Source of the DNA: Acidimicrobiia bacterium
GTDB lineage: Bacteria > Actinomycetota > Acidimicrobiia > Spongiisociales > ZC4RG35
Length of the DNA: 64,000 nt
Assembly (NCBI GenBank): GCA_965248705.1
Contig: CBDFJY010000002.1
Span: 1,177,365-1,241,364, forward strand
Reading direction: 5' to 3'
The number at the start of each line of letters is the position of its first letter. Positions within the stretch are counted from its first letter, which is position 1. Positions 1 to 64,000 of this stretch are shown piece after piece. Position numbers and translations under genes: made by a program. Under the pieces are notes generated by a model. The model did no database searches and was not told the origin of the DNA. It saw only the letters and a list, made by a program, of their open reading frames with translations.

Positions 1-648
1 ATTGCTTCCGGCCCCACGCTGGCGGATGACACTACCCCTGCGGTCGCCCGGGCGGTACTGGCCGACTACCGGCTGGAAGCGAGAATTCCCTCCTCGGTGG
101 TCAAATACCTTGAGGCTTCCCGGCCCCCGACAACGATGCTCCGCCCACACCCCTATCAGGTAATAGCCGATGGCGTCGGCGCGGCCCGGGCAGCCCGGGC
201 CGAATTGGAAGCGCACGGGCTCGCCGCGCAAGTGGCCGCCGACCCGTTGGGCGGGGATGCGGAAGCAGCGGCTCGGTTGACAGTGGAGAGTTCCGTGGGC
301 AATCTGGTGCATATTTACTGGGGAGAGACCACTGTAAGGATCGATATCCCATCACCGGGTCAAGGGGGCCGTAACCAGCACGCTGCCTTGGCTGCCGCCG
401 GATGGTTGGCCGCGCGCGGACGGGGGATTTTCGGGGGGTTCGCCACCGACGGGATAGATGGGGAGAGCGAAGCCGCGGGAGGGCTAGTGGACGCGGCAAC
501 GGTCGAGCGGGGCGCGGCCGTCGGCCGGGATTGGCGTGACCACCTCCGTCGTTACGACTCCTCCTCATTTCTGGCCTACTCCGGGGATCTGGTGACCACC
601 GGGCCCACCGGCGCCAATGTGGGAGACTTGTGGATGGTGGCCGGGTGA
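1..648 (+). CDS. Glycerate 2-kinase (MOFRL/DUF4147 family), 5'-truncated by the window edge
   Basis: Frame open from base 1 (IASGPT); motifs GETTV, GGRNQH, ATDGIDG, TGPTGANVGD. Confidence 0.85.
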   Translation: MASGPTLADDTTPAVARAVLADYRLEARIPSSVVKYLEASRPPTTMLRPHPYQVIADGVGAARAARAELEAHGLAAQVAADPLGGDAEAAARLTVESSVGNLVHIYWGETTVRIDIPSPGQGGRNQHAALAAAGWLAARGRGIFGGFATDGIDGESEAAGGLVDAATVERGAAVGRDWRDHLRRYDSSSFLAYSGDLVTTGPTGANVGDLWMVAG

Positions 649-694
649 CGCAGGTAAAGGCCGGTGGGTGTGGAGGTCGTAAGATGGAGCGGAT

Positions 695-1990
695 ATGGAG
701 CATCACAGGTCGGCGGCGCTTTTCAAGCGGTCCCAGGGAGTGTTGGCCGGAGGGGTGTCCAGTCAGTTCCGGTCGTACGAACACCCCCATCCGCTCTTCT
801 ACCAGTCGGGTCTGGGAAGCCGGATCACCGATGTGGATGGGAACACCTTTCTGGACTTCACTCTCAGTCAAGGCCCGCTCATTCTCGGCCATTCCCGGCC
901 CGAGGTGGTGGAGGCGGTGGCCCGGGCGACTGCCTCAGGTCAGATATTCGCCGGGCAGCACCTTGCCGAACTGGAGTTGGCGGAGACCGTCCAGCGGCTG
1001 ATTCCCTGCGCCGACCTGGTGCGATTCAGTCTGAGCGGTTCGGAGGCGGTACATGCCGCCCTGCGCGCCGCGCGGGTGCATACCGGAAGGGATCGGTTCC
1101 TGAAGTTCGAGGGCCACTACCACGGCTGGTTCGACAATGTGGCGGTCAGTGTTTCCGCACCCTCGGCGGATGCGCTTGGATCTCGATTCCGGCCCCGGTC
1201 TTTGCCTTGGACACAAGGCCGCCCCCCTTCCGCTGACGCCGAAGTGACCACGGCGTGCTGGAACGATCTGGAAGCAGTGGAAAGGGCGCTGGCGTCCGAC
1301 TCTGACGGAGTGGCGGCGGTGATTACCGAGCCGGTGATGTGCAACAGCGGCTGCATCCTTCCCGCCGAGGGGTTCTTGGAGGGCTTGCGTTCTCTCTGTT
1401 CCTTCTATGGGGCGATGCTGATCTTCGACGAGGTGATAACCGGGTTCCGGCTGGGAATGGCCGGGGCTCAGGGCTACTTCGGAGTGGTTCCCGATCTGGC
1501 CACTTTCGGGAAGGCGATGGCCAACGGATTTCCGATCAGCGCCTTGGTGGGAAGGTCGGAGGTGATGGCGCATGTGGCGGAGGGAAAGGCATTGCACGCC
1601 GGAACCATGAACTCTTCGAATCCCACCGTGGCGGCCGCGGCGGCCACCCTGGCGATTCTGGAGAAAGAGCAGGTGCATGACCACCTCTTCATGCTGGGCT
1701 CCGAGCTTATCGAAGGGCTGCGTCGGGTCTCTTCGGAGGCGGGACATCCCCTGCGGGTGGAAGGCCCGGGCCCCATGTTCCATGCCGGATTCACCACCGC
1801 CGAGCAGATTCAGGATTACCGGGATACATTTGCCTATGACACTGCGAAGTACGGTCGCTTGGTGGCGGGGATGCAGCGCCGGGGAATCAGACTGATCGGG
1901 CGGGGTCTCTGGTACCTGTCGGCGGCCCACACCATCGAGGATGTGCAGACGGCGCTGGCCGTGGCAGCCGAAGCCCTAGCCGATCTCTAA
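695..1990 (+). CDS. Class III PLP aminotransferase, glutamate-1-semialdehyde aminomutase-like
   Basis: DVDGNTFLD, SGSEA, KFEGHYHG, LIFDEVITGFR, FGKAMANGFP. Confidence 0.85.
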   Translation: MEHHRSAALFKRSQGVLAGGVSSQFRSYEHPHPLFYQSGLGSRITDVDGNTFLDFTLSQGPLILGHSRPEVVEAVARATASGQIFAGQHLAELELAETVQRLIPCADLVRFSLSGSEAVHAALRAARVHTGRDRFLKFEGHYHGWFDNVAVSVSAPSADALGSRFRPRSLPWTQGRPPSADAEVTTACWNDLEAVERALASDSDGVAAVITEPVMCNSGCILPAEGFLEGLRSLCSFYGAMLIFDEVITGFRLGMAGAQGYFGVVPDLATFGKAMANGFPISALVGRSEVMAHVAEGKALHAGTMNSSNPTVAAAAATLAILEKEQVHDHLFMLGSELIEGLRRVSSEAGHPLRVEGPGPMFHAGFTTAEQIQDYRDTFAYDTAKYGRLVAGMQRRGIRLIGRGLWYLSAAHTIEDVQTALAVAAEALADL

Positions 1991-2028
1991 ATCGGCGGAT
2001 AGCTACAGGAAAGAGAGAAAAGGACGAT

Positions 2029-2763
2029 ATGGAGGCCCACCAGGATACCCCCGAACAGCCCGACCGCCACTCGCCCGACCGCGATTCCGATCAGGATCAT
2101 GGGGGTCATGTTCACGGCCATCAGCATGAGAGTTGGTGGCGGCAACTCACCTATCTGAAACATGCTCCCCAACTATGGAGTTCGCCCATCAACGAGGCGG
2201 TTGTGGAACTGATCGACCCTGCCGAGGGAGAGAGGGTGCTGGATGTGGGGGCAGGGATGGGACCGGCGGTGCTGGCCGCCGCCCGCCGGATCGGCGACGG
2301 TCAGGTCATCGCAGTGGAGCCATCCCTCCTGATGAGGGGGATCATGAAAGTCCGGCGGAGATCCCAAGCCTCCTCGGAGCGCATTGTCATTGTCGGAGGC
2401 AAGGCCGAGCAGATACCCGCCGAAGAGGGTTCCATCGACGCGGCGTGGTCCATCAACTGCGTTCACCACTGGATTGATGATCGCGCGGCCTGCGCCGAGT
2501 TCGGACGGGTGCTCCGCCCGGACGGTCGGCTGGTGCTTTTGGACGAGCAGTTCGGTGACCCCACCCATCCTCGCTTTAAGCCCTCCAACCTCCACCGGCA
2601 CGGCAAGCCTGGGTTTTTTCACGAGATAGACACCGATCGGCTGTCGCGCATCCTGGTGGAGGAGGGCTTTCGGATTGAGCAGGCGGGGGATGAGCGCTTG
2701 GAAGAGACTCCTGTGAAGCTGGTTCGGGCAGTTCGCCTGGCCGGCCCCGATAGTTCGTTGTGA
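2029..2763 (+). CDS. Class I SAM-dependent methyltransferase with His-rich N-terminus
   Basis: VLDVGAGMG motif I, RVLRPDGRL; N-terminal HGGHVHGHQH. Confidence 0.85.
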   Translation: MEAHQDTPEQPDRHSPDRDSDQDHGGHVHGHQHESWWRQLTYLKHAPQLWSSPINEAVVELIDPAEGERVLDVGAGMGPAVLAAARRIGDGQVIAVEPSLLMRGIMKVRRRSQASSERIVIVGGKAEQIPAEEGSIDAAWSINCVHHWIDDRAACAEFGRVLRPDGRLVLLDEQFGDPTHPRFKPSNLHRHGKPGFFHEIDTDRLSRILVEEGFRIEQAGDERLEETPVKLVRAVRLAGPDSSL

Positions 2764-2813
2764 TGCCCGGGGGGGACCGGTCGGGATGGAAACACCGTAA
2801 GTAAGGCACGGGT

Positions 2814-4406
2814 GTGAATCCGTCGGAGCGAAGGATGTTGATTCCTCACCAGGGGATGACCTACGATTCGCTCCGGGAGAAGTTTCAATGGGAGATTCCC
2901 GAGCGCTTCAACCTGGGCGCGGCCTGTGCGGATCAACAGGACCCCGGGGCCGCGGCGTTGGTGGCGGTGACCCGGTCGGGGGTGGTCGTTGGACACACCT
3001 TCGGGGAGTTGGCCGAGCGCTCGTCACGGCTTGCCGGTGGCCTGGCCCGGCGAGGGATCGGAGCAGGCGACCGGGTAGCCATTATCGCTCCGCAGTCGGT
3101 GGAGGTCGGTTTGGCCCATCTCGCTTTGTGGAAGCTGGGCGCCGTTTCGCTCCCTCTCGCCTCCCTGTTCGGTCCCGACGCCATCTCCTATCGCCTGGAG
3201 GACTCGGGCGCCAAAGCGGCCATGGTACACCGGGACAACCGGGCCAAGCTGGATGAAGCAGCGCCCCATTTGCCGGCTATCGAGATGGGCCTGGAGTTCG
3301 ATGCTCTCTGTTCCGGTCCGGGTTTGGACCGGCCCCCCGACACCGGAGCGGAGGACCCTGCCTATCTGATTTATACCTCCGGCACCACCGGACCGCCCAA
3401 GGGAGCACTTCACGCCCACCGCTCCCTGTTCGGGCACCTGCCTGGCTTCGAGAGCTATTACGAGTTTGCGCCTCGGTCCGGAGATGTCATCTGGACCCCG
3501 GCCGATTGGGCGTGGATGGGCGGTTTGATGGATGTCCTGATCCCTGCCTGGTATTACGGGATCACCGTGCTCACCTCCGAAGACGATTTCGATCCCGGAG
3601 GCGCTTTCGAGTTGATGGCGGAACAGCGGGTGACCCTCGCCTTTCTCCCACCCACCGCCCTGAAAATGATGCGGGCCTCAGGGGCCAGTCGGCCTGATCT
3701 GTCACTCCGGGCTATTTTCACCGGAGGGGAGCCGCTGGGATCCGAGATGCTGGAGTGGGCGAAGGCGACCTTCGGATGCCACATCAATGAGGGTTATGGG
3801 CAGACCGAGGCCAACCTGGTGATAGGCAACTGCGCTTCGGTGTGGCCGATCCGCCCCGGATCGATGGGCCGAGCGCTGCCCGGACATGAGGTGGTGATCC
3901 AGGACGAGCAGGGCAACCGGCTGATTGGCCAAGAGGGGGAGATCTGCGTCCGGTCTCCCGACCCGGTGATGATGCTCGGCTACTGGAACCGGCCGAACGC
4001 CACCGCTCGCAAGTACCGGGACGGATGGCTTCTAACCGGGGACTTGGGAACCGAGGACTCCGATGGCTACCTGTGGTTCCGCAGCCGGAAGGATGACGTC
4101 ATCACCTCAAGGGGGTATCGGATCGGTCCCGGGGAGATCGAAGAAAGCCTGATGAACCACCCGGCAGTAGCGATGTGCGCGGTGGTGGGCGTCCCCGATG
4201 AGATCCATGGGCATGTACCAGCGGCGTTCGTGGTGCTCCGGGCCGGGACCGAGCCGTCGGAGAGACTCGCCGCGGAGCTCCAGAACCATGTCCGCACCCG
4301 GCTGGCCGCCCACGAAACCCCGCGCCAGGTGACCTTTCTTCGAGATCTCCCCCGCACCACCACCGGCAAAATCATGCGCCGCGCCCTCCGCCCATCGGGG
4401 AATTAG
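2814..4406 (+). CDS. Acyl-CoA synthetase (AMP-binding)
   Basis: YTSGTTGPPKG, YGQTE, TGDLG, LPRTTTGK. Confidence 0.92.
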   Translation: MNPSERRMLIPHQGMTYDSLREKFQWEIPERFNLGAACADQQDPGAAALVAVTRSGVVVGHTFGELAERSSRLAGGLARRGIGAGDRVAIIAPQSVEVGLAHLALWKLGAVSLPLASLFGPDAISYRLEDSGAKAAMVHRDNRAKLDEAAPHLPAIEMGLEFDALCSGPGLDRPPDTGAEDPAYLIYTSGTTGPPKGALHAHRSLFGHLPGFESYYEFAPRSGDVIWTPADWAWMGGLMDVLIPAWYYGITVLTSEDDFDPGGAFELMAEQRVTLAFLPPTALKMMRASGASRPDLSLRAIFTGGEPLGSEMLEWAKATFGCHINEGYGQTEANLVIGNCASVWPIRPGSMGRALPGHEVVIQDEQGNRLIGQEGEICVRSPDPVMMLGYWNRPNATARKYRDGWLLTGDLGTEDSDGYLWFRSRKDDVITSRGYRIGPGEIEESLMNHPAVAMCAVVGVPDEIHGHVPAAFVVLRAGTEPSERLAAELQNHVRTRLAAHETPRQVTFLRDLPRTTTGKIMRRALRPSGN

Positions 4407-4427
4407 CTGAGATAGAGTACGACACCA

Positions 4428-4748
4428 ATGCCACGAAACAAAAGAAGGCGATACGGAAGCGGTAGCAGATACCGCAGAAGAAGCACCAAGGCCAAGAGGG
4501 TGCGCGGTTACACGCTCCGGGGTCGGGGTGGGCGCATCAACTACATCGGGATATCCAATAACCCCGGGCGGAGAGCAGCGCAGCATAGACGAGCCGGCAA
4601 GCGAGGCCGGATGCGGGTAGAAACCCGCCCCCTCACGCGAAAGGCAGCCCGTCGCTGGGAAGGGGCAAGACTCGCTGGCTACCGCAGGAAGAAAAGCGGA
4701 GAGAATCCGCGTTACAACAAGACCGGTAGCGGTGGCTGGAGGTTTTGG
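4428..4748 (+). CDS. Small Arg-rich GIY-YIG nuclease-like protein; the frame as sequenced stays open to 5357 but only the first ~106 aa look real
   Basis: GYTL...YIGISNNPGRRAAQH...WE...NPRYN has the GIY-YIG pattern; TGG at 4746-4748 corresponds to TGA in the second repeat copy. Confidence 0.6.
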
Positions 4749-4828
4749 CCTGAAGCCTGGGATGATGGGGCAGATGAGCCCCCGTTCTCAAGCGAAGTCC
4801 AGAGAGTGACGGGGCCTGCTCGGAGCAC
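4736..4828. repeat. 93-bp direct repeat, copy 1 (duplicate of tsaC 3' end and downstream flank)
   Basis: Matches 5961-6053 with 5 mismatches by manual alignment. Confidence 0.92.
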
Positions 4829-4957
4829 GTCGGGCAGTAGAGCGGTACCGTGGCCAGACGCTGAAACTCGGTGTATAAGTGCTGGAGGGCTGCGTCCCAT
4901 GCATCGAACACTGCGGCGTAGGGAGACGGTGTGCAGCTGGTCGAGGTTGGCGGCTGA

Positions 4958-5044
4958 GAAGAAGCAGTCGAGGAACACCCTTGTGTGCTTCGATCCGATC
5001 CGGTCGATTCGTCCGGGGCGCTGCACGACTCTCATTGGATTCCA
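4958..5044 (-). pseudogene. SNF2-family helicase C-terminal fragment
   Basis: WNPMRVVQRPGRIDRIGSKHTRVF resembles SNF2 motif VI region WNPxxxxQRxGRxDRIG; no other helicase motifs nearby. Confidence 0.6.
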
Positions 5045-5120
5045 CCCCGGCAGACAGGAAGACTCATCGCCCCGTCGCCGCAACTGTGTTTGCGCCAAAG
5101 GTTTCGACCTGCTTGACTGC

Positions 5121-5142
5121 ATACCTTTGCATGGGAAGGTAT
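5121..5142. promoter_or_regulatory. Possible operator palindrome upstream of the membrane protein gene
   Basis: ATACCTT-N8-AAGGTAT about 45 bp before the start. Confidence 0.3.
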
Positions 5143-5185
5143 TCTTAGTCCTGGAGTTTGCGACATGGCTTAGGGGGCAAGAAGA

Positions 5186-5767
5186 GTGGCAGGGAATGCG
5201 GAGAAGGGTGGCAGACGGCGCGGGAGCCGCTGGAGGATGGCCACCTGGGCCGCCGGAGCGCTCGTGCTGGTTGTGGCCCTGGTCTCCAGCCAGTTCATCG
5301 GTGAACCGAGCTGGGCGGGCGTTCTCGCTCAGACCGGGGCACTGCTCATCGGGATAGGTATCGTTGTTGAACTCGCGTCAAGGAAGACCGGCGAAGCCGC
5401 ATACCGAGTCGCCGTCGGTCTTGCACTCTGCGCAACGTTGCTCCTCGGCTGGGTGAACGGTGCCGTCGGCATCATCGGGTCCGAGGACAACGCCGCGAAC
5501 CTGATGTATGGCGGGGTGTTGGTCGTCGGGGCGATCGGTGCCATCATCGCGCGCTTCAAACCCCGAGGAATGGCTCGGGCGTTGTTGGCGATGGCGCTCG
5601 CTCAGACGGTAGTTGCCGCGATTGCGCTGGTCGGTCGGTTGGGTTCCCCCTCTACCGGGCCGCTGGAGATCCTGACGATCAACGGGTTCTTCGTTGCGCT
5701 ATTCGTTGGCTCAGCCGTGCTGTTTTCGAAGGCGTCGCGCAGCCGACTCGCTCTGGATGCGGCCTAG
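5186..5767 (+). CDS. Hypothetical multi-pass membrane protein
   Basis: About six hydrophobic segments; WVNGAVGIIGSEDNAANLMY core. Confidence 0.8.
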   Translation: MAGNAEKGGRRRGSRWRMATWAAGALVLVVALVSSQFIGEPSWAGVLAQTGALLIGIGIVVELASRKTGEAAYRVAVGLALCATLLLGWVNGAVGIIGSEDNAANLMYGGVLVVGAIGAIIARFKPRGMARALLAMALAQTVVAAIALVGRLGSPSTGPLEILTINGFFVALFVGSAVLFSKASRSRLALDAA

Positions 5768-5848
5768 CGTTCGAGCGTTGCGAATCTGGGCCCACCAGGG
5801 CGGGGGTTGCAGTGGAGGCCCCGGAGGGGCCGGGAACGGGCAACGCGG

Positions 5849-5932
5849 TCCATCGACATAGATCAGGAGCAGGTCCCATGGGTCCAGACGTCGCTTCATG
5901 AGCCCCTTCAGCACGCGCTCTGACGCCTCGAT
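5849..5932 (-). mobile_element. Possible IS256-family transposase remnant
   Basis: ASERVLKGLMKRRLDPWDLLLIYVDG resembles the segment leading to the first catalytic Asp of IS256 transposases; under 30 aa. Confidence 0.4.
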
Positions 5933-5960
5933 TCGTGGTCCGCCCATGCGTGTGGCCTCC

Positions 5961-6053
5961 CTGGAGGTTTTGACCTGAAGCCTGGGATGATGGGGCAGAC
6001 GAGCCCCTGTTCTCAGGCGAAGTTCAGAGAGTGACGGGGCCTGCTCGGAGCAC
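5961..6053. repeat. 93-bp direct repeat, copy 2 (contains the tsaC stop)
   Basis: Matches 4736-4828; includes VLRAGPVTL* of tsaC on the minus strand. Confidence 0.92.
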
Positions 6054-6575
6054 CCGCGGATTCTGGTTGGTCAGTACTTCTATCACCGTCGAGGCGGCGC
6101 CTCCCGGACAAACTCCCGGCAGGTAGAGCTCCACGTTATCGCCGAACATCTCCCGGGCTTCCTCGTCCGATCTCGCCGGGGCGCCTCCCGATGGGTTTGC
6201 CGAAGTGACAGCGAGAGGAACACCGAGGGTCAATAGTTTCCGGGTCAGGGGGTGGTTGGGCATGCGGAGGCCGATGGTCCCGCGGGCCTCGGTACCTACC
6301 TCGGGTCGGACGGCCAGTACCAGGGTGAGGGGGCCCGGCCAATGGAATTGGGCAAGTCGCCGCGCGATGGGAGGAAAGACGGCGAGACCTTCGGCGTCGG
6401 CCATGGTTCCCACCAACACCGGGATGGCTTTTCCAGATGGGCGGCCTTTCAGTTGAAAGAGTTGCTTTCGGGCCGAGCGCCGGGTGGCCAGGCCGTAGAC
6501 GGTATCGGTGGGCACTCCCACCACTTTCCCTTCGGCCAGGATGGCGCAGGCCCGCGCCAGCAGGGGGGAACTCAC
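6024..6575 (-). CDS. tsaC: L-threonylcarbamoyladenylate synthase (YrdC/Sua5)
   Basis: PTDTVYGL, KGRP, WPGPLT, TSANPSG; GTG start overlaps prmC stop. Confidence 0.92.
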   Translation of the reverse strand: MSSPLLARACAILAEGKVVGVPTDTVYGLATRRSARKQLFQLKGRPSGKAIPVLVGTMADAEGLAVFPPIARRLAQFHWPGPLTLVLAVRPEVGTEARGTIGLRMPNHPLTRKLLTLGVPLAVTSANPSGGAPARSDEEAREMFGDNVELYLPGVCPGGAASTVIEVLTNQNPRVLRAGPVTL

Positions 6576-7402
6576 CGGGCCGGGAGACGCCCCACCACGA
6601 ACCGGGGCCGATCGGCCAAGTCGCAGTGGATCCGCACATCCATTCCCCCCGCCCGGAATGCACTCTTGACCGTCTCGCCCTGGGTTTCTCCCATCTCGGC
6701 GATCACTAAACCGGCGGGGCTCAGCCAGGATCGGACCTCGGCGGCCAGCCTCTCCAGCACCTCGGTTCCTCTGGGCCCGGCCACCAATGCCTGATAGGGC
6801 TCGGCCCGCACCTCGGCAGGGAGATGGGGCCACTCTCCCTCCGCCACATACGGGGGGTTGGAGACCAACAGGTTCACCTTCCCCCGGAGCGGGAGCGACA
6901 GCGCCTCGAAGAGATCGCCTTCCTGCAAACTGATCCGGTCCCGGGCCCACCGGTTTGCCAGGAGATTGTGGCGGGCCAGTTCCAGGGCTCCAGCGCTGAT
7001 ATCGGTGGCCACCACCCGTGCGCCGGGAAAGGAATGGCTCAGAGCCAGGGCCAGCGCGCCCGAGCCGGTTCCGATGTCCACTATCACTTCGGGGGGAGAG
7101 GTCCGGACGGTCTCTGTGGCCAGTTCCCAGAGCTGTTCGGTCTCGGGTCGGGGAATGAGCGCCCGCTTGTCCGTCGCCAGATGCACGGGGCCGAAATCGA
7201 TGTGGCCTTCCAGGTATTGGAGGGGTATTCCCACTTGGCGTTTTCGTATCAGGGGCTCGGTTGCCGCTGCGATCCCGGGCGACAGAGGCAGGCCGGGATC
7301 GACATCTTCTTGGGTGAGGGTGGCTATCAGCCGCTGCACCTCGTGGTAGGGAAGGCGGCTTCGGCGAGAGATCTGCAGAGGAGAAAGAGGGACAGTGGAC
7401 AT
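6572..7402 (-). CDS. prmC: Release factor glutamine methyltransferase
   Basis: LIPRPETE, DIGTGSG, SNPPY; downstream of prfA. Confidence 0.95.
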   Translation of the reverse strand: MSTVPLSPLQISRRSRLPYHEVQRLIATLTQEDVDPGLPLSPGIAAATEPLIRKRQVGIPLQYLEGHIDFGPVHLATDKRALIPRPETEQLWELATETVRTSPPEVIVDIGTGSGALALALSHSFPGARVVATDISAGALELARHNLLANRWARDRISLQEGDLFEALSLPLRGKVNLLVSNPPYVAEGEWPHLPAEVRAEPYQALVAGPRGTEVLERLAAEVRSWLSPAGLVIAEMGETQGETVKSAFRAGGMDVRIHCDLADRPRFVVGRLPAR

Positions 7403-7417
7403 TTGAGCAAGAGGGGG

Positions 7418-8506
7418 TTAGGGAGAGGCGGCCAGTGAAGAGACCAGTCTCTCGGACCGCTCCTGGGCGGCCAGAGCATCGATCATCTGGTCGATTTCTC
7501 CTTCCAGCACCCGGTCAAGCGACTTGAGAGTAAGTCCGATCCGATGGTCGGTTACCCGATTCTCCCGGTAGTTGTAGGTGCGGATCTTCTCCGACCGGTC
7601 CCCCCCGCCCACTTGGGATCGCCGCTCCCCGGCGATGCCCTGCCGGTGCCGTTCGATCTCGATCTGGTAAAGCCGGGCCCGCAGCACCCGGAATGCCTTT
7701 TCCTTGTTTTGGAACTGGCTCTTTTGATCCTGGCAACTGACCACCAGCCCGGTGGGGAGATGGGTGATGCGCACCGCCGAATCGGTGGTGTTGACCGACT
7801 GTCCGCCCGGGCCGGATGAGCGGAAGACATCCACTCGCACCTCATCGGGAGTCACCTCAACCTCTACTTCGTCGGCTTCCGCCAGCACCGCCACGGTGGC
7901 GGTGGAAGTGTGGACCCGACCCTGCGACTCGGTCCTGGGCACTCGCTGCACGCGATGAACACCGCCCTCATAGCGCAGCATTCCATATGATCCGTGACCT
8001 TTGACAGCAAAAGAAACCTTGCTGTACCCGCCCACCCCGGAGGGAGAAGCCTCTATGTCCTCGGTGTGAAGGCCGCGTCGGTCGGCGAACTTCTGGTACA
8101 TGCGGAGCAGATCCCCGGCCCAGATCGCGGCCTCGTCACCCCCGGCCGCTGCCCTGATTTCCATGATCACGTCTCGACGATCGTCGGGATCGTCGGGGAC
8201 CATCAAAACCTCCAACTCCTTTTCCAGCAGGGCGGCCTCCTGGCGGCGCTCTCCGGCCATCTCCAACAGATCGGCCCGCAGGTCGGGGTCATCCTCGGCC
8301 ATTTCTTCCGCTTCCCGGATCTCTGCCTCGGCGGCCAGCCAACTGCGGGCGGTCTTGACAATGGGTAGCAGCTCCGCCCGACGTCGGCCCGCCTCGGCCA
8401 GCCGCCGGTGATCGGAAAAGGTGGCCGGATCGACCATGGCCTTCTCCACCTCGGCCAGTTGCCGTTCCAACTCGGGGATACGCTTTCGCCACACCGGAGC
8501 AGTCAT
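7418..8506 (-). CDS. prfA: Peptide chain release factor 1
   Basis: HRVQRVPRTE (PxT), SSGPGGQSVN, RSEKIRTYN; ATGA overlap with upstream gene. Confidence 0.96.
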   Translation of the reverse strand: MTAPVWRKRIPELERQLAEVEKAMVDPATFSDHRRLAEAGRRRAELLPIVKTARSWLAAEAEIREAEEMAEDDPDLRADLLEMAGERRQEAALLEKELEVLMVPDDPDDRRDVIMEIRAAAGGDEAAIWAGDLLRMYQKFADRRGLHTEDIEASPSGVGGYSKVSFAVKGHGSYGMLRYEGGVHRVQRVPRTESQGRVHTSTATVAVLAEADEVEVEVTPDEVRVDVFRSSGPGGQSVNTTDSAVRITHLPTGLVVSCQDQKSQFQNKEKAFRVLRARLYQIEIERHRQGIAGERRSQVGGGDRSEKIRTYNYRENRVTDHRIGLTLKSLDRVLEGEIDQMIDALAAQERSERLVSSLAASP

Positions 8507-9486
8507 CGCGCTATCGCTTTCGCCACCGAGGAAGGTATGACTCCGGCGGTCAGCAGGCGTTCGGATTCGGAAACATCCACAGCCGAGAGCAGACTGGTTA
8601 TCGCCACCTCGATCTGGTCGGCTGTCGGCTGGTTGGTAGTCAGCTTCTGCAACCATATTCCGGGGGTGGCCAGCCATCTGCCCAGAGTTTGGGACTGATG
8701 CCTGCCGGCGAATTTCAATAACTCGTAGGCGACGGCGGCGATCAGGGGGATGAAGACCACCCGACTCAGTATCAGCGTCAGCCATCCCGGGTTGCCTACC
8801 ACGGCGAAGGCCGCGATGGAGAGGATTACCACTATTAAGAGAAAGTTGGTTCCACATCGGGGATGCTCGGGCGGATATTTGAAAACGGATTCCACGGAGA
8901 GGGAGTTCTCATGTTCGTAGGCGTGGATGGTCATATGTTCCGCTCCGTGATAGGCGAAAACCCGTTTGATGTCGGACATCCGTCCGATTCCCCATATATA
9001 GCCTACGAACAGGCTCAAGCGGATCACAGCTTCCAAAAACCCGAAGAGCAGACCGGATTCGCCGGCGGTCAACCTAGCGACACTGGCGGGGACCACCATA
9101 AAAAAAGCGACGAAAAAGGCCATGGCCAGCCCCATCCACAGCCATAGCTTCCAGCCGAGCGATTCTTGGGGACCCCCAATGTCGTCGGGGTCTTCGCCAG
9201 GTTCCCGAGTAGCGACCTCTGCCGACCAGGCCAGGGAGCGGAATCCCAGATTGAGGGATTCGACCAGCACCAGGATGCCTCGCAGAAACGGGATCTTGGC
9301 GGCCTTGGTGCGGGTGGTGAGACGAGGAAGAGGCCGCCGTTCGGCCACGATAACCCCGTCCATACGTCGGGCCGCCACTGCCCAAGCCTCCGGCGCTCGG
9401 ATCATTACCCCTTCTATCAGGGCCTGCCCGCCCACCGCCAGAGGATCGAAACCGGGCGATACCTCGGGTTGGGGGTCGGCGCTCAC
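8503..9486 (-). CDS. DUF1385 family membrane protein
   Basis: GGQALIEGVM, YHGAEH, HPRCGT; usual position between rpmE and prfA. Confidence 0.9.
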   Translation of the reverse strand: MSADPQPEVSPGFDPLAVGGQALIEGVMIRAPEAWAVAARRMDGVIVAERRPLPRLTTRTKAAKIPFLRGILVLVESLNLGFRSLAWSAEVATREPGEDPDDIGGPQESLGWKLWLWMGLAMAFFVAFFMVVPASVARLTAGESGLLFGFLEAVIRLSLFVGYIWGIGRMSDIKRVFAYHGAEHMTIHAYEHENSLSVESVFKYPPEHPRCGTNFLLIVVILSIAAFAVVGNPGWLTLILSRVVFIPLIAAVAYELLKFAGRHQSQTLGRWLATPGIWLQKLTTNQPTADQIEVAITSLLSAVDVSESERLLTAGVIPSSVAKAIAR

Positions 9487-9501
9487 CGCGAGCAGGGTTG
9501 G

Positions 9502-9861
9502 CTAGGCGCCGTTGGGTTCCAGCCCCTCGGATCCTGATTCCGGAGCTGATCCTCCGACGGCTGGTGTCGAAGACCCCTCTGCGCCAGACTTTTCCGCGGG
9601 CGAAGCCGCTGGTTTGGAAGTCGTAGTTGTTTTGACATACCGCTTCGAGCGGACTTCGGCGGCTTTTCCGTAGCGCCTTTGAAAGTGCTCAACCCTACCG
9701 CCTGTGTCGACCAGCCTTTGCTCTCCTGTGTAGAAGGGGTGGCATTCGTTGCACAACTCCAAGATCATCGCGGGCGGCCGGGTGGTCCTGGTGACGAATT
9801 TGGCGCCGCAGGAGCAGGTGACTGTGGTCAGCTCGTATTGGGGATGTATCTCTGTTTTCAT
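9502..9861 (-). CDS. rpmE: 50S ribosomal protein L31 (Cys-containing type) with C-terminal extension
   Basis: IHPQY, CSCG, CNECHPFYTG, DTGGRVE. Confidence 0.95.
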   Translation of the reverse strand: MKTEIHPQYELTTVTCSCGAKFVTRTTRPPAMILELCNECHPFYTGEQRLVDTGGRVEHFQRRYGKAAEVRSKRYVKTTTTSKPAASPAEKSGAEGSSTPAVGGSAPESGSEGLEPNGA

Positions 9862-9863
9862 AT

Positions 9864-11390
9864 TTATCTGGTTCGGTCTCCGGTGTTTCTGGCCACCTCA
9901 GCCAAAAACACCTTGTTGGAAGGGGAACTTTGCAGTCTATCTATCAGCAATTCGATGGCGGCACTCGGCTCCAGCGAGAGGAGAACCCGCCGCAGCTTCC
10001 AGACCTGAGGCAACTCGTCGAAGGTGAACAACAGCTCCTCACGACGGGTGCCCGACAACTCGATGTCGACCGCCGGATAGATCCGCTTGTCAGCCAGCTT
10101 GCGGTCCAGCCGCAACTCCATATTGCCGGTGCCCTTGAACTCTTCAAAGATCACCTCGTCCATCTTGGAACGAGTCTCTACCAGGGCGGTGCCCAGGATG
10201 GTCAGACTGCCACCTTCCTCTATGTTGCGGGCCGCCCCGAAGAACCGCTTGGGCGGGTAGAGAGCGGTGGCGTCGATTCCTCCCGACAGCATCCGTCCCG
10301 AGGCGGGGGCGGCCAGGTTGTGGGCGCGGGCCAGTCTGGTTATGGAGTCGAGTAGGATCACCACATCCATTCCGGTTTCCACCATGCGCTTGGCCCTCTC
10401 CAAAGCCAGATCGGCGATTTGGGTGTGCTGTTCTGCGGGTCGATCGAAGGTGGAGTAGACCACATCTCCCTTGACCGACCTCTGCATGTCGGTTACCTCT
10501 TCGGGACGCTCGTCCACCAGCACCACCATCAGATGACATTCGGGATTGTTGATCGTGATCGACTGGGCGATCTCCTTGAGGACAGTGGTTTTTCCTGCTT
10601 TGGGAGGAGAGACGATCAATCCCCGCTGACCCTTGCCTATGGGAGAGATGAGGTCAATGAGGCGAGCCAGGGTGCGCTTTGGCATCCCTTCCAGCTCCAG
10701 GCGGAGCCGCTGATCGGGAAAGAGCGGCGTCAGCCTGCCAAATTTCGGCCGGCGCATCGCCTCACCGGGATCAACTTTGTTGACGTGCTCGACTCGTATC
10801 ATTCCCGGGTATTTTTCTTGAGAGCGGGGAGGCCTGATCGGCCCGCCCACCAAGTCGCCCTTGCGAAGCTGTAGGCGGCGGATCAGCCCGGTGGGGACGT
10901 AAACGTCCTGTTCGCCAGGGCCATATCCGGATACCCGGAGGAACCCGTAGCCCTCGGGGAGAATATCCAACAGCCCTTCCCGCACCTCCATTTCGCCTTC
11001 GGGGAGGTCGGAGTGGGACGACGGCCTGCGTCCACGGCTGCGTCGACGCCGCGCTCCGCCGGAAGAGCCCAGGGCGTCGGTAGCATGGAATTCAAAGTCG
11101 GGGGAGGAGTTGTCGGACGATCGCCGGTTGTCCCCGCCCTCGGTGGTCCTGCGGGGGGCAGGGGAGGGAGGCACGGGCGCCGGAGGCGCCTGCTGACGTC
11201 CTCCCCGTGCTCTAGGCGCCTGAGCGGCTTTCCCCTCGCCGGGGTTGCCTTTGGCGCTGCTACCGGTGATGGCGCTGATTAGCTGCTCTTTTCCCATCCC
11301 GCCGGAGTCGATGCCTACCGCCGAGGCGATTTGTCGCAGGTCATCCACCGATTTGGTAAGAAGTTGTCCGTTTTCGGATGCACTAGTCAT
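9864..11390 (-). CDS. rho: Transcription termination factor Rho
   Basis: [39 protein letters not shown]. Confidence 0.97.
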
Positions 11391-11543
11391 AGAGGATTCC
11401 TCATCTTCTCGGAGTTTCCGAATTGCCTTTCACTTTTCCTGTGCGGATGCGAAGGCTTCAACGCTCTATTCGAGACCGCCTTGAAAAGGTTTCGTGGGTG
11501 TTCGCCGCCAGAGCTAAGAGGGCGAAGGAACCAGACAGCTTTG

Positions 11544-11573
11544 ACTATAACAGGTTAAGTGTCTGCCTGCCAA
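11544..11573 (-). promoter_or_regulatory. Candidate housekeeping-sigma promoter of the rho operon
   Basis: Minus strand TTGGCA-N18-TATAGT with TGn extended -10, about 150 nt before the rho start. Confidence 0.5.
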
Positions 11574-11626
11574 AACCGAATAGCGGCCGATGCTCCGGTC
11601 CGGGGAAGCAATCGTCTGCGCGCCGG

Positions 11627-12994
11627 TTAACGGCGGGCCGTTTCCAGGAACGACAGCAGCCGGTCCAGCCGGGCCGGGATCACCGTGGTTCGCTCCGGAC
11701 GAGCGGAGAGGTCGGCGAGGCGGGAGGGCGTACCGGGAGAAAACCCCACTGCTTCGATCACCGCTTCGGGGAATTTGGCGGGATGAGCGGTGGCGATACT
11801 CACCACTACCTCACCGGTTTTTGCCAGACGCTCTGCCATTGCCCACCCCAAGGCGCTGTGGGGATCGAGCAGCAACCCGTGCTCCCGATGAGCGGTGGCG
11901 ATCACTTCGATGATCGCTTCGTCGCCTAACCATCCCGCTCCGAAGTCATCTGTGAGACGGGAGTGAAGGTCTTCACCGAGACGCAGTTCGCCACTGTGGC
12001 GGTAGTTGTCCATCATCTGCGCCATCCACTTGCCTCGCCGGGCGCCCAGCTCAAACAGGTATCTCTCCAGGTTGGAGGGGATCTGGATATCCATGGCCGG
12101 GGCGAGGGTGGGACGCACTTTTTCGATGGGTAGGAGACCTTCGGAGATGAGCCGGGCCAGTCCGCGGTTGTGGTTGTTGGCCACCACCAGTCGTTTTACC
12201 GGCCCGCCCATCCGGCGTGCTGCCCATCCGGCCAGCACGTTGCCGAAATTGCCGGTGGGGACTGAGAAGCTGACCGGTCGTCCGATCTGGTGACCCGCCC
12301 ACAGGTAGTAGGCGATTTGGGCGACTATCCGGGTCCAATTGATTGAGTTGACCGCCGCCAAGGCCAGTCGGCGGCGCACCGCGGCGTCGCCGAAAGCGGC
12401 CTTGACCAGATCCTGGCAATCGTCGAATGTTCCCTCTACCTCCACCGTGTGCACATTGGCAGACTCCACGGTGGTCATCTGGCGACGCTGGATATCGGAG
12501 ACCCGACCTTTTGGGTAGAGGATGACGATGTCGATGCCGGAACGGTCCCGGCAGGCTTCGATGGCGGCCGAACCCGTGTCCCCGGAGGTGGCGCCCAGCA
12601 CCAGAATCCGCTTGCCCTGCAGTTCCAGCAACTGATCGAACAGCCTTCCCAGCAACTGCAGAGCGTAGTCCTTGAAGGAGAGGGTGGGCCCGGAAGTGAG
12701 ATCCAACAGCCATCGGTTCGCCGTCACCTCCCGCAGAGGCGCCGGGCCTTGGGGGCCGAAGTCGGCGTAGGCTTCGGCGGCCAGTCGGGGGAGATGATCC
12801 AACAACAGGCTGTCTGCCATGAAGGGGGCGGCGACTGCGGTCACCATCTCGTGGTAGGAAGCCCCCGGGGACAGGTTCGGCGCGGCCGGCCAGTGAGTGG
12901 GGACGTACAGCCCGCCGTCGGGGGCCGGTCCGGCCAACAGAATGTCGTCGAACAAGGCGGGCGCTGTCCCTCCCCGGGTTGAAATGTATTTCAC
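11627..12994 (-). CDS. thrC: Threonine synthase
   Basis: MKYISTRG, DGGLYVP, GPTLSFKD, ATSGDTG, VPTGNFGN, TAHPAKF. Confidence 0.95.
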   Translation of the reverse strand: MKYISTRGGTAPALFDDILLAGPAPDGGLYVPTHWPAAPNLSPGASYHEMVTAVAAPFMADSLLLDHLPRLAAEAYADFGPQGPAPLREVTANRWLLDLTSGPTLSFKDYALQLLGRLFDQLLELQGKRILVLGATSGDTGSAAIEACRDRSGIDIVILYPKGRVSDIQRRQMTTVESANVHTVEVEGTFDDCQDLVKAAFGDAAVRRRLALAAVNSINWTRIVAQIAYYLWAGHQIGRPVSFSVPTGNFGNVLAGWAARRMGGPVKRLVVANNHNRGLARLISEGLLPIEKVRPTLAPAMDIQIPSNLERYLFELGARRGKWMAQMMDNYRHSGELRLGEDLHSRLTDDFGAGWLGDEAIIEVIATAHREHGLLLDPHSALGWAMAERLAKTGEVVVSIATAHPAKFPEAVIEAVGFSPGTPSRLADLSARPERTTVIPARLDRLLSFLETARR

Positions 12995-13025
12995 AGCCGG
13001 CCCCGGGCGGTGGCGGGGATATTCA

Positions 13026-14324
13026 TCAGGGGCTCGTGCTGATAACGCGAATGGTGGCGGCCACTTGTCTTACAACTTCCAGCCCATCCAACTCCGCGAC
13101 CGCCGCCCGGTGGTTGGTCTCCCGGGCATGGTGGGTGATCAGGAGCAGGGTGGCGTGGTCTCCTCGTCCTTCCTGCCACACCGACATGATTGATACCTGG
13201 TGGTCTCCGAACACTGCCGCGATCCGAGCCAGGACCCCGGGGGCGTCTTTTACCTCCAGGCGCAGGTACCACTGGGTTTCCACCTCCGAAAAGTCCCGCA
13301 CTGCCCCGTTTCCGAAGCGCACCCGGGGGGTGACCTTGGTACCCGCCAGAAACTCCCGGGAGGCAAGGATGACGTCTCCGAGCACCGCAGTTGCGGTGGG
13401 CTTTCCTCCCGCGCCCGGCCCCAGGAAAAGAAGCTTGCCGATGGAAGGTCCTTCCAGGAAGACCCCGTTGTTGGCGCCCCGGATCAACGCCAGGGGGTGG
13501 TCGGTTGGCACCAGGGCGGGGTGGACCCGTACCGCCGGGCCCTGCGGGGAGGTGTCGGCCACCGCCAACAACTTGATGTTATACCCCAATTGGCGGGCGA
13601 ACTCGAGATCCTGGGTGGCGAGATCTGTGATTCCCTCTCGATGGACAAGGTCGATGCTCACCCATCGGCCGAAAGCCAGCCCCGCCAGGATGGCGGCTTT
13701 GGCGGCGGCGTCGCTTCCGCTCACATCGGCGCTTGGGTCAGCCTCGGCGTAACCAAGTCGCTGCGCCTCGGCCAGGGCCTCTTGGTAAGGGATCCCTTCG
13801 GTGTCCATAGCGGTCAGGATGAAATTGGTGGTGCCGTTGACGATTCCCATCACCCGCTCGATTTTCTCGCCCGCCAAAGATTCGGAGAGAGGACGGATCA
13901 GGGGTATTCCGCCTCCCACGGCCGCCTCGAAGAGTAGGGAGACTCCTTTGGCAGCCGCCCGGGCAAAGAGATCGGGTCCGTGCAGCGACAAAAGCTCCTT
14001 ATTGGCGGTGATCACCGGCTTGCCCAGATCCAGGGCGGAGAGAACCAGTTCCCGGGCGGGCTCCACCCCTCCCATCAGTTCAACTACCAGGTCCACCTCG
14101 GGGAGGGAAACGAGTTGGTCGGCTCGATTGACGACATATCGGGCGGGAAAGGCTCGGGCTTTGCCCAGTTCGCGCACCGCCACCCCCCGCAGTCGCAGTT
14201 CGATTCCCGACTTGGCGAGGATAGCTTCCCGGTCTTCGAGCAGGCGTCTGGCTAGTTCTCCCCCGACCGTGCCTCCTCCCAGGATGCCTACACCTATTTC
14301 CATAGCTGGAATGCTAGAGGACAA
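13026..14324 (-). CDS. hom: Homoserine dehydrogenase with ACT domain (start may be ATG at 14303)
   Basis: GGGTVG, TANK, EAAVGGGIP, NGTTNFIL, GYAEADP. Confidence 0.95.
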   Translation of the reverse strand: MSSSIPAMEIGVGILGGGTVGGELARRLLEDREAILAKSGIELRLRGVAVRELGKARAFPARYVVNRADQLVSLPEVDLVVELMGGVEPARELVLSALDLGKPVITANKELLSLHGPDLFARAAAKGVSLLFEAAVGGGIPLIRPLSESLAGEKIERVMGIVNGTTNFILTAMDTEGIPYQEALAEAQRLGYAEADPSADVSGSDAAAKAAILAGLAFGRWVSIDLVHREGITDLATQDLEFARQLGYNIKLLAVADTSPQGPAVRVHPALVPTDHPLALIRGANNGVFLEGPSIGKLLFLGPGAGGKPTATAVLGDVILASREFLAGTKVTPRVRFGNGAVRDFSEVETQWYLRLEVKDAPGVLARIAAVFGDHQVSIMSVWQEGRGDHATLLLITHHARETNHRAAVAELDGLEVVRQVAATIRVISTSP

Positions 14325-14367
14325 GAGGTAGCCTTCGGCCTACGTATCACTCCACAGGATTAAAGCC

Positions 14368-15642
14368 ATGGCCGGACCCTTGCCTTTCCATCTTCTCCCC
14401 GTTACCTCCGAAGTGGTGGACGGGCGTCTGACGGTGGGCGGATGCGACCTTGTTGAACTGGCGGAACGGTATGGCACCCCTTTGTTTGTCTACGACGAAT
14501 CCCATCTGCGCCGCCGTTGTCGGGAGGCGTGGACGGCTTTCGGAGGAGGGGTGTCATATGCAGCCAAGGCCTTTTTGTGTGTGGCTATGGCGAAGCTGGT
14601 GGAATCCGAGGGCCTCGGTATGGATGTGGCCACCGGAGGAGAGTTGGCGGTGGCCCTTCGAGCGGGTTTTCCGCCCTCGAGATTGGTTTTTCATGGCAAC
14701 AACAAGTCCACCGAAGAACTGGCGATGGCGATCGAAGCGGGAGTTGGCAGGGTGGCGGTGGATTCCTTTGACGAGATGGATCGAATCGACCGCCTTTACT
14801 CCCGGAGGGGAGGTGCTCCGGTGGATGTCCTGGTCCGGATAACCCCAGGGGTGGATGCCCACACCCACGAATTCGTGGCCACCGGCCATAACGACACCAA
14901 ATTTGGTTTCACGGTATCTTCGGGCGCGGCTGCCCAGGCGGTGCGACGCGCCGAGGCGTCTCCTTCCATGAGAGCGCGGGGTGTCCATGCCCACATCGGC
15001 AGCCAGGTTTTTCGGCTGGATTCTTTTCGGGAGGCAGCCCGGATCGTGGCAAGAATGGCGGCGCCCTTCGGTTTGGAGGAGTTGTCGTTGGGGGGCGGGC
15101 TGGGGGTCCCCTATGTGGAGGGGGAGTCGGCCCCGACCATCGGAGAGTGGGCGGAGGCGCTGGTGGAGACTTGCCGGGAAGAAGGAGTCAGGGGGACGAT
15201 CATGGCCGAGCCGGGGAGGGCCATCGCGGCGGCGGCGGCGGTCACCCTCTACCGGGTGGGGACTATCAAGCAGGTGGAGGTGGTTCGTACTTTCCTGGCG
15301 GTGGATGGGGGGATGAGTGACAATCCTCGCCCGGTGCTGTACGGAAGCGGCTATGAGGTCTTCCTGCCCCGAGCGGTGGGCGCGCCCAGGGAGTGGGAAG
15401 TAACCGTGGTGGGGAAGCACTGCGAGAGCGGAGACCGACTGGTTGCCTCGGGCTGGGTTCCTCGGGGTGTCGAGGTGGGAGACATCATCGCCACCCCGGT
15501 GACCGGCGCCTACGGACACTCGATGGGATCCAACTATCAAAAGGTTCCCCGCCCTCCGGTGGTTTTCGTCTCCGCCGGGCAATCACGCCTGGTAGTGCGC
15601 CGCGAAGAGTACGAAGACATGTTTCGTTTGGAAGTGGAGTGA
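14368..15642 (+). CDS. lysA: Diaminopimelate decarboxylase
   Basis: YGTP, YAAKAF, HGNNKS, HIGSQ, EPGR, GKHCESGD. Confidence 0.95.
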   Translation: MAGPLPFHLLPVTSEVVDGRLTVGGCDLVELAERYGTPLFVYDESHLRRRCREAWTAFGGGVSYAAKAFLCVAMAKLVESEGLGMDVATGGELAVALRAGFPPSRLVFHGNNKSTEELAMAIEAGVGRVAVDSFDEMDRIDRLYSRRGGAPVDVLVRITPGVDAHTHEFVATGHNDTKFGFTVSSGAAAQAVRRAEASPSMRARGVHAHIGSQVFRLDSFREAARIVARMAAPFGLEELSLGGGLGVPYVEGESAPTIGEWAEALVETCREEGVRGTIMAEPGRAIAAAAAVTLYRVGTIKQVEVVRTFLAVDGGMSDNPRPVLYGSGYEVFLPRAVGAPREWEVTVVGKHCESGDRLVASGWVPRGVEVGDIIATPVTGAYGHSMGSNYQKVPRPPVVFVSAGQSRLVVRREEYEDMFRLEVE

Positions 15643-15715
15643 TTGAGACGAGTAGGGAACTCCGCGGCGTCCCCTTTGCCTTCCTAGAAGCCGATCGCCT
15701 TTCTTTGGAGGGCAG

Positions 15716-16546
15716 CTAGCCGACTGCTGCTTGGGCGTCGGGGGTTTCGCGGCGTTCTGCAGCCGTCCTGGTGGCCTCCACGCTGGCCTTGAGAGCAGCC
15801 AGCAGATCGATCACCTGGCCAGGCTCGGGCACCCCATCGGTGGAGACCATCTCTTTTCCCTCCACCTTGAGCCGGGCTGCTTCCTCAATGTTCTCCCTGG
15901 TTTTGTCCGCGTAGTCCTCCCCGACGAAGGGCCCGCTCATCGTCTCGATGAGCAGCTTTGCCATCTCCACCTCTTCGGAGCGAATCTCCACCTCCTCTTC
16001 TGAGGTCTCAGCGGGGAAGGCGCGGATTTCGTCGGGCCAGAACATGGTTTCCAACAAGAGGTGTTCCTGGTGAAAGCGGAGAGTGGAAAGGTGCTCTTTT
16101 CCTCGCATGGCGAAGCGGGCGACTCCTACCCTGCCTGCCGAGCGGAGCGCCTCCAAGAGGATCCGATAGGCGCGCAACCCGGTTCGCTCCGGTGTCAGGT
16201 AATAGGAGGACTTGTAGTAGACGGGGTCGATCTCTTCTGCCTCCACGAATTTGAGCACGTCGATCAGCGGAAGGCCCTTCTTGCCTATCCCGGCGGCGGA
16301 CAGTTCTGACTCGCTGAACACCACATAGGCGCCGCTCTCCACCTCATAGCCTCGGACGATCTCGCTCCAGGACACCTCTTGTCCATCGACCTCCGCCACT
16401 CGTTTGTAACGGATCGGGCTGTTATCGCTTTGGCGCAACTGCTTGAACTTGGGCCGCCGGTCTTCGGTGGCCGAGTAGAGGACCACCGGGATGTTCACCA
16501 AGCCAAAGGAGATGGCGCCTTTCCATACAGGACGCATCAGGCTCAC
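15716..16546 (-). CDS. ku: NHEJ DNA end-binding protein Ku
   Basis: WKGAISFGLVNIPV, IDPVYY, VIDLLAALKAS. Confidence 0.95.
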   Translation of the reverse strand: MSLMRPVWKGAISFGLVNIPVVLYSATEDRRPKFKQLRQSDNSPIRYKRVAEVDGQEVSWSEIVRGYEVESGAYVVFSESELSAAGIGKKGLPLIDVLKFVEAEEIDPVYYKSSYYLTPERTGLRAYRILLEALRSAGRVGVARFAMRGKEHLSTLRFHQEHLLLETMFWPDEIRAFPAETSEEEVEIRSEEVEMAKLLIETMSGPFVGEDYADKTRENIEEAARLKVEGKEMVSTDGVPEPGQVIDLLAALKASVEATRTAAERRETPDAQAAVG

Positions 16547-16657
16547 TGATTGTACATGTGTTATGTTCGGGTGCCGGGAGCCCCGAGGAGCTTTTGGCCC
16601 GTCCGTCCCAGGGGGACAGCAGTTAGCAAAAGCTCAGGGGGTCTGAGTTGCGGCGGC

Positions 16658-17125
16658 CTATCCGGTGGACAGTTCCTCGGCTACCAGTCGGGAGACCAGA
16701 CCACCGTCCACCTCTTGGCGGTGGGTTTTCATGATGTGTCCCATCACTCGGCCCCGCGTTCCGGGTTGGCCACCCACCCCCAAGTCGGCAATGGTCTCTC
16801 GCACCAGCTTGCGGCTTTGCTCCTCGTCGAGGTGGGCGGGCAGCCATTGGGAGAGGTAGTCCACCTCGAAAGAGAGCTTCTGAGCCATTGCTTCGCCCCG
16901 TTCCCCATAGCCGGCGTATTCGGTGGCTGCCTTGCGCATCTTCTTCACGTAGCTCCCGATTGTCTGCCGATAGAAATCGTCATCCTCGCCCTTCCCCGAA
17001 AACCCCGGAGCGGTTTTTCGCATTTGTATCTCCGCCTCGACGGAGCGGATGGCGTCCCTCCGGCGGGGGTCTCCCGATTTCATGGCGTCCACCAACTCGG
17101 TGCGCATCTCGCTTTTGATGCTCAT
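16658..17125 (-). CDS. GatB/YqeY domain protein
   Basis: AMKSGD...YLSQWLP...GRVMG...VDGG pattern. Confidence 0.85.
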   Translation of the reverse strand: MSIKSEMRTELVDAMKSGDPRRRDAIRSVEAEIQMRKTAPGFSGKGEDDDFYRQTIGSYVKKMRKAATEYAGYGERGEAMAQKLSFEVDYLSQWLPAHLDEEQSRKLVRETIADLGVGGQPGTRGRVMGHIMKTHRQEVDGGLVSRLVAEELSTG

Positions 17126-17175
17126 GCGATGTTGGCCTCTCTACCTTCTCTTTGGGTCCAGTCCGATCCTGGCTC

Positions 17176-17916
17176 TCAGATATGCATCAGCCCGGCGCCG
17201 AAGGCCGCAAGGAGGTTTTCATTGGTAAGCACCTCCGAAGGGGGCCCGCTGATCACCCGCTTCTCTCCCAGCAGCAGAACATGATCGGCGGTCCCGGCTT
17301 CTCCCAGGTCGTGGGTGGACACCAACACCGCGCAGCCGTGGGCCTTCTCTTGGTGAATGGTCCTGTCTACTGCCTCCGCCGAGATGATGTCAAGGCCGGC
17401 GAGAGGCTCGTCCAAAAGCAAAACGAGATGATCCTGCGCGATTCCCTGAGCCATGAATACTCGCTGTCGTTGTCCCCCTGACAGTTCAGTGAGATGACGG
17501 TTGGACAAATGAGTGATCTCCATTCTCTCCATGGCTTCTTGGACCCGGGCGCGGTCATCGATCCTAAATGGTCGGACCATTCCCCGGTTCGGATAGCGGC
17601 CCATGGCCACAACCTGGGCGACGGTGAGCGGCAAAGACTGGTTTATCTGCTTGGACTGGATGACATAGGCAACCTGTTTCCGGGATTTTTGAGGGGAGGT
17701 ATCCATGACGGTGATCTGTCCGCCAGAGGGGTTCACCAAGCCGACAATGCAGTGAAGCAGGGTGGATTTTCCAGCGCCGTTCGGTCCGATCAGGGCGGTG
17801 ATCCCGCCCATGGGCGCGGTGAAAGATGAGGGTTCCAAGACTATGTTCGAGCCGTAGCGGAGTTCCAATCCTTTGGCTTCGATGGCGTTCTCGATAGGTT
17901 GCCGGGGTAGTTTCAT
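17176..17916 (-). CDS. Zn/Mn ABC transporter ATP-binding subunit (ZnuC-like)
   Basis: GPNGAGKST, LSGGQRQR, LLDEP; ATGA overlap with the Fur-family gene. Confidence 0.9.
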   Translation of the reverse strand: MKLPRQPIENAIEAKGLELRYGSNIVLEPSSFTAPMGGITALIGPNGAGKSTLLHCIVGLVNPSGGQITVMDTSPQKSRKQVAYVIQSKQINQSLPLTVAQVVAMGRYPNRGMVRPFRIDDRARVQEAMERMEITHLSNRHLTELSGGQRQRVFMAQGIAQDHLVLLLDEPLAGLDIISAEAVDRTIHQEKAHGCAVLVSTHDLGEAGTADHVLLLGEKRVISGPPSEVLTNENLLAAFGAGLMHI

Positions 17917-18350
17917 GATTGGCAATTCGGGCACAAACCCTCGATCTCCAGGGTGTGGCCGGTTACTCGATACCCGGTGTCGTCGGCGGCGTTCTCCGCC
18001 AACTCTGAGAGGTGGAACTCGGTTTCCAGGGCCAGGGAGATGTCGGAGATGGCCATGCATCCCACACACACAAGATGGTGGTGATGTCCCGCTAGCCATT
18101 CCGCCAGTTCAAAGCGGTTGGACCGATCTACGCCGTGGTGGGGAGTGAGCACCTGCGAATCAATCAACACCCGGACATCCCGGTATATGGAGGAGTGAGG
18201 GATCCGGGGCTCCGTCGCTCGGTAGAGTTCCTCAACGGTAAGAGGGCCAGGGTTGTTGTTCAACGTCTCAATAAGCTCCCGGCGGTTGGTGGTATAGCGC
18301 ACGCCCTGTGAGCGAAGACTTTTTTCTACTTTGGCGTGGAGCCCTTGCAT
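17913..18350 (-). CDS. Fur-family regulator, probably Zur
   Basis: SSIYR, HHHHLVCVGC, GLCPNC; next to a metal ABC transporter. Confidence 0.88.
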   Translation of the reverse strand: MQGLHAKVEKSLRSQGVRYTTNRRELIETLNNNPGPLTVEELYRATEPRIPHSSIYRDVRVLIDSQVLTPHHGVDRSNRFELAEWLAGHHHHLVCVGCMAISDISLALETEFHLSELAENAADDTGYRVTGHTLEIEGLCPNCQS

Positions 18351-18386
18351 TACCCGTCCTGTAGAGAGCGATTATCAGCAGCCGAA

Positions 18387-18405
18387 TATAATGATAATCA
18401 ATATT
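18387..18405. promoter_or_regulatory. Fur/Zur box in the divergent promoter region
   Basis: TATAATGATAATCAATATT matches GATAATGATAATCATTATC at 16/19 in an AT-rich gap. Confidence 0.75.
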
Positions 18406-18421
18406 ATTTTGTTTGGGAAGT

Positions 18422-19264
18422 ATGGATTGGCTGATCGAGCCTTTTGAACTCAATTTTCAGCAGCGGGCGTTACTGGCCGGGGTACTGGCCGGGGTGCTCA
18501 CTTCGGTGGTGGGCACCTGGGTGGTTATCCGGGGGATGTCCTTTATGGGCGATGCAGTTGCCCATGGGATAATTCCGGGTGTCGCTTTCGCCCTGCTGGC
18601 GGGAGCCAATCCGTTGTGGGGAGCGCTGGCGGCTGGGGTGGTGATGGTATGGGGGATAAATCAGGTTCACCGGCATACCAAACTCAGCGCCGATATCGGG
18701 ATAGGCCTCCTGTTCGTGGGCATGCTATCCCTGGGGGTGGTGGTGATTTCACTGACCTCGTCCTTCTCGGTCTCGATCACCGCGGTTCTCTTCGGCGACC
18801 TGCTGGGGGTGACCAGGGGCGGTATCCTGTTGGAAGTGCTGGGCCTGGTGATAGCTCTGGCCTTATCGTTTGTGATGTATCGGTCTTTTCTGGCTCTCGC
18901 CTTCAATGAGGCCAAAGCCGAGATGATGGACCTTCGCCCTCGAGTAGCGCACTTGATATTGTTGGCGCTCATCACCGGAGTGATGGTCGTCCTTTTTCAG
19001 GGAGTAGGCGCCATCCTGGTTTTCGGTCTGTTAATCGGGCCTCCGGCCACCGCCATTCTCCTGGTTCGGCGAGTGGTGCTGGTGATGGTGGTCTCTTCTG
19101 CCTTGTCGATCTTCTCGGTGTTCGCCGGCCTGGTGATCAGCTATCGATATTCCACGGCCGCGTCGGCCACCATCGTCGTGATCTCGGTGTCCTTGTTTTT
19201 CGTTGTTCTGACAGGATCGCGGCTGCGTGATTCTCTCCGCCGGAGAAGTCCTGCTCCGGTGTGA
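18422..19264 (+). CDS. Zn/Mn ABC transporter permease (ZnuB-like)
   Basis: MSFMGDAVAHG, LFGDLLGV, VGAILV; multi-pass. Confidence 0.9.
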   Translation: MDWLIEPFELNFQQRALLAGVLAGVLTSVVGTWVVIRGMSFMGDAVAHGIIPGVAFALLAGANPLWGALAAGVVMVWGINQVHRHTKLSADIGIGLLFVGMLSLGVVVISLTSSFSVSITAVLFGDLLGVTRGGILLEVLGLVIALALSFVMYRSFLALAFNEAKAEMMDLRPRVAHLILLALITGVMVVLFQGVGAILVFGLLIGPPATAILLVRRVVLVMVVSSALSIFSVFAGLVISYRYSTAASATIVVISVSLFFVVLTGSRLRDSLRRRSPAPV

Positions 19265-19273
19265 GCGCCGCGC

Positions 19274-20269
19274 CTATTCGGGGAGGGGGCGGCGGGCGGC
19301 GGCCAACACCTCGTCTATGGAGCTTGGTTCCACGTCGCCCAGGTTTTGAACGTAGTCGTAGCCGAACCGGCCCTTGATGCACAGATGGCCGCTGGTGACC
19401 TCGTGATCCTGGGGAGAGGTGACCTTGACGATCCGATTCTCCTGGGTATGCAATTCCAGATTGCAGCCCACTCCGCAGTAGGAGCACACCGTCCGGGTCA
19501 CGGACTGCGCGTCGGGATCCCATAGTTCTGCCTGCCGGAGTTCCCACTCCGAGCGGAACATCAGGGCGCCGGTCGGGCATACCCCTATGCAGTTGCCGCA
19601 GAACACGCAGGCGCCTTCGCCCAGGGGAAGGTCCATCTCGGTGGAGATCCGGGCATCGAAACCCCGGCCCGCCACAGCAATGGCGTAGGTGCCCTGGGCG
19701 TCGATCCCGCACGCCTCCACGCACTTGTAGCAGAGGATGCAGCGGGAGTAGTCGCGGACATAGAGGGTGTTGTCCACCTTGGTGGGCTGGTGTACTCCTT
19801 CGGCGGTTTCGCCGCTGACGGGATGATGATGCCCCGGATGCCGCCCGTCCCGCTCCCCGGCCGCGGTGGGCTCGGCGGCGGCGCCGTAGCGGGTCGGGTC
19901 GGCGTCGTACTGTTTCATCCACTCTCCGACCTCGGCGTCGGCCAACGAAAGGTCCACCGAGGAGCCCAGGAATTCCAGGACCATCTTCCGGCTGTGTCTG
20001 ACCCGATCCGAATCGGTGTCGACCACCATTCCTTCCTCGGCGATCCGCGAGCAGGCGGGAACCAGGGTGCGGTTCCGTTCCACCTCCACCACACAGACCC
20101 GGCATGCGTTGACGGGGGTGAGGGTTTCCAGATAACAAAGGGTGGGGACATCGGTCCCCATCTGTTCACAGGCTTTTAGAAGGGTGGTGCCCGCCTCGAC
20201 CTTCACAGGAGCGCCGTCGATGGTCAACTGGATGGTCTTGGGAGGGGCTGTGGCTTCGGTTTGGGTCAT
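19274..20269 (-). CDS. Fe-S subunit of NAD-linked formate dehydrogenase (FdsA/NuoG N-terminal-like)
   Basis: LCY...ACRVCVV...PAC (2Fe-2S), CILCYKCVEAC, CVFCGNCIGVCP, CSYCGVGC...LCIKG. Confidence 0.88.
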   Translation of the reverse strand: MTQTEATAPPKTIQLTIDGAPVKVEAGTTLLKACEQMGTDVPTLCYLETLTPVNACRVCVVEVERNRTLVPACSRIAEEGMVVDTDSDRVRHSRKMVLEFLGSSVDLSLADAEVGEWMKQYDADPTRYGAAAEPTAAGERDGRHPGHHHPVSGETAEGVHQPTKVDNTLYVRDYSRCILCYKCVEACGIDAQGTYAIAVAGRGFDARISTEMDLPLGEGACVFCGNCIGVCPTGALMFRSEWELRQAELWDPDAQSVTRTVCSYCGVGCNLELHTQENRIVKVTSPQDHEVTSGHLCIKGRFGYDYVQNLGDVEPSSIDEVLAAARRPLPE

Positions 20270-22083
20270 TTCAGCAGTCCAAGGTCGAGTGCGGAGCGCA
20301 GGGCGATGGCAGCGGTGTGTCCCAGACCGCAGATGGAGGCGTCCCGCATGGCCAGGTCGATTTCGGTGATCATTTTCAGGTCTCCGGGTTGGGGGCGGCG
20401 GCGGATTCTCGCCAAGGCTTCTTCGATGCGAACAGTACCAACCCGGCACGGCACGCACTGCCCACAAGTCTCATCCCGGAAGAAGGCGGCGATGCGGCCA
20501 AGGATGTCTCCGAAGTCGGTGTACTGGTCGAACACCATTATCACTCCCGATCCGAGAGAAACCCCGGCCTCGGCGGCAGCCTCGAAGGTGAGCGGCATTT
20601 CCAGGCGGTCGGGAAGCACGAACGCGCCGGCCGCGCCTCCCAAGAGGATGGCCGACAGCTCCAGTCCCTCGGGCAAACCTCCCGCCAGGTCGATCAGTTC
20701 CCCAAGAGTGGCGCCGAACTCCACCTCGTAGACGCCGGGTCGGTTGACCGATCCCGACAGGCAGAACAGCTTGGGCCCGGTGGATTGGGGGGTTCCCAGC
20801 GAAGCGAATGCCTCCCCGCCCTCGGTGACGATGTCGAGGACATTGCACAGCGTCTCCACATTGTTGATGACGGTCGGCTTACCGAACAGCCCCGAGACGG
20901 TGGGGAAGGGGGGCTTGTTGCGCGGCTCTCCCCGGAAACCTTCGATGGAGTTCATCAGGGCGGTTTCCTCACCGCAGATGTAGGCGCCCTGGCCCCGACG
21001 AAGCTCAATGTCGAAAGACACCCCGTTTTCGTCGGCGTCTCCCAACAGGCCCCTCCGACGCGCTGAGTCCATGGCGTGTTCGATCCGTTCGGTGGCCAGA
21101 GGATACTCTCCTCGGATGTAAAGATAGCCTCGGCGGGCGCCGATCGCGTATCCGGTAATGGTCATGGCCTCTACTACCGAAAAGGGATCATCCTCCATCA
21201 ACACCCGGTCTTTGAAGGTGCCCGGCTCCGACTCGTCGGCGTTGCAGATCAGGTAGCGAACCGGGTCGGGAGAGTTGGCCACTGTTTCCCACTTGATCCA
21301 GGCTGGAAACGCCGCTCCTCCCCGACCCCGCAGGCCCGAGGCCTTGATCTCTCCGATCACCGCTTCCGGTCCCATCTCCACCGCCCTCTTCAGGGCTTGG
21401 TATCCGCCGGCCGCCAGGTAGGCGTCGAGGGATGCGGGATCCACCCCCTCTACCCGCCGCAGCAGCCGAAGGTGGGGTTGACCGGACTGGGGGATGGCGG
21501 GTCCGGCGGGACGTCCGTTGGGTAAGGAGAAGGCCTTTCCGTTGGACCAACCGTCGAGCTCCGAAGCGCCCACTTCGACCATTACCAGGTCGTTCGACCC
21601 GGCGCGTTGAATGTAGGCCGCCGGCGCCCGGTCGCATTGTCCGAGGCAGGGCGAGGGCGCCCAACGGGCGTTCGTGGTCTCCGATTCCCCGGCTTCCAAT
21701 TCTTCGATCAACTCCAGAGCGCCTGCGCGGCGACAGACGATGTCGTCACAGATATGCCACACCACCGACGGGGAGGGATCGACCGATATGAGGGAGTAGA
21801 AGGTGGCCACCCCCCAGGCCTCGGCGGGGGGGACGGACAAGATCCGGCAGATGTGCATCAGGGCGCCCTCCGACACCCACCCTATCTGGGATTGCACGGC
21901 TTCCAGGGCGGGCAGCAGGAGGTGGCGCCGCTCCACGACGCTCTGTCGTCCGGTCATGAAGATCCGCAGGTTGGCGGCGGTTCGCACCCTGCTGTGGCTT
22001 TCGGCGCCCACCAGTCCGGTAACCGACTCCACCGCCTCTCGCTCGGCGGCGGTGGGCTGGGCTTCGGTAAAGCGAAGGTCCAT
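20266..22083 (-). CDS. NuoE-NuoF fusion (diaphorase subunit of FDH)
   Basis: CDDIVC, CLGQC, GLRGRGGAAFP, NADESEPG, YICGEETAL, CGQCVPC, SICGLG. Confidence 0.92.
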   Translation of the reverse strand: MDLRFTEAQPTAAEREAVESVTGLVGAESHSRVRTAANLRIFMTGRQSVVERRHLLLPALEAVQSQIGWVSEGALMHICRILSVPPAEAWGVATFYSLISVDPSPSVVWHICDDIVCRRAGALELIEELEAGESETTNARWAPSPCLGQCDRAPAAYIQRAGSNDLVMVEVGASELDGWSNGKAFSLPNGRPAGPAIPQSGQPHLRLLRRVEGVDPASLDAYLAAGGYQALKRAVEMGPEAVIGEIKASGLRGRGGAAFPAWIKWETVANSPDPVRYLICNADESEPGTFKDRVLMEDDPFSVVEAMTITGYAIGARRGYLYIRGEYPLATERIEHAMDSARRRGLLGDADENGVSFDIELRRGQGAYICGEETALMNSIEGFRGEPRNKPPFPTVSGLFGKPTVINNVETLCNVLDIVTEGGEAFASLGTPQSTGPKLFCLSGSVNRPGVYEVEFGATLGELIDLAGGLPEGLELSAILLGGAAGAFVLPDRLEMPLTFEAAAEAGVSLGSGVIMVFDQYTDFGDILGRIAAFFRDETCGQCVPCRVGTVRIEEALARIRRRPQPGDLKMITEIDLAMRDASICGLGHTAAIALRSALDLGLLK

Positions 22084-22106
22084 CAGGCAGGCATGTTCGG
22101 CTTGCG

Positions 22107-24008
22107 CTACCCGACCGGCGCCGGCACTTTTTCCACCCGCACGGCGGTGGCCTTGAACTCCGCGGTGCCGCTCTTGGGATCCCAGGCCTCGATGGTCAAC
22201 TGGTTGACGTCGGCCTGCTCGGGAAAGTGGACGGACATGAAGACCAAACCGGGGCGGAGGCTCTCGTCCACCCGGACGGGGACGGTGATCGATCCCCGTC
22301 GGGAAGTGACCCGCACCTTTTCTCCCTCCGAGATCGCCCAAGCCGAGGAGTCCTCGGGCGAGATGTCGATAGTTCCCCCGATACGGATCGGGGAGTCGGT
22401 GGCGCCGCTCTGCACTCCGGTGTTGTAAGAGTCGAGGTGGCGTCCGGTGGTGAGCCGGGTGGGGTACTCCTCGTTCAACCGGTCGACCGGAGGCGCCCAC
22501 TCCACCGGGGTGAAGGGGGCGAGCGGGCCGACCGGCGGGTCTTCCCACAGGCGGGAGTGGAGGAACAGCTCCCCGGGATGATCCTCGTCGTAGCAGGGCC
22601 ATTGCAGGCCACCGTTCTCTTCCAGGCGAGAATAGGCCATTCCCCCGTGCATGGGAGAGAGGCTGCGCAGTTCGTCCCACACTTCCTCGGCGGAAGGGGT
22701 ACCCCAGTCCCACCCCATGGCAGCCGCCAGGGAGCAGATGATGGCGGAGTCGGTGCGGGCCTCCCCGGGGGGACGAAGAGCGGGACGCACCCGCTGCACC
22801 CGTCGCTCGCTGGAGGTAACGGTTCCCTCCGCTTCGCACCAGTCGGCGGCGGCGGGGAACACCACATCGGCCATCTGGGCCGTACGGGTGAGGAAAATGT
22901 CCTGGGCAATCATGAATTCCAGACCCTCCAACAGGCGGCGAGCCCTTTTGACATCGGCCTCGGATTGGGCGGGGTTCTCCCCGATCACGTACAGGCCGCG
23001 CAAAGTCCCCTCTTCCATCGCCTCGAACATCTGGGTGAGATGAAGGCCCTGGCGGGGCGGGATGGGGGCATTCCAGACGGCCTCGAACCGGGCGCGGAGT
23101 TCGTCCGACTCCACATCCTGGAAACCAGGGAGCTTGTTGGGGATTGCTCCCATGTCGCCCCCTCCCTGCACGTTGTTCTGGCCCCGGAGGGGCACCAGTC
23201 CCGATCCGTAGCGGCCCACATGGCCGCAGAGCAGCGCCAGGTTGATAAGGGCCAGTACATTGTCGGTAGCGGTGTGGTGCTCGGTGATCCCCAGCGTCCA
23301 GCACAGTTGGGCGTGGTCGGCTTGGGCGTAGGCATGGGCCAAGGAGCGGATGGCGTGGGCGGGAACCCCGGTTATTTCGGCGCCTCGCTCCAGGGTCCAG
23401 GCTTCCACGCTCTGGGCGTATTCGTCAAAGCTGAGAGTGGCGCGCTCGATGAACTCGCGGTTCTCCAGCCCGGATGCAATGATCTCCCGAGCCACCGCGT
23501 TGGATAGGGCAATGTCGGATCCGACATCGATTCCGAGCCACAGATCGGCCCACTGGGCCGACTCGCTTCGGCGAGGATCCACACAGAACAGACGGGCGCC
23601 GCGGCGGACGGCCCGGATTACGCGGTGAAAAAAGATGGGGTGGGCGGCCCGGGCGTTGGATCCCCACAAGATCACTACATCGGCGTTATCCATCTCCTGA
23701 TAGGAACTGGTTCCCCCTCCCGCTCCGAATACTGCCGCCAGACCGGCGACGCTGGGAGCGTGTCAGGTCCGGTTGCAGGAATCTACGTTGTTGGTACCCA
23801 TCACCACCCGGGCGAACTTCTGTGCCAAGAAGTTGGTCTCATTGGTGGCTTTGGAGCAGGAAAACATCCCTAGTGCCTCTCCACCATGAGCGTTGCGCAC
23901 CGAAGCCAAGCCGCGGGCCGCCGTGGCGAGCGCCTCGGCCCAGGTAGCTTGACGAAGCGCACCGTTGTCGCGCACCAGTGGATGGGTCAGCCGGGTTTTT
24001 CTTCCCAT
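22107..24008 (-). CDS. fdhF: Selenocysteine-containing Mo/W formate dehydrogenase catalytic subunit
   Basis: ORFs 23763-24038 and 22107-23693 share a frame; the junction reads NNVDSCNRT-TGA-HAPSVAGL; also LRGQNNVQG and AEFK. Confidence 0.92.
23721..23762 (-). promoter_or_regulatory. Bacterial SECIS hairpin directly after the UGA
   Basis: UGA-CA-CGCUCC...GUCGCC-GGUCU-GGCGGC...GGAGCG; loop resembles the E. coli fdhF SECIS. Confidence 0.8.
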
Positions 24009-24111
24009 AGTTGAGTCTCCTTGAAATGTACGGGCCAAAGTTCCCGTCCAGGCCTACTTTACCTTTCTGTTTTGTAAAAGGGTTTTTGGACAACAATTGG
24101 GCAACACTCCT

Positions 24112-24464
24112 ATGGAAATACGTTTGATCTCGCCTCGCATCTTTTCGATAGGGCTGATCGTAATCCGCCCCGTTTTCGGCGCATGCGCCCCAGAACCACC
24201 GTCGAGCCAAGTTTTCCGGAGGTGGGTCGCCCGGATGTTGTTGATTGTTTGGGTGTCGATCTCCGGGGATGCCTGCAGATCAAGGAGTCCGAGGATGCCT
24301 ATTGGGAGTCTTTCTACAGCGGCATCAAGGGATTCATTCACACGGAAGGGTTGTCTTACATCCTTGAGGTGGAAGTAGCGGAGGTGGAGGCTCCACCCGC
24401 CGATGGCATCTAATTGCACTACCGGCTGGTGCGCGTGGTGGAGGCGACGCCAAGCGCCGGCTGA
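24112..24464 (+). pseudogene. DUF4377-like lipoprotein, disrupted
   Basis: Lipobox-like VFGAC in one frame; shift near 24230 to DCLGVDLRGCLQIK...FYSGIKGF...PPADG; premature TAA 24411-24413 followed by LHYRLVRVVE. Confidence 0.7.
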
Positions 24465-24491
24465 AACCGATCCAACCTCTGGATGCCGGAT

Positions 24492-26258
24492 TCAGAAGAG
24501 GCCCACCACCTCGCCTGCCGAGTCGATATCCACATTGAGGAAGGCGGGGGTCACCGAGAGTCCGGGCATGGTGCGAACCGCGCCAACCAACGGATAGATG
24601 AATCCGGCGCCCACTGAGGCGCGCACTTCCCGGATGGGGAGGGTATATCCCCGGGGAGCGCCGCGGAGCGCGGGGTCGTGACTGATGGAGAGATGGGTTT
24701 TGGCCATGCAGATCGGCAGGTTTCCGAACCCCGCCTGCTCGTATTGGGCGAGTTGGCGATTGGCGAGGGCGGAGTAAGAGACATCCTCCGCTCCGTACAC
24801 CTGGCGGGCGATCCGGACGATCTTTTCTTTGAGAGATTGGTCCAGCGAGTAGAGAAAGCGGAAATTGCCAGGGACGGTGCAGGCATCCTCCACCGCTTCG
24901 GCCAACCCTCGCGCTCCCTGGCCGCCGTCCGCCCAGTGAGTGGTGGGGACGGCCGAATGAGCACCGGCTTCGACCGCCGCCGACTGTATGTATTCGACCT
25001 CCCGTTGAGAATCGGTGGGGAAGATGTTGACCGCCACCACCGCCGGGACGCCAAACCGCTGAATGGTTTGCAGGTGGGCTTGGAGATTGACCACTCCTGC
25101 TCCCAGTAGGGGCAGGTTCTCCTCGATGTAGGAGGGGTGGAGAGGCCTCCCCGGTCTTACCGGCGGGCCCCCTCCCTGAGTTTTGAGGGCGCGCACCGTG
25201 GTGGTCAACACCACACAGTCCGGTATCAGTCCCGAGGTTCGGCACTTGATGTTGAAAAACTTCTCCATCCCCATGTCGGCGCCAAACCCTGACTCGGTGA
25301 TCACGTAGTCGGCCAGTTGGAGGCCGATCCGGTCGGCCAGCACCGACGAGTTGCCGTGGGCGATGTTGGCGAAAGGTCCGGTGTGGACGAACACGCCCTG
25401 TCCTTCCAGGGTCTGCATCAGGGTGGGATGCAGGGCTTCACGCAGGAGCACCGTAACCGCCCCCGCCACCCCCAGGTCTTCGAGAGTGAGCGGCTCTCCG
25501 GTCCGCGAGGCGCCAAACACCACCCTTCCGCAGCGTTGGCGCAGGTTGCGAAGGGCGGAGGCGTAGTTGTCTCCGTCCACCAGGGCGAGAATGGCCATCA
25601 ACTCGCTGGCCACCGTGATGTCGAATCCGCTTTCCCTTGGGTACCCGTCGGCTGATCCGCCCAGCCCCACCACCACGTTGCGCAGCGCCCGGTCGTTCAT
25701 ATCGACCACTCGTCGCCACAAGATGCGGTGGGGGTCGATTCGCAAGGGCTTCAGTCCCCGTTCGGCCAGCCGTTCGTCGCTGAGCCGCTCCTCGTGATAC
25801 CACCGGGCGTCAATGGCGGCGGCCACCAGGTTGTGAGCAACCCCGATGGCGTGGATGTCTCCGGTGAGATGGAGGTTGAACTCCTCCATGGGTATGACCT
25901 GGCTGTAGCCTCCCCCCGCCGCGCCGCCCTTGATGCCAAAGGTAGGGCCCATGCTGGGCTGGCGAATGCACGCCATGGCGTTGTGGCCCCTCGCTCCCAG
26001 GCCCTGGGTAAGGCCGATGGTGGTGGTGGTCTTGCCCTCGCCGAGGGGAGTGGGGGTGATGGCGGTCACGTCCACATAGCGACCCCGGGGACGGTTCTGG
26101 ATCCGGCTCAAAATGTCGAGATGCACCTTGGCCTTGTCGGCGCCGTAGGGGATCAGTTCGTCAGTTTGGATCCCCACCCGTTCTGCTATCTCGGTTATGG
26201 GGATGACCTGGGCGCTTTGGGCAATATCCAGGTCGGAGGGGATACTGGCGGAATTCAA
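24492..26258 (-). CDS. fhs: Formate-tetrahydrofolate ligase
   Basis: TPTPLGEGKTT, GIKGGAAGGGYSQ, GPFANIAHG, FGADMG, TMPGL. Confidence 0.97.
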   Translation of the reverse strand: MNSASIPSDLDIAQSAQVIPITEIAERVGIQTDELIPYGADKAKVHLDILSRIQNRPRGRYVDVTAITPTPLGEGKTTTTIGLTQGLGARGHNAMACIRQPSMGPTFGIKGGAAGGGYSQVIPMEEFNLHLTGDIHAIGVAHNLVAAAIDARWYHEERLSDERLAERGLKPLRIDPHRILWRRVVDMNDRALRNVVVGLGGSADGYPRESGFDITVASELMAILALVDGDNYASALRNLRQRCGRVVFGASRTGEPLTLEDLGVAGAVTVLLREALHPTLMQTLEGQGVFVHTGPFANIAHGNSSVLADRIGLQLADYVITESGFGADMGMEKFFNIKCRTSGLIPDCVVLTTTVRALKTQGGGPPVRPGRPLHPSYIEENLPLLGAGVVNLQAHLQTIQRFGVPAVVAVNIFPTDSQREVEYIQSAAVEAGAHSAVPTTHWADGGQGARGLAEAVEDACTVPGNFRFLYSLDQSLKEKIVRIARQVYGAEDVSYSALANRQLAQYEQAGFGNLPICMAKTHLSISHDPALRGAPRGYTLPIREVRASVGAGFIYPLVGAVRTMPGLSVTPAFLNVDIDSAGEVVGLF

Positions 26259-26512
26259 GGGAAGCCTCCTGGGTGCTGAAGAGATGTGGAATGAAGCAAA
26301 ACGCCGCCCGGGCGGCTCGGAGTAAATGTTACCGCCGGAACGGCGATATGTTGGAGTTGGAAAGCTGTTCTTGTCTGGCGGCGCCGGCCCGATTGGACAT
26401 CGGGTGGGGGCTGGACGGCTTCGGCGGGTAGAGGTTTTTGTTATAAGGTTGTGCGTTTCTAATCTCTCCCTTAGGCCGTGTCAGCGCTCTATTTCCTGGT
26501 GACAACCCTCTG

Positions 26513-27628
26513 ATGGACTGGGTAGATCTGTTGTTGATAGCCGCCCGCGTGGTGGGGGTGTTCGCTCTGTTGCTGGTGCTCACCATCGTCAACATTTGGC
26601 TGGAGCGAAAAATTCTGGCGGATATGCAGAACCGGGTGGGCCCGGCCCGGGCGGGGCCGTGGGGGATCCTCCAGACGCTGGCGGATGGGACAAAGCTGTT
26701 CTTCAAGGAGCAGGTGACTCCCCGGAAGGTGGATTTGGGCGCCTATCTCCTGGCGCCTTTCCTGGCGGTGATTCCTGCCTTCCTGATTTTCATGATGGTC
26801 CCGCTCGGCCCGGGCCTGGAGATCGCGGGCCGACAGGTGCCGCTCCAGGGGGCCGACCTAAACATTGGGCTCCTGTTCATACTGGCCATGTCGTCCATGG
26901 GGGTGTACGCGGTAGTGCTGGCGGGATGGTCGTCGGGCTCCAAATATCCATTGCTGGGAGGAGTGCGCGCCACCGCACAGGCGATTTCCTATGAGGTCGC
27001 CATGGGCTTGGCAATGGTGGCGGTGGTGATGTTCTCGGCCACCGCTCCAGGAGCGGAGAGTGGAACTCTTTCTTTGGCCGAGATCGTGGAGAGACAGTCG
27101 GGAACCTGGGCGGGCGCCATCTCCGCCTTCGACCCGGTGGTCGGCCTCATTCCCCGCTGGAACATTTTTCCCCAGGTGGTGGCCTTTGTGATCTTTTTCT
27201 TGGCAGCGGTGGCGGAGACCAACCGGGCTCCCTTCGACCTGGTGGAGGCCGAGCAGGAACTGGTGGGTGGATTCCACACCGAGTATTCCGGGATCCGTTT
27301 TGCCATGTTCTTCCTGGCCGAATACATCAACATTTTCTCCATGTGCGCGATCACCGCCACCCTCTTTTTGGGGGGATGGAACGGCCCGGTCTGGGAAGGG
27401 GCGGTGCCTGGCTGGGTTTCGGCCATACTTCCTGTCGTATGGTTGATGGTGAAGAGCTACGTGCTGATGGTGGTGTTTTTCTGGACAAGGGCCACCCTTC
27501 CCCGGGTGCGCTACGACCAGTTGATGACCCTGGGTTGGAAGCGAATGATTCCCTTGTCGATGGGATGGTTGGTGATCTCCACGGTGGTGATCGGCTTCCG
27601 CCAATTCGGGCTGCCTTTTGTGGGATGA
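26513..27628 (+). CDS. nuoH: NADH-quinone oxidoreductase subunit H
   Basis: WLERK, QNRVGP, ETNRAPFDLVEAEQEL, PRVRYDQ. Confidence 0.96.
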   Translation: MDWVDLLLIAARVVGVFALLLVLTIVNIWLERKILADMQNRVGPARAGPWGILQTLADGTKLFFKEQVTPRKVDLGAYLLAPFLAVIPAFLIFMMVPLGPGLEIAGRQVPLQGADLNIGLLFILAMSSMGVYAVVLAGWSSGSKYPLLGGVRATAQAISYEVAMGLAMVAVVMFSATAPGAESGTLSLAEIVERQSGTWAGAISAFDPVVGLIPRWNIFPQVVAFVIFFLAAVAETNRAPFDLVEAEQELVGGFHTEYSGIRFAMFFLAEYINIFSMCAITATLFLGGWNGPVWEGAVPGWVSAILPVVWLMVKSYVLMVVFFWTRATLPRVRYDQLMTLGWKRMIPLSMGWLVISTVVIGFRQFGLPFVG

Positions 27629-27635
27629 GGACTAG

Positions 27636-28274
27636 ATGGGAATACTGAGAGAATTCTGGAAGAGCTTCAAAGTAACCGGGTCAATCGGTCTGCGGGGTCT
27701 GTTCGGAAAGGGAATTGTCACCACCCGCTATCCCTCCGAAATGCGGGAAAAACCGGTGCGCTTCCACGGTCGCCACGTTCTTAACCGCTATCCCGACGGG
27801 ATGGAGAAGTGCATAGGGTGCGAGCTGTGCGCCGGGGCCTGCCCTGCCCAGTGCATCTATGTGCGAGGCGCCGACAACCCGCCCACAGACCCCCAAAGTC
27901 CGGGGGAGCGCTTCGGGTACATATATGAAATCAACATGTTGCGATGCATATTCTGTGGGCTGTGTGTGGAGGCCTGTCCCACCGAGGCTATCACCATGTC
28001 CCACCTCTTCGAGATGTCGGTCACCAACCGCGATGACGCCATCCACACCAAGGAAGAGCTTCTGATGGCCGAGGACGGATCGGTCCCCCACATATACGAG
28101 GAGGACCCCTACGCCGACCTATCCGAGTTGGATGCCGCCGACGGCTGGTTGCGCGCCACCGCTACGGGTGGAGTGGCCGCCTATCAGGGCGAGACGATGT
28201 GGCAGGCCACCCCCGGCCCCGCTTCCTGGGAACCCGAGCCAGGCCAGGAGACCAGGGATTCTCCGGATGGTTGA
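27636..28274 (+). CDS. nuoI: NADH-quinone oxidoreductase subunit I
   Basis: [24 protein letters not shown]. Confidence 0.95.
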
Positions 28275-28800
28275 GCTGGTGATCTTCGTGCTGATGGGGA
28301 CGGGGGCTTTGGCAGGGGGCCTGACAGTGGTCCTGGCCCGCAACCCGGTCCGCTCCGCCTTGGGGCTGTTGGGCGCCTTGGTGTCCCTGGCGGTGATTTA
28401 TGTGGTTAACCTGGCGCATCTGGTGGCGGCGGTGCAGGTGGTGGTGTATGCCGGTGCGGTGCTGACCCTGTTTCTCTTTGTGATCATGTTCATCGGCGTG
28501 GACCGCACCGAGGACACCACCGAGACCATTCCCTTCCAACGCAAGCTGGTGGCCGGGATGGCGGCCGCCGTGGCCGTGGGGGCAGCGGCGCTGGTTTCGA
28601 GAGGAAGGTTCACTTGGACACCCACCTCGTCGACGCCGGCCGAGATTCCCAACGGCACGGTTCAGGCCCTGGGGGGAGAGCTTTTTACTACCTGGGTGTT
28701 GGGAGTGGAGATAACCGCTTTGTTGTTGACCATCGCGGCGGTGGGGGCGATCACTCTGGCCTTTCACCGACGGTCTGGTGATCCTGCGGCGGAGGAATGA
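28267..28800 (+). CDS. nuoJ: NADH-quinone oxidoreductase subunit J
   Basis: [23 protein letters not shown]. Confidence 0.93.
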
Positions 28801-29108
28801 TGGTAGTCGTTACCCCCGGCTGGTACATGACCCTGGCCGCCGTCCTGTTCATTCTGGGGATGACCGGAGTCTTGATCAGACGCAACGCGCTGGTGATGTT
28901 TATGTGCGTGGAGTTGATGCTCAACGCCGTCAACCTAACCTTTGTGGCCGCCGGCCGGGCGGCCGGAGTCCTGGACGGGCAGGTGGCGGTGTTCTTCGTG
29001 CTGGTGGTGGCCGCCGCCGAGGTGGTGGTGGGGCTGGCGATCATCGTCGCCATATTCAGGAGACGGGAGACCGCCTCGGTTGACGAGTTAGCGGCGCTCC
29101 GGGGATGA
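28797..29108 (+). CDS. nuoK: NADH-quinone oxidoreductase subunit K
   Basis: [24 protein letters not shown]. Confidence 0.95.
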
Positions 29109-31006
29109 TCGAGCTTCCGGCCGAGGCGCTGTGGCTGGTGATTGCCCTTCCCCTCGGGGGGGCGATGTTGCTCCACTTCGCGGGTCGGCGGTTGGGCGAG
29201 CCCCGGGCCGGATATCTAGCCTGCGCCGCCTCGTTGGCCGCTTTTTTGGTGGCGGCTGTGGCCGCCGTGCCTTTTTTCATTGGGGAGGGACATCCCTCCC
29301 AGTCACTCTTGTGGGAGTGGATGCCGGCGGTGGGCGCCTCCTTCGAGATTATCTGGGACCCGTTGTCGGCCCTGATGACCCTGGTGGTTACCGGGGTGGG
29401 CTCGCTGATTCACATCTATTCGGTGGGATACATGCACGGAGATCCCCGTTTCGCCCGCTTTTTCACCTATCTCAACCTGTTCACCGCTTCCATGCTCACT
29501 CTGGTGCTGGCCGGGAACTACGCCATGCTGTTCGTGGGTTGGGAGATGGTGGGCCTCTGCTCCTATCTCTTGATCTCATTTTGGTTCACCCGCCCTTCCG
29601 CCGCTTCGGCAGGAAAGAAGGCGTTCGTGGTGAACCGGATCGGAGACTTCGGATTTCTCATCGCCCTTATGCTGATTTTCAGCGTTTTTGGGACGTTGTC
29701 CTACGCCGGTGTGTTCGAACGGGCCGCCGACGAGTTGGTCGGGTGGGCGCCCACGGCCATCGGGCTGATGCTGGCGGCCGGCGCGATAGGCAAATCGGCC
29801 CAGATTCCTCTTTATGTGTGGCTTCCCGACGCCATGGAAGGCCCCACTCCGGTTTCGGCGCTCATTCACGCCGCCACCATGGTCACCGCCGGGGTGTACG
29901 TGATCGCCCGCTCTGCTCCGATCTTCGAGTTGGCGCCGGTCGCCTCGGGGGTGGTGGCCGCGGTGGGGGCGGTCACCGCCTTATGGGCGGCGACCATTGC
30001 CATCGCCCAGTCGGACATCAAACGGGTGCTGGCTTATTCCACCATCAGTCAGTTGGGCTACATGTTCCTGGCGGTGGGCGCCACGGCCTATGTGGCGGGC
30101 GTATTTCACCTGATGACCCATGCCTTTTTCAAGGCTCTCCTGTTCCTGGCCGCCGGTTCGGTGATCCACTCCATGGGCGGCCGCCAAGACATGGGGGAGA
30201 TGGGGGGGCTGCGAAAGGCCATGCCGGTTACCTTCGTGACCATGGGGATCGGAGTGGTGGCGATTTCTGGGTTCCCTCCCCTGGCGGGCTTCTGGTCGAA
30301 GGATGAAATCCTCGGCGTCGTGTTCAACCGGGGTGGATGGTTCACTGCGTTGTGGCTGATGGGGCTGATAACCGCTCTGCTCACCGCCTTTTACATGGTT
30401 CGCCAGTTCGTGATGGTGTTTTTGGGCAAGCCCCGCTGGCCCGAGGGGGTTGTCCCCCACGAGTCTCCCCGCTCCATGACCATTCCCCTCATCATCCTGG
30501 CCGTGCTGTCGGTGGCAGGGGGTCTGATCAACACTCCCTTCCGGCTGGGCCTCGAGCATTTTCTGGAACCCGCCTTCGAAGGAGTGGAGCTTGCCCATCC
30601 CCCCCAAGGGATCGGCCTCGTCCTGATATTGGCCGTGCTGTCGGTGGCGGCCGGAGCGGCTGGCGCCGTCATGGCCTTTTTCGCCTATCACCGCCCACCA
30701 GAGGCTTGGAGTCGCTTCCAGTTGGGATTCGGCAGGATATGGGGATGGTGGGAGAACGCCTATCGGGTGGATGACGCCTATAGGGCGATGCTGGTTTCTC
30801 CCGGACGCCGTCTCTCCGAACAGGCCGCCTTCTGGTTGGATGTGAAGGTGGTGGACGGGGCGGTGAACGGCGTGGCCCGGCTGGTCAAGGTTACGGGGCA
30901 GATGATCCGTCCGGCGCAAAGCGGCCTGATTCGCCAGTATGGACTGTGGTTCGGCCTGGGCCTGGTGGCGCTGTTGGTGTGGATATTGGTGAGGGGTGGA
31001 GCGTGA
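29105..31006 (+). CDS. nuoL: NADH-quinone oxidoreductase subunit L
   Basis: [30 protein letters not shown]. Confidence 0.96.
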
Positions 31007-31016
31007 GCGCCAAAAG

Positions 31017-32564
31017 ATGCTGACCTTACTGGTGCTGACACCGCTCTTGGGTGCGGTGGTGATCTCTCTCATCCCATCCCGTCGCTCAGAACTCTTCCTG
31101 CCGTTGGGGATGGCGCTCTCGGTGGCGCCGCTGGGCCTGGCGGCCGCAGTTTTTGTTACCTTCGAGAAGGGCGAGGCCTCCTTTCAGATGGTGGAGAAGG
31201 TGGTTTGGTGGGAGCCGTGGGGAGTGTCATGGCAACTGGGAGTAGACGGGATCTCCCTGGGAATGGTTGCGCTCACCGCCCTTTTGTTCCCGCTCAGCCT
31301 GGCGGTCTCCGATTCCATCTCCCACCGTCGCAAGGCGTTCGTGGTGGCCATGCTCTTTTTGGAGACGGGTTTGATAGGAAGCTTCCTGGCACTGGACCTG
31401 CTGTTGTTCTTTGTCTTTTTCGAGGTGATCCTGATTCCCATGTACCTGATCATCGGAGTGTGGGGAGGGGAACGCCGGGTGTATGCAGCTGTCAAGTTTT
31501 TCATCTACACCGCCTTCGGCTCGGCGCTCTTGTTGGCGGCGATCATTGCTTTGGCCGTCATGCACTCTTCCCAGACGCCCGGAGGGGCGCTCAGCTTCGA
31601 CTATCTCGCCCTGCTAGACCTGGACATCTCGTCCACCGCTCAGATGTGGCTATTCGGCGCCTTCGCCCTGGCGTTTGCGATAAAAGTGCCACTTTTTCCC
31701 TTCCACACCTGGCTCCCCGACGCCCATGTGGAAGCGCCCACCGCCGGCTCGGTGCTCCTGGCCGGGGTGCTTCTGAAGCTGGGAACCTACGGACTGTTGC
31801 GGTTCAATCTCACCCTCTTTCCCGAGGCCACGGTCTCTTTGGTTCCGGTTCTGGCGGTCCTGGCAGTGATCGGAATCATCTACGGGGCGGTGGTGGCAAT
31901 CGTCCAGCCCGACCTGAAGAAGCTGGTGGCGTACTCGTCGGTCAGCCACCTCGGGTTTGTGGTGCTGGGGATCTTTGCCCTCACTTCGGCCGGACTTCAG
32001 GGCGCGGTCATCCAAAACGTCAACCACGGGCTGACCACCGGAGCGCTCTTCCTGTTGGTGGGAATGCTCTATGACCGCCGCCACACCAAACAGATCAGCG
32101 ATTTTGGTGGCCTGGCCACTCCGGCGCCATACATGGCCGGGTTTTTTCTGTTCATGGCGTTCGCCTCCATCGGTCTTCCCGGTCTCAATGGGTTTGTGGG
32201 AGAGTTCCTGGTGCTGGTGGGGAGCTTCCCCTCCCTTCCCGCGCTGGCGGTGGTGGCCGCTTTTGGGGTGGTGCTGGCCGCCATTTACATGTTGTGGGCT
32301 TACCAGCGGGTGTTTACCGGGCCGGTGGAGCGGGCCGAAAACCGGGGGCTGGCGGACCTGACTGCTAAAGAGACGGCGGTGCTGGCGCCGTTGGCGGTCC
32401 TGGTGCTGCTGTTGGGACTCTATCCCGGCATCCTTTTGGAACGGACCGCTCCCTCCGTCGAGGCGATTCTTGATCGTATCGAGCAGACCACCGACTACCA
32501 GGCGCCCTCTCCGGGGCGGCTGGCGGATGTGTTCGTCTCTATGGATGAGGACAGTCCACAGTGA
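31017..32564 (+). CDS. nuoM: NADH-quinone oxidoreductase subunit M
   Basis: KVPLFPFHTWLPDAHVEAPT, AYSSVSH, GFVGE. Confidence 0.96.
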   Translation: MLTLLVLTPLLGAVVISLIPSRRSELFLPLGMALSVAPLGLAAAVFVTFEKGEASFQMVEKVVWWEPWGVSWQLGVDGISLGMVALTALLFPLSLAVSDSISHRRKAFVVAMLFLETGLIGSFLALDLLLFFVFFEVILIPMYLIIGVWGGERRVYAAVKFFIYTAFGSALLLAAIIALAVMHSSQTPGGALSFDYLALLDLDISSTAQMWLFGAFALAFAIKVPLFPFHTWLPDAHVEAPTAGSVLLAGVLLKLGTYGLLRFNLTLFPEATVSLVPVLAVLAVIGIIYGAVVAIVQPDLKKLVAYSSVSHLGFVVLGIFALTSAGLQGAVIQNVNHGLTTGALFLLVGMLYDRRHTKQISDFGGLATPAPYMAGFFLFMAFASIGLPGLNGFVGEFLVLVGSFPSLPALAVVAAFGVVLAAIYMLWAYQRVFTGPVERAENRGLADLTAKETAVLAPLAVLVLLLGLYPGILLERTAPSVEAILDRIEQTTDYQAPSPGRLADVFVSMDEDSPQ

Positions 32565-34009
32565 TTTCCATCCCAGAGATCGCTTGGGCGGGCATGGCGC
32601 CCGAGTTGGTGCTGGTGGTCGGGGCTGTGGCGCTATTGCTGTTGGATGTGCAGAAAAAGCCCGGGGTGAAGGTTTTGTGGGGGTCCTCCCTGGTAATCAT
32701 CGTGATCGCCCTGGGCTTGGGCGTTTGGCGGTGGACGGCGGCGGCCGCGGTGGGAGAGCCGGTCATCGGAGCGATGCTCATCTTCGATCGTCCGGCGGCG
32801 CTGGCCCGCCTGGTGGTGTTGGTGGTTGCTGTCATGGCGATCTTGGCCGGCCGTAGCCTGTTTGCGAAGTTGGAGAACCGAGCGGCGGAGGGATTGGCAT
32901 TGGTGCTGTTGGCCTCGGTCGGATTCATCCTGATGGCCGCCTCCCAAAACCTGGTGATGATGTTCCTGGGGCTGGAGATGGGGTCGATCTCCCTCTACAT
33001 CCTGGCGGGGATTGCCGGGGACGGAGTGCGTTCTGACGAGGCGGCCCTCAAGTATCTGCTATTGGGAGCAGTAGCGTCGGCAGTGTTCATCTACGGAGCG
33101 GCCCTGGTGTTTGCGGGGACCGGTTCGCTGGATCTGGGGACCATCGGTTTTTTCCTCTCCCGCAATGTAGTGCTCTCCCCGGCGGTTCTCCTGATAGGAA
33201 TCGGCCTTTTTACGGTGGGGCTCTCCTTCAAGGTAGCGGCCGCTCCTTTCCATGTGTGGGCCCCGGATGTTTACCAGGGCGCTCCGGCGGGGATAGTGGG
33301 ATTTATGGCGGCGGTGGCGAAGGTGGGCGGATTCGCCGCGCTGGCCAGGGCGCTTCTGACCGGCTTCGAAAGCTTTCGGGCGGACTGGGCGCCGGTGGTG
33401 GCGGGGATCGCCGCCCTGTCGATGGTGGTGGGAGCGTTGATGGCCATCATCTCTGTGGATATCCGCCGCCTGCTGGCCTACTCGGGGGTGGCCCACGCCG
33501 GATTCATCCTTGCCGGCCTCGCCTCCGGTCCCCAGGGCTCATCCTCGGTCTGGTTCTACCTGGCTGTCTACACGGTGCAGCTGGTGGCGGCCTTTTCGGT
33601 GATCTCGGTATTGGGAGGAGCGGTTTCTTCGGGGTCGGCCCTCTCCGACTACCGAGGGCTCTATCGTCGCTCGCCCTTCCTGGCGTTGGTCATGTCGGTG
33701 GCGCTGCTGGGGATGGCGGGGATGCCCCTCACCACCGGGTTCGTCGCCAAGCTGGGCGTTTTTCTCGCGGCTTGGAGAGGAGGCTTGGAATGGCTGGTGG
33801 TGGTGGCGGTTATTGCCTCGGCGGTGGCGATCTATCTCTATCTGCGGGTGATCGTGATCATGTACATGCACCCTCCCGAGACCGACGCCCCGGTGAGCTT
33901 CGATCGCCCCACCTCCTGGGCCCTGGGCGCGGCGGCAGCAATCACGATAATTCTGGGAATCTTCCCCCAACCCCTCCTCAATCTGGTCGAATCGGCGATC
34001 TACCTCTGA
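32561..34009 (+). CDS. nuoN: NADH-quinone oxidoreductase subunit N
   Basis: EAALKY, FKVAAAPFHVWAPDVYQGAP, RLLAYS. Confidence 0.95.
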   Translation: MISIPEIAWAGMAPELVLVVGAVALLLLDVQKKPGVKVLWGSSLVIIVIALGLGVWRWTAAAAVGEPVIGAMLIFDRPAALARLVVLVVAVMAILAGRSLFAKLENRAAEGLALVLLASVGFILMAASQNLVMMFLGLEMGSISLYILAGIAGDGVRSDEAALKYLLLGAVASAVFIYGAALVFAGTGSLDLGTIGFFLSRNVVLSPAVLLIGIGLFTVGLSFKVAAAPFHVWAPDVYQGAPAGIVGFMAAVAKVGGFAALARALLTGFESFRADWAPVVAGIAALSMVVGALMAIISVDIRRLLAYSGVAHAGFILAGLASGPQGSSSVWFYLAVYTVQLVAAFSVISVLGGAVSSGSALSDYRGLYRRSPFLALVMSVALLGMAGMPLTTGFVAKLGVFLAAWRGGLEWLVVVAVIASAVAIYLYLRVIVIMYMHPPETDAPVSFDRPTSWALGAAAAITIILGIFPQPLLNLVESAIYL

Positions 34010-34021
34010 ACCGACCCCGCG

Positions 34022-34095
34022 ATCAAGATAGTGTTATCTTTGCTGCATTATCGCTTAAATACCCTAATATTGGCGAAAGATATCAATATCTTGAT
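34022..34095. repeat. 20-bp imperfect inverted repeat with internally palindromic arms
   Basis: ATCAAGATAGTGTTATCTTT (34022-34041) versus reverse complement of 34076-34095, 18/20; each arm holds AAGATA-N4-TATCTT. Confidence 0.75.
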
Positions 34096-34211
34096 TTGTT
34101 AAGCTTCGAAAAGCGAAAGTGCCGGGCCTTCCGCTCTTTCCTCTGACTTGACTACCCCCCATATGGCTCTTTGACTTGGGAATAACCCGAACCGTGTCGG
34201 GAAAACGCGGC

Positions 34212-35015
34212 TCAAGAGGGGGCGGGGACTCTTCGAGTCGGGTAGGCATCCCACAGCGCGGTGACGGCGGCGGGGCTCCACTCCGATCCGAGGGGAAGGG
34301 GTAGAGCCAGCCTTTCGGGTTTATGGCAGGGCTTGCTTTGGGTGACATGAAGGGTGGTGGACCGGCCTCGGCGCTCGAACACATAGGAGTAAACGGTGTC
34401 GTATGAGGTGTGGTTGCAGATGCCGCTGTCTCCGTCATCATGAGATTCCTGCAGCTCGAAAATGTCCGAGAGTTGTCGGGCGTCGCGGAGCCGGTGGGCA
34501 GCAGACCGCAGTCGGGGAACGGTGGTGACGGTGTCGTCGTCTTCGGTGGTGGCGCCCAGCTCCACATGGTGGTTGGAACGGGCTATCCGGTCGGAGTGAT
34601 AGGTGACCTTCAACTGTTGTCCTCGAACCTCCGCGGTGGCCAGGTCGGATTGGTCGATCATCACCAGGTTTGCCCACATGTAGGGCTCTCGGCTCATCGC
34701 TTGTTCCACGGCCGCCACCCCGCTCCTGACGTCGGTCCCCTCTCGGAGGGCGATTTCCGTCAGCCGGTCGTAGTTCAGGCCGGGGATGGTCCGCACATTG
34801 GAGTCACAGCACAGCAGTCCGTGTCGGTTGGCGCCCAGCGAGAACCCCGAGAAACGGTCCAGGTCGGGATCGGTTCCTGCCCAGGTTTCCACTCCAGCTA
34901 TGCCGAACACCTCCTCTTCTATGACCAGGCGGTCCTCGAAGGTGGGTCGCCCGAAGTCCTTGTTCTTGAACAGAAGGTATTGATTCGCGGTTCGTAGAGC
35001 GCCGGTGGTGCACAT
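34212..35015 (-). CDS. Ntn-hydrolase with N-terminal Cys (C45/acyltransferase-like)
   Basis: Starts M-C-T; FKNKD, GANRHG, RSNH. Confidence 0.7.
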   Translation of the reverse strand: MCTTGALRTANQYLLFKNKDFGRPTFEDRLVIEEEVFGIAGVETWAGTDPDLDRFSGFSLGANRHGLLCCDSNVRTIPGLNYDRLTEIALREGTDVRSGVAAVEQAMSREPYMWANLVMIDQSDLATAEVRGQQLKVTYHSDRIARSNHHVELGATTEDDDTVTTVPRLRSAAHRLRDARQLSDIFELQESHDDGDSGICNHTSYDTVYSYVFERRGRSTTLHVTQSKPCHKPERLALPLPLGSEWSPAAVTALWDAYPTRRVPAPS

Positions 35016-35294
35016 TCGAAGAAGCTCCCTTTTCCTCTCTTTATGGTATCGGCGTGGGCTTCGTGCTTATATCGGATGGTGGGCTCTGGCAATGATGTCG
35101 TTTTGAGGATGACCGCCGGGTGACGCCGAAAAAACACCGGCGTGGAGGACAGGCTCCCCATAAGAGTGGTTACTATCCGGGTTTGTGAAGGCGTTTGAAC
35201 AGAGTCACTATTCTGGAAAGACGAATCCATTTCAGCAGTTGGTGCTGACCAACTCCTATCCTGGGTAACCAAGCCGCGATCAAGGAGAAACCCG

Positions 35295-37067
35295 ATGACG
35301 GAGAACAATCCCGAGATTCAGAATATCTTGGATGAATACCAGCAGAAGCAGCTAAGTCGCCGCCAGTTCCTTAAGAAGGCAGGGGTGGCCGGCCTGGGAG
35401 CTACGGCTGCCGCCGCACTCTTGGCCTCCTGCGGGGGCGACGAGCCGGCCGTTACCACTGCGGCGCCTGCTACCACTGCGGCGCCTGCTACCACTGCGGC
35501 GCCTGCCACTACCGCGGCGCCCGCCGGTCCGACCCAGGGCGGAACATTGCGCGAGGGCTACAACCGGGATCTCTCCAAGCTTGACCCGATCACCACCAAC
35601 TGGTACGACCCGGCCTTCTTCGCCATCTATGAGGCGATCGTGACCGTCTCCCCCGACGGTGACATTGTGCCTCAGTTCTGTACCGATTTCAGCGTCTCCG
35701 ACGACGGCCTCGAGTACCGGTTTACGGTGGAGGATCGCCAGTCCCATTCGGGCGGCACCATCACCGCCGCCGACGTGGCCGAGTTCTACCGCATCCAGAA
35801 GTTCAGCTTCATCGCCAGCCTGGCTTCTCCCATTGATCACTACGAGGTGGAGGGAAACCAGGTGGTGGCCAAGATGAAGAATGCCTGGGTGGGCACCCTG
35901 GGGCCGCTTGCCACCGGCTACTGGCGCTTGGCCAACATCAACACCTGGAAAGAAGTGGGTAGCTACGACGACGAGACCGGCTTGGCTGGTGACGGCGTGG
36001 TGGCCTCCGTCTACGGGACGGAGATCGTGGACGCCACCGGCCCGTTCCAACACGACGAGTGGGTGCCCGGCAGCCACTCTCAGGTCACCCGCTGGGATGA
36101 CTACCCGGGTTCCAACGTTCCCTACTTCGAGAACAAGGGAACCGCTCACCTCGATGCCATCCGGTGGACGGTGATCACCGAGGCCGGACAGCGGGCCACC
36201 CAGTTGGAGAACGGGGATATCGACACTCTGTTGAACCCCGCCCACCAGGATCTGGCCCGGCTGGAGTCCAACCCGGACCTGACCGTCTATCGCCATGCCG
36301 AATGGTCGGGCTACTTCATGTTCATGAACCGGGAGCACTTCCCGGAGATTTTCGGTGATGTGGAGACCCGCCGCGGTCTCTCCCACGCCGTCGACCGCGA
36401 GGGTATGGTGCAGGCGCTCCTGTTTGGCAACGGGGCGGCCACCTACGGTCCTTTCCCCACTACTGATCGCTATTACGACCCGGCAGTGGAGCAGTTCAAC
36501 AACTTCGATGTGGCTGAGGGCAACCGGGTGTTGGACGCGGCCGGCTGGTCGATGGGCTCCGACGGGGTGAGAGAACGTGACGGGGTTCCGCTCCAGTTCG
36601 AGTTCATGGTGGAGAACGAGTCACTGCAGACCGCAATCGGCACCGCCGCCGCCGCTCAGTTCGCCCAAGTGGGCGCCCAAGCGGACGTCAATGTGGTGGA
36701 CCGGTCGGTATGGTTCGAAAGGGCCGGGGGCCCCGAAGTAGCCGCCGGTCTTTTCATGTGGCTGTGGCCGATTCCGATCGACGTGTTGACCCTGTTCTGC
36801 GCCAGCGGCACCATACCCAGCCCGAACTGGTCCCATGCCAATGAGCCCCGTATCGATCAGGCCATCGCTGATTGGCAGGCTGCGGGAACCGAGGAGGCGG
36901 CGGCCAAGGCGCAGTCCGACTTCCAGTTGGCCTGGGCGGAGCAACTTCCCAACATGTCCTTCATCAACCAGAACTCCACATTCGTGAAGAACAACCGGGT
37001 GCGCGGTTGGTCGCCTTTCGTGTGGCTTCTCTATCCGTACTACAACGACACCTGGATCGAGGCCTAG
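35295..37067 (+). CDS. ABC substrate-binding protein, family 5 (OppA/DppA-like), Tat lipoprotein
   Basis: SRRQFLK Tat motif, LLASC lipobox, LDP, TGPF, RRGLSHAVDR. Confidence 0.92.
   Translation: MTENNPEIQNILDEYQQKQLSRRQFLKKAGVAGLGATAAAALLASCGGDEPAVTTAAPATTAAPATTAAPATTAAPAGPTQGGTLREGYNRDLSKLDPITTNWYDPAFFAIYEAIVTVSPDGDIVPQFCTDFSVSDDGLEYRFTVEDRQSHSGGTITAADVAEFYRIQKFSFIASLASPIDHYEVEGNQVVAKMKNAWVGTLGPLATGYWRLANINTWKEVGSYDDETGLAGDGVVASVYGTEIVDATGPFQHDEWVPGSHSQVTRWDDYPGSNVPYFENKGTAHLDAIRWTVITEAGQRATQLENGDIDTLLNPAHQDLARLESNPDLTVYRHAEWSGYFMFMNREHFPEIFGDVETRRGLSHAVDREGMVQALLFGNGAATYGPFPTTDRYYDPAVEQFNNFDVAEGNRVLDAAGWSMGSDGVRERDGVPLQFEFMVENESLQTAIGTAAAAQFAQVGAQADVNVVDRSVWFERAGGPEVAAGLFMWLWPIPIDVLTLFCASGTIPSPNWSHANEPRIDQAIADWQAAGTEEAAAKAQSDFQLAWAEQLPNMSFINQNSTFVKNNRVRGWSPFVWLLYPYYNDTWIEA
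35454..35525 (+). repeat. Four 18-bp coding tandem repeats (TTAAPA linker)
   Basis: accactgcggcgcctgc[t/c] three times plus one degenerate copy. Confidence 0.9.
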
Positions 37068-37092
37068 AAACCGATCCGACCGAGAGAGAACC

Positions 37093-37120
37093 GCCCCGCT
37101 CCCGTCCTCGGGAGCGGGGC
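37093..37120 (+). terminator. GC-rich hairpin after the substrate-binding gene (terminator or mRNA stabiliser)
   Basis: GCCCCGCTCCCG-TCCT-CGGGAGCGGGGC, perfect 12-bp stem, weak U tail. Confidence 0.7.
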
Positions 37121-37171
37121 TTCTCCTATGAACGTATCGTCGTTGGCGTCAGCCTTTACACTGACCCTGTA

Positions 37172-38113
37172 ATGACGGCTTCTACTCCCGAGTCCTATCT
37201 CACCGAGTGGGACCAGCGGCTGCTGGACTTCGAAGAAAGCCAGCACATTTCGCCGTTCCGGCAGGCGATGCGCAATTTGGTACGAAATCGCCTGCTTTTG
37301 TCGGGGGTGGTCCTGGGAGTCCTGGTGGTGGGCGCCGGGATTCTGGGCCCGGTCATCACCGGGGGGGACTACGAGCTGATCAACTTTTCCAACATCCATG
37401 CCACGCCCTTTAGCGAAGACGCTCTGTTGGGGACCGATCATCTTGGTCGGGACACGGCGATCAGGCTGTTCGTCGCCATTCGGGTGAGCCTGGCGGTGGC
37501 GGTGGGGGTGACCGGAATAGCCCTGCTGGCCGGCCTGGCCATCGGTACCCTGTCCGGCTTCAGGGGCGGCTGGACCGACCGGTCGCTCAGTGGGGTGATG
37601 GACTTCATATGGGGATTTCCCCTCATCCTGGTGGCGGTGCTGTTCGCCGGAGGTCTGGGCGAAGGACTGCTGGCGGTGATTTTGGCGGTGGGACTGGTGA
37701 ACATGGCCGCTATCGCCCGGGTGGTGCGGGGAGAAGTGATGGCGCTCTCAGAACGGGAGTTCATCGAAGCGGCCCGGGCCGGGGGGCTGTCCAACTGGAG
37801 GATCATCCGAAAGCACCTTCTTCCCAACATTCTCGCGCCCGCTCTGGTGCTCTCCTCCTATTACATAGCAGTAGCCATCATCGCCGAGGCGGCGCTTTCT
37901 TTTATCGGGCTGGGCGCCCAGCCTCCCCTGCCCAGCCTGGGGCAGATGGTTGCGGAGGGCCGTAACTTCCTGCAGCTCAATCACTGGGAGACCACTGTTC
38001 CCGGTCTTACCCTGGTGCTGATGGTGCTATCGGTGAGCCTGATCGGCGATGGGTTGCGAGACGTGTTTGATCCTCGCCTCCGACATGAGGCCAAGGGGGT
38101 GGATTCGGTATGA
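37172..38113 (+). CDS. ABC permease (OppC/DppC-like)
   Basis: LGTDHLGRD, EFIEAARAGG, EAALSFIGLG, GDGLRD. Confidence 0.92.
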   Translation: MTASTPESYLTEWDQRLLDFEESQHISPFRQAMRNLVRNRLLLSGVVLGVLVVGAGILGPVITGGDYELINFSNIHATPFSEDALLGTDHLGRDTAIRLFVAIRVSLAVAVGVTGIALLAGLAIGTLSGFRGGWTDRSLSGVMDFIWGFPLILVAVLFAGGLGEGLLAVILAVGLVNMAAIARVVRGEVMALSEREFIEAARAGGLSNWRIIRKHLLPNILAPALVLSSYYIAVAIIAEAALSFIGLGAQPPLPSLGQMVAEGRNFLQLNHWETTVPGLTLVLMVLSVSLIGDGLRDVFDPRLRHEAKGVDSV

Positions 38114-39027
38114 GATACCTGGCCAACCGCACCGTTTACATGGTGGTGATCCTGGCCTTGTCCTCGGTGGCGGTCTTCTATGCCATCCGGCTCTCGGGCG
38201 GGGACGCCACCGCCGCCCGCCTGCCGGCTTCGGCCACCGCAGCCGACCGGGAGACGCTCCGGGAGGTATTGGGTCTCAACGATCCCATCTATCAGCAGTA
38301 TTTCACCTATATGGGGAAGCTGCTCAGTGGAGATCTGGGCCACTCCCTCACCAACAATGCTCTGATCTCCAAGATGGTGATCGAACACGGACGCAACAGC
38401 CTGATCCTGGGCGCCGCCGCCTTCCTGTTGGTCTTCTTGGTCGGAGTGCCGCTGGGAATGCTGGCTTCGGTGAGGCGAAACACCTTCTTGGACCAGGGAG
38501 TCATGAGTCTTTCGGTGGCGGGGATGGCTGTCCCCAACTTTTGGCTGGCTCTTCTGACCATCTGGCTCTTCGCAAGCGTGCTGGGATGGTTCCCCTCGGC
38601 GGGGTGTTGTGAACCCAAACAACTCATTCTTCCGGCAATCGTGCTGGCCGCCGAGGGGACCGCCCTGACCGTGCGGATGACCCGCTCCGCAATGTTGGAG
38701 AACCTTGACTCCGACTGGGTACGCACTCTGCGGGCGGGAGGGCTCTCGGAAACCAGGGTGATCGGAAAGCATGTGTTCCGCAACGCCCTGATTCCCATCA
38801 TCTCCCTGGCGGGCTTGCGCATCGGCCAGATCGTGGGCTATGCCCTGATCGTAGAGGTGATCTTCGGCTGGCCAGGACTGGGACAAGTACTGGTCAACGC
38901 GGTGCTGCGCCGTGACTATCCGGTGGCGCAGTTCTTCTCGCTGGTGTTAGTGGTGATGGTGGTGATGGGCAACTGGCTGGCCGACCTGGGGTATCTGGCC
39001 GCCAATCCCCGCCTGCGGAAGATTTGA
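38110..39027 (+). CDS. ABC permease (OppB/DppB-like)
   Basis: GDLGHS, PNFWL, FRNALIP, FGWPGLG, RDYP. Confidence 0.92.
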   Translation: MRYLANRTVYMVVILALSSVAVFYAIRLSGGDATAARLPASATAADRETLREVLGLNDPIYQQYFTYMGKLLSGDLGHSLTNNALISKMVIEHGRNSLILGAAAFLLVFLVGVPLGMLASVRRNTFLDQGVMSLSVAGMAVPNFWLALLTIWLFASVLGWFPSAGCCEPKQLILPAIVLAAEGTALTVRMTRSAMLENLDSDWVRTLRAGGLSETRVIGKHVFRNALIPIISLAGLRIGQIVGYALIVEVIFGWPGLGQVLVNAVLRRDYPVAQFFSLVLVVMVVMGNWLADLGYLAANPRLRKI

Positions 39028-40007
39028 TGGCCGAGCCGCTTCTCTCCGTACGCGACCTCACCACGGTCATCCGCACCGAGGGAATCGAGTTCGAGGTGGT
39101 GAGGGGAGTGTCGTTCGATCTTTACCCCAATGAGATCCTGGGTTTGGTGGGAGAATCGGGATGCGGCAAGACAATGACCGCCCTTTCGGTGATAGGGCTC
39201 ATCCCCACCCCGGTCGCTCGCATCACCGCCGGCGAGGTGCGTTTCGGCGGGAGAGATTTGGTAGGCCTCTCCGAGCGAGAACTACGGGAGGTGCGGGGGG
39301 ACGACATCTCCATGATCTTCCAGGATCCGCTCACCTCTCTCGACCCGATGTTTACGGTCGGCCATCTGCTCACCGAGGTGATCCGCCGCCACCGGCCGGT
39401 TTCCCGCTCGGAGGCTGGGTCCATCGCCCTTCAGGCGCTGGTGGAAGTAGAGTTGTCCGATCCCGAGACCCGGATGAACCAATATCCCCACCAGTTGTCG
39501 GGCGGAATGCGCCAGCGGGTGATGATCGCCATGGCCCTCATGCTCGACCCGGACATCCTGATCGCTGATGAGCCCACCACCGCCTTGGACGTTACCGTGC
39601 AGGCCCAGATCCTCGACCGACTGGTGGGCCAGCAACGCCGTCGGGATATGTCGATGCTGCTGATCACTCACGACCTGGGAGTGGTGGCGGCGGTGGCGCA
39701 TCGGGTGGCGGTTATGTATTCGGGGGAAATCGTGGAGCAGGCCACTGTCGAGCAGCTCTTCTCCGACCCTCAGCATCCCTACACACAAGGACTCCTGCGG
39801 GCGGTCCCCCAGACCCGTCACCAGCGGGGCGCACTACACACCATCCCCGGCCGGGTTCCCCCGCCGCAGTTCATCCCCCCAGGCTGTCCGTTCAGTCCCC
39901 GCTGCTCCCAGGCGCTGGTCCGCTGCTGGGAAGAGCACCCGGAGTTGGTGGCCGACAACGGGAGGGATCTCCGCTGCTTCAATCCCCAGACACTCACTCC
40001 GGCGTGA
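39024..40007 (+). CDS. ABC ATP-binding protein (OppD/DppD-like)
   Basis: GESGCGKT, LSGGMRQR, DEPTTALDV, HPYT. Confidence 0.93.
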   Translation: MMAEPLLSVRDLTTVIRTEGIEFEVVRGVSFDLYPNEILGLVGESGCGKTMTALSVIGLIPTPVARITAGEVRFGGRDLVGLSERELREVRGDDISMIFQDPLTSLDPMFTVGHLLTEVIRRHRPVSRSEAGSIALQALVEVELSDPETRMNQYPHQLSGGMRQRVMIAMALMLDPDILIADEPTTALDVTVQAQILDRLVGQQRRRDMSMLLITHDLGVVAAVAHRVAVMYSGEIVEQATVEQLFSDPQHPYTQGLLRAVPQTRHQRGALHTIPGRVPPPQFIPPGCPFSPRCSQALVRCWEEHPELVADNGRDLRCFNPQTLTPA

Positions 40008-40693
40008 GCGAGACTCCGATCCCGGTGGAGGTGGTTGGGGAAGACGAGGTGAGGCTGTCAGGATTGGAATGGCCCATCTCCGGACCACCCGTCCTATTCG
40101 TGCACGACCTCGGGGCTGATCTCGACCAGTGGGGTTCGCTCACCGGTGGATTGGCGGCGTCGGGATTTCGGGTGATCAGCCTGGAACTCTCCGGCCACGG
40201 CCTTTCCGATGGGGAACCCGATCCCGGCTCGATCTCCCGTGACGTGGGGGTAATGGTTGCCCAAGCCTCCGGCTTGTGGGGTCCTCTGGGGTTGGTCACC
40301 TGTGGGGAGAGCGCCAGGGGATCGGTAGGAGCAGGCGCCGCTGCCGGAGCGCCCGTGCACATACTTATCTCTCCCCCGGAGATGTCGGTCGAATTTATGA
40401 GGGGCGGGGAGAAGGCGATGCGGATCATCATGGCGGGAGGAGGCGACACCGAAGGCCACGCTGCCGCCAAGAGCGCTCATGATCACCTCCCGGGCCAGCG
40501 GATGCTAATGACCGTCTCGGGCGCTACCGAGCGGGGAGCGGCTCTGGCTGGCCTGCGCCCCTCCATACTGGAGGACATGGCCCAGTTCTTTCGCCAATAC
40601 CTGGCCCCCATCAACATGGCCTGGATAAGCCGCCGAGAAACCGAGACGGCCCAAGCTGGGGAGCAGCAAGACGATGAAGCCGCTAGCTTGTAG
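40004..40693 (+). CDS. Alpha/beta-hydrolase-fold protein, degenerate active site
   Basis: VLFVH...GFRVI...SGHGLS N-terminal signature; no GxSxG. Confidence 0.65.
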   Translation: MSETPIPVEVVGEDEVRLSGLEWPISGPPVLFVHDLGADLDQWGSLTGGLAASGFRVISLELSGHGLSDGEPDPGSISRDVGVMVAQASGLWGPLGLVTCGESARGSVGAGAAAGAPVHILISPPEMSVEFMRGGEKAMRIIMAGGGDTEGHAAAKSAHDHLPGQRMLMTVSGATERGAALAGLRPSILEDMAQFFRQYLAPINMAWISRRETETAQAGEQQDDEAASL

Positions 40694-40710
40694 AAAGACC
40701 GAGGAGAAGC

Positions 40711-41406
40711 ATGACTAATCGCCCCCCCTTTTACAAGCGAAGATCCGTGCGGATCGGTGCGGTGATCGTGGCCGTTCTAGGCCTTGCTCTGGCATGGTGG
40801 CTGATTTCCCCCCTGTTCATAGACAAGGTGGTGGACGAACCTTTCCCCAGAGCGGCCATGGCGGTTATTCCCAACGACATGACCGCCTCGGAGGTCGAAG
40901 ACGCGATGATGGAGGCAGAGGTCATCGACACGCGGGTCGAGGAAGACATGCCCGATTCGGACATGTCCGAATCGGAACCGCCCGCTACCACGACGGCAGC
41001 CCCCGAGACCACCGCTACCGAGACGACCGAGCCTCAGGCCGCAGAGCCCGAGGTCACGGGACCGGTGGCTGTAGCCACCGGCGCTCTCATGGACGCCGAC
41101 GACTTCCACAAAGGCTCGGGCCAGGTTACCGTGTACCGTCTGGAAGACGGTACCCATGTCCTCCGACTAGAAGACATCCAGGTGACCAATGGTCCCAAGC
41201 TCCACGTGATAGTCGCTCCTGCGTATGGGATAGCCAACCGCGAAGCCCTGCAGGGGGCCGGTTACATAGATCTGGGATCGCTGAAGGGAAACATCGGCTC
41301 ACAGAACTACGATTTCCCTGCCGACTACCAAGTCCCCGAGGAACTGACCGTAGTGATCTACTGCGTACCCTTCCAAGTGATTTTCGCCACCGCTGAACTG
41401 CGCTAG
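40711..41406 (+). CDS. DM13 domain protein with N-terminal membrane anchor
   Basis: VTNGPKLHV, DLGSLKGNIGSQNY, VIYCVPF. Confidence 0.88.
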   Translation: MTNRPPFYKRRSVRIGAVIVAVLGLALAWWLISPLFIDKVVDEPFPRAAMAVIPNDMTASEVEDAMMEAEVIDTRVEEDMPDSDMSESEPPATTTAAPETTATETTEPQAAEPEVTGPVAVATGALMDADDFHKGSGQVTVYRLEDGTHVLRLEDIQVTNGPKLHVIVAPAYGIANREALQGAGYIDLGSLKGNIGSQNYDFPADYQVPEELTVVIYCVPFQVIFATAELR

Positions 41407-41563
41407 CTGTGACATTCGGCGGGTTGCCCAACTCAGCTGGGATCTCGGTCCTCAGTGGGCGTGTTTCGAAAAGCCGGTGCAACGGAAGTTGGTGTCAACT
41501 GGTCGTCATTGACCTGGGGAGTGGTAGGATCAGGGTGCTGTTGACCTCTACGATGACAAGCAA

Positions 41564-41923
41564 GTGACCGTACTCCGGGTCGCACTTCGACTTCTGGCTC
41601 TGGCGCAATTGCCAATCGTTGCTCTTATGGCCGTGGCCGGCAGCTTCGCGGATGGCGGCCAGTGGTGGGTGCGGCTGATCTTGGTGGCGCTTCAGCCGGC
41701 GGCGGCGATATTCCTCGTCGTCTTGGTGATGAGCCGAAAGCAGTCGAAGAAGCTGATCAAGGCGACTACCGCGCTGCTGGCGCTCAATGTAGCCGCAGAT
41801 GTAGCCCTCTCTGTCGCCATTGGGACGGACCTCTTGAAGGGCGACTGGTTTCTACTCCTTATTTCTTCGATCATCCCCCTGATCGCCCTGTTCTACTGTG
41901 TTTCTCTGCTTCGCCGCTCATAG
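41564..41923 (+). CDS. Small hypothetical four-TM protein
   Basis: Four hydrophobic segments in 119 aa. Confidence 0.6.
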   Translation: MTVLRVALRLLALAQLPIVALMAVAGSFADGGQWWVRLILVALQPAAAIFLVVLVMSRKQSKKLIKATTALLALNVAADVALSVAIGTDLLKGDWFLLLISSIIPLIALFYCVSLLRRS

Positions 41924-41986
41924 CGGGATTCCTTCTGCTACTTCGTCAAAGCTCAGGCGAAGAAGGGGGCCATTCTCTAGGGTGTA

Positions 41987-43326
41987 TCACCGGGGAGGAT
42001 CCTTGGCTCCCGAGGAGTCGTCATCGGCGGACCCATTGTCGTTTATTTCCACTACGAAGTCGTCACCGATTCGCTCTATAACAGTTACGGTCATATCTCC
42101 CCAGGTATAACCATCGCCTATGCCCATCACATGCCCAACGGGATCGTTCGCGTCGATAGGGCTTGTTAGGTCGGCAATGATTGCTCGGGTTGGTCTTGCT
42201 GTACCAACGCAAGCTTCGTAGCCTGGGTAGTGGAAACAGTTCGGGGGTTGCTGTTCTATGAAATATGATTCAACGCCTTCTTTGGGCAACCCGGAGTCGA
42301 ATCCCTTTCTGACCCGTGCTCCTAGTGTGACAAAGCCACCATGATCCGACCTGAGCACCAGCATTTGGGTACGGTTGTCGCCAAGTGGACTGAGTGTGTA
42401 TCGGGAACTCCCACCTCCTCTGTAAATCGCCACCTCCGTGGGGTCCATCCAGCCGGCTGCGTATCTGTTGATAGCGATGGTGCCTATTTGCAGGCCCGAC
42501 ACGGCATCGTTGTCGCCCATGATTTCCATCGGGTTGTCATACCGAGTGAAGCGGTAAGAGTGAGGAAAACCGACCGCGTGTCCGAGCTCGTGGGGCAACC
42601 GTGGACAATTTTGGCGGTGTGAACCCTGCCACTAGATATGACGACAAACTGCCGTGTTCGGCCACTGACCTACCATCGAGGTATAGAAAGCGGGTGTTAT
42701 CCGAGAAGGTGGTTGCGCTCAAAGCCGCCTCAGCCGGCGAGATGTAGGATATGGTTCCCAGGCTGCCAAAGCTTGCGTAGGACACTTTGTTGATGATCAA
42801 AATTGTGGCCTCCGCTCTGTCTTCTGGTGATTTGCCGTTGGAAGCTTTCCATACCGGGTGGATGCAGTTGCCCGGGTTATCGAAAGACATTGCCTTTATT
42901 GTCCCGCCCACCCGGAAAACCGGGCGATAGCGGGCCCCCCGAAAGCCAATCGAAGTAGGGGTTTATTTCTTACTCCACCAGGTTGACCACTTCTTCGGGA
43001 GAGATATCCAAGTTTCCTCCGGCCACCTCGCAGACCCATACGTCCCAGAGGTCCTCGTCCAGGGTGTAGTGAGTGGTGAGATTGTATCCGGCGATCAGCC
43101 TCAGCGGGTCTGCTTCGTACAGAGCATCCGCAACCACCGCCGGCGCCGCAGGCAAAAGGAGAGCTATGTGTTTCAACATGGCTAAAGACAAAAAGACGGC
43201 TATGACGATAAATAGGGCTACAAACAACCGGAGCAAAGCCTCTCCCTTCTGGGCACGAGTCTCCCACTCTTGGATTGTTGTTTGCGCTCGGCAGATACTA
43301 CCCAGTGGTAATACGGTCTCCGTCAA
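41987..43326 (-). pseudogene. Secreted zinc metalloprotease (M6-like), disrupted
   Basis: Three pieces join into one protein with STVA/HELGHAVGFPH; TAA at 42970-42972, frameshifts near 42935 and 42594. Confidence 0.72.
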
Positions 43327-43372
43327 GGGGACCTGAGTCCGTCCCCTAACGGGAGCGGCTTCAGGAAGGGAC

Positions 43373-43693
43373 TTAGTCCCTTGCTACCACCACCGCGGTG
43401 CCTTGACCTACAAAGAGGAGCATCGACCCGGATACGTTCTCCATGTCGAGCCGCATGCCCACCACCGCGTTGGCCCCTATCTTCCCGGCTTCGGAGGCCA
43501 ACTCCGACAGGGCTGCTCGGCGGGAGGCTTCTAGGTCCTTTTCGAGCGATTTGCTTCGTCCTCCAAAGACATCCCGCATCCCTGCCAGGACATCCTTGCC
43601 GACGTGCCGTCCTGCCGTTACCTGGGAGAGGACGAGGCCCTTGTGTTCGATGATGGTGTGTCCGGCTATCCCGGCAGTGGTGGAGATAAGCAT
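43373..43693 (-). CDS. YbjQ/UPF0145 family protein
   Basis: RDVFGGRS, GANAVVGMRLD, GTAV. Confidence 0.9.
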   Translation of the reverse strand: MLISTTAGIAGHTIIEHKGLVLSQVTAGRHVGKDVLAGMRDVFGGRSKSLEKDLEASRRAALSELASEAGKIGANAVVGMRLDMENVSGSMLLFVGQGTAVVVARD

Positions 43694-43800
43694 GATCAAT
43701 TTCAGTCTATCAGTGGCCACCGCTCCAATCGCCGGGTGGGAAGCGGGTTGGTTCCGCCGAGGTTACGATATTCCTAACGGTCTTTGAAAGGAGTTGTCCT

Positions 43801-44670
43801 ATGACGGTGGTCGATGCCCATCTCCATCTTTTCGAGTCGATCTCCGAGCAATATCCGCGGGATGTGTTTGAAGGTCTGACCCCACCCGAGCGCCGGGCGC
43901 CAATGGACGAATACTTCGGCTACATGGAGCGGGCGGGAGTGGACAAGGCGGTGATCGTGGGGATCTCCCATCATGATGAGTACCTGCGGGAGGTGGTGGC
44001 CACCCGTCCTGACCTGTTCGCCATTGTGGGAGTGCAGGATGTCACCGCTTCCGATCAACTCGCCAACTATCGGGAGCGACGCCAAGCGACTCCGTTCCAG
44101 GGGTTCCGGCTGTTCAACCTCGATCCCGATCCTTCCCAGCCCGCCGACCAGATCGAGATGTTTCCCGTGCTGGAGCAGATGGCCGTCGATGGGGTGAAGC
44201 TGTGGTTCTATGCCACGGAGGAGCAGGCGCTGTTGCTGGATCGGGTGCTGGAGATGCTTCCCGACCTATCAGTGGTCATCAACCATCTGGGGTTTTGCCC
44301 CAGCATCTGGGATGAGATCAGAGCGGATGAATGGGGTCGCCCCCGATTCACTCTCGACCTCCCGCCCGAATCGCTGAGAACCATAGAAGTGATCGCCGCT
44401 CGCCCCAATGTGTTCGTTCACCTCTCCGGGCAGTACGCCTTCACCCAGGAGCCGTATCCCCATCCCGATGTTCAGTCGACTGTGGACGCTATCCATGGGA
44501 TTTTCGGGGCCGACCGGATGATGTGGGCCTCCGACTACCCGTGGATCGCGGTGGAGCCCGGCTATCCCGAACAACTGGCGCTGGTGGATCACTATCTGCC
44601 CGACCTCTCGGCGGCCGACCGGGATGCAATCCGGGGCGGGAACGCCATGCGGCTGTTCGACTTCTCCTAG
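43801..44670 (+). CDS. Amidohydrolase_2 family protein
   Basis: DAHLH, NHLG, RMMWASDYP. Confidence 0.88.
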   Translation: MTVVDAHLHLFESISEQYPRDVFEGLTPPERRAPMDEYFGYMERAGVDKAVIVGISHHDEYLREVVATRPDLFAIVGVQDVTASDQLANYRERRQATPFQGFRLFNLDPDPSQPADQIEMFPVLEQMAVDGVKLWFYATEEQALLLDRVLEMLPDLSVVINHLGFCPSIWDEIRADEWGRPRFTLDLPPESLRTIEVIAARPNVFVHLSGQYAFTQEPYPHPDVQSTVDAIHGIFGADRMMWASDYPWIAVEPGYPEQLALVDHYLPDLSAADRDAIRGGNAMRLFDFS

Positions 44671-44688
44671 GCAACGGCTCACCAGGAA

Positions 44689-45477
44689 GTGGACGATCCC
44701 GGCGTAGCCGATCGGCGCTTTCAGCCGGTTACCGTCCCCGACCCGAGGAGTTTTCCATCCCGGCCGATGACCATCCACGGCCTGGATGGTCGCCCCCCTA
44801 CCTGGATCCTGAGCCGGGACGGATCGGGGCCTTCCACCCGGCTCCTGGAGGTTTCCCCGGGGTGGGGGACATCCCGGAGCGGGTCTTTCAGCGGGGATGT
44901 GGAGGTGTTCGTTCTCTCCGGCCAGGCGGAGGCGGATGGCCATCTGCTTGGCGCCGATACCCTGTGGGGCGCCCGCGCAGGGACGATGGTGAAGGGGCTG
45001 GGGAGTACGGAGGGCGCCACCTTGCTGCTCTTCTCAGGCGCCCCCTTGCGATTCGTGGCTGACGAAGGCCCCGAGGACCCCGACCGCCCGGAACCGGTGA
45101 TAGCTGGTGAGAGGGAGTGGATACAGATGCCCGATGCTCCTCCCAACTCCCGGCAGCGGGATTTGGCGCCATCTCTCCGGGGTGGGCGATTCTGGCAGAC
45201 CGCCGGGGTGGATCTGCATCTCGACCGCTGGCATGTGGATCAGGATCCCGCTGAAGTGTTTGTGTTGGACGGAACCTGGCGGCAGGCATCCCACCGCCGG
45301 GATGGCGTGGAGGTCACCGAGTTTCCGAAGGACGGATATTTCTATAGACCCTCTGGTGTGTGGCATGGTGGAGTCCAGACCGGCACACCTACGGTGGCCA
45401 TGCTTTTGATCCGAGCCTCTTCCCAGCCGTCCCAACAGGCATCTGCCCCCGGCGAGTATCCCGCCCACCTGCGCTGA
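44689..45477 (+). CDS. Two-domain cupin-like protein (DUF4437/ChrR-like)
   Basis: Repeated EVFVLSG / EVFVLDG; YFYRPSGVWHG. Confidence 0.6.
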   Translation: MDDPGVADRRFQPVTVPDPRSFPSRPMTIHGLDGRPPTWILSRDGSGPSTRLLEVSPGWGTSRSGSFSGDVEVFVLSGQAEADGHLLGADTLWGARAGTMVKGLGSTEGATLLLFSGAPLRFVADEGPEDPDRPEPVIAGEREWIQMPDAPPNSRQRDLAPSLRGGRFWQTAGVDLHLDRWHVDQDPAEVFVLDGTWRQASHRRDGVEVTEFPKDGYFYRPSGVWHGGVQTGTPTVAMLLIRASSQPSQQASAPGEYPAHLR

Positions 45478-45696
45478 GGGTCGACTCTGACCAGACGCCA
45501 CGGGAAGCCCTGGTCAGGAGGGTCACCTTCCTCTGGAGATTCTCCATCCGTTCCTCGCATCGATCTCGTTCCCCGGGCACGTTTCCGCTCATGCAAACCG
45601 GCTGTCCAAGGGACCACCGGAGGCGCCGACTATATACTTGGTGAGCCCAGCGTCGCATGTCGACGACTTGCGGGGCGCCGAGGCCAGGAGGAGCAT

Positions 45697-46419
45697 ATGA
45701 GAATCCGGTTTATAGAACCTGTAGGGAGCGACCTGCACTCCAAACGCATGTTGTCCGTCCTCGAGAAGCACGCCTCGAGCGGTGTGATCATTGAGGTGCG
45801 CCACTTGGAACTACCCCCCGAACTCGCCGGACCCATGCTTCCCCTCGAGCCCCTCTACATGAACGAATTGATCGGCGCGGTTCTCCAGGCGGAACGTGAA
45901 GGCGTGGACGCCGCCATCATCGCATGCTGCGCGGATCCGGCGTTAATGGAGGCGCAGCGATGCGTCAAGATCCCGGTGATCGGTCCACTACAGGCCGCGG
46001 TCGCATTGGCTGCCGCCCGGGGCGCCAACGTCGGCATGCTGTCCCCCGACGAACACGGCCGGCGCAGGATCGCCAACTTGACTCATCGCATGCTGCGAGC
46101 CTACGGGCTTTCAGAAGCCTTCAGTTCCGTCGCGTTCGTGCCCATGCACCCCGAGGGCGAGGCGTCACTGGTTGGCAACACCGAGGTCACCGCGGAAATC
46201 GTCGAGGAGCAGTTCCGCCGCCAGCTTCACGCCGAGGGGGTTCCGACCGCCCGAGCCATGATCGAACGGGACCGTGTGGAGGCGATCTTCTTCGGATGCA
46301 CCCTCTGGGGAGGTATGGTCTGGGAGGTCGCTCACCTGATTGATGCGTTCTGTATTGATCCGGTGGTCGCATCCCTTCATATGGCCGAGGCGCAAGTCCG
46401 GATATCCCGCCTGTCCTGA
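45697..46419 (+). CDS. Asp/Glu/hydantoin racemase family protein
   Basis: IIACCADP, IPVIGP, FFGCT two-Cys pattern. Confidence 0.85.
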   Translation: MRIRFIEPVGSDLHSKRMLSVLEKHASSGVIIEVRHLELPPELAGPMLPLEPLYMNELIGAVLQAEREGVDAAIIACCADPALMEAQRCVKIPVIGPLQAAVALAAARGANVGMLSPDEHGRRRIANLTHRMLRAYGLSEAFSSVAFVPMHPEGEASLVGNTEVTAEIVEEQFRRQLHAEGVPTARAMIERDRVEAIFFGCTLWGGMVWEVAHLIDAFCIDPVVASLHMAEAQVRISRLS

Positions 46420-46620
46420 CCAAGCGTTACAAATCAAGAATTGGCCGAGCCGATTCTTAACAGAAGGCCTGTTAGCAGGGTCGTTGGCCATGTTGCATCG
46501 TATCTTCCCCCTTTCTTGATATTTCGCCAGCGTGGTGGCGTTTTGGGGTAGGTCACGGGAGTGGTATAGCCTTTGGCTTTCGGCAGGGCCGGGTCCCCGC
46601 TGTTGACGAATCGGAGGCTT

Positions 46621-47622
46621 ATGGGCAATGTGATTGAGACATCGGGTCTGGTGAAGCGATATGGCGATGTGGTTGCTCTGGACGGGTTGGATTTGTCTGT
46701 GGAAGAGGGGTCGATCTACGGTCTTCTGGGTCCCAACGGAGCGGGAAAGACCACTGCGGTTTCGATCCTCGCCACCTTGATTCTTCCCGATTCGGGATCA
46801 GGGCGGGTGGCTGGCGCCGATGTGCTCAAGGAACCCGGCCTGGTGCGGAAACGCATTGGACTATCGGGCCAATACGCGGCATTGGATGAGCACCTGACCG
46901 GATTCGAGAACCTGGACATGATCGGCCGGCTCTACCGGTTGGGCCGTTCCCGGTCGAGAACCCGGGCTTGGGAACTCTTGGAGATTTTCGATCTGACCGA
47001 GGCGGCAAACCGGCCGGTCAAGACCTATTCGGGCGGAATGAGGCGGCGGCTTGACCTGGCGGGCGCCCTGGTGGCATCCCCGCCGGTGTTGTTCTTGGAC
47101 GAGCCCACCACGGGCCTCGACCCCCGCAGTCGTATTGAGTTGTGGGGGGTTATCCGGGACTTGGTGGCAAGCGGTTCGACTCTGTTGCTATCCACCCAGT
47201 ACCTGGAGGAAGCAGACCATCTGGCGGACCGGATCATGGTTATCGACCGGGGTAAGGAGATTGCCCAGGGGACCCCTGACGAACTAAAAACAATGGTGGG
47301 TGGCGAACGTATCGAAGTTACCGTCGTCTCCTCCCATGAGCTTCCCAGGGCCCTGGAGTTGATGGAGCGATTTGCGGTAGGTGATTTGGTCCCCGATGAG
47401 CGGAACCGCAAAGTAACGGTTCCTGTCTCGGGAGGCGCCGCGGTGCTCACCGAGGCGCTTAGGGCTCTGGATCGGGCAGGTGTCGCCTTGCACGATGTAG
47501 GTCTGCGGCGTCCCACTCTCAACGATGTGTTCCTCACCCTGACCGGCCACGCGGCCGAGGCGGGCGAGAATCACGACTCTGCGGGAGACCGACAGGAGAC
47601 CAAGGGGGCAAAGAGATCATGA
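46621..47622 (+). CDS. DrrA-family ABC exporter ATPase
   Basis: GPNGAGKTT, YSGGMRRRLD, DEPTTGLDP, PTLNDVFL. Confidence 0.92.
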   Translation: MGNVIETSGLVKRYGDVVALDGLDLSVEEGSIYGLLGPNGAGKTTAVSILATLILPDSGSGRVAGADVLKEPGLVRKRIGLSGQYAALDEHLTGFENLDMIGRLYRLGRSRSRTRAWELLEIFDLTEAANRPVKTYSGGMRRRLDLAGALVASPPVLFLDEPTTGLDPRSRIELWGVIRDLVASGSTLLLSTQYLEEADHLADRIMVIDRGKEIAQGTPDELKTMVGGERIEVTVVSSHELPRALELMERFAVGDLVPDERNRKVTVPVSGGAAVLTEALRALDRAGVALHDVGLRRPTLNDVFLTLTGHAAEAGENHDSAGDRQETKGAKRS

Positions 47623-48425
47623 GAGGAGCGTTCTACCTGTTGGCCGATTCGTTAGTCATCGCCAAGCGAAACCTGATCAAGATCAAGAGAGTGCCCGATG
47701 TCCTGGTGTTCGTCCTGATATCGCCGATCATGTTCGTACTGCTATTTGCATACGTTTTCGGCGGGTCGATCGACATCCCCGGCGGTTCATACCGGGAGTA
47801 TTTGATAGCTGGCATCTTCGCTCAAACGGTGATGTTCGGCGCTACCTTCACCGGCGCAGGACTCGCAGACGACATGCAAAAGGGGATCATTGACCGGTTT
47901 CGCTCGCTGCCCATGTCCCAGGCTGCGGTTCTGGTGGGCCGTACGGCCAGCGACGTCGTTTATAACGTCTTGACCCTTTTGATCATGGGTCTGACCGGCT
48001 TGTTGGTGGGTTGGCGCATCAACAACGGTCTTTGGAGTGGCCTGGCCGGATTCGGTTTGCTGCTGGCATTCTCCTATGCCTTTTCTTGGACCATGGCTTA
48101 CATCGGATTGCTGGTACCCAGCGTCGAGGTGATCAACAATGCCGGTTTCATCGTGATCTTTCCCCTCACCTTCGTCGCCAACACCTTCGTTCCGGTGGAG
48201 AACCTTCCTTCCGTGCTGCGGGCGTTCGCCGAGTGGAATCCGATCTCGGCTGTGGCCCAGGCGGTACGGGAATTATTCGGGAACATCCCTTTCGGCTCCC
48301 CTGAACCCACCGCATGGCCGCTTCAGAACCCCGTTGTCTACGCCTTGCTGTGGGCGATGGTGATTGTATTGATCTTTGCCCCCTTGTCGGTGCGCCGTTA
48401 CAAGAAGGCTGTCAAGCGATCCTGA
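47619..48425 (+). CDS. DrrB-family ABC-2 permease
   Basis: GIIDRFRSLPM, WNPIS; six TM segments. Confidence 0.9.
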   Translation: MRGAFYLLADSLVIAKRNLIKIKRVPDVLVFVLISPIMFVLLFAYVFGGSIDIPGGSYREYLIAGIFAQTVMFGATFTGAGLADDMQKGIIDRFRSLPMSQAAVLVGRTASDVVYNVLTLLIMGLTGLLVGWRINNGLWSGLAGFGLLLAFSYAFSWTMAYIGLLVPSVEVINNAGFIVIFPLTFVANTFVPVENLPSVLRAFAEWNPISAVAQAVRELFGNIPFGSPEPTAWPLQNPVVYALLWAMVIVLIFAPLSVRRYKKAVKRS

Positions 48426-48978
48426 CAGAGGGTAAAGAGACCGGCCGTCAGGGCTGGAGGCCTCCCGCAGGAACATTCCGTCGGCAGGTTTGTCCCGCCG
48501 GACAGAAACGCCATCTTGGCATCACCAGAGGGTTTCTGGCAGCCGCTGATCCCCTGTACGGCCTCCAATGCTGTGAAGAAAACCTGTCGGAATCCCATGG
48601 CGAATCCTTGAAATTGTCCCACCCGCGGTGCATGTTGGAAGAGTCCAAAAATCGCCGGACGGTTCCGGGCCACCGGCAGTCATCAGTTCGTCTCTGGGGC
48701 GATTCCAATGAACTCCGGGAAAGGCGGGCATTCTGCCAAAGACCGGTTTCCGGTCGGGTGGGCCGCGTCCTGCCCGCGATTTGGACACGGATCGGTGGAG
48801 GCGGATCGGGGAGGCGGATCGGGTTGGGAATTCCCAAAATTATAAAGGTGTCTCGGGCGGCGGCGGGAAAGGCCAGGAGCCGCTGAGGGCATGACTCGGC
48901 GGAAGCCGCCGGGCGCCGCTCAAGGGCATATTGTGAGGGGGGCTTACACTTGGGCGTACGCAGAAACCGGGTGTTGCG

Positions 48979-49599
48979 ATGAATCAAGACTCTGAGATAC
49001 GCGGGGTGGCTCGACCCTCCGACGCAATGCAGAAGTACGGCGCACTCTTACTGGCAGCCGCGGTCTTTTTTGTCATCATGGCAGTCCCTGCCCGCACCGC
49101 TCATGCCTGCAGTTGTGTGGACCTTCACCTGTCCGAGTACGCCGATGATGTGGCCCTAGCCTTCGCTGGACGCCAAATCGAGCGAATCCTTCCGGAACCG
49201 AGCCCCGACGGAGTGTGGTCAAGTAAGGATCCGGTTACTTTGGTCTTTGAGGTGGAGCGGGTATACAAAGGCCGTTCTGCTTCTCAAATCGCCCTCCTCA
49301 CAATTAGGGGCGGGGGATCCTGCGGCGTCGACTTCGGCGGGGAAGGTGTGACAGGTGTTGCTGCGTTTGGCTCCACGGAGGGTCTCTATGTGTTCCTGTG
49401 CGGGTCTCCCGTCACGATCGCTGAACTCCAAGAAGTCTTCGGCGAAGGTTTTCTTCCGGATGAGACGCTGGCCCTGGAGTTACCGGATTCTCAGGATGTT
49501 GGGTCGCCGTGGGTCCGGACGGTGCTGGCCGGGGGTACCCTGGTGATACTTATCGGCATCGCAGTGGTGTTTCTCAAACGGCACAGGACGCGGGAATAA
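48979..49599 (+). CDS. Exported membrane-anchored protein with TIMP/NTR-like CxC domain
   Basis: Signal ending AHA then CSC; VERVYKG, GSCG; C-terminal TM with basic tail. Confidence 0.6.
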   Translation: MNQDSEIRGVARPSDAMQKYGALLLAAAVFFVIMAVPARTAHACSCVDLHLSEYADDVALAFAGRQIERILPEPSPDGVWSSKDPVTLVFEVERVYKGRSASQIALLTIRGGGSCGVDFGGEGVTGVAAFGSTEGLYVFLCGSPVTIAELQEVFGEGFLPDETLALELPDSQDVGSPWVRTVLAGGTLVILIGIAVVFLKRHRTRE

Positions 49600-49645
49600 C
49601 CGAGTTTGGAGCTATCCCGACGGAGGCTGTGGAAGTGCGCGGGGG

Positions 49646-50794
49646 TTAACCGCCTGATCGGATCGCCTTGATTATTCGAGAGACGCCTTCCAGCAGCAGT
49701 TCGGTGTCGGTAGCCAGGGAGATGCGGACATGGCTTCCTCCCCTGGGGCCGAAGGTGGTACCCGGCACTAAAGCCACCCGGTGTTCGGTGACCATCCGGC
49801 GGGCGAATTCGGTGTCCGACAGACGACTCTGGGAGATGTCGATCCACATGTAGAAGGCGCCTTCGGGTCGGGCGAAGGCGATGTCCGCCGCGGTGAGCAA
49901 CTCCATGACCCGGTCCCGGCGTTCCCAATAGGCGTCCCGCATCATCCATACGTCATCCTGGGGACCGCGCAGGGCGGTCAGCGCCCCCATCTGGGCGGGA
50001 GCGTTCACACAGGAGGTGACCGCTTCCTGGGACTTGCTGATTAGGGAGGCGATGTCGGGCCGCGACAGCGTATAGCCAATCCGCCAGCCGGTCATGGCAT
50101 AAGTCTTGGAAAAGCTGAAAATCGAGATCACGCGGTCGGGATCCACGTGATATGCCGAGTAGGCAGGCTTTCCGAAAGTGATGGCGTCGTACACTTCGTC
50201 GGAGATCACCCACAAGTTGTGACGGCGGGCCACCTCCAAGAGCTCTCTCATCAACTCCTCGCCAATCAGGGTCCCGGTGGGGTTGGAAGGGGAGACCAGC
50301 AGCAACACTCGGCAATTGGGAGTGATCACCTTCTCTATCTCCTCGGGGTTGGGGAGCCAACCGTCCTCGGGGCGCAGCGGGTAACGGCGCATCTCGAGGC
50401 CCTGGAGAGCGGCCATCATCCCGTAGTTGGGCCAGGTCGGGTCGGAGACCACCACCGCGTCCCCGCGGTCGCAAAGGGTCAGAAGCGAGGTGAAGAGCGC
50501 CCCGCACCCGCCGGTGGTTACGACAACATTCTCCGGACCGGCCGCGATCCCATTGAATCTGTTGAGTTTCTTTGCCACCTCTTCCCGGAGTTCGGTGATG
50601 CCGGCGTTGGGCGTGTAACCGGTGAATCCGGCCACGGCCGCCTCGCCCGCCGCCCGGCTGATGTGCTCAGGGGTGGCGAAATTGGGCTCCCCGATCTCCA
50701 GGTGAATCACAGAGGGGTACTGGGAGGCGAGGTCGTTGATCGCCCGGATGCCCGAACGGGGCATGGATGAGATGGTGTTGGAAGGCCCGAGCAT
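49646..50794 (-). CDS. Class I/II PLP aminotransferase (aspartate aminotransferase-like)
   Basis: IGEPNF, PSNPTG, SDEVY, SFSKTYAMTGWRIG. Confidence 0.92.
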   Translation of the reverse strand: MLGPSNTISSMPRSGIRAINDLASQYPSVIHLEIGEPNFATPEHISRAAGEAAVAGFTGYTPNAGITELREEVAKKLNRFNGIAAGPENVVVTTGGCGALFTSLLTLCDRGDAVVVSDPTWPNYGMMAALQGLEMRRYPLRPEDGWLPNPEEIEKVITPNCRVLLLVSPSNPTGTLIGEELMRELLEVARRHNLWVISDEVYDAITFGKPAYSAYHVDPDRVISIFSFSKTYAMTGWRIGYTLSRPDIASLISKSQEAVTSCVNAPAQMGALTALRGPQDDVWMMRDAYWERRDRVMELLTAADIAFARPEGAFYMWIDISQSRLSDTEFARRMVTEHRVALVPGTTFGPRGGSHVRISLATDTELLLEGVSRIIKAIRSGG

Positions 50795-51842
50795 CACATA
50801 AGGGGGAAGTGGCAAGCGGTCAGATGGCCGGGCTGTTTCTCTTCGAGCAGCGGCTCCTCGCTGCGACAGATCTCCCGGGTTCGACCCACCGGGCAACGGG
50901 GATGGAAACGACACCCCGTGGGCGGGTTGATCGCAGAGGGCACCTCTCCCTCCAGAAGAATGCGGGTGCGCTCTCGTTCCTGTACGGGGTCGGGGAGGGG
51001 AGCGGCCGACAGGAGGGCGTTGGTGTAGTGATGAAGCGGGCGGGCAAAAAGCTGTTCGGAGTCGGCCATCTCCACCACCTTGCCCAGATACATCACGGCG
51101 ATCTTCTCAGAGATATGGCGAACCACCGCCAGGTCGTGGGCGATAAACAGATAGGTCAGCCCCAGGTCCTCCTGCAGTTCCCGCAGCAGATTGAGCACCT
51201 GAGCCTGGATGGAGACATCGAGAGCCGAAACCGGCTCGTCGCACACCACGAAACTGGGATGCAGCGACAAAGCCCTGGCCACTCCCACCCGCTGGCGCTG
51301 GCCGCCGGAGAACTCGTGGGGAAACCGGCGGGCATAGCGGGGGTTGAGACCCACCATTTCCAGCAACTCGCCCACCCGCCGGCGCTGCTGCTCACGGTCC
51401 ATGTCGGTGTGGACGGCCAGTTGTTCCCCGATGGTGTCGCCGATCCGCATCCGGGGGTTGAGAGAGGCGTAGGGGTCCTGGAAAACTATCTGCATCTCCC
51501 GGCGGAGGTGACGGAGGGTGTTGCGGTCGGCGGTGGTGATGTCAATCACTTCCGATCCGCAGCCACCTTCGATCTCCCTCCGCAATAGCACGTTCCCGGA
51601 GGTGGGTTCGATGAGCCGCAGCACGCACCGGGCGGTGGTGGACTTGCCGCAACCGGATTCTCCAACCAGCCCCAGGGTGGTCCCCCGAGCGATGTCAAAG
51701 GAGACTCCGGAGACCGCCGAGACCACTCCCCGCGGTCGGGTGCTGAAATTCCTCCACCTATTTCGAAGGTCTTCACCAAGTTACGGACGGAGATTGCCGA
51801 ATCGGAGGGGATGGAAACAGTCGACGAGTCGGTTGAGATCAT
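50794..51842 (-). CDS. ABC ATP-binding protein (OppF/DppF-like) with an apparent frameshift near its 5' end
   Basis: [10 protein letters not shown] (ORF from 51842) is out of frame with [10 protein letters not shown]...GESGCGKS...FSGGQRQR (50794-51726). Confidence 0.85.
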
Positions 51843-51970
51843 GGGGCTCCAGTTAGCCGAGGCAGGTCCTGTAACAGTCCTAGAGAAAAGCTTATCGTCT
51901 CTGATTGCGGCCTCAGTTGATCCTCTTGGTATCGTGAGAAGCGATGTCGTCGAGATAAAGGAGTAGGACT

Positions 51971-52507
51971 ATGGCGGAGGAATTCCGCGGCAAGATCGGG
52001 GCTCTCAACGATCAGGAAGTTGAGGACTTTTTGGCTACGGACGCGTTGGCGCGCTTTGCCTGTCTTAAGCCGGACGGCGCTCCGTATGTGATTCCGCTCT
52101 GGTACCAGTGGGATGGCCAAGCCCTGTGGTTCGTGGGCCGGCAGAAGGCGCGGTGGTGTGATTATGTGGTCAACGACCCACGGGTGTGCGTGGTGATCGA
52201 CGCCGCCCATACTCCTCCTGATGAGGAAGGCCGGTCATCGCAGATCCCCAAGGTGTTCGTCGAGGGCAAAGCGGTGGTGGCCGAAGAGCCCAACATCGGC
52301 GGCAAGTGGGTGCGGGTAGCTGAGGAGATGTCCCTCCGTTATCTGGGTCCCAACGGTCCCAGCTACCTGGTTCCCACCCTGAATCAGCCCCGCTGGCTGA
52401 TCAAGGTGGTTCCCGAGAAGGTTCGTACCTGGCAGGGCGTGGCCTGGGCGCGACGCTACTGGGTGGAAGGTACCGGCGGTCCCAGCTACGAAGAGGTCAA
52501 CACCTAA
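51971..52507 (+). CDS. Pyridoxamine 5'-phosphate oxidase family protein (FMN/F420 split barrel)
   Basis: DGAPYVIPLWY, NDPRVCVVID. Confidence 0.82.
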   Translation: MAEEFRGKIGALNDQEVEDFLATDALARFACLKPDGAPYVIPLWYQWDGQALWFVGRQKARWCDYVVNDPRVCVVIDAAHTPPDEEGRSSQIPKVFVEGKAVVAEEPNIGGKWVRVAEEMSLRYLGPNGPSYLVPTLNQPRWLIKVVPEKVRTWQGVAWARRYWVEGTGGPSYEEVNT

Positions 52508-52591
52508 AAGGCTCGTTTCTCTTAGATTTGCAAACGGCTCCGGTGTCTGGCTGGTGGTCAGCATCAGGCCGGGCCGTTTGCTATGCGCCCT

Positions 52592-53395
52592 TCAACGTGG
52601 CTTGTCCACCACCGAGGGGTCGGGGATATGCGACATTATTGCATACCGGTAAACGGACAGGGCGTTGGTGGGATGGGCGATCTCGTCGGCGGCGATCCAG
52701 GCGGCCTCGTTGGAGATGGGTTGGGCCTGCGGCGCCTTGATGTGCACCTCGGCCACTCTCTCGGCCAAGAGAAACCAGCCGAGTGTCTCTTCCACCGACC
52801 GCCCCACCGTCACCGGCCCGTGGTTGCGCAGGAACACCAGCTTGGCCTCCTCCAGCGCCGCCGCGATGTGCTTGCCGGTATCGGCGTCCGACACCTGCAC
52901 CTCTTCTCCCTCGAAGATCGCCTGGGACCTGAAGAAGGCAGTGGCTTCCTGGCAGATCATCCGGAACGGCCTCACATTGGCCGCCCAGGGTGTGGCGTAG
53001 GGGGTATGGGTGTGGGCCACGCAAACTGCCTCGGGCCGGGCATCGTGGATCGGGCCGTGGATGTAATAGGCGGTCATGTTGATCGGACCTTCACCTTCCA
53101 CCACTTTTCCTCCCGGTCCCACCAGCACCAGGTCGTCCACCCTGGCTTGGCCGAACGCCACTCCGTATCGGAGCAGCCAGAAGCAGTCGGTCCGCTCGGG
53201 ATCCCGGGCGGTGATATGTCCGTCGCCCAGCGAGCCCCATCCGAAGGCTGCGAACAGGCGGTAGGAGAGAGCGGTCTGTCGTTGACGGTGGAGGCGGAGT
53301 TCAGCGGCGCTGTCGAAGGAAGGCTCGCCGGCGTAGACGCCCTCTCCGTCTGCCCAAGTACCTCCGCCCACCCAAGTTGCAAGGTCGCTGTTCAT
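52592..53395 (-). CDS. Class II aldolase/adducin family protein
   Basis: GHITARDP, IHGPIH, AHTHTPY, LRNHG. Confidence 0.9.
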   Translation of the reverse strand: MNSDLATWVGGGTWADGEGVYAGEPSFDSAAELRLHRQRQTALSYRLFAAFGWGSLGDGHITARDPERTDCFWLLRYGVAFGQARVDDLVLVGPGGKVVEGEGPINMTAYYIHGPIHDARPEAVCVAHTHTPYATPWAANVRPFRMICQEATAFFRSQAIFEGEEVQVSDADTGKHIAAALEEAKLVFLRNHGPVTVGRSVEETLGWFLLAERVAEVHIKAPQAQPISNEAAWIAADEIAHPTNALSVYRYAIMSHIPDPSVVDKPR

Positions 53396-53530
53396 GTTCT
53401 GGTCTCCAAGCAATGAGCCTCTCGGGAATATTGTCGCTTTGTCGGGGTTTTGTTCACAGTGGTAACCGCCTGCTAAACCGAAGGTATAATCCCGCATCGT
53501 ACTGCCAGGCGTGACTATGGAGGCCGCGGC

Positions 53531-55945
53531 GTGAGAGAAGAAGCGCGTTGTGTGATCGTGGGTGGGGGAGCGATGGGAGTTGGGTTGCTCTACCACTTGG
53601 CGCACGAGGGATGGACCGACACCGTGCTCGTGGAGAAAGACGAACTGGCGTCTGGTTCCACATGGCACGCGGCCGGTCTGGTACCCCATTTCATCGGCAG
53701 TCTCAACTTGGCGAAGGTCCACGCCTACGGCACCCAGTTGTACAGGCAACTGGAGGAAGAGACCGGACTGCACAGTGGCTGGCACGAGTGCGGCGCGGTT
53801 CGGCTGGCCACCAACTCCAATGAGGCCGACTGGTTCCGATATGTCCACGGAGTACTGGAGCTGGTGGGGGTTGAGTCGCATCTGGTCGGACCCGACGAGA
53901 TCCGCCGACTGCATCCCCTGGTGGACACCGAGGACGTGGTGGCGGGCCTCTACACTCCCCACGACGGGTGGACCGACCCCTCCTCGGCTACCAACGCTAT
54001 GGCGGCGGGCGCCCGCCAGCTGGGCGCTGAGATCGTACGGCGCAATCGGGTCTTGGACATGAACCGGCTTCCGGACGGCCGCTGGGAGACCATCACCGAG
54101 CAGGGACGGATCGTCTCCGAGCATGTGGTTAACGCCGCCGGTCACTTCGGGCCGCAGTTGGCGGCCATGGTCGGTCTGGAAACACCGATCATCTCGGTCA
54201 TCCACCAATACATCGTCACCGAGGCGATCCCGGCGCTGGCCGCCATGGATCGGGAACTCCCCGTGCTCCGCGACCCCCGGGCGTCCTGCTACTACCGCCA
54301 GGAGCACGACGGGCTGCTGATCGGCCCCTACGAGACGGAGGGCGCTCAGACCTATGGAGTGGAGGGGATCGACTGGGACCTGACCTTCCATCTGCTTCCC
54401 CCCGATGTGGAGAAGCTCCTTCCCTGGCTGGATCTCGCCGCCCGCCGCATTCCGGTGTTTTCGGAGGCCGGCATTAAGCAGGTGGTGTGCGGACCGATCA
54501 CCCACACCCCCGACTCGGGATATCTGATGGGGCCTGCGCCAGATCTCAAGAACTACTGGATGTGCGTGGGGTCTTCCATCGGTGTGTGCCAGGGTCCGGG
54601 GGCGGGCAAGTACCTGGCCCAGTGGATGGTGCATGGCCAGACCGAGATCAACGTGGCCGAGATGGATCCCCGGCGCTTCGGCCCCCACACCCATGGCGAC
54701 TTCTCCGAGGTCAAGGCTATCGATGAGTACCACGAGATGTACCAGGTGCGCATGCCGGGCGAATACCGGGAGGCGGGCCGCCCCATCAAACGAACTCCGC
54801 TCTATGACACCCTCGCCGCCAAGGGCGCCCAGTTCCAGGAGATCTTCGGATGGGAGCGGGCCCGATACTTCTCCCCCGATGGCGTTCCCGAGGAGTATTC
54901 CTTCCGCCGCTCCTCGGCGTTCGGGCCGGTGGGAGAAGAAGTGCGGGGGGTGCGCAACGGGGTGGGAGTGGCCGATCTGACCGCCTTCACCAAGCTGGAG
55001 GTGGTCGGCCCCGACGCGGCGGTGCTGTTGGACCGGCTGGCGGCCAACCGCCTTCCCCGTCGGGACGGCGGTGTGCGGCTGGCGCACATGCTCACCTCCC
55101 TGGGCGGCATTGAGGGGGAAGTGACCATCACCCGGCTGGGAGACGACCGTTTCTACCTCAACTCATCGATCATGGCCGAACAGCACGACCAGGATTGGCT
55201 CCGTCACCACGTTGTCCCCGGAGAGCAGGTGACGGTCACCGATGTTACCAATCAGCGGGGCATTTTGGCCGTGACCGGACCCCGGTCCCGGGAGCTTTTG
55301 AGCCGGCTCACCGCTACCGACCTGACCACCAACAGCTTCCCCTGGCTCACCGGTCAGGAGATCGAAGTGGCGGGCGTTCGGTGCCTGGCGCTGCGGGTGA
55401 GCTATGTCGGTGAGTTAGGCTGGGAGCTTCATCATCCACTGGAGGAGATGACGAAGCTGTACGCTGCGGCAGAAGAGGCAGGGGAGGGGCTAGGATTGAT
55501 CGACTTCGGGAGCTACGCCATGAACGTGATGCGCATCGAGAAGGCCTACAAGGCCCACGGTATGGATCTGACCACCGAGATCACCCCGGTGGAGGCCGAC
55601 ATTGAGCGTTTCGTCAACTACGAAAAGGAGTTCCTGGGTAAGGCCGCCACCCTGGCTCGCCGGGGCACGGAGCTTTCCATGGTGTGCGTTTACGGCGAGA
55701 TGGACGCGGCTGACGCCGACTGCCGAGGCAACGAACCGGTTCACGCCAACGGGAGGATGATCGGGCTCACCACCTCCGGCGCTTTCGGATACTCGGTGGG
55801 AAAGAGCCTATTTTTCGCTTATGTACATCCTGACTACCGCTCACCGGGCTCGGAGTTCGAAATCCAGGTGATGGGCGACCGCCGCCCGGCCCGGGTGCGG
55901 GCCACCCCGGCCTGGGATCCCCGCAGCGAAAGGCTTCGAGTCTGA
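53531..55945 (+). CDS. GcvT-family flavoprotein, dimethylglycine dehydrogenase-like
   Basis: GGGAMG, GSTWHAAG, GWER, RVSYVGELGWE. Confidence 0.9.
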   Translation: MREEARCVIVGGGAMGVGLLYHLAHEGWTDTVLVEKDELASGSTWHAAGLVPHFIGSLNLAKVHAYGTQLYRQLEEETGLHSGWHECGAVRLATNSNEADWFRYVHGVLELVGVESHLVGPDEIRRLHPLVDTEDVVAGLYTPHDGWTDPSSATNAMAAGARQLGAEIVRRNRVLDMNRLPDGRWETITEQGRIVSEHVVNAAGHFGPQLAAMVGLETPIISVIHQYIVTEAIPALAAMDRELPVLRDPRASCYYRQEHDGLLIGPYETEGAQTYGVEGIDWDLTFHLLPPDVEKLLPWLDLAARRIPVFSEAGIKQVVCGPITHTPDSGYLMGPAPDLKNYWMCVGSSIGVCQGPGAGKYLAQWMVHGQTEINVAEMDPRRFGPHTHGDFSEVKAIDEYHEMYQVRMPGEYREAGRPIKRTPLYDTLAAKGAQFQEIFGWERARYFSPDGVPEEYSFRRSSAFGPVGEEVRGVRNGVGVADLTAFTKLEVVGPDAAVLLDRLAANRLPRRDGGVRLAHMLTSLGGIEGEVTITRLGDDRFYLNSSIMAEQHDQDWLRHHVVPGEQVTVTDVTNQRGILAVTGPRSRELLSRLTATDLTTNSFPWLTGQEIEVAGVRCLALRVSYVGELGWELHHPLEEMTKLYAAAEEAGEGLGLIDFGSYAMNVMRIEKAYKAHGMDLTTEITPVEADIERFVNYEKEFLGKAATLARRGTELSMVCVYGEMDAADADCRGNEPVHANGRMIGLTTSGAFGYSVGKSLFFAYVHPDYRSPGSEFEIQVMGDRRPARVRATPAWDPRSERLRV

Positions 55946-57495
55946 TGGCCAGGCGGAGCAAACGAGCGGGTGGAAGAGCGGCCCGAGTCGCCGCCCGGGC
56001 TGCGGGGCTTAAGGAGAGCGAACGTCCGGTCAGGCCAGGGCTCTCGGGTGGCGCTTACCGGCCGCTGTCCGAATCGGATATGGAAGAAGTGTATAAGGCC
56101 TCTCTTCAGCTTCTGGAGGAGGTGGGGATGGGCGATCCGATCCCCGAGTTCATCGAGGCGGTGGTGGCCGCCGGTGGATGGTTGGACGATGACGAACGGC
56201 TCCGCTTTCCGAACTCGGTGGTGAAAAGGGCGATCGAAATGGCCGCCAAATCGTGGGTTTGGCATGGTATCGACGAGAGCCGCTCCATCGAGCTGGCCGA
56301 CCGCCAGGTGCATTTCGGAACGGCCGGCGCGGCGGTCCTCATCTTAGACCATGAGACACAGGCCTATCGGCATTCCACCACCCAGGATCTGTACGACCTC
56401 TCCCGGCTGGCCGACACACTCGATAATATCCACTTCTTTGTGCGCCCGGTGGTCACCCGCGAGGTGGATGGGGCTCGCGAGGTAGACATCAACACCGCTT
56501 ATGCCGCCATGATGGGCACCACCAAGCCGATCGGGACCTCGTTTTTCCAGGCCGCCCACGTTTATGAGGCGGTCGAGATGTTCGACATGGTGCTGGGCGG
56601 CCCCGGTGAGTTCCGAAAGCGCCCGTTTGTGGTGGCCAACAGCACCTTCGTGGTGCCCCCGCTCCGCTTCGCCAAGGAGACCGCGGAAAGCATGGTGGCG
56701 CAGGTGCGAACCGGAATGCCCACCAATCTGCTGTCCGCCGGACAGGCCGGGGCCACTTCGCCCGCTACCTTGGCCGGATCCCTGGCCCAGGCTGTGGCGG
56801 AGTGCCTGGCTGCTCTGACCTGTATCAACCTGTTGTCTCCGGGACACCCCTGCGTTATGGGACTGTGGCCTTTCGTCTCCGATCTGCGCACTGGAGCGAT
56901 GAGCGGTGGCAGCGCGGAGGAGGCAGTGCTGACCGCCGGAGCGGCGCAGACCGCCAACTGGCTGGGACTTCCCTCTGGAGTGCCCGCCGGCATGTCCGAC
57001 TCCAAACTCGTCGACGCTCAGGCTGGGCACGAGAAGGGTCTCACCGTGGCTCTGGCCGCGCAAGCCGGAGCCAACCTGATCTATGAGTCGGCGGGGATGC
57101 TGGCGTCCATCCTGGCGTGTTCCCCCGAGATGATGGTGATCGACAACGACCTGCTGGGAGCGGTCAACCGCACCGTGCGCGGCATAGAAGTCAATGACGA
57201 CAGTCTCGCCATCCAGGTGATCAAGGATGTTATCGCGGGCGAGGGCCATTTTCTCGGCCACGAGCAGACCCTCCGGGTTATGCAGCAGGAGTACCTCTAT
57301 CCGAACATTGGGGACCGGCTTAGCCCCGAGGACTGGAAAGACGCGGGTGAGTTGTCGGCCGCTGACCGGGCCCACGAGTACGTCGTGCAGACCCTGGCCG
57401 AACACTTTCCCGGACATGTTCCCCCCGAGGTGGATGATCTGCTGCGAGAGCGGTTTCCCATCCGCCTCCCTGTCCAGTCGGTGAGGGGCGGCTGA
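55945..57495 (+). CDS. Trimethylamine methyltransferase (MttB) family protein without pyrrolysine
   Basis: GATSPATLAG, DLRTGAMSGG, SDSKLVDAQAGHEK, GHFLGH; no in-frame TAG. Confidence 0.9.
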   Translation: MARRSKRAGGRAARVAARAAGLKESERPVRPGLSGGAYRPLSESDMEEVYKASLQLLEEVGMGDPIPEFIEAVVAAGGWLDDDERLRFPNSVVKRAIEMAAKSWVWHGIDESRSIELADRQVHFGTAGAAVLILDHETQAYRHSTTQDLYDLSRLADTLDNIHFFVRPVVTREVDGAREVDINTAYAAMMGTTKPIGTSFFQAAHVYEAVEMFDMVLGGPGEFRKRPFVVANSTFVVPPLRFAKETAESMVAQVRTGMPTNLLSAGQAGATSPATLAGSLAQAVAECLAALTCINLLSPGHPCVMGLWPFVSDLRTGAMSGGSAEEAVLTAGAAQTANWLGLPSGVPAGMSDSKLVDAQAGHEKGLTVALAAQAGANLIYESAGMLASILACSPEMMVIDNDLLGAVNRTVRGIEVNDDSLAIQVIKDVIAGEGHFLGHEQTLRVMQQEYLYPNIGDRLSPEDWKDAGELSAADRAHEYVVQTLAEHFPGHVPPEVDDLLRERFPIRLPVQSVRGG

Positions 57496-57512
57496 TTTCA
57501 GTTCCGGAGCCC

Positions 57513-59960
57513 ATGGCGGGCGCCGGGGAGTTGCCCGACCGGGCCCAAGTGGTGGTGGTGGGTGGGGGGATCGTTGGGTGCAGCGTCGCCTATCACCTGG
57601 CCCGGCGGGGGGTGACCGATGTGCTGCTGCTCGAACAGGGCAGGCTCACCGGCGGCACCACCTGGCACGCGGCCGGGCTGGTAAGCCAACTCAAATCGTC
57701 CCACAGCCTCACCCGGTTGGCCACCTACTCGGCGCGGCTGTTCGAAGAGTTGGAGGCCGAGACCGGACAGGCCACCGGCTATCGGGCGGTGGGTTCCATC
57801 TCGGTGGCTTCCGACCACGAGCGCTGGGAGGAGATCATGCGGGGCTTGTCCATGGCCCGGACGGTCGGGGTGGAGATGCGCGAAATGGACTTCGACGAGT
57901 TGTCCGAACGCTGGCCCCTGATCCGCATCGACGACCTGGTGGGGGCGGCCTGGATTCCCCAGGACGGGCAGACCAGCCCGGTGGACACCACCATCTCCCT
58001 GGCCAAGGGCGCCAAGGATCGGGGGGTGCGGATCAGGGAGGGAGTAGCGGTGACGTCGCTGCGGGTGAGAGACGAGCGGGTGGTGGGGGTGGAGACCGAA
58101 GAGGGGTATGTGGAGTGCGAGACGGTGGTGCTGGCGGCCGGCATCTGGACTCGCCAGTTGGCAGCAACCGTCGGTGTGCAGGTGCCCCTGCAGGCCTGCG
58201 AGCACTTTTATCTGGTCACCGAACCTATGGACGGGGTGCCGCCGGGGATGCCTACCTTGCGGGATCCGACCAACTACACCTATTTCAAGGAGGAGACCGG
58301 CAAGATCATGACCGGTTTCTTCGAGCCGCGCGGCAAGGTGTGGAAGCTCGAAGGAATACCCCGTGAGTTCAGCTTCGAGCGGCTTGCAGAGGATTGGGAA
58401 CATGTCGGGCCCATCTTCGAGCGGTCTATCCATCGGGTTCCCGCCTTGGGCGAGGTGGGGATACAACTCTTTTTCAACGGCCCGGAGGCTTTCACTCCCG
58501 ACGGGGTTTACTACCTGGGAGAGTCGCCCGAGGTGGACCGGTGCTTCGTAGCGGCCGGCTTCAACTCGGTGGGCATCCAATCGGCCGGCGGAGTGGGTTG
58601 GGTGCTGGCCGATTGGATAATCGACGGTCACCCTCCCACCGACCTGTGGGCGGTGGATATCCGTCGGGCCCAGCCCCATCAGACCGAGTTGGGTTTTTTG
58701 GAGGAGCGTATCTCAGAGAGCCTGGGTCTTCTGTACGCCATGCACTGGCCGTTCTATCAGTACGAGAGCGCCAGGGACGTCAAACGCTCCCCCCTCCATG
58801 ATCGGCTGGACGCCGCCGGGGCGGTGTTCGGGGAGATGTCGGGGTGGGAGAGGCCCAACTGGTTCGCCACCGACGGGATGGAGCGGCGCTATGAGTACTC
58901 CTACGGAAAACAGAACTGGTGGGAGGCGTCGGGAGAGGAATGCCTGGCGGTGCGGCGGGCGGTGGGACTTTTCGACCAGACTTCCTTCGTCAAGTACGAG
59001 GTGGAGGGTCCCGACGCGGCTCGCCTTCTCGGGTGGATCTCCGCCGGTCGGGTCCCCGGTCCCATCGGCAAGGTGGTGTACACCCAGTGGCTCAACCCCC
59101 GCGGTGGAATAGAGGCGGATTTGACGGTCACCCGTCTCACGAAGGAGCGTTTCCTGGTGGTGTCGGGCTCGGGGGCCCCCACCCGGGACTGGGCGCACCT
59201 ACGCCGGACGGCGCGGGGCCACGACGTGAAGATCCGGGACATCACGTCCTCTCTGATCACGTTGGGGGTGATGGGTCCCCGGTCGAGAGCCCTCCTGTCG
59301 GGAATCACCGACTCCGATCTCTCGGACGAGGCGTTTCCGTTCGGCGCAACGCAAGAGATCACGGTGGCAGGGCAGCGGGTGCTGGCTATGAGGGTGAGCT
59401 ATGTCGGCGAACTGGGCTGGGAGCTGTACGTGCCGGCGGAGGAGGCAGTGGCGCTCTACGACGCGGTGGTGGCCGAGGGCGCCCGTTATGGGTTGAGGCA
59501 CGCCGGCTATCACGCCATGAACTCGCTCCGGCTGGAGGGGGGCTATCGCCACTGGGGGCATGACATCACCGACGAGGACACCCCTCTGGAAGCCGGCCTC
59601 GGGTTCGCGGTGGACTGGGACAAGCCCGGTGGGTTCTGCGGCCGGGAGGCATTGGAGTCCCAGCGGGGCCGGCTCCTTCCCAAACGACTGGTTCAGTTTC
59701 GCCTGGAAGACCCCGACCGGCTGCTCTATCACGACGAGCCCATCTTCCGGGACGGCGAGATCCTGGGTCGCACCACCTCCGGCATGTGGAGCTATGTCGA
59801 GGAGCGCTGTCTGGCCATGGGATATCTGGTGTCTCCGGACGGCATCAACAAGGCCTGGCTGGAGGCGGGGGAATATGAGATCGAAGTGGCCGGAGTGCGT
59901 ATTACCGCCACCGCTTCTCTCCGATCCTTCTACGCGCCTCGCACTCGCGGTACCGGGTAG
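57513..59960 (+). CDS. GcvT-family flavoprotein, sarcosine/dimethylglycine dehydrogenase-like
   Basis: GGGIVG, GTTWHAAG, GWERPNWF, SLRLE. Confidence 0.9.
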   Translation: MAGAGELPDRAQVVVVGGGIVGCSVAYHLARRGVTDVLLLEQGRLTGGTTWHAAGLVSQLKSSHSLTRLATYSARLFEELEAETGQATGYRAVGSISVASDHERWEEIMRGLSMARTVGVEMREMDFDELSERWPLIRIDDLVGAAWIPQDGQTSPVDTTISLAKGAKDRGVRIREGVAVTSLRVRDERVVGVETEEGYVECETVVLAAGIWTRQLAATVGVQVPLQACEHFYLVTEPMDGVPPGMPTLRDPTNYTYFKEETGKIMTGFFEPRGKVWKLEGIPREFSFERLAEDWEHVGPIFERSIHRVPALGEVGIQLFFNGPEAFTPDGVYYLGESPEVDRCFVAAGFNSVGIQSAGGVGWVLADWIIDGHPPTDLWAVDIRRAQPHQTELGFLEERISESLGLLYAMHWPFYQYESARDVKRSPLHDRLDAAGAVFGEMSGWERPNWFATDGMERRYEYSYGKQNWWEASGEECLAVRRAVGLFDQTSFVKYEVEGPDAARLLGWISAGRVPGPIGKVVYTQWLNPRGGIEADLTVTRLTKERFLVVSGSGAPTRDWAHLRRTARGHDVKIRDITSSLITLGVMGPRSRALLSGITDSDLSDEAFPFGATQEITVAGQRVLAMRVSYVGELGWELYVPAEEAVALYDAVVAEGARYGLRHAGYHAMNSLRLEGGYRHWGHDITDEDTPLEAGLGFAVDWDKPGGFCGREALESQRGRLLPKRLVQFRLEDPDRLLYHDEPIFRDGEILGRTTSGMWSYVEERCLAMGYLVSPDGINKAWLEAGEYEIEVAGVRITATASLRSFYAPRTRGTG

Positions 59961-60212
59961 GTCTACGAAACCGACGCGCCGGCCTTACCACCGCCCATGC
60001 CTGGCGAGGAAGAACCGCTTCGGAACCCCGGCTAACACGGAAGAAGATGAACTGCTCTAAACTCCCGAATACAACGATGACGGCCAACCCTTCACCCCCG
60101 GCGAGGAGGCCGAGAATACCCGACACCACGACCACGACTACTATTACGACTACTCCCGGGGAGGGCGGGACATCACAGGAACCAACCAGGACAGCGAAGG
60201 TACCCGCGTTGA

Positions 60213-62339
60213 TTGAGCCAATCCCCCGTGGATAGCCTAAAAAGGAGCTCGAAGGTGGTGATGGGGGCGGTGTTGGGGCTGATTGTTTCTGTTGCTGGAG
60301 CGTCTTATGTGATGGCGTCGGATCATGATTGGGGATCGGGTAGGACGTTTTCTGAGTGCAATTCGGCGGGTCTTACCAATTACGGTCCTAAGACAGGTCA
60401 GAAGTGGATCAATGGTGTCCATAGGAATCTGTATCACTGCACGGCGCCTAGTACTACCGATCGGCAGCCTGATTGGGGGTCGGGTAGGACGTTTTCTGAG
60501 TGCGGGTGGGCGGGTCTTACCAATTACGGTCCTAAGACAGGTCAGAAGTGGCTCGATGGTGTCTATAGGAATCTGTATCACTGCACGGCGCCTAGTACCG
60601 ATCCGCAGCCTGATTGGGGGTCGGGTAGGACGTTTTCTGAGTGCGGGTCGGCGGGTCTAACGAATTACGGTCCTAGGACAGGTCAGAAGTGGATAGGGAA
60701 CTTCTACGCCGATCTGTATCACTGCCAAGCGCCTGTAGTCAGGACTTCCCCGGGGCCTGCCGGAGCTGGCGCCTTGCGTCCGGACAACTATTCCAGCCCT
60801 GGTATCCGTGTTACCGAGCTATCTGTGCATGGTCGGCCTGCGATGGCCCATATTTTCCAACCGCGTTCTGACCTTCCGGCTTGGAACGCAGCTCTTCCAT
60901 TAGATTGGGCTGCGGATCCGTTCGAGGATCGCAATTGGCAATTTCATCTCCATTCCTGGCGGAACATGGACTACTGGCTATATGCCTACCAGGATGGTGA
61001 TGCGGCGGTCCTTCAAGGCGCTGTGGCAATAGCTCTCGACTGGGGGCGGTTCCACTTCGACGAGAACCACAAGAGTGCATTCCAATGGTATGACATGGCT
61101 ACGGGGATTCGGGCGTCCCGCCTCGCTTTTCTGCTCGACAAGGCCTTCACCGGCGAATTGCATGTTGATGACACCGACCTCACAGCTCTCATGCGCTTGG
61201 CGGAGCTTCACGTCCAAAAGCTTCTGCAACCATGGTTTCTCTCATCCGGCAATCATGGTCTCTTTCAGCTCGTAGGGCTCAATGCGCTGTGCGAAGTTAT
61301 TAGTTGGCGAAGCGTTTGCAAGGTTGCCCGATCCTATGCCAGCCAGTCCTTCGCCAAGCTGGTGAAAGAATGGTTCACGGTCGAGGGCGTCCATCGTGAG
61401 AACTCGCCTGCCTATCAGGGGTTCATTTTGGCTGCTCTCCGGAGGCTTCGCGTTGCCGAGCGAATTCAGCAACCCGAAGTGCGTACCATTGTTGAGACCG
61501 CGACCACCGTGGCGCCCTGGCTCACCTATCCCAACGGAAGATGGGTTCCAGTTGGAGACAGCGCTGGGAGCGGACCACGACTCTCCGAACCGGTCGAGCC
61601 ATCCTGTCTTGATGGAAATAAAGGTTGTTGGGCGGTTCGAGACCTCACTAGATCAGGGTATGGGATCATTCGTTCTCTGCCTGAGGCTGGCGATGAGTCC
61701 AGCCTTTTGTTCATAAGCGCGATGGGAAGGTTGACAGGGCATAAGCACGCCGATGATCTCGGGTTCGTGCTGATGGAGGGGGGCCGTGAAATCTTTGTCG
61801 ACAGTGGTAAGTACGGTTATAACTCCGACCGGATGCGGCGTTATGTCACCAGCGCTCGGGCTCACAACGTTCCGAGTCTCCTAGGCCGGCCTATCGGACC
61901 TGAGGAACTCGATCCCGACGAAACGCACCTGCAACCCATCAGAACGACCGACTCTGGTTTTGTTGTGGAGGGATTCGCCGATCGCCCCAAACTGTTTCGC
62001 CACGAGAGAGTCTTTTCCTACATGCCCGGATCTTCTCTTACTATCAGGGACCGTTTCTACAACAGAACGAGTTCTCGCTGGCAGTCCAACCTTCATCTGG
62101 CTCCCGACCTCGATCCGGTGATCACCACCTCGGGTTTCGTTGTTCAGGTTGGTGAATTCTTGGTGCAAGCGGACTTCGAGGGAGATGGGTGTGATATAGA
62201 CATGGCGCGTGGTGAGACCGCGCCCTATCAGGGCTGGGTTTCCATCGGGTATTTGGAGATGACACCCGCCACCGTTGTGAGAGCGTCCTGTCCGGCCGAT
62301 CTGGTCGAAACTTCGTGGCGCATCACGTTTCAGCGGTAG
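60213..62339 (+). CDS. Secreted heparinase II/III-family protein with three N-terminal repeats
   Basis: Signal-like N-terminus; NHGLFQ, HRENSPAY, GHKHAD, VDSGKYGY, ARAHN. Confidence 0.82.
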   Translation: MSQSPVDSLKRSSKVVMGAVLGLIVSVAGASYVMASDHDWGSGRTFSECNSAGLTNYGPKTGQKWINGVHRNLYHCTAPSTTDRQPDWGSGRTFSECGWAGLTNYGPKTGQKWLDGVYRNLYHCTAPSTDPQPDWGSGRTFSECGSAGLTNYGPRTGQKWIGNFYADLYHCQAPVVRTSPGPAGAGALRPDNYSSPGIRVTELSVHGRPAMAHIFQPRSDLPAWNAALPLDWAADPFEDRNWQFHLHSWRNMDYWLYAYQDGDAAVLQGAVAIALDWGRFHFDENHKSAFQWYDMATGIRASRLAFLLDKAFTGELHVDDTDLTALMRLAELHVQKLLQPWFLSSGNHGLFQLVGLNALCEVISWRSVCKVARSYASQSFAKLVKEWFTVEGVHRENSPAYQGFILAALRRLRVAERIQQPEVRTIVETATTVAPWLTYPNGRWVPVGDSAGSGPRLSEPVEPSCLDGNKGCWAVRDLTRSGYGIIRSLPEAGDESSLLFISAMGRLTGHKHADDLGFVLMEGGREIFVDSGKYGYNSDRMRRYVTSARAHNVPSLLGRPIGPEELDPDETHLQPIRTTDSGFVVEGFADRPKLFRHERVFSYMPGSSLTIRDRFYNRTSSRWQSNLHLAPDLDPVITTSGFVVQVGEFLVQADFEGDGCDIDMARGETAPYQGWVSIGYLEMTPATVVRASCPADLVETSWRITFQR
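60327..60734 (+). repeat. Three coding tandem repeats (periods 144 and 141 bp)
   Basis: Units start at 60327, 60471 and 60612: DWGSGRTFSECxxAGLTNYGPxTGQKW...LYHCxAP. Confidence 0.95.
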
Positions 62340-62361
62340 GTGGTGCGGCGGCGATTTACGA

Positions 62362-63792
62362 TCAGCGTATCGGGGCTACCCGAAAAACAGCGTCGGCGGT
62401 CGTCACATACATCTCTCCCTGGGTGTCCGTCCCGAAGGAGAGCACCCGCTTCTGAGCTTCTACCTGTTCGGTCCAGTCTTGAAGATCTACAGCCAGTGAT
62501 CCGTTCCAGCGGAAGCTGCGGAGAAAACCGCCGCACGCGTCGGAGTAGAAATAGTGCCCGCTGAGCTCGGGAATCGCTTGCCCTCTGTACACGATCCCGC
62601 CTATAACAGCGCAGACCTCGGGACTGTGGGGAAGGGCCAGGGCGGGTGGAGTGAAGCCACTGGTATCGCATGTTTCCGGGTTCTCCTTGCAGGCCGTACC
62701 TTCGTTGAAAGGACCCCATTGGTGTCCTTCCAGAACCGACCATCCGAAGTTGGCGCCGGGTGTGTCGAGCGAAGTTATATCGATCTCTTCGAAGGAAGCA
62801 GCTCCGACATCGCCTATGAAGATCAGATTTGTCATCGGGTCTATCCAAAACCGCCAAGGGTTGCGAATCCCGTAAAGGTATACCTCCGGAGCATCGGGGC
62901 TCAAGGGAGGATGGTCGGTCGGGATGCTGTAGGGGTCTCCTCCGTCAACATCGATGCGGAGGATCGAGCCAAAAAAGGCAGTGGGGTCCTGTCCGTTGTA
63001 GTTGAGTCCGTCGTCCCCGACCCCGATGTACAAATAGCCGTCGGGGCCGAATGACATCATTCCCCCCTTGTGGAAATCACTTCGAGTCGGGATTTTCAAT
63101 ATGGTTTTGGCGCTGGAGGGGATCGCCCTCCTCAACGTGTCATCAAGCCGGTATTCAGCGACAATGATGTCAAATTCGAGATCGGTGTAGTAAAGGAACA
63201 TTCGCTGCGGATCCATGGGGTGGAGGGCTATACCCAGCATTCCTGTTTCCGATCCGATCGCAATGGAGTCTCTCAAATCCAGCACCGGCGGGTTGGAGAA
63301 GGTGTCTTCCTCCACTAACCAAACTCTTCCCTCGCGGGTGATCATGTAGTTGTAATGACCACCGGGGCGCCCCACAATTTGTAGAGGCATGGCGAATTCG
63401 TCACCCAAGATCGTGCGGACATCGGTGAAGACAGGTTCGTAGCGCAGACCGCGCAACGGTGACAGATTGGTGGTGGTCGCCGAGGTCTGGGAGGTGATCG
63501 TCCCGGGATTTGTGGCGGGTGTTGGAAGGGAATCGGTGGTTGGCTGTGGCGTGGCACCGGTGGGTGTGGTTGGAGCTGTGCAATGATACAGATCAGCGTA
63601 GAAGTCCCCGATCCACTTCTGACCGGTGCGAAGACCATAATCAGTCAAACCCTGATCCCCGCACTCATCAAACGTCATGCCCGATCCCCAATCGGTGGTG
63701 GATGTCGAAGAAACTGTGTCCTCACCTCCCCCGCAGGCGGCTGCAAGGAGGACCAAAGCAATCCAAATCGTTACGCAAGGTCGACTGGTCAT
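62362..63792 (-). CDS. PQQ-dependent sugar dehydrogenase (GSDH beta-propeller) lipoprotein
   Basis: LAAAC lipobox; GMLGIALHP, FGPDGYLYIGVGD, GIRNPWR, SFGTD. Confidence 0.88.
   Translation of the reverse strand: MTSRPCVTIWIALVLLAAACGGGEDTVSSTSTTDWGSGMTFDECGDQGLTDYGLRTGQKWIGDFYADLYHCTAPTTPTGATPQPTTDSLPTPATNPGTITSQTSATTTNLSPLRGLRYEPVFTDVRTILGDEFAMPLQIVGRPGGHYNYMITREGRVWLVEEDTFSNPPVLDLRDSIAIGSETGMLGIALHPMDPQRMFLYYTDLEFDIIVAEYRLDDTLRRAIPSSAKTILKIPTRSDFHKGGMMSFGPDGYLYIGVGDDGLNYNGQDPTAFFGSILRIDVDGGDPYSIPTDHPPLSPDAPEVYLYGIRNPWRFWIDPMTNLIFIGDVGAASFEEIDITSLDTPGANFGWSVLEGHQWGPFNEGTACKENPETCDTSGFTPPALALPHSPEVCAVIGGIVYRGQAIPELSGHYFYSDACGGFLRSFRWNGSLAVDLQDWTEQVEAQKRVLSFGTDTQGEMYVTTADAVFRVAPIR
63571..63693 (-). 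repeat. Fourth copy of the DWGSG...LYHC module, inside the PQQ dehydrogenase
   Basis: DWGSGMTFDECGDQGLTDYGLRTGQKWIGDFYADLYHCTAP. Confidence 0.92.
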
Positions 63793-63802
63793 CGGTGTCC
63801 CC

Positions 63803-64000
63803 TCAGCTATTGGCCAGCGCCAAGGATAGTTCGGCGCCCACCTTGGCATTGTGCTCGATGAGTGCGGTGTTGGCGGCCAGAGAGGCCCCGTGGGTGTGTT
63901 CGAAGATAGCTTGCAGCAGGAATGGTGTGGCGTCCTTGCCGGCGATGCCCCGTCGCTCCAACTCGGCCAGAGCGTATCTCACGGCTTCCCGGGTGATTTG
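63803..64000 (-). CDS. psuG: Pseudouridine-5'-phosphate glycosidase C-terminus (cut by window edge)
   Basis: Manual translation: GIAGKDATPFLL...HTHGASLAANTALIEHNAKVGAELS. Confidence 0.85.
   Translation of the reverse strand, partial: QITREAVRYALAELERRGIAGKDATPFLLQAIFEHTHGASLAANTALIEHNAKVGAELSLALANS

Follow-up and report, generated by a model that had tools for sequence, protein, structure and literature searches.

Two convergent genes, whose stop codons are separated by 22 nt, encode exported enzymes that carry the same small module within the stretch of DNA analysed here (64,000 nucleotides in all, hereafter the window). The features of the locus are these:

60213-62339, plus strand: gene for a heparinase II/III-like exported protein (PL12-like fold), 708 aa, TTG start
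60213-60317, plus strand: probable Sec signal peptide, with a K/R-rich n-region, a hydrophobic core and the ending ...YVMA/SD, read by eye
60327-60449, plus strand: module copy 1, residues 39-79 of the heparinase-like ORF
60471-60593, plus strand: module copy 2, residues 87-127 of the same ORF
60612-60734, plus strand: module copy 3, residues 134-174 of the same ORF
60735-62336, plus strand: lyase-like catalytic part, alpha/alpha toroid and beta-sandwich (Pfam, AF2, Foldseek)
62362-63849, minus strand: gene for a GSDH-type (soluble PQQ glucose/sorbosone dehydrogenase-like) lipoprotein, 495 aa ORF
62365-63456, minus strand: GSDH beta-propeller catalytic part (Pfam, PDB relatives)
63457-63570, minus strand: Thr/Pro/Ser-rich linker of ~38 aa from module to beta-propeller, from the sequence
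63571-63693, minus strand: module copy on the dehydrogenase, residues 53-93, 13 residues past the lipobox Cys
63733-63747, minus strand: lipobox-like LAAAC, ORF residues 35-39, read by eye

In the heparinase-like protein, module copy 1 begins 4 residues after ...SYVMA/SDH, the signal peptide as read by eye has no lipobox Cys, and this layout recurs in the orthologues P0008, P0011, P0029 and P0035. The public gene call for this protein (P0023, 457 aa) begins at residue 252 of the ORF and therefore misses the modules. The dehydrogenase N-terminus reads ...LLAAAC/GGG, with a lipobox kept as ..A[AVS][AGS]C, by eye, in 10 full-length orthologues; comparison with these orthologues suggests that the true start is likely the ATG at 63792 (M20 of the ORF). 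The stretch is present in four sequencing runs, all from one study, with no RNA run listed.

The catalytic parts of both hosts belong to familiar families. The first is heparinase II/III-like by its Pfam matches, which lie above their cut-offs (Hepar_II_III_C, E 7.4e-18, 65.4 bits against a cut-off of 24; Hepar_II_III_N, E 5.9e-09, 36.2 bits against 22), and by its predicted toroid and beta-sandwich fold (AF2 pLDDT 92.7). Its best Foldseek matches are heparinase III / HepC (4mmi, 5jmd, 4fnv; E ~2e-20, TM 0.6-0.69), so that the fold is nearest to heparinase III and other GAG or alginate lyases, and the invariant His, Tyr and Asn occur in it. The second host is assigned from its sequence to the GSDH / soluble PQQ sugar dehydrogenases, with PF07995 above cut-off (E 3e-32, 112.7 bits; cut-off 25) and 2ism, 3a9g, 2g8s and 1c9u as PDB relatives; TIGR03606 reached 47.8 bits, under its cut-off of 434.55.

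The module itself is 41 aa long, with two Cys and the consensus DWGSG..C..GLT.YG..TGQKW..LY.C.AP. The preliminary description had placed three copies on the heparinase II/III-like protein and one on the PQQ dehydrogenase, and an HMM of the four copies reproduced exactly these limits (60327-63693). The four copies are 66-88% identical to copy 1, with 25 of 41 columns invariant, and their coding DNA is 69-94% identical, the codon changes being in part synonymous and in part non-synonymous; Tandem Repeats Finder (TRF) reads the tandem array as a period of 144 with 2.6 copies and 92% matches, and the C-terminal half of copy 3 is closest to the dehydrogenase copy. Among 30 copies from the window and nine congeners, 14 columns are invariant (W2, G3, G5, C11, G15, T17, Y19, G20, T23, G24, W27, L35, Y36 and C38), which bears out the earlier characterization as two-Cys and aromatic-rich, since both Cys and several aromatics are constant in this set. 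Across 71 copies W2, G3, G5, C11, T17, G20, G24 and W27 remain invariant, and K or R stands at position 22 in 64 and at position 26 in 68. Because the two invariant Cys lie in exported proteins, Cys11 and Cys38 probably form a disulfide. Copies within one protein share a mean identity of 0.81, and the mean between the three protein families is ~63%. The mean net charge of the module differs strongly by host protein (+2.6 in metzincins, +0.7 in lyases, -4.6 in dehydrogenases), and its surfaces are thus not uniform. A Thr/Pro linker had been described after each copy; this holds for the dehydrogenase, where the linker is long, but the linkers of the lyase-like protein in the window are short (STTDRQP, STDPQP and VVRTSPGPAGAG). 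Long Thr runs do occur in the linkers of congener proteins, with up to ~20 Thr/Pro residues between copies.

The distribution of the module is narrow. The 2.58-Mb genome yields 41,596 stop-to-stop frames; when all of these were scanned with the HMM, each of the four copies scored at i-E 2e-29 to 3e-28, far beyond chance, as the next best match had only E 4.3; all four copies in the genome thus lie at this locus. A candidate extra copy (contig C2, 598101-598301; E 0.11, the best of the extra ones) was rejected as an Arg-rich junk frame. The module was found in 10 of 17 genomes of its own genus, and no true match was detected in 44 other genomes of the order. Two apparent matches were set aside: one outside the genus (genome G044) is a 584-aa frame without Cys, taken as a urocanase from its sequence alone, and one from the contig search (locus L001) is a spurious 15-residue match without Cys. 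Fourteen true matches were recovered among 1.84 billion representative proteins. In congeners large metzincin-like proteins carry the module too, as does a further protein, P0014. Its hosts number 2 proteins in its own genome and, across the genus, 3-4 protein families. A search for metzincin homologues outside the genus returned only P0007 itself and P0140, which bears three modules. Copy number is 1 on all dehydrogenases, 1, 2 or 3 on lyases, and 1, 3 or 4 on metzincins; the single-copy carriers are nine dehydrogenase orthologues, P0018, P0029 and P0035. The claim that unrelated exported enzymes share the module therefore stands and extends to further exported proteins in congeners, and the idea of a mobile domain stands in part: the module moves among proteins, but only within one genus.

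A single module is predicted with confidence (AF2 pLDDT 95.2; 39 of 41 residues at or above 90) as two short N-terminal strands, a short helix with Cys11 and a beta-hairpin, with Cys38 just after the hairpin. The predicted hairpin carries the conserved aromatics W27, Y32 and Y36 as well as the basic positions 22 and 26. Foldseek with this model gave no PDB match at E <=0.001 (best E 2.2, TMq 0.30) and a best E of 0.6 against BFVD, and the ESM Atlas gave no usable match to the module. Against PDB sequences the sole match had E 0.32 over 11 residues. In Pfam and NCBIfam searches of the whole proteins at E <=1, nothing beyond the catalytic domains passed, and Pfam on 30 single modules at E <=10 gave chance-level matches, none above its curated cut-off (DEFB136 on 6, E 0.046; SEC-C on 5, E 0.028; Urocanase_N on 1, E 0.054; DUF5659 on 1). 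The S-layer homology (SLH) family PF00395 matched neither the proteins P0001 and P0002 nor the modules, and no existing carbohydrate-binding module (CBM) family resembles the module by Pfam, PDB sequence or Foldseek PDB comparison. PF27503.1 is annotated on P0007 only; as none of the 14 lyase homologues with the module has it, nor do 8 of the 9 matches of a further search, it is unlikely to be the module. The literature search returned no related paper on the DWGSG motif, none on PF27503 and none combining Acidimicrobiia, sponge and heparinase; in the portion of PMC11706023 available to us, the terms heparin, glycosaminoglycan, S-layer, carbohydrate-binding and metalloprotease do not occur.

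A urocanase origin of the module was considered and rejected, the likeness being at chance level. Positions 100-127 of Urocanase_N give a recurrent sub-threshold match on multi-copy proteins (P0003, 22.2 bits against a cut-off of 23.2), and the hutU of this genome aligns at 11.5 bits (genome-wide E 0.29). Only 1 of the 30 single modules matches Urocanase_N at E <=10, and urocanases are absent from the PDB matches of the module at the same threshold.

The preliminary description had recognized no named family and had proposed a discrete module; the searches agree on both counts, as there is no Pfam, NCBIfam or PDB sequence match and the confidently predicted fold resembles none by Foldseek. With no described family matched, a stable predicted fold and copies beyond this locus, we regard the module as an autonomously folding, genus-specific mini-domain of 41 residues: a new domain family of a familiar type, whose function we infer. 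It is also predicted to be a discrete fold within a carbohydrate-active enzyme, as the CAZy definition of a CBM specifies.

The module is an accessory, swappable element, since close heparinase-like orthologues from other lineages carry a lipobox or SLH repeats in its place and one orthologous dehydrogenase does without it. Among the best 120 homologues of the lyase-like catalytic part, 14 bear the module, all of them lacking a lipobox; the module-less rest, by a heuristic call, comprises 51 with a lipobox-like N-terminus, 29 without and 26 too short. A lyase-like orthologue at 64% identity, within the range of the module-bearing orthologues, carries SLH repeats at the corresponding N-terminal position (P0036). 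No other anchor could be recognized in the module-bearing lyase and metzincin proteins, which were scanned or read by eye. Among full-length orthologous dehydrogenases the module follows the lipobox in 9 of 10, with 10-17 residues between it and the lipid anchor and a long distance to the catalytic domain; the tenth, in genome G004 (catalytic part 77% identical), has lipobox and linker and no module. Of the 17 genus genomes, 6 have the lyase-like gene, which in each of them bears the module and adjoins the dehydrogenase gene. Genome G009 has, ~3.5 kb upstream of its lyase-like gene, an ORF fragment that carries the module and adjoins a 953-aa module-bearing frame, taken as a metzincin-like gene from its size alone. 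SLH has 44 matches in the window's genome, never together with the module, and no sortase was found there.

What, then, might the module do? The reading that we prefer, and hold tentatively, is that of a non-catalytic tether whose favored ligand would be extracellular and anionic, a glycan or matrix on which the lyase would also act, much as in a CBM. One to four copies, joined by flexible Ser/Thr/Pro linkers, occupy the N-terminus of the mature protein and would hold a small set of co-located exported enzymes on one shared polymer. The set comprises a PL12-like lyase of uronate polysaccharides and the PQQ sugar dehydrogenase, to which congeners add metzincin-like proteases; tandem copies would add avidity. 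CBMs, too, are usually arranged as tandem modules at the N-terminus, joined by linkers, and on the predicted structure the hairpin aromatics and basic positions 22 and 26 would suit an anionic glycan. The general wall anchor of this genome is another domain, SLH with its 44 matches, and no sortase was found, which argues for a special target shared by the enzyme set. Small CBMs such as CBM1, CBM5/12, CBM10, CBM18/hevein and CBM50/LysM are also of 35-60 aa, aromatic-rich, in some cases disulfide-stabilized, and borne in tandem via Ser/Thr/Pro linkers on polysaccharide-active enzymes, here the PL12-like lyase. Unlike them, the module lacks any match by Pfam, PDB sequence or Foldseek and also sits on a dehydrogenase and on proteases.

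The comparative evidence on the ligand, external glycan versus own cell surface, points both ways. A module beside the lipid anchor of the dehydrogenase is poorly placed to reach an external substrate, the lyase, dehydrogenase and proteases would share a substrate only if a composite matrix were the target, and in the lyase family the module replaces the cell-surface anchor of its relatives, which retention at the bacterium's own surface fits at least as well. The module may instead bind a polymer of the cell's own wall or envelope and keep exoenzymes on the cell, as a functional analogue of SLH or of a lipid anchor, a possibility that we consider somewhat unlikely. In its favor are the 14 module-bearing lyase homologues without a lipobox against 51 lipobox-like others, the SLH repeats at the same place on P0036, the lack of any other recognized anchor or of a sortase, the membrane-proximal dehydrogenase module, and a module common to enzymes of different substrates. 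SLH repeats resemble it in size (~40-45 aa), in their arrangement as one to three tandem copies at the N-terminus of exported enzymes and, if the module does tether, in acting as a non-catalytic link to a polymer; they differ in that the module, with its two invariant Cys and beta-hairpin, has no sequence match to them. A general anchor would, however, be expected on more than two proteins in a genome with so many SLH matches, and the dehydrogenase is already lipid-anchored, with an orthologue that manages without the module.

Other roles appear less probable still. That the module has a non-binding role (as an N-terminal cap that stabilizes or shields from proteases, as a spacer or in aid of export), or is a young lineage-specific domain without fixed function, would accord with its restriction to one genus, with the module-less dehydrogenase of G004 and with within-protein copies that are recent duplicates; we think this improbable, as surface-type residues are strongly conserved across three protein families, copies have multiplied repeatedly and the fold is confidently predicted. 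We give slightly less credence to docking or self-association, by which lyase, dehydrogenase and protease would join in a complex or on a scaffold or S-layer protein: a small, probably disulfide-stapled domain on flexible linkers, common to a small co-located enzyme set, might serve this end, but no scaffold candidate is known, and one to four tandem copies on the enzymes themselves are unlike dockerins. The least credible proposal, to which we give hardly any weight, makes the three copies subdomains of a single ricin-type (QxW; CBM13) beta-trefoil lectin. Units of ~40 aa with Q-K/R-W, one Cys pair and exactly three copies in the lyase of the window resemble the ricin-type repeat, but single-copy proteins and a copy number of 1-4 already contradict it, long linkers separate the copies, a single copy is predicted to fold alone with a helix, and the whole protein has no Ricin_B_lectin match in Pfam at E <=1.

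It is tempting to speculate further that the module was born with its own fold in one genus of reportedly sponge-associated Acidimicrobiia, as a new carbohydrate-binding family for anionic GAG-like host-matrix glycans, and that through it three kinds of enzyme are directed at the extracellular matrix of the host: a heparinase-like lyase gained by horizontal transfer, matrixin-like proteases and a sugar dehydrogenase. As a whole we consider this doubtful.

The reach of the finding is limited to one uncultured genus and a putative function. Within it, a compact predicted fold that matches nothing solved would, if binding is confirmed, found a new accessory-module family, a candidate new CBM family or type of wall anchor, and would show cleanly, in nature, how one and the same enzyme can exchange its anchor, be it a lipobox, SLH or this module. 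With only 41 residues and one disulfide, such a binding unit could also serve as a small affinity tag for its ligand. Finally, the restriction to one genus makes the module a convenient case for studying how a domain arises recently and spreads, through tandem duplication and through shuffling between neighboring genes.

The 41-residue, two-cysteine module is carried at this locus by two convergent genes whose ends lie 22 nt apart, and a profile hidden Markov model (HMM) of the module places all four copies exactly where the preliminary description had located its motif.

Module-bearing genes and module copies at the locus
60213-62339, + strand: heparinase II/III-like (lyase-like) ORF, 708 aa, Pfam Hepar_II_III_N and Hepar_II_III_C
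Residues 39-79, 87-127 and 134-174 of that ORF, + strand: module copies 1-3, HMM match
62362-63849, - strand: dehydrogenase ORF, 495 aa, Pfam GSDH (PF07995)
Residues 53-93 of that ORF, - strand: module copy 4, HMM match

Aligned together, the copies are 66-88% identical to copy 1 and share 25 invariant columns out of 41; in nucleotide sequence they are 69-94% identical, their codons differing synonymously as well as non-synonymously, and TRF assigns the tandem array a period of 144 nt. When the four-copy HMM was run against the 41,596 frames of the genome, every copy scored E about 1e-28 to 1e-29, and the next match had E 4.3. The dehydrogenase has PDB relatives among soluble PQQ sugar dehydrogenases and HHIP.

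The preliminary description had not recognised the module as a named family, and the libraries searched bore this out. Pfam and NCBIfam scans of both host proteins gave no match to it, 30 single copies searched against Pfam at E up to 10 returned only chance-level matches, and a profile search of PDB sequences gave a single match of 11 residues (E 0.32). The preliminary description had also proposed predicting a structure, and AlphaFold2 run on a 30-copy alignment yielded a confident fold (pLDDT 95.2, pTM 0.66) comprising short strands (residues 2-3 and 6-7), a helix (8-13) that includes Cys11, and a hairpin (22-28 and 31-36) followed by Cys38. Foldseek, which is weak on domains this small, found no match at E up to 0.001 in the PDB (best E 2.2, TMq 0.30) or in BFVD. 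One module-bearing metzincin (P0007) carries the precomputed Pfam accession PF27503.1, and a literature search on PF27503 found no mention of it; since this accession is absent from the precomputed annotations of the module-bearing lyases, it is unlikely to denote the module. The public gene call for the lyase-like ORF (P0023, 457 aa) begins at Met252, so that residues 1-251 (window 60213-60968), with the signal peptide and the three modules, are missing from it. Several homologues of 457-459 aa resemble this late-start call. Such gene calls may be one reason that the module escaped cataloguing.

The distribution of the module is narrow. All four copies in the source genome (2.58 Mb, 61.5% GC) lie at this locus. 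Within the genus, 10 of 17 genomes have the module (source genome counted), and none of 20 genomes from other genera of the family does. A single match among 24 genomes from the order's other families, a 584-aa frame without the cysteines, was rejected as false; from its own sequence alone, it is taken to be a urocanase. The source genome's urocanase (G000:C2:1601761-1603455, - strand) also bears a local likeness at residues 117-160, EWG..F..LE.LGLTMYGQMTAGSWI...TYEC.A, which we judged to be at chance level (11.5 bits, E 0.29 genome-wide). A HMMER scan of 1.84 billion representative proteins gave 16 matches at E up to 1e-3, 14 of them true and two to low-complexity repeat proteins, and nine came from a word-indexed search covering 5.8 billion clusters.

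Host architectures of the module
Heparinase-like proteins: 1-3 copies of the module behind a non-lipoprotein signal peptide
GSDH lipoproteins: one copy 10-17 residues past the lipobox Cys, then a long Thr/Pro linker
Metzincin-like proteins, ~1000 aa: 1, 3 or 4 copies of the module, long Thr runs, repeated unnamed domains with Cys, weak fn3 matches
P0014, an additional host: two copies, then a 330-aa part without Pfam match

The metzincin-like hosts carry the HExxHxxGxxH motif at the C-terminus, with sub-threshold Peptidase_M10 and Reprolysin_3 matches. In the congeners' P0003, P0004, P0005, P0007, P0012 and P0020, three to eight unnamed domains of ~100 aa, patterned ...FTE.E.YY.C...W.V.TG..D.EC....FYVRV.S...WS.W and without Pfam match, separate the modules from the protease part. 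Mean module net charge is +2.6 in metzincins, +0.7 in lyases and -4.6 in dehydrogenases. Mean identity is 0.81 between copies inside one protein, 0.81 among dehydrogenase copies across genomes and about 0.63 across protein families, which indicates that each host gene passed the module down along with itself and that copies were multiplied locally.

Full-length dehydrogenase orthologues (72-100% identity) occur in 10 of 17 genus genomes, the copy from the window counted, and nine of the 10 bear the module. In congener G004 the orthologue (77% identical) keeps only the lipobox and linker, and that genome gave no module match. A paralogue, 45-48% identical, is present in all 17 genomes; the source genome's version is a module-free lipoprotein whose linker spans ~110 aa. 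Judged by the dehydrogenase orthologues and by the lyase homologues described below, the module is accessory and swappable.

Adjoining the module-less dehydrogenase gene of G004 (L024:6684-9926, + strand) is the gene of an exported protein of 1080 aa in which SWM repeats are combined with an arylsulfotransferase domain and an SLH repeat, and by the dehydrogenase gene of congener G015 (L028:4916-5449, - strand) lies a 177-aa frame with only the module's C-terminal half, ...SRTGQKWIGGAIKDLYQCTAP (E 9.4e-10), probably left over from a module-bearing gene. In the source genome, an ORF running from window 63702-64000 onward (L022:66-815, + strand) contains ...SCSRLHQFAAHEAGHVF... in its last 20 residues, which resemble the HExxH region of module-bearing P0004 (BLASTP, 17 residues, E 6e-4 in a single comparison). 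The rest resembles out-of-frame sequence and has no Pfam match, and the ORF may be what is left of a metzincin gene beside the dehydrogenase gene. Directly past the window end, L022:944-2077 and L022:2164-3174 (+ strand) encode paralogous lipobox proteins of 377 and 336 aa that both contain YLEEVIPPCTP.EGSDRDPC and are without Pfam matches; the former has an (ETQEVV)n repeat behind its lipobox.

The lyase-like gene occurs in six of 17 genus genomes, in every case with the module and an adjacent dehydrogenase gene. In congener G005 (L026:4346-6061 onward) it lies in two frames, with a break at query residue 430-435 and a first ORF that begins within a module; either the gene itself is broken or the assembly is at fault. 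Because only two other genomes in a class sample of 300 hold a homologue (32-33% identity), many database homologues reach 43-63%, and GC content across window 60000-64000 (0.565-0.573) is below that of the genome (0.615), the gene was likely acquired horizontally. Its catalytic part has a confidently predicted fold (pLDDT 92.7) closest to heparinase III/HepC of PL12 (E about 2e-20, TM 0.6-0.69), followed by other GAG lyases and PL15, PL17 and PL33 lyases. Sequence identity to these structures is 10-16%, and phmmer found no PDB relative. Given these folds and the low identity, the predicted substrate is some uronate-containing polysaccharide, with no finer assignment.

What the module does can be read in two main ways. 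We tentatively favor a putative CBM-like role in targeting substrate or matrix: the module is limited to a few co-located enzymes in a genome whose general anchor is SLH (44 matches; no sortase was found), a polysaccharide lyase is among its partners, tandem modules plus linker follow the classical layout, and the predicted hairpin carries aromatics that are invariant and basic residues that are conserved. Retention on the bacterium's own envelope is a slightly less favored alternative, and it would account for a module common to enzymes with unrelated substrates and membrane-proximal in the dehydrogenase. It would also fit the lyase family, in which the module stands in place of a lipobox or SLH. 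Among the best 120 of 282 homologues of the catalytic part, with lipoboxes called heuristically, 14 bear the module, all of them without a lipobox; of the others, 51 have a lipobox-like N-terminus, 29 lack one and 26 are too short for a call. P0036 (64% identical) has SLH repeats where the module sits in orthologues, and P0071 and P0097 have a different N-terminal domain of ~280 aa.

The remaining readings, among them protein docking, a beta-trefoil and a role without binding, are, even taken jointly, somewhat unlikely, and the beta-trefoil is contradicted by single-copy proteins and by the prediction that one unit folds alone. The putative function advanced in the preliminary description, a binding module shared between enzymes, is reasonable but unproven. 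The module itself is real and new: an accessory unit with a confidently predicted fold, restricted to one genus, that forms a new family of an already known kind.
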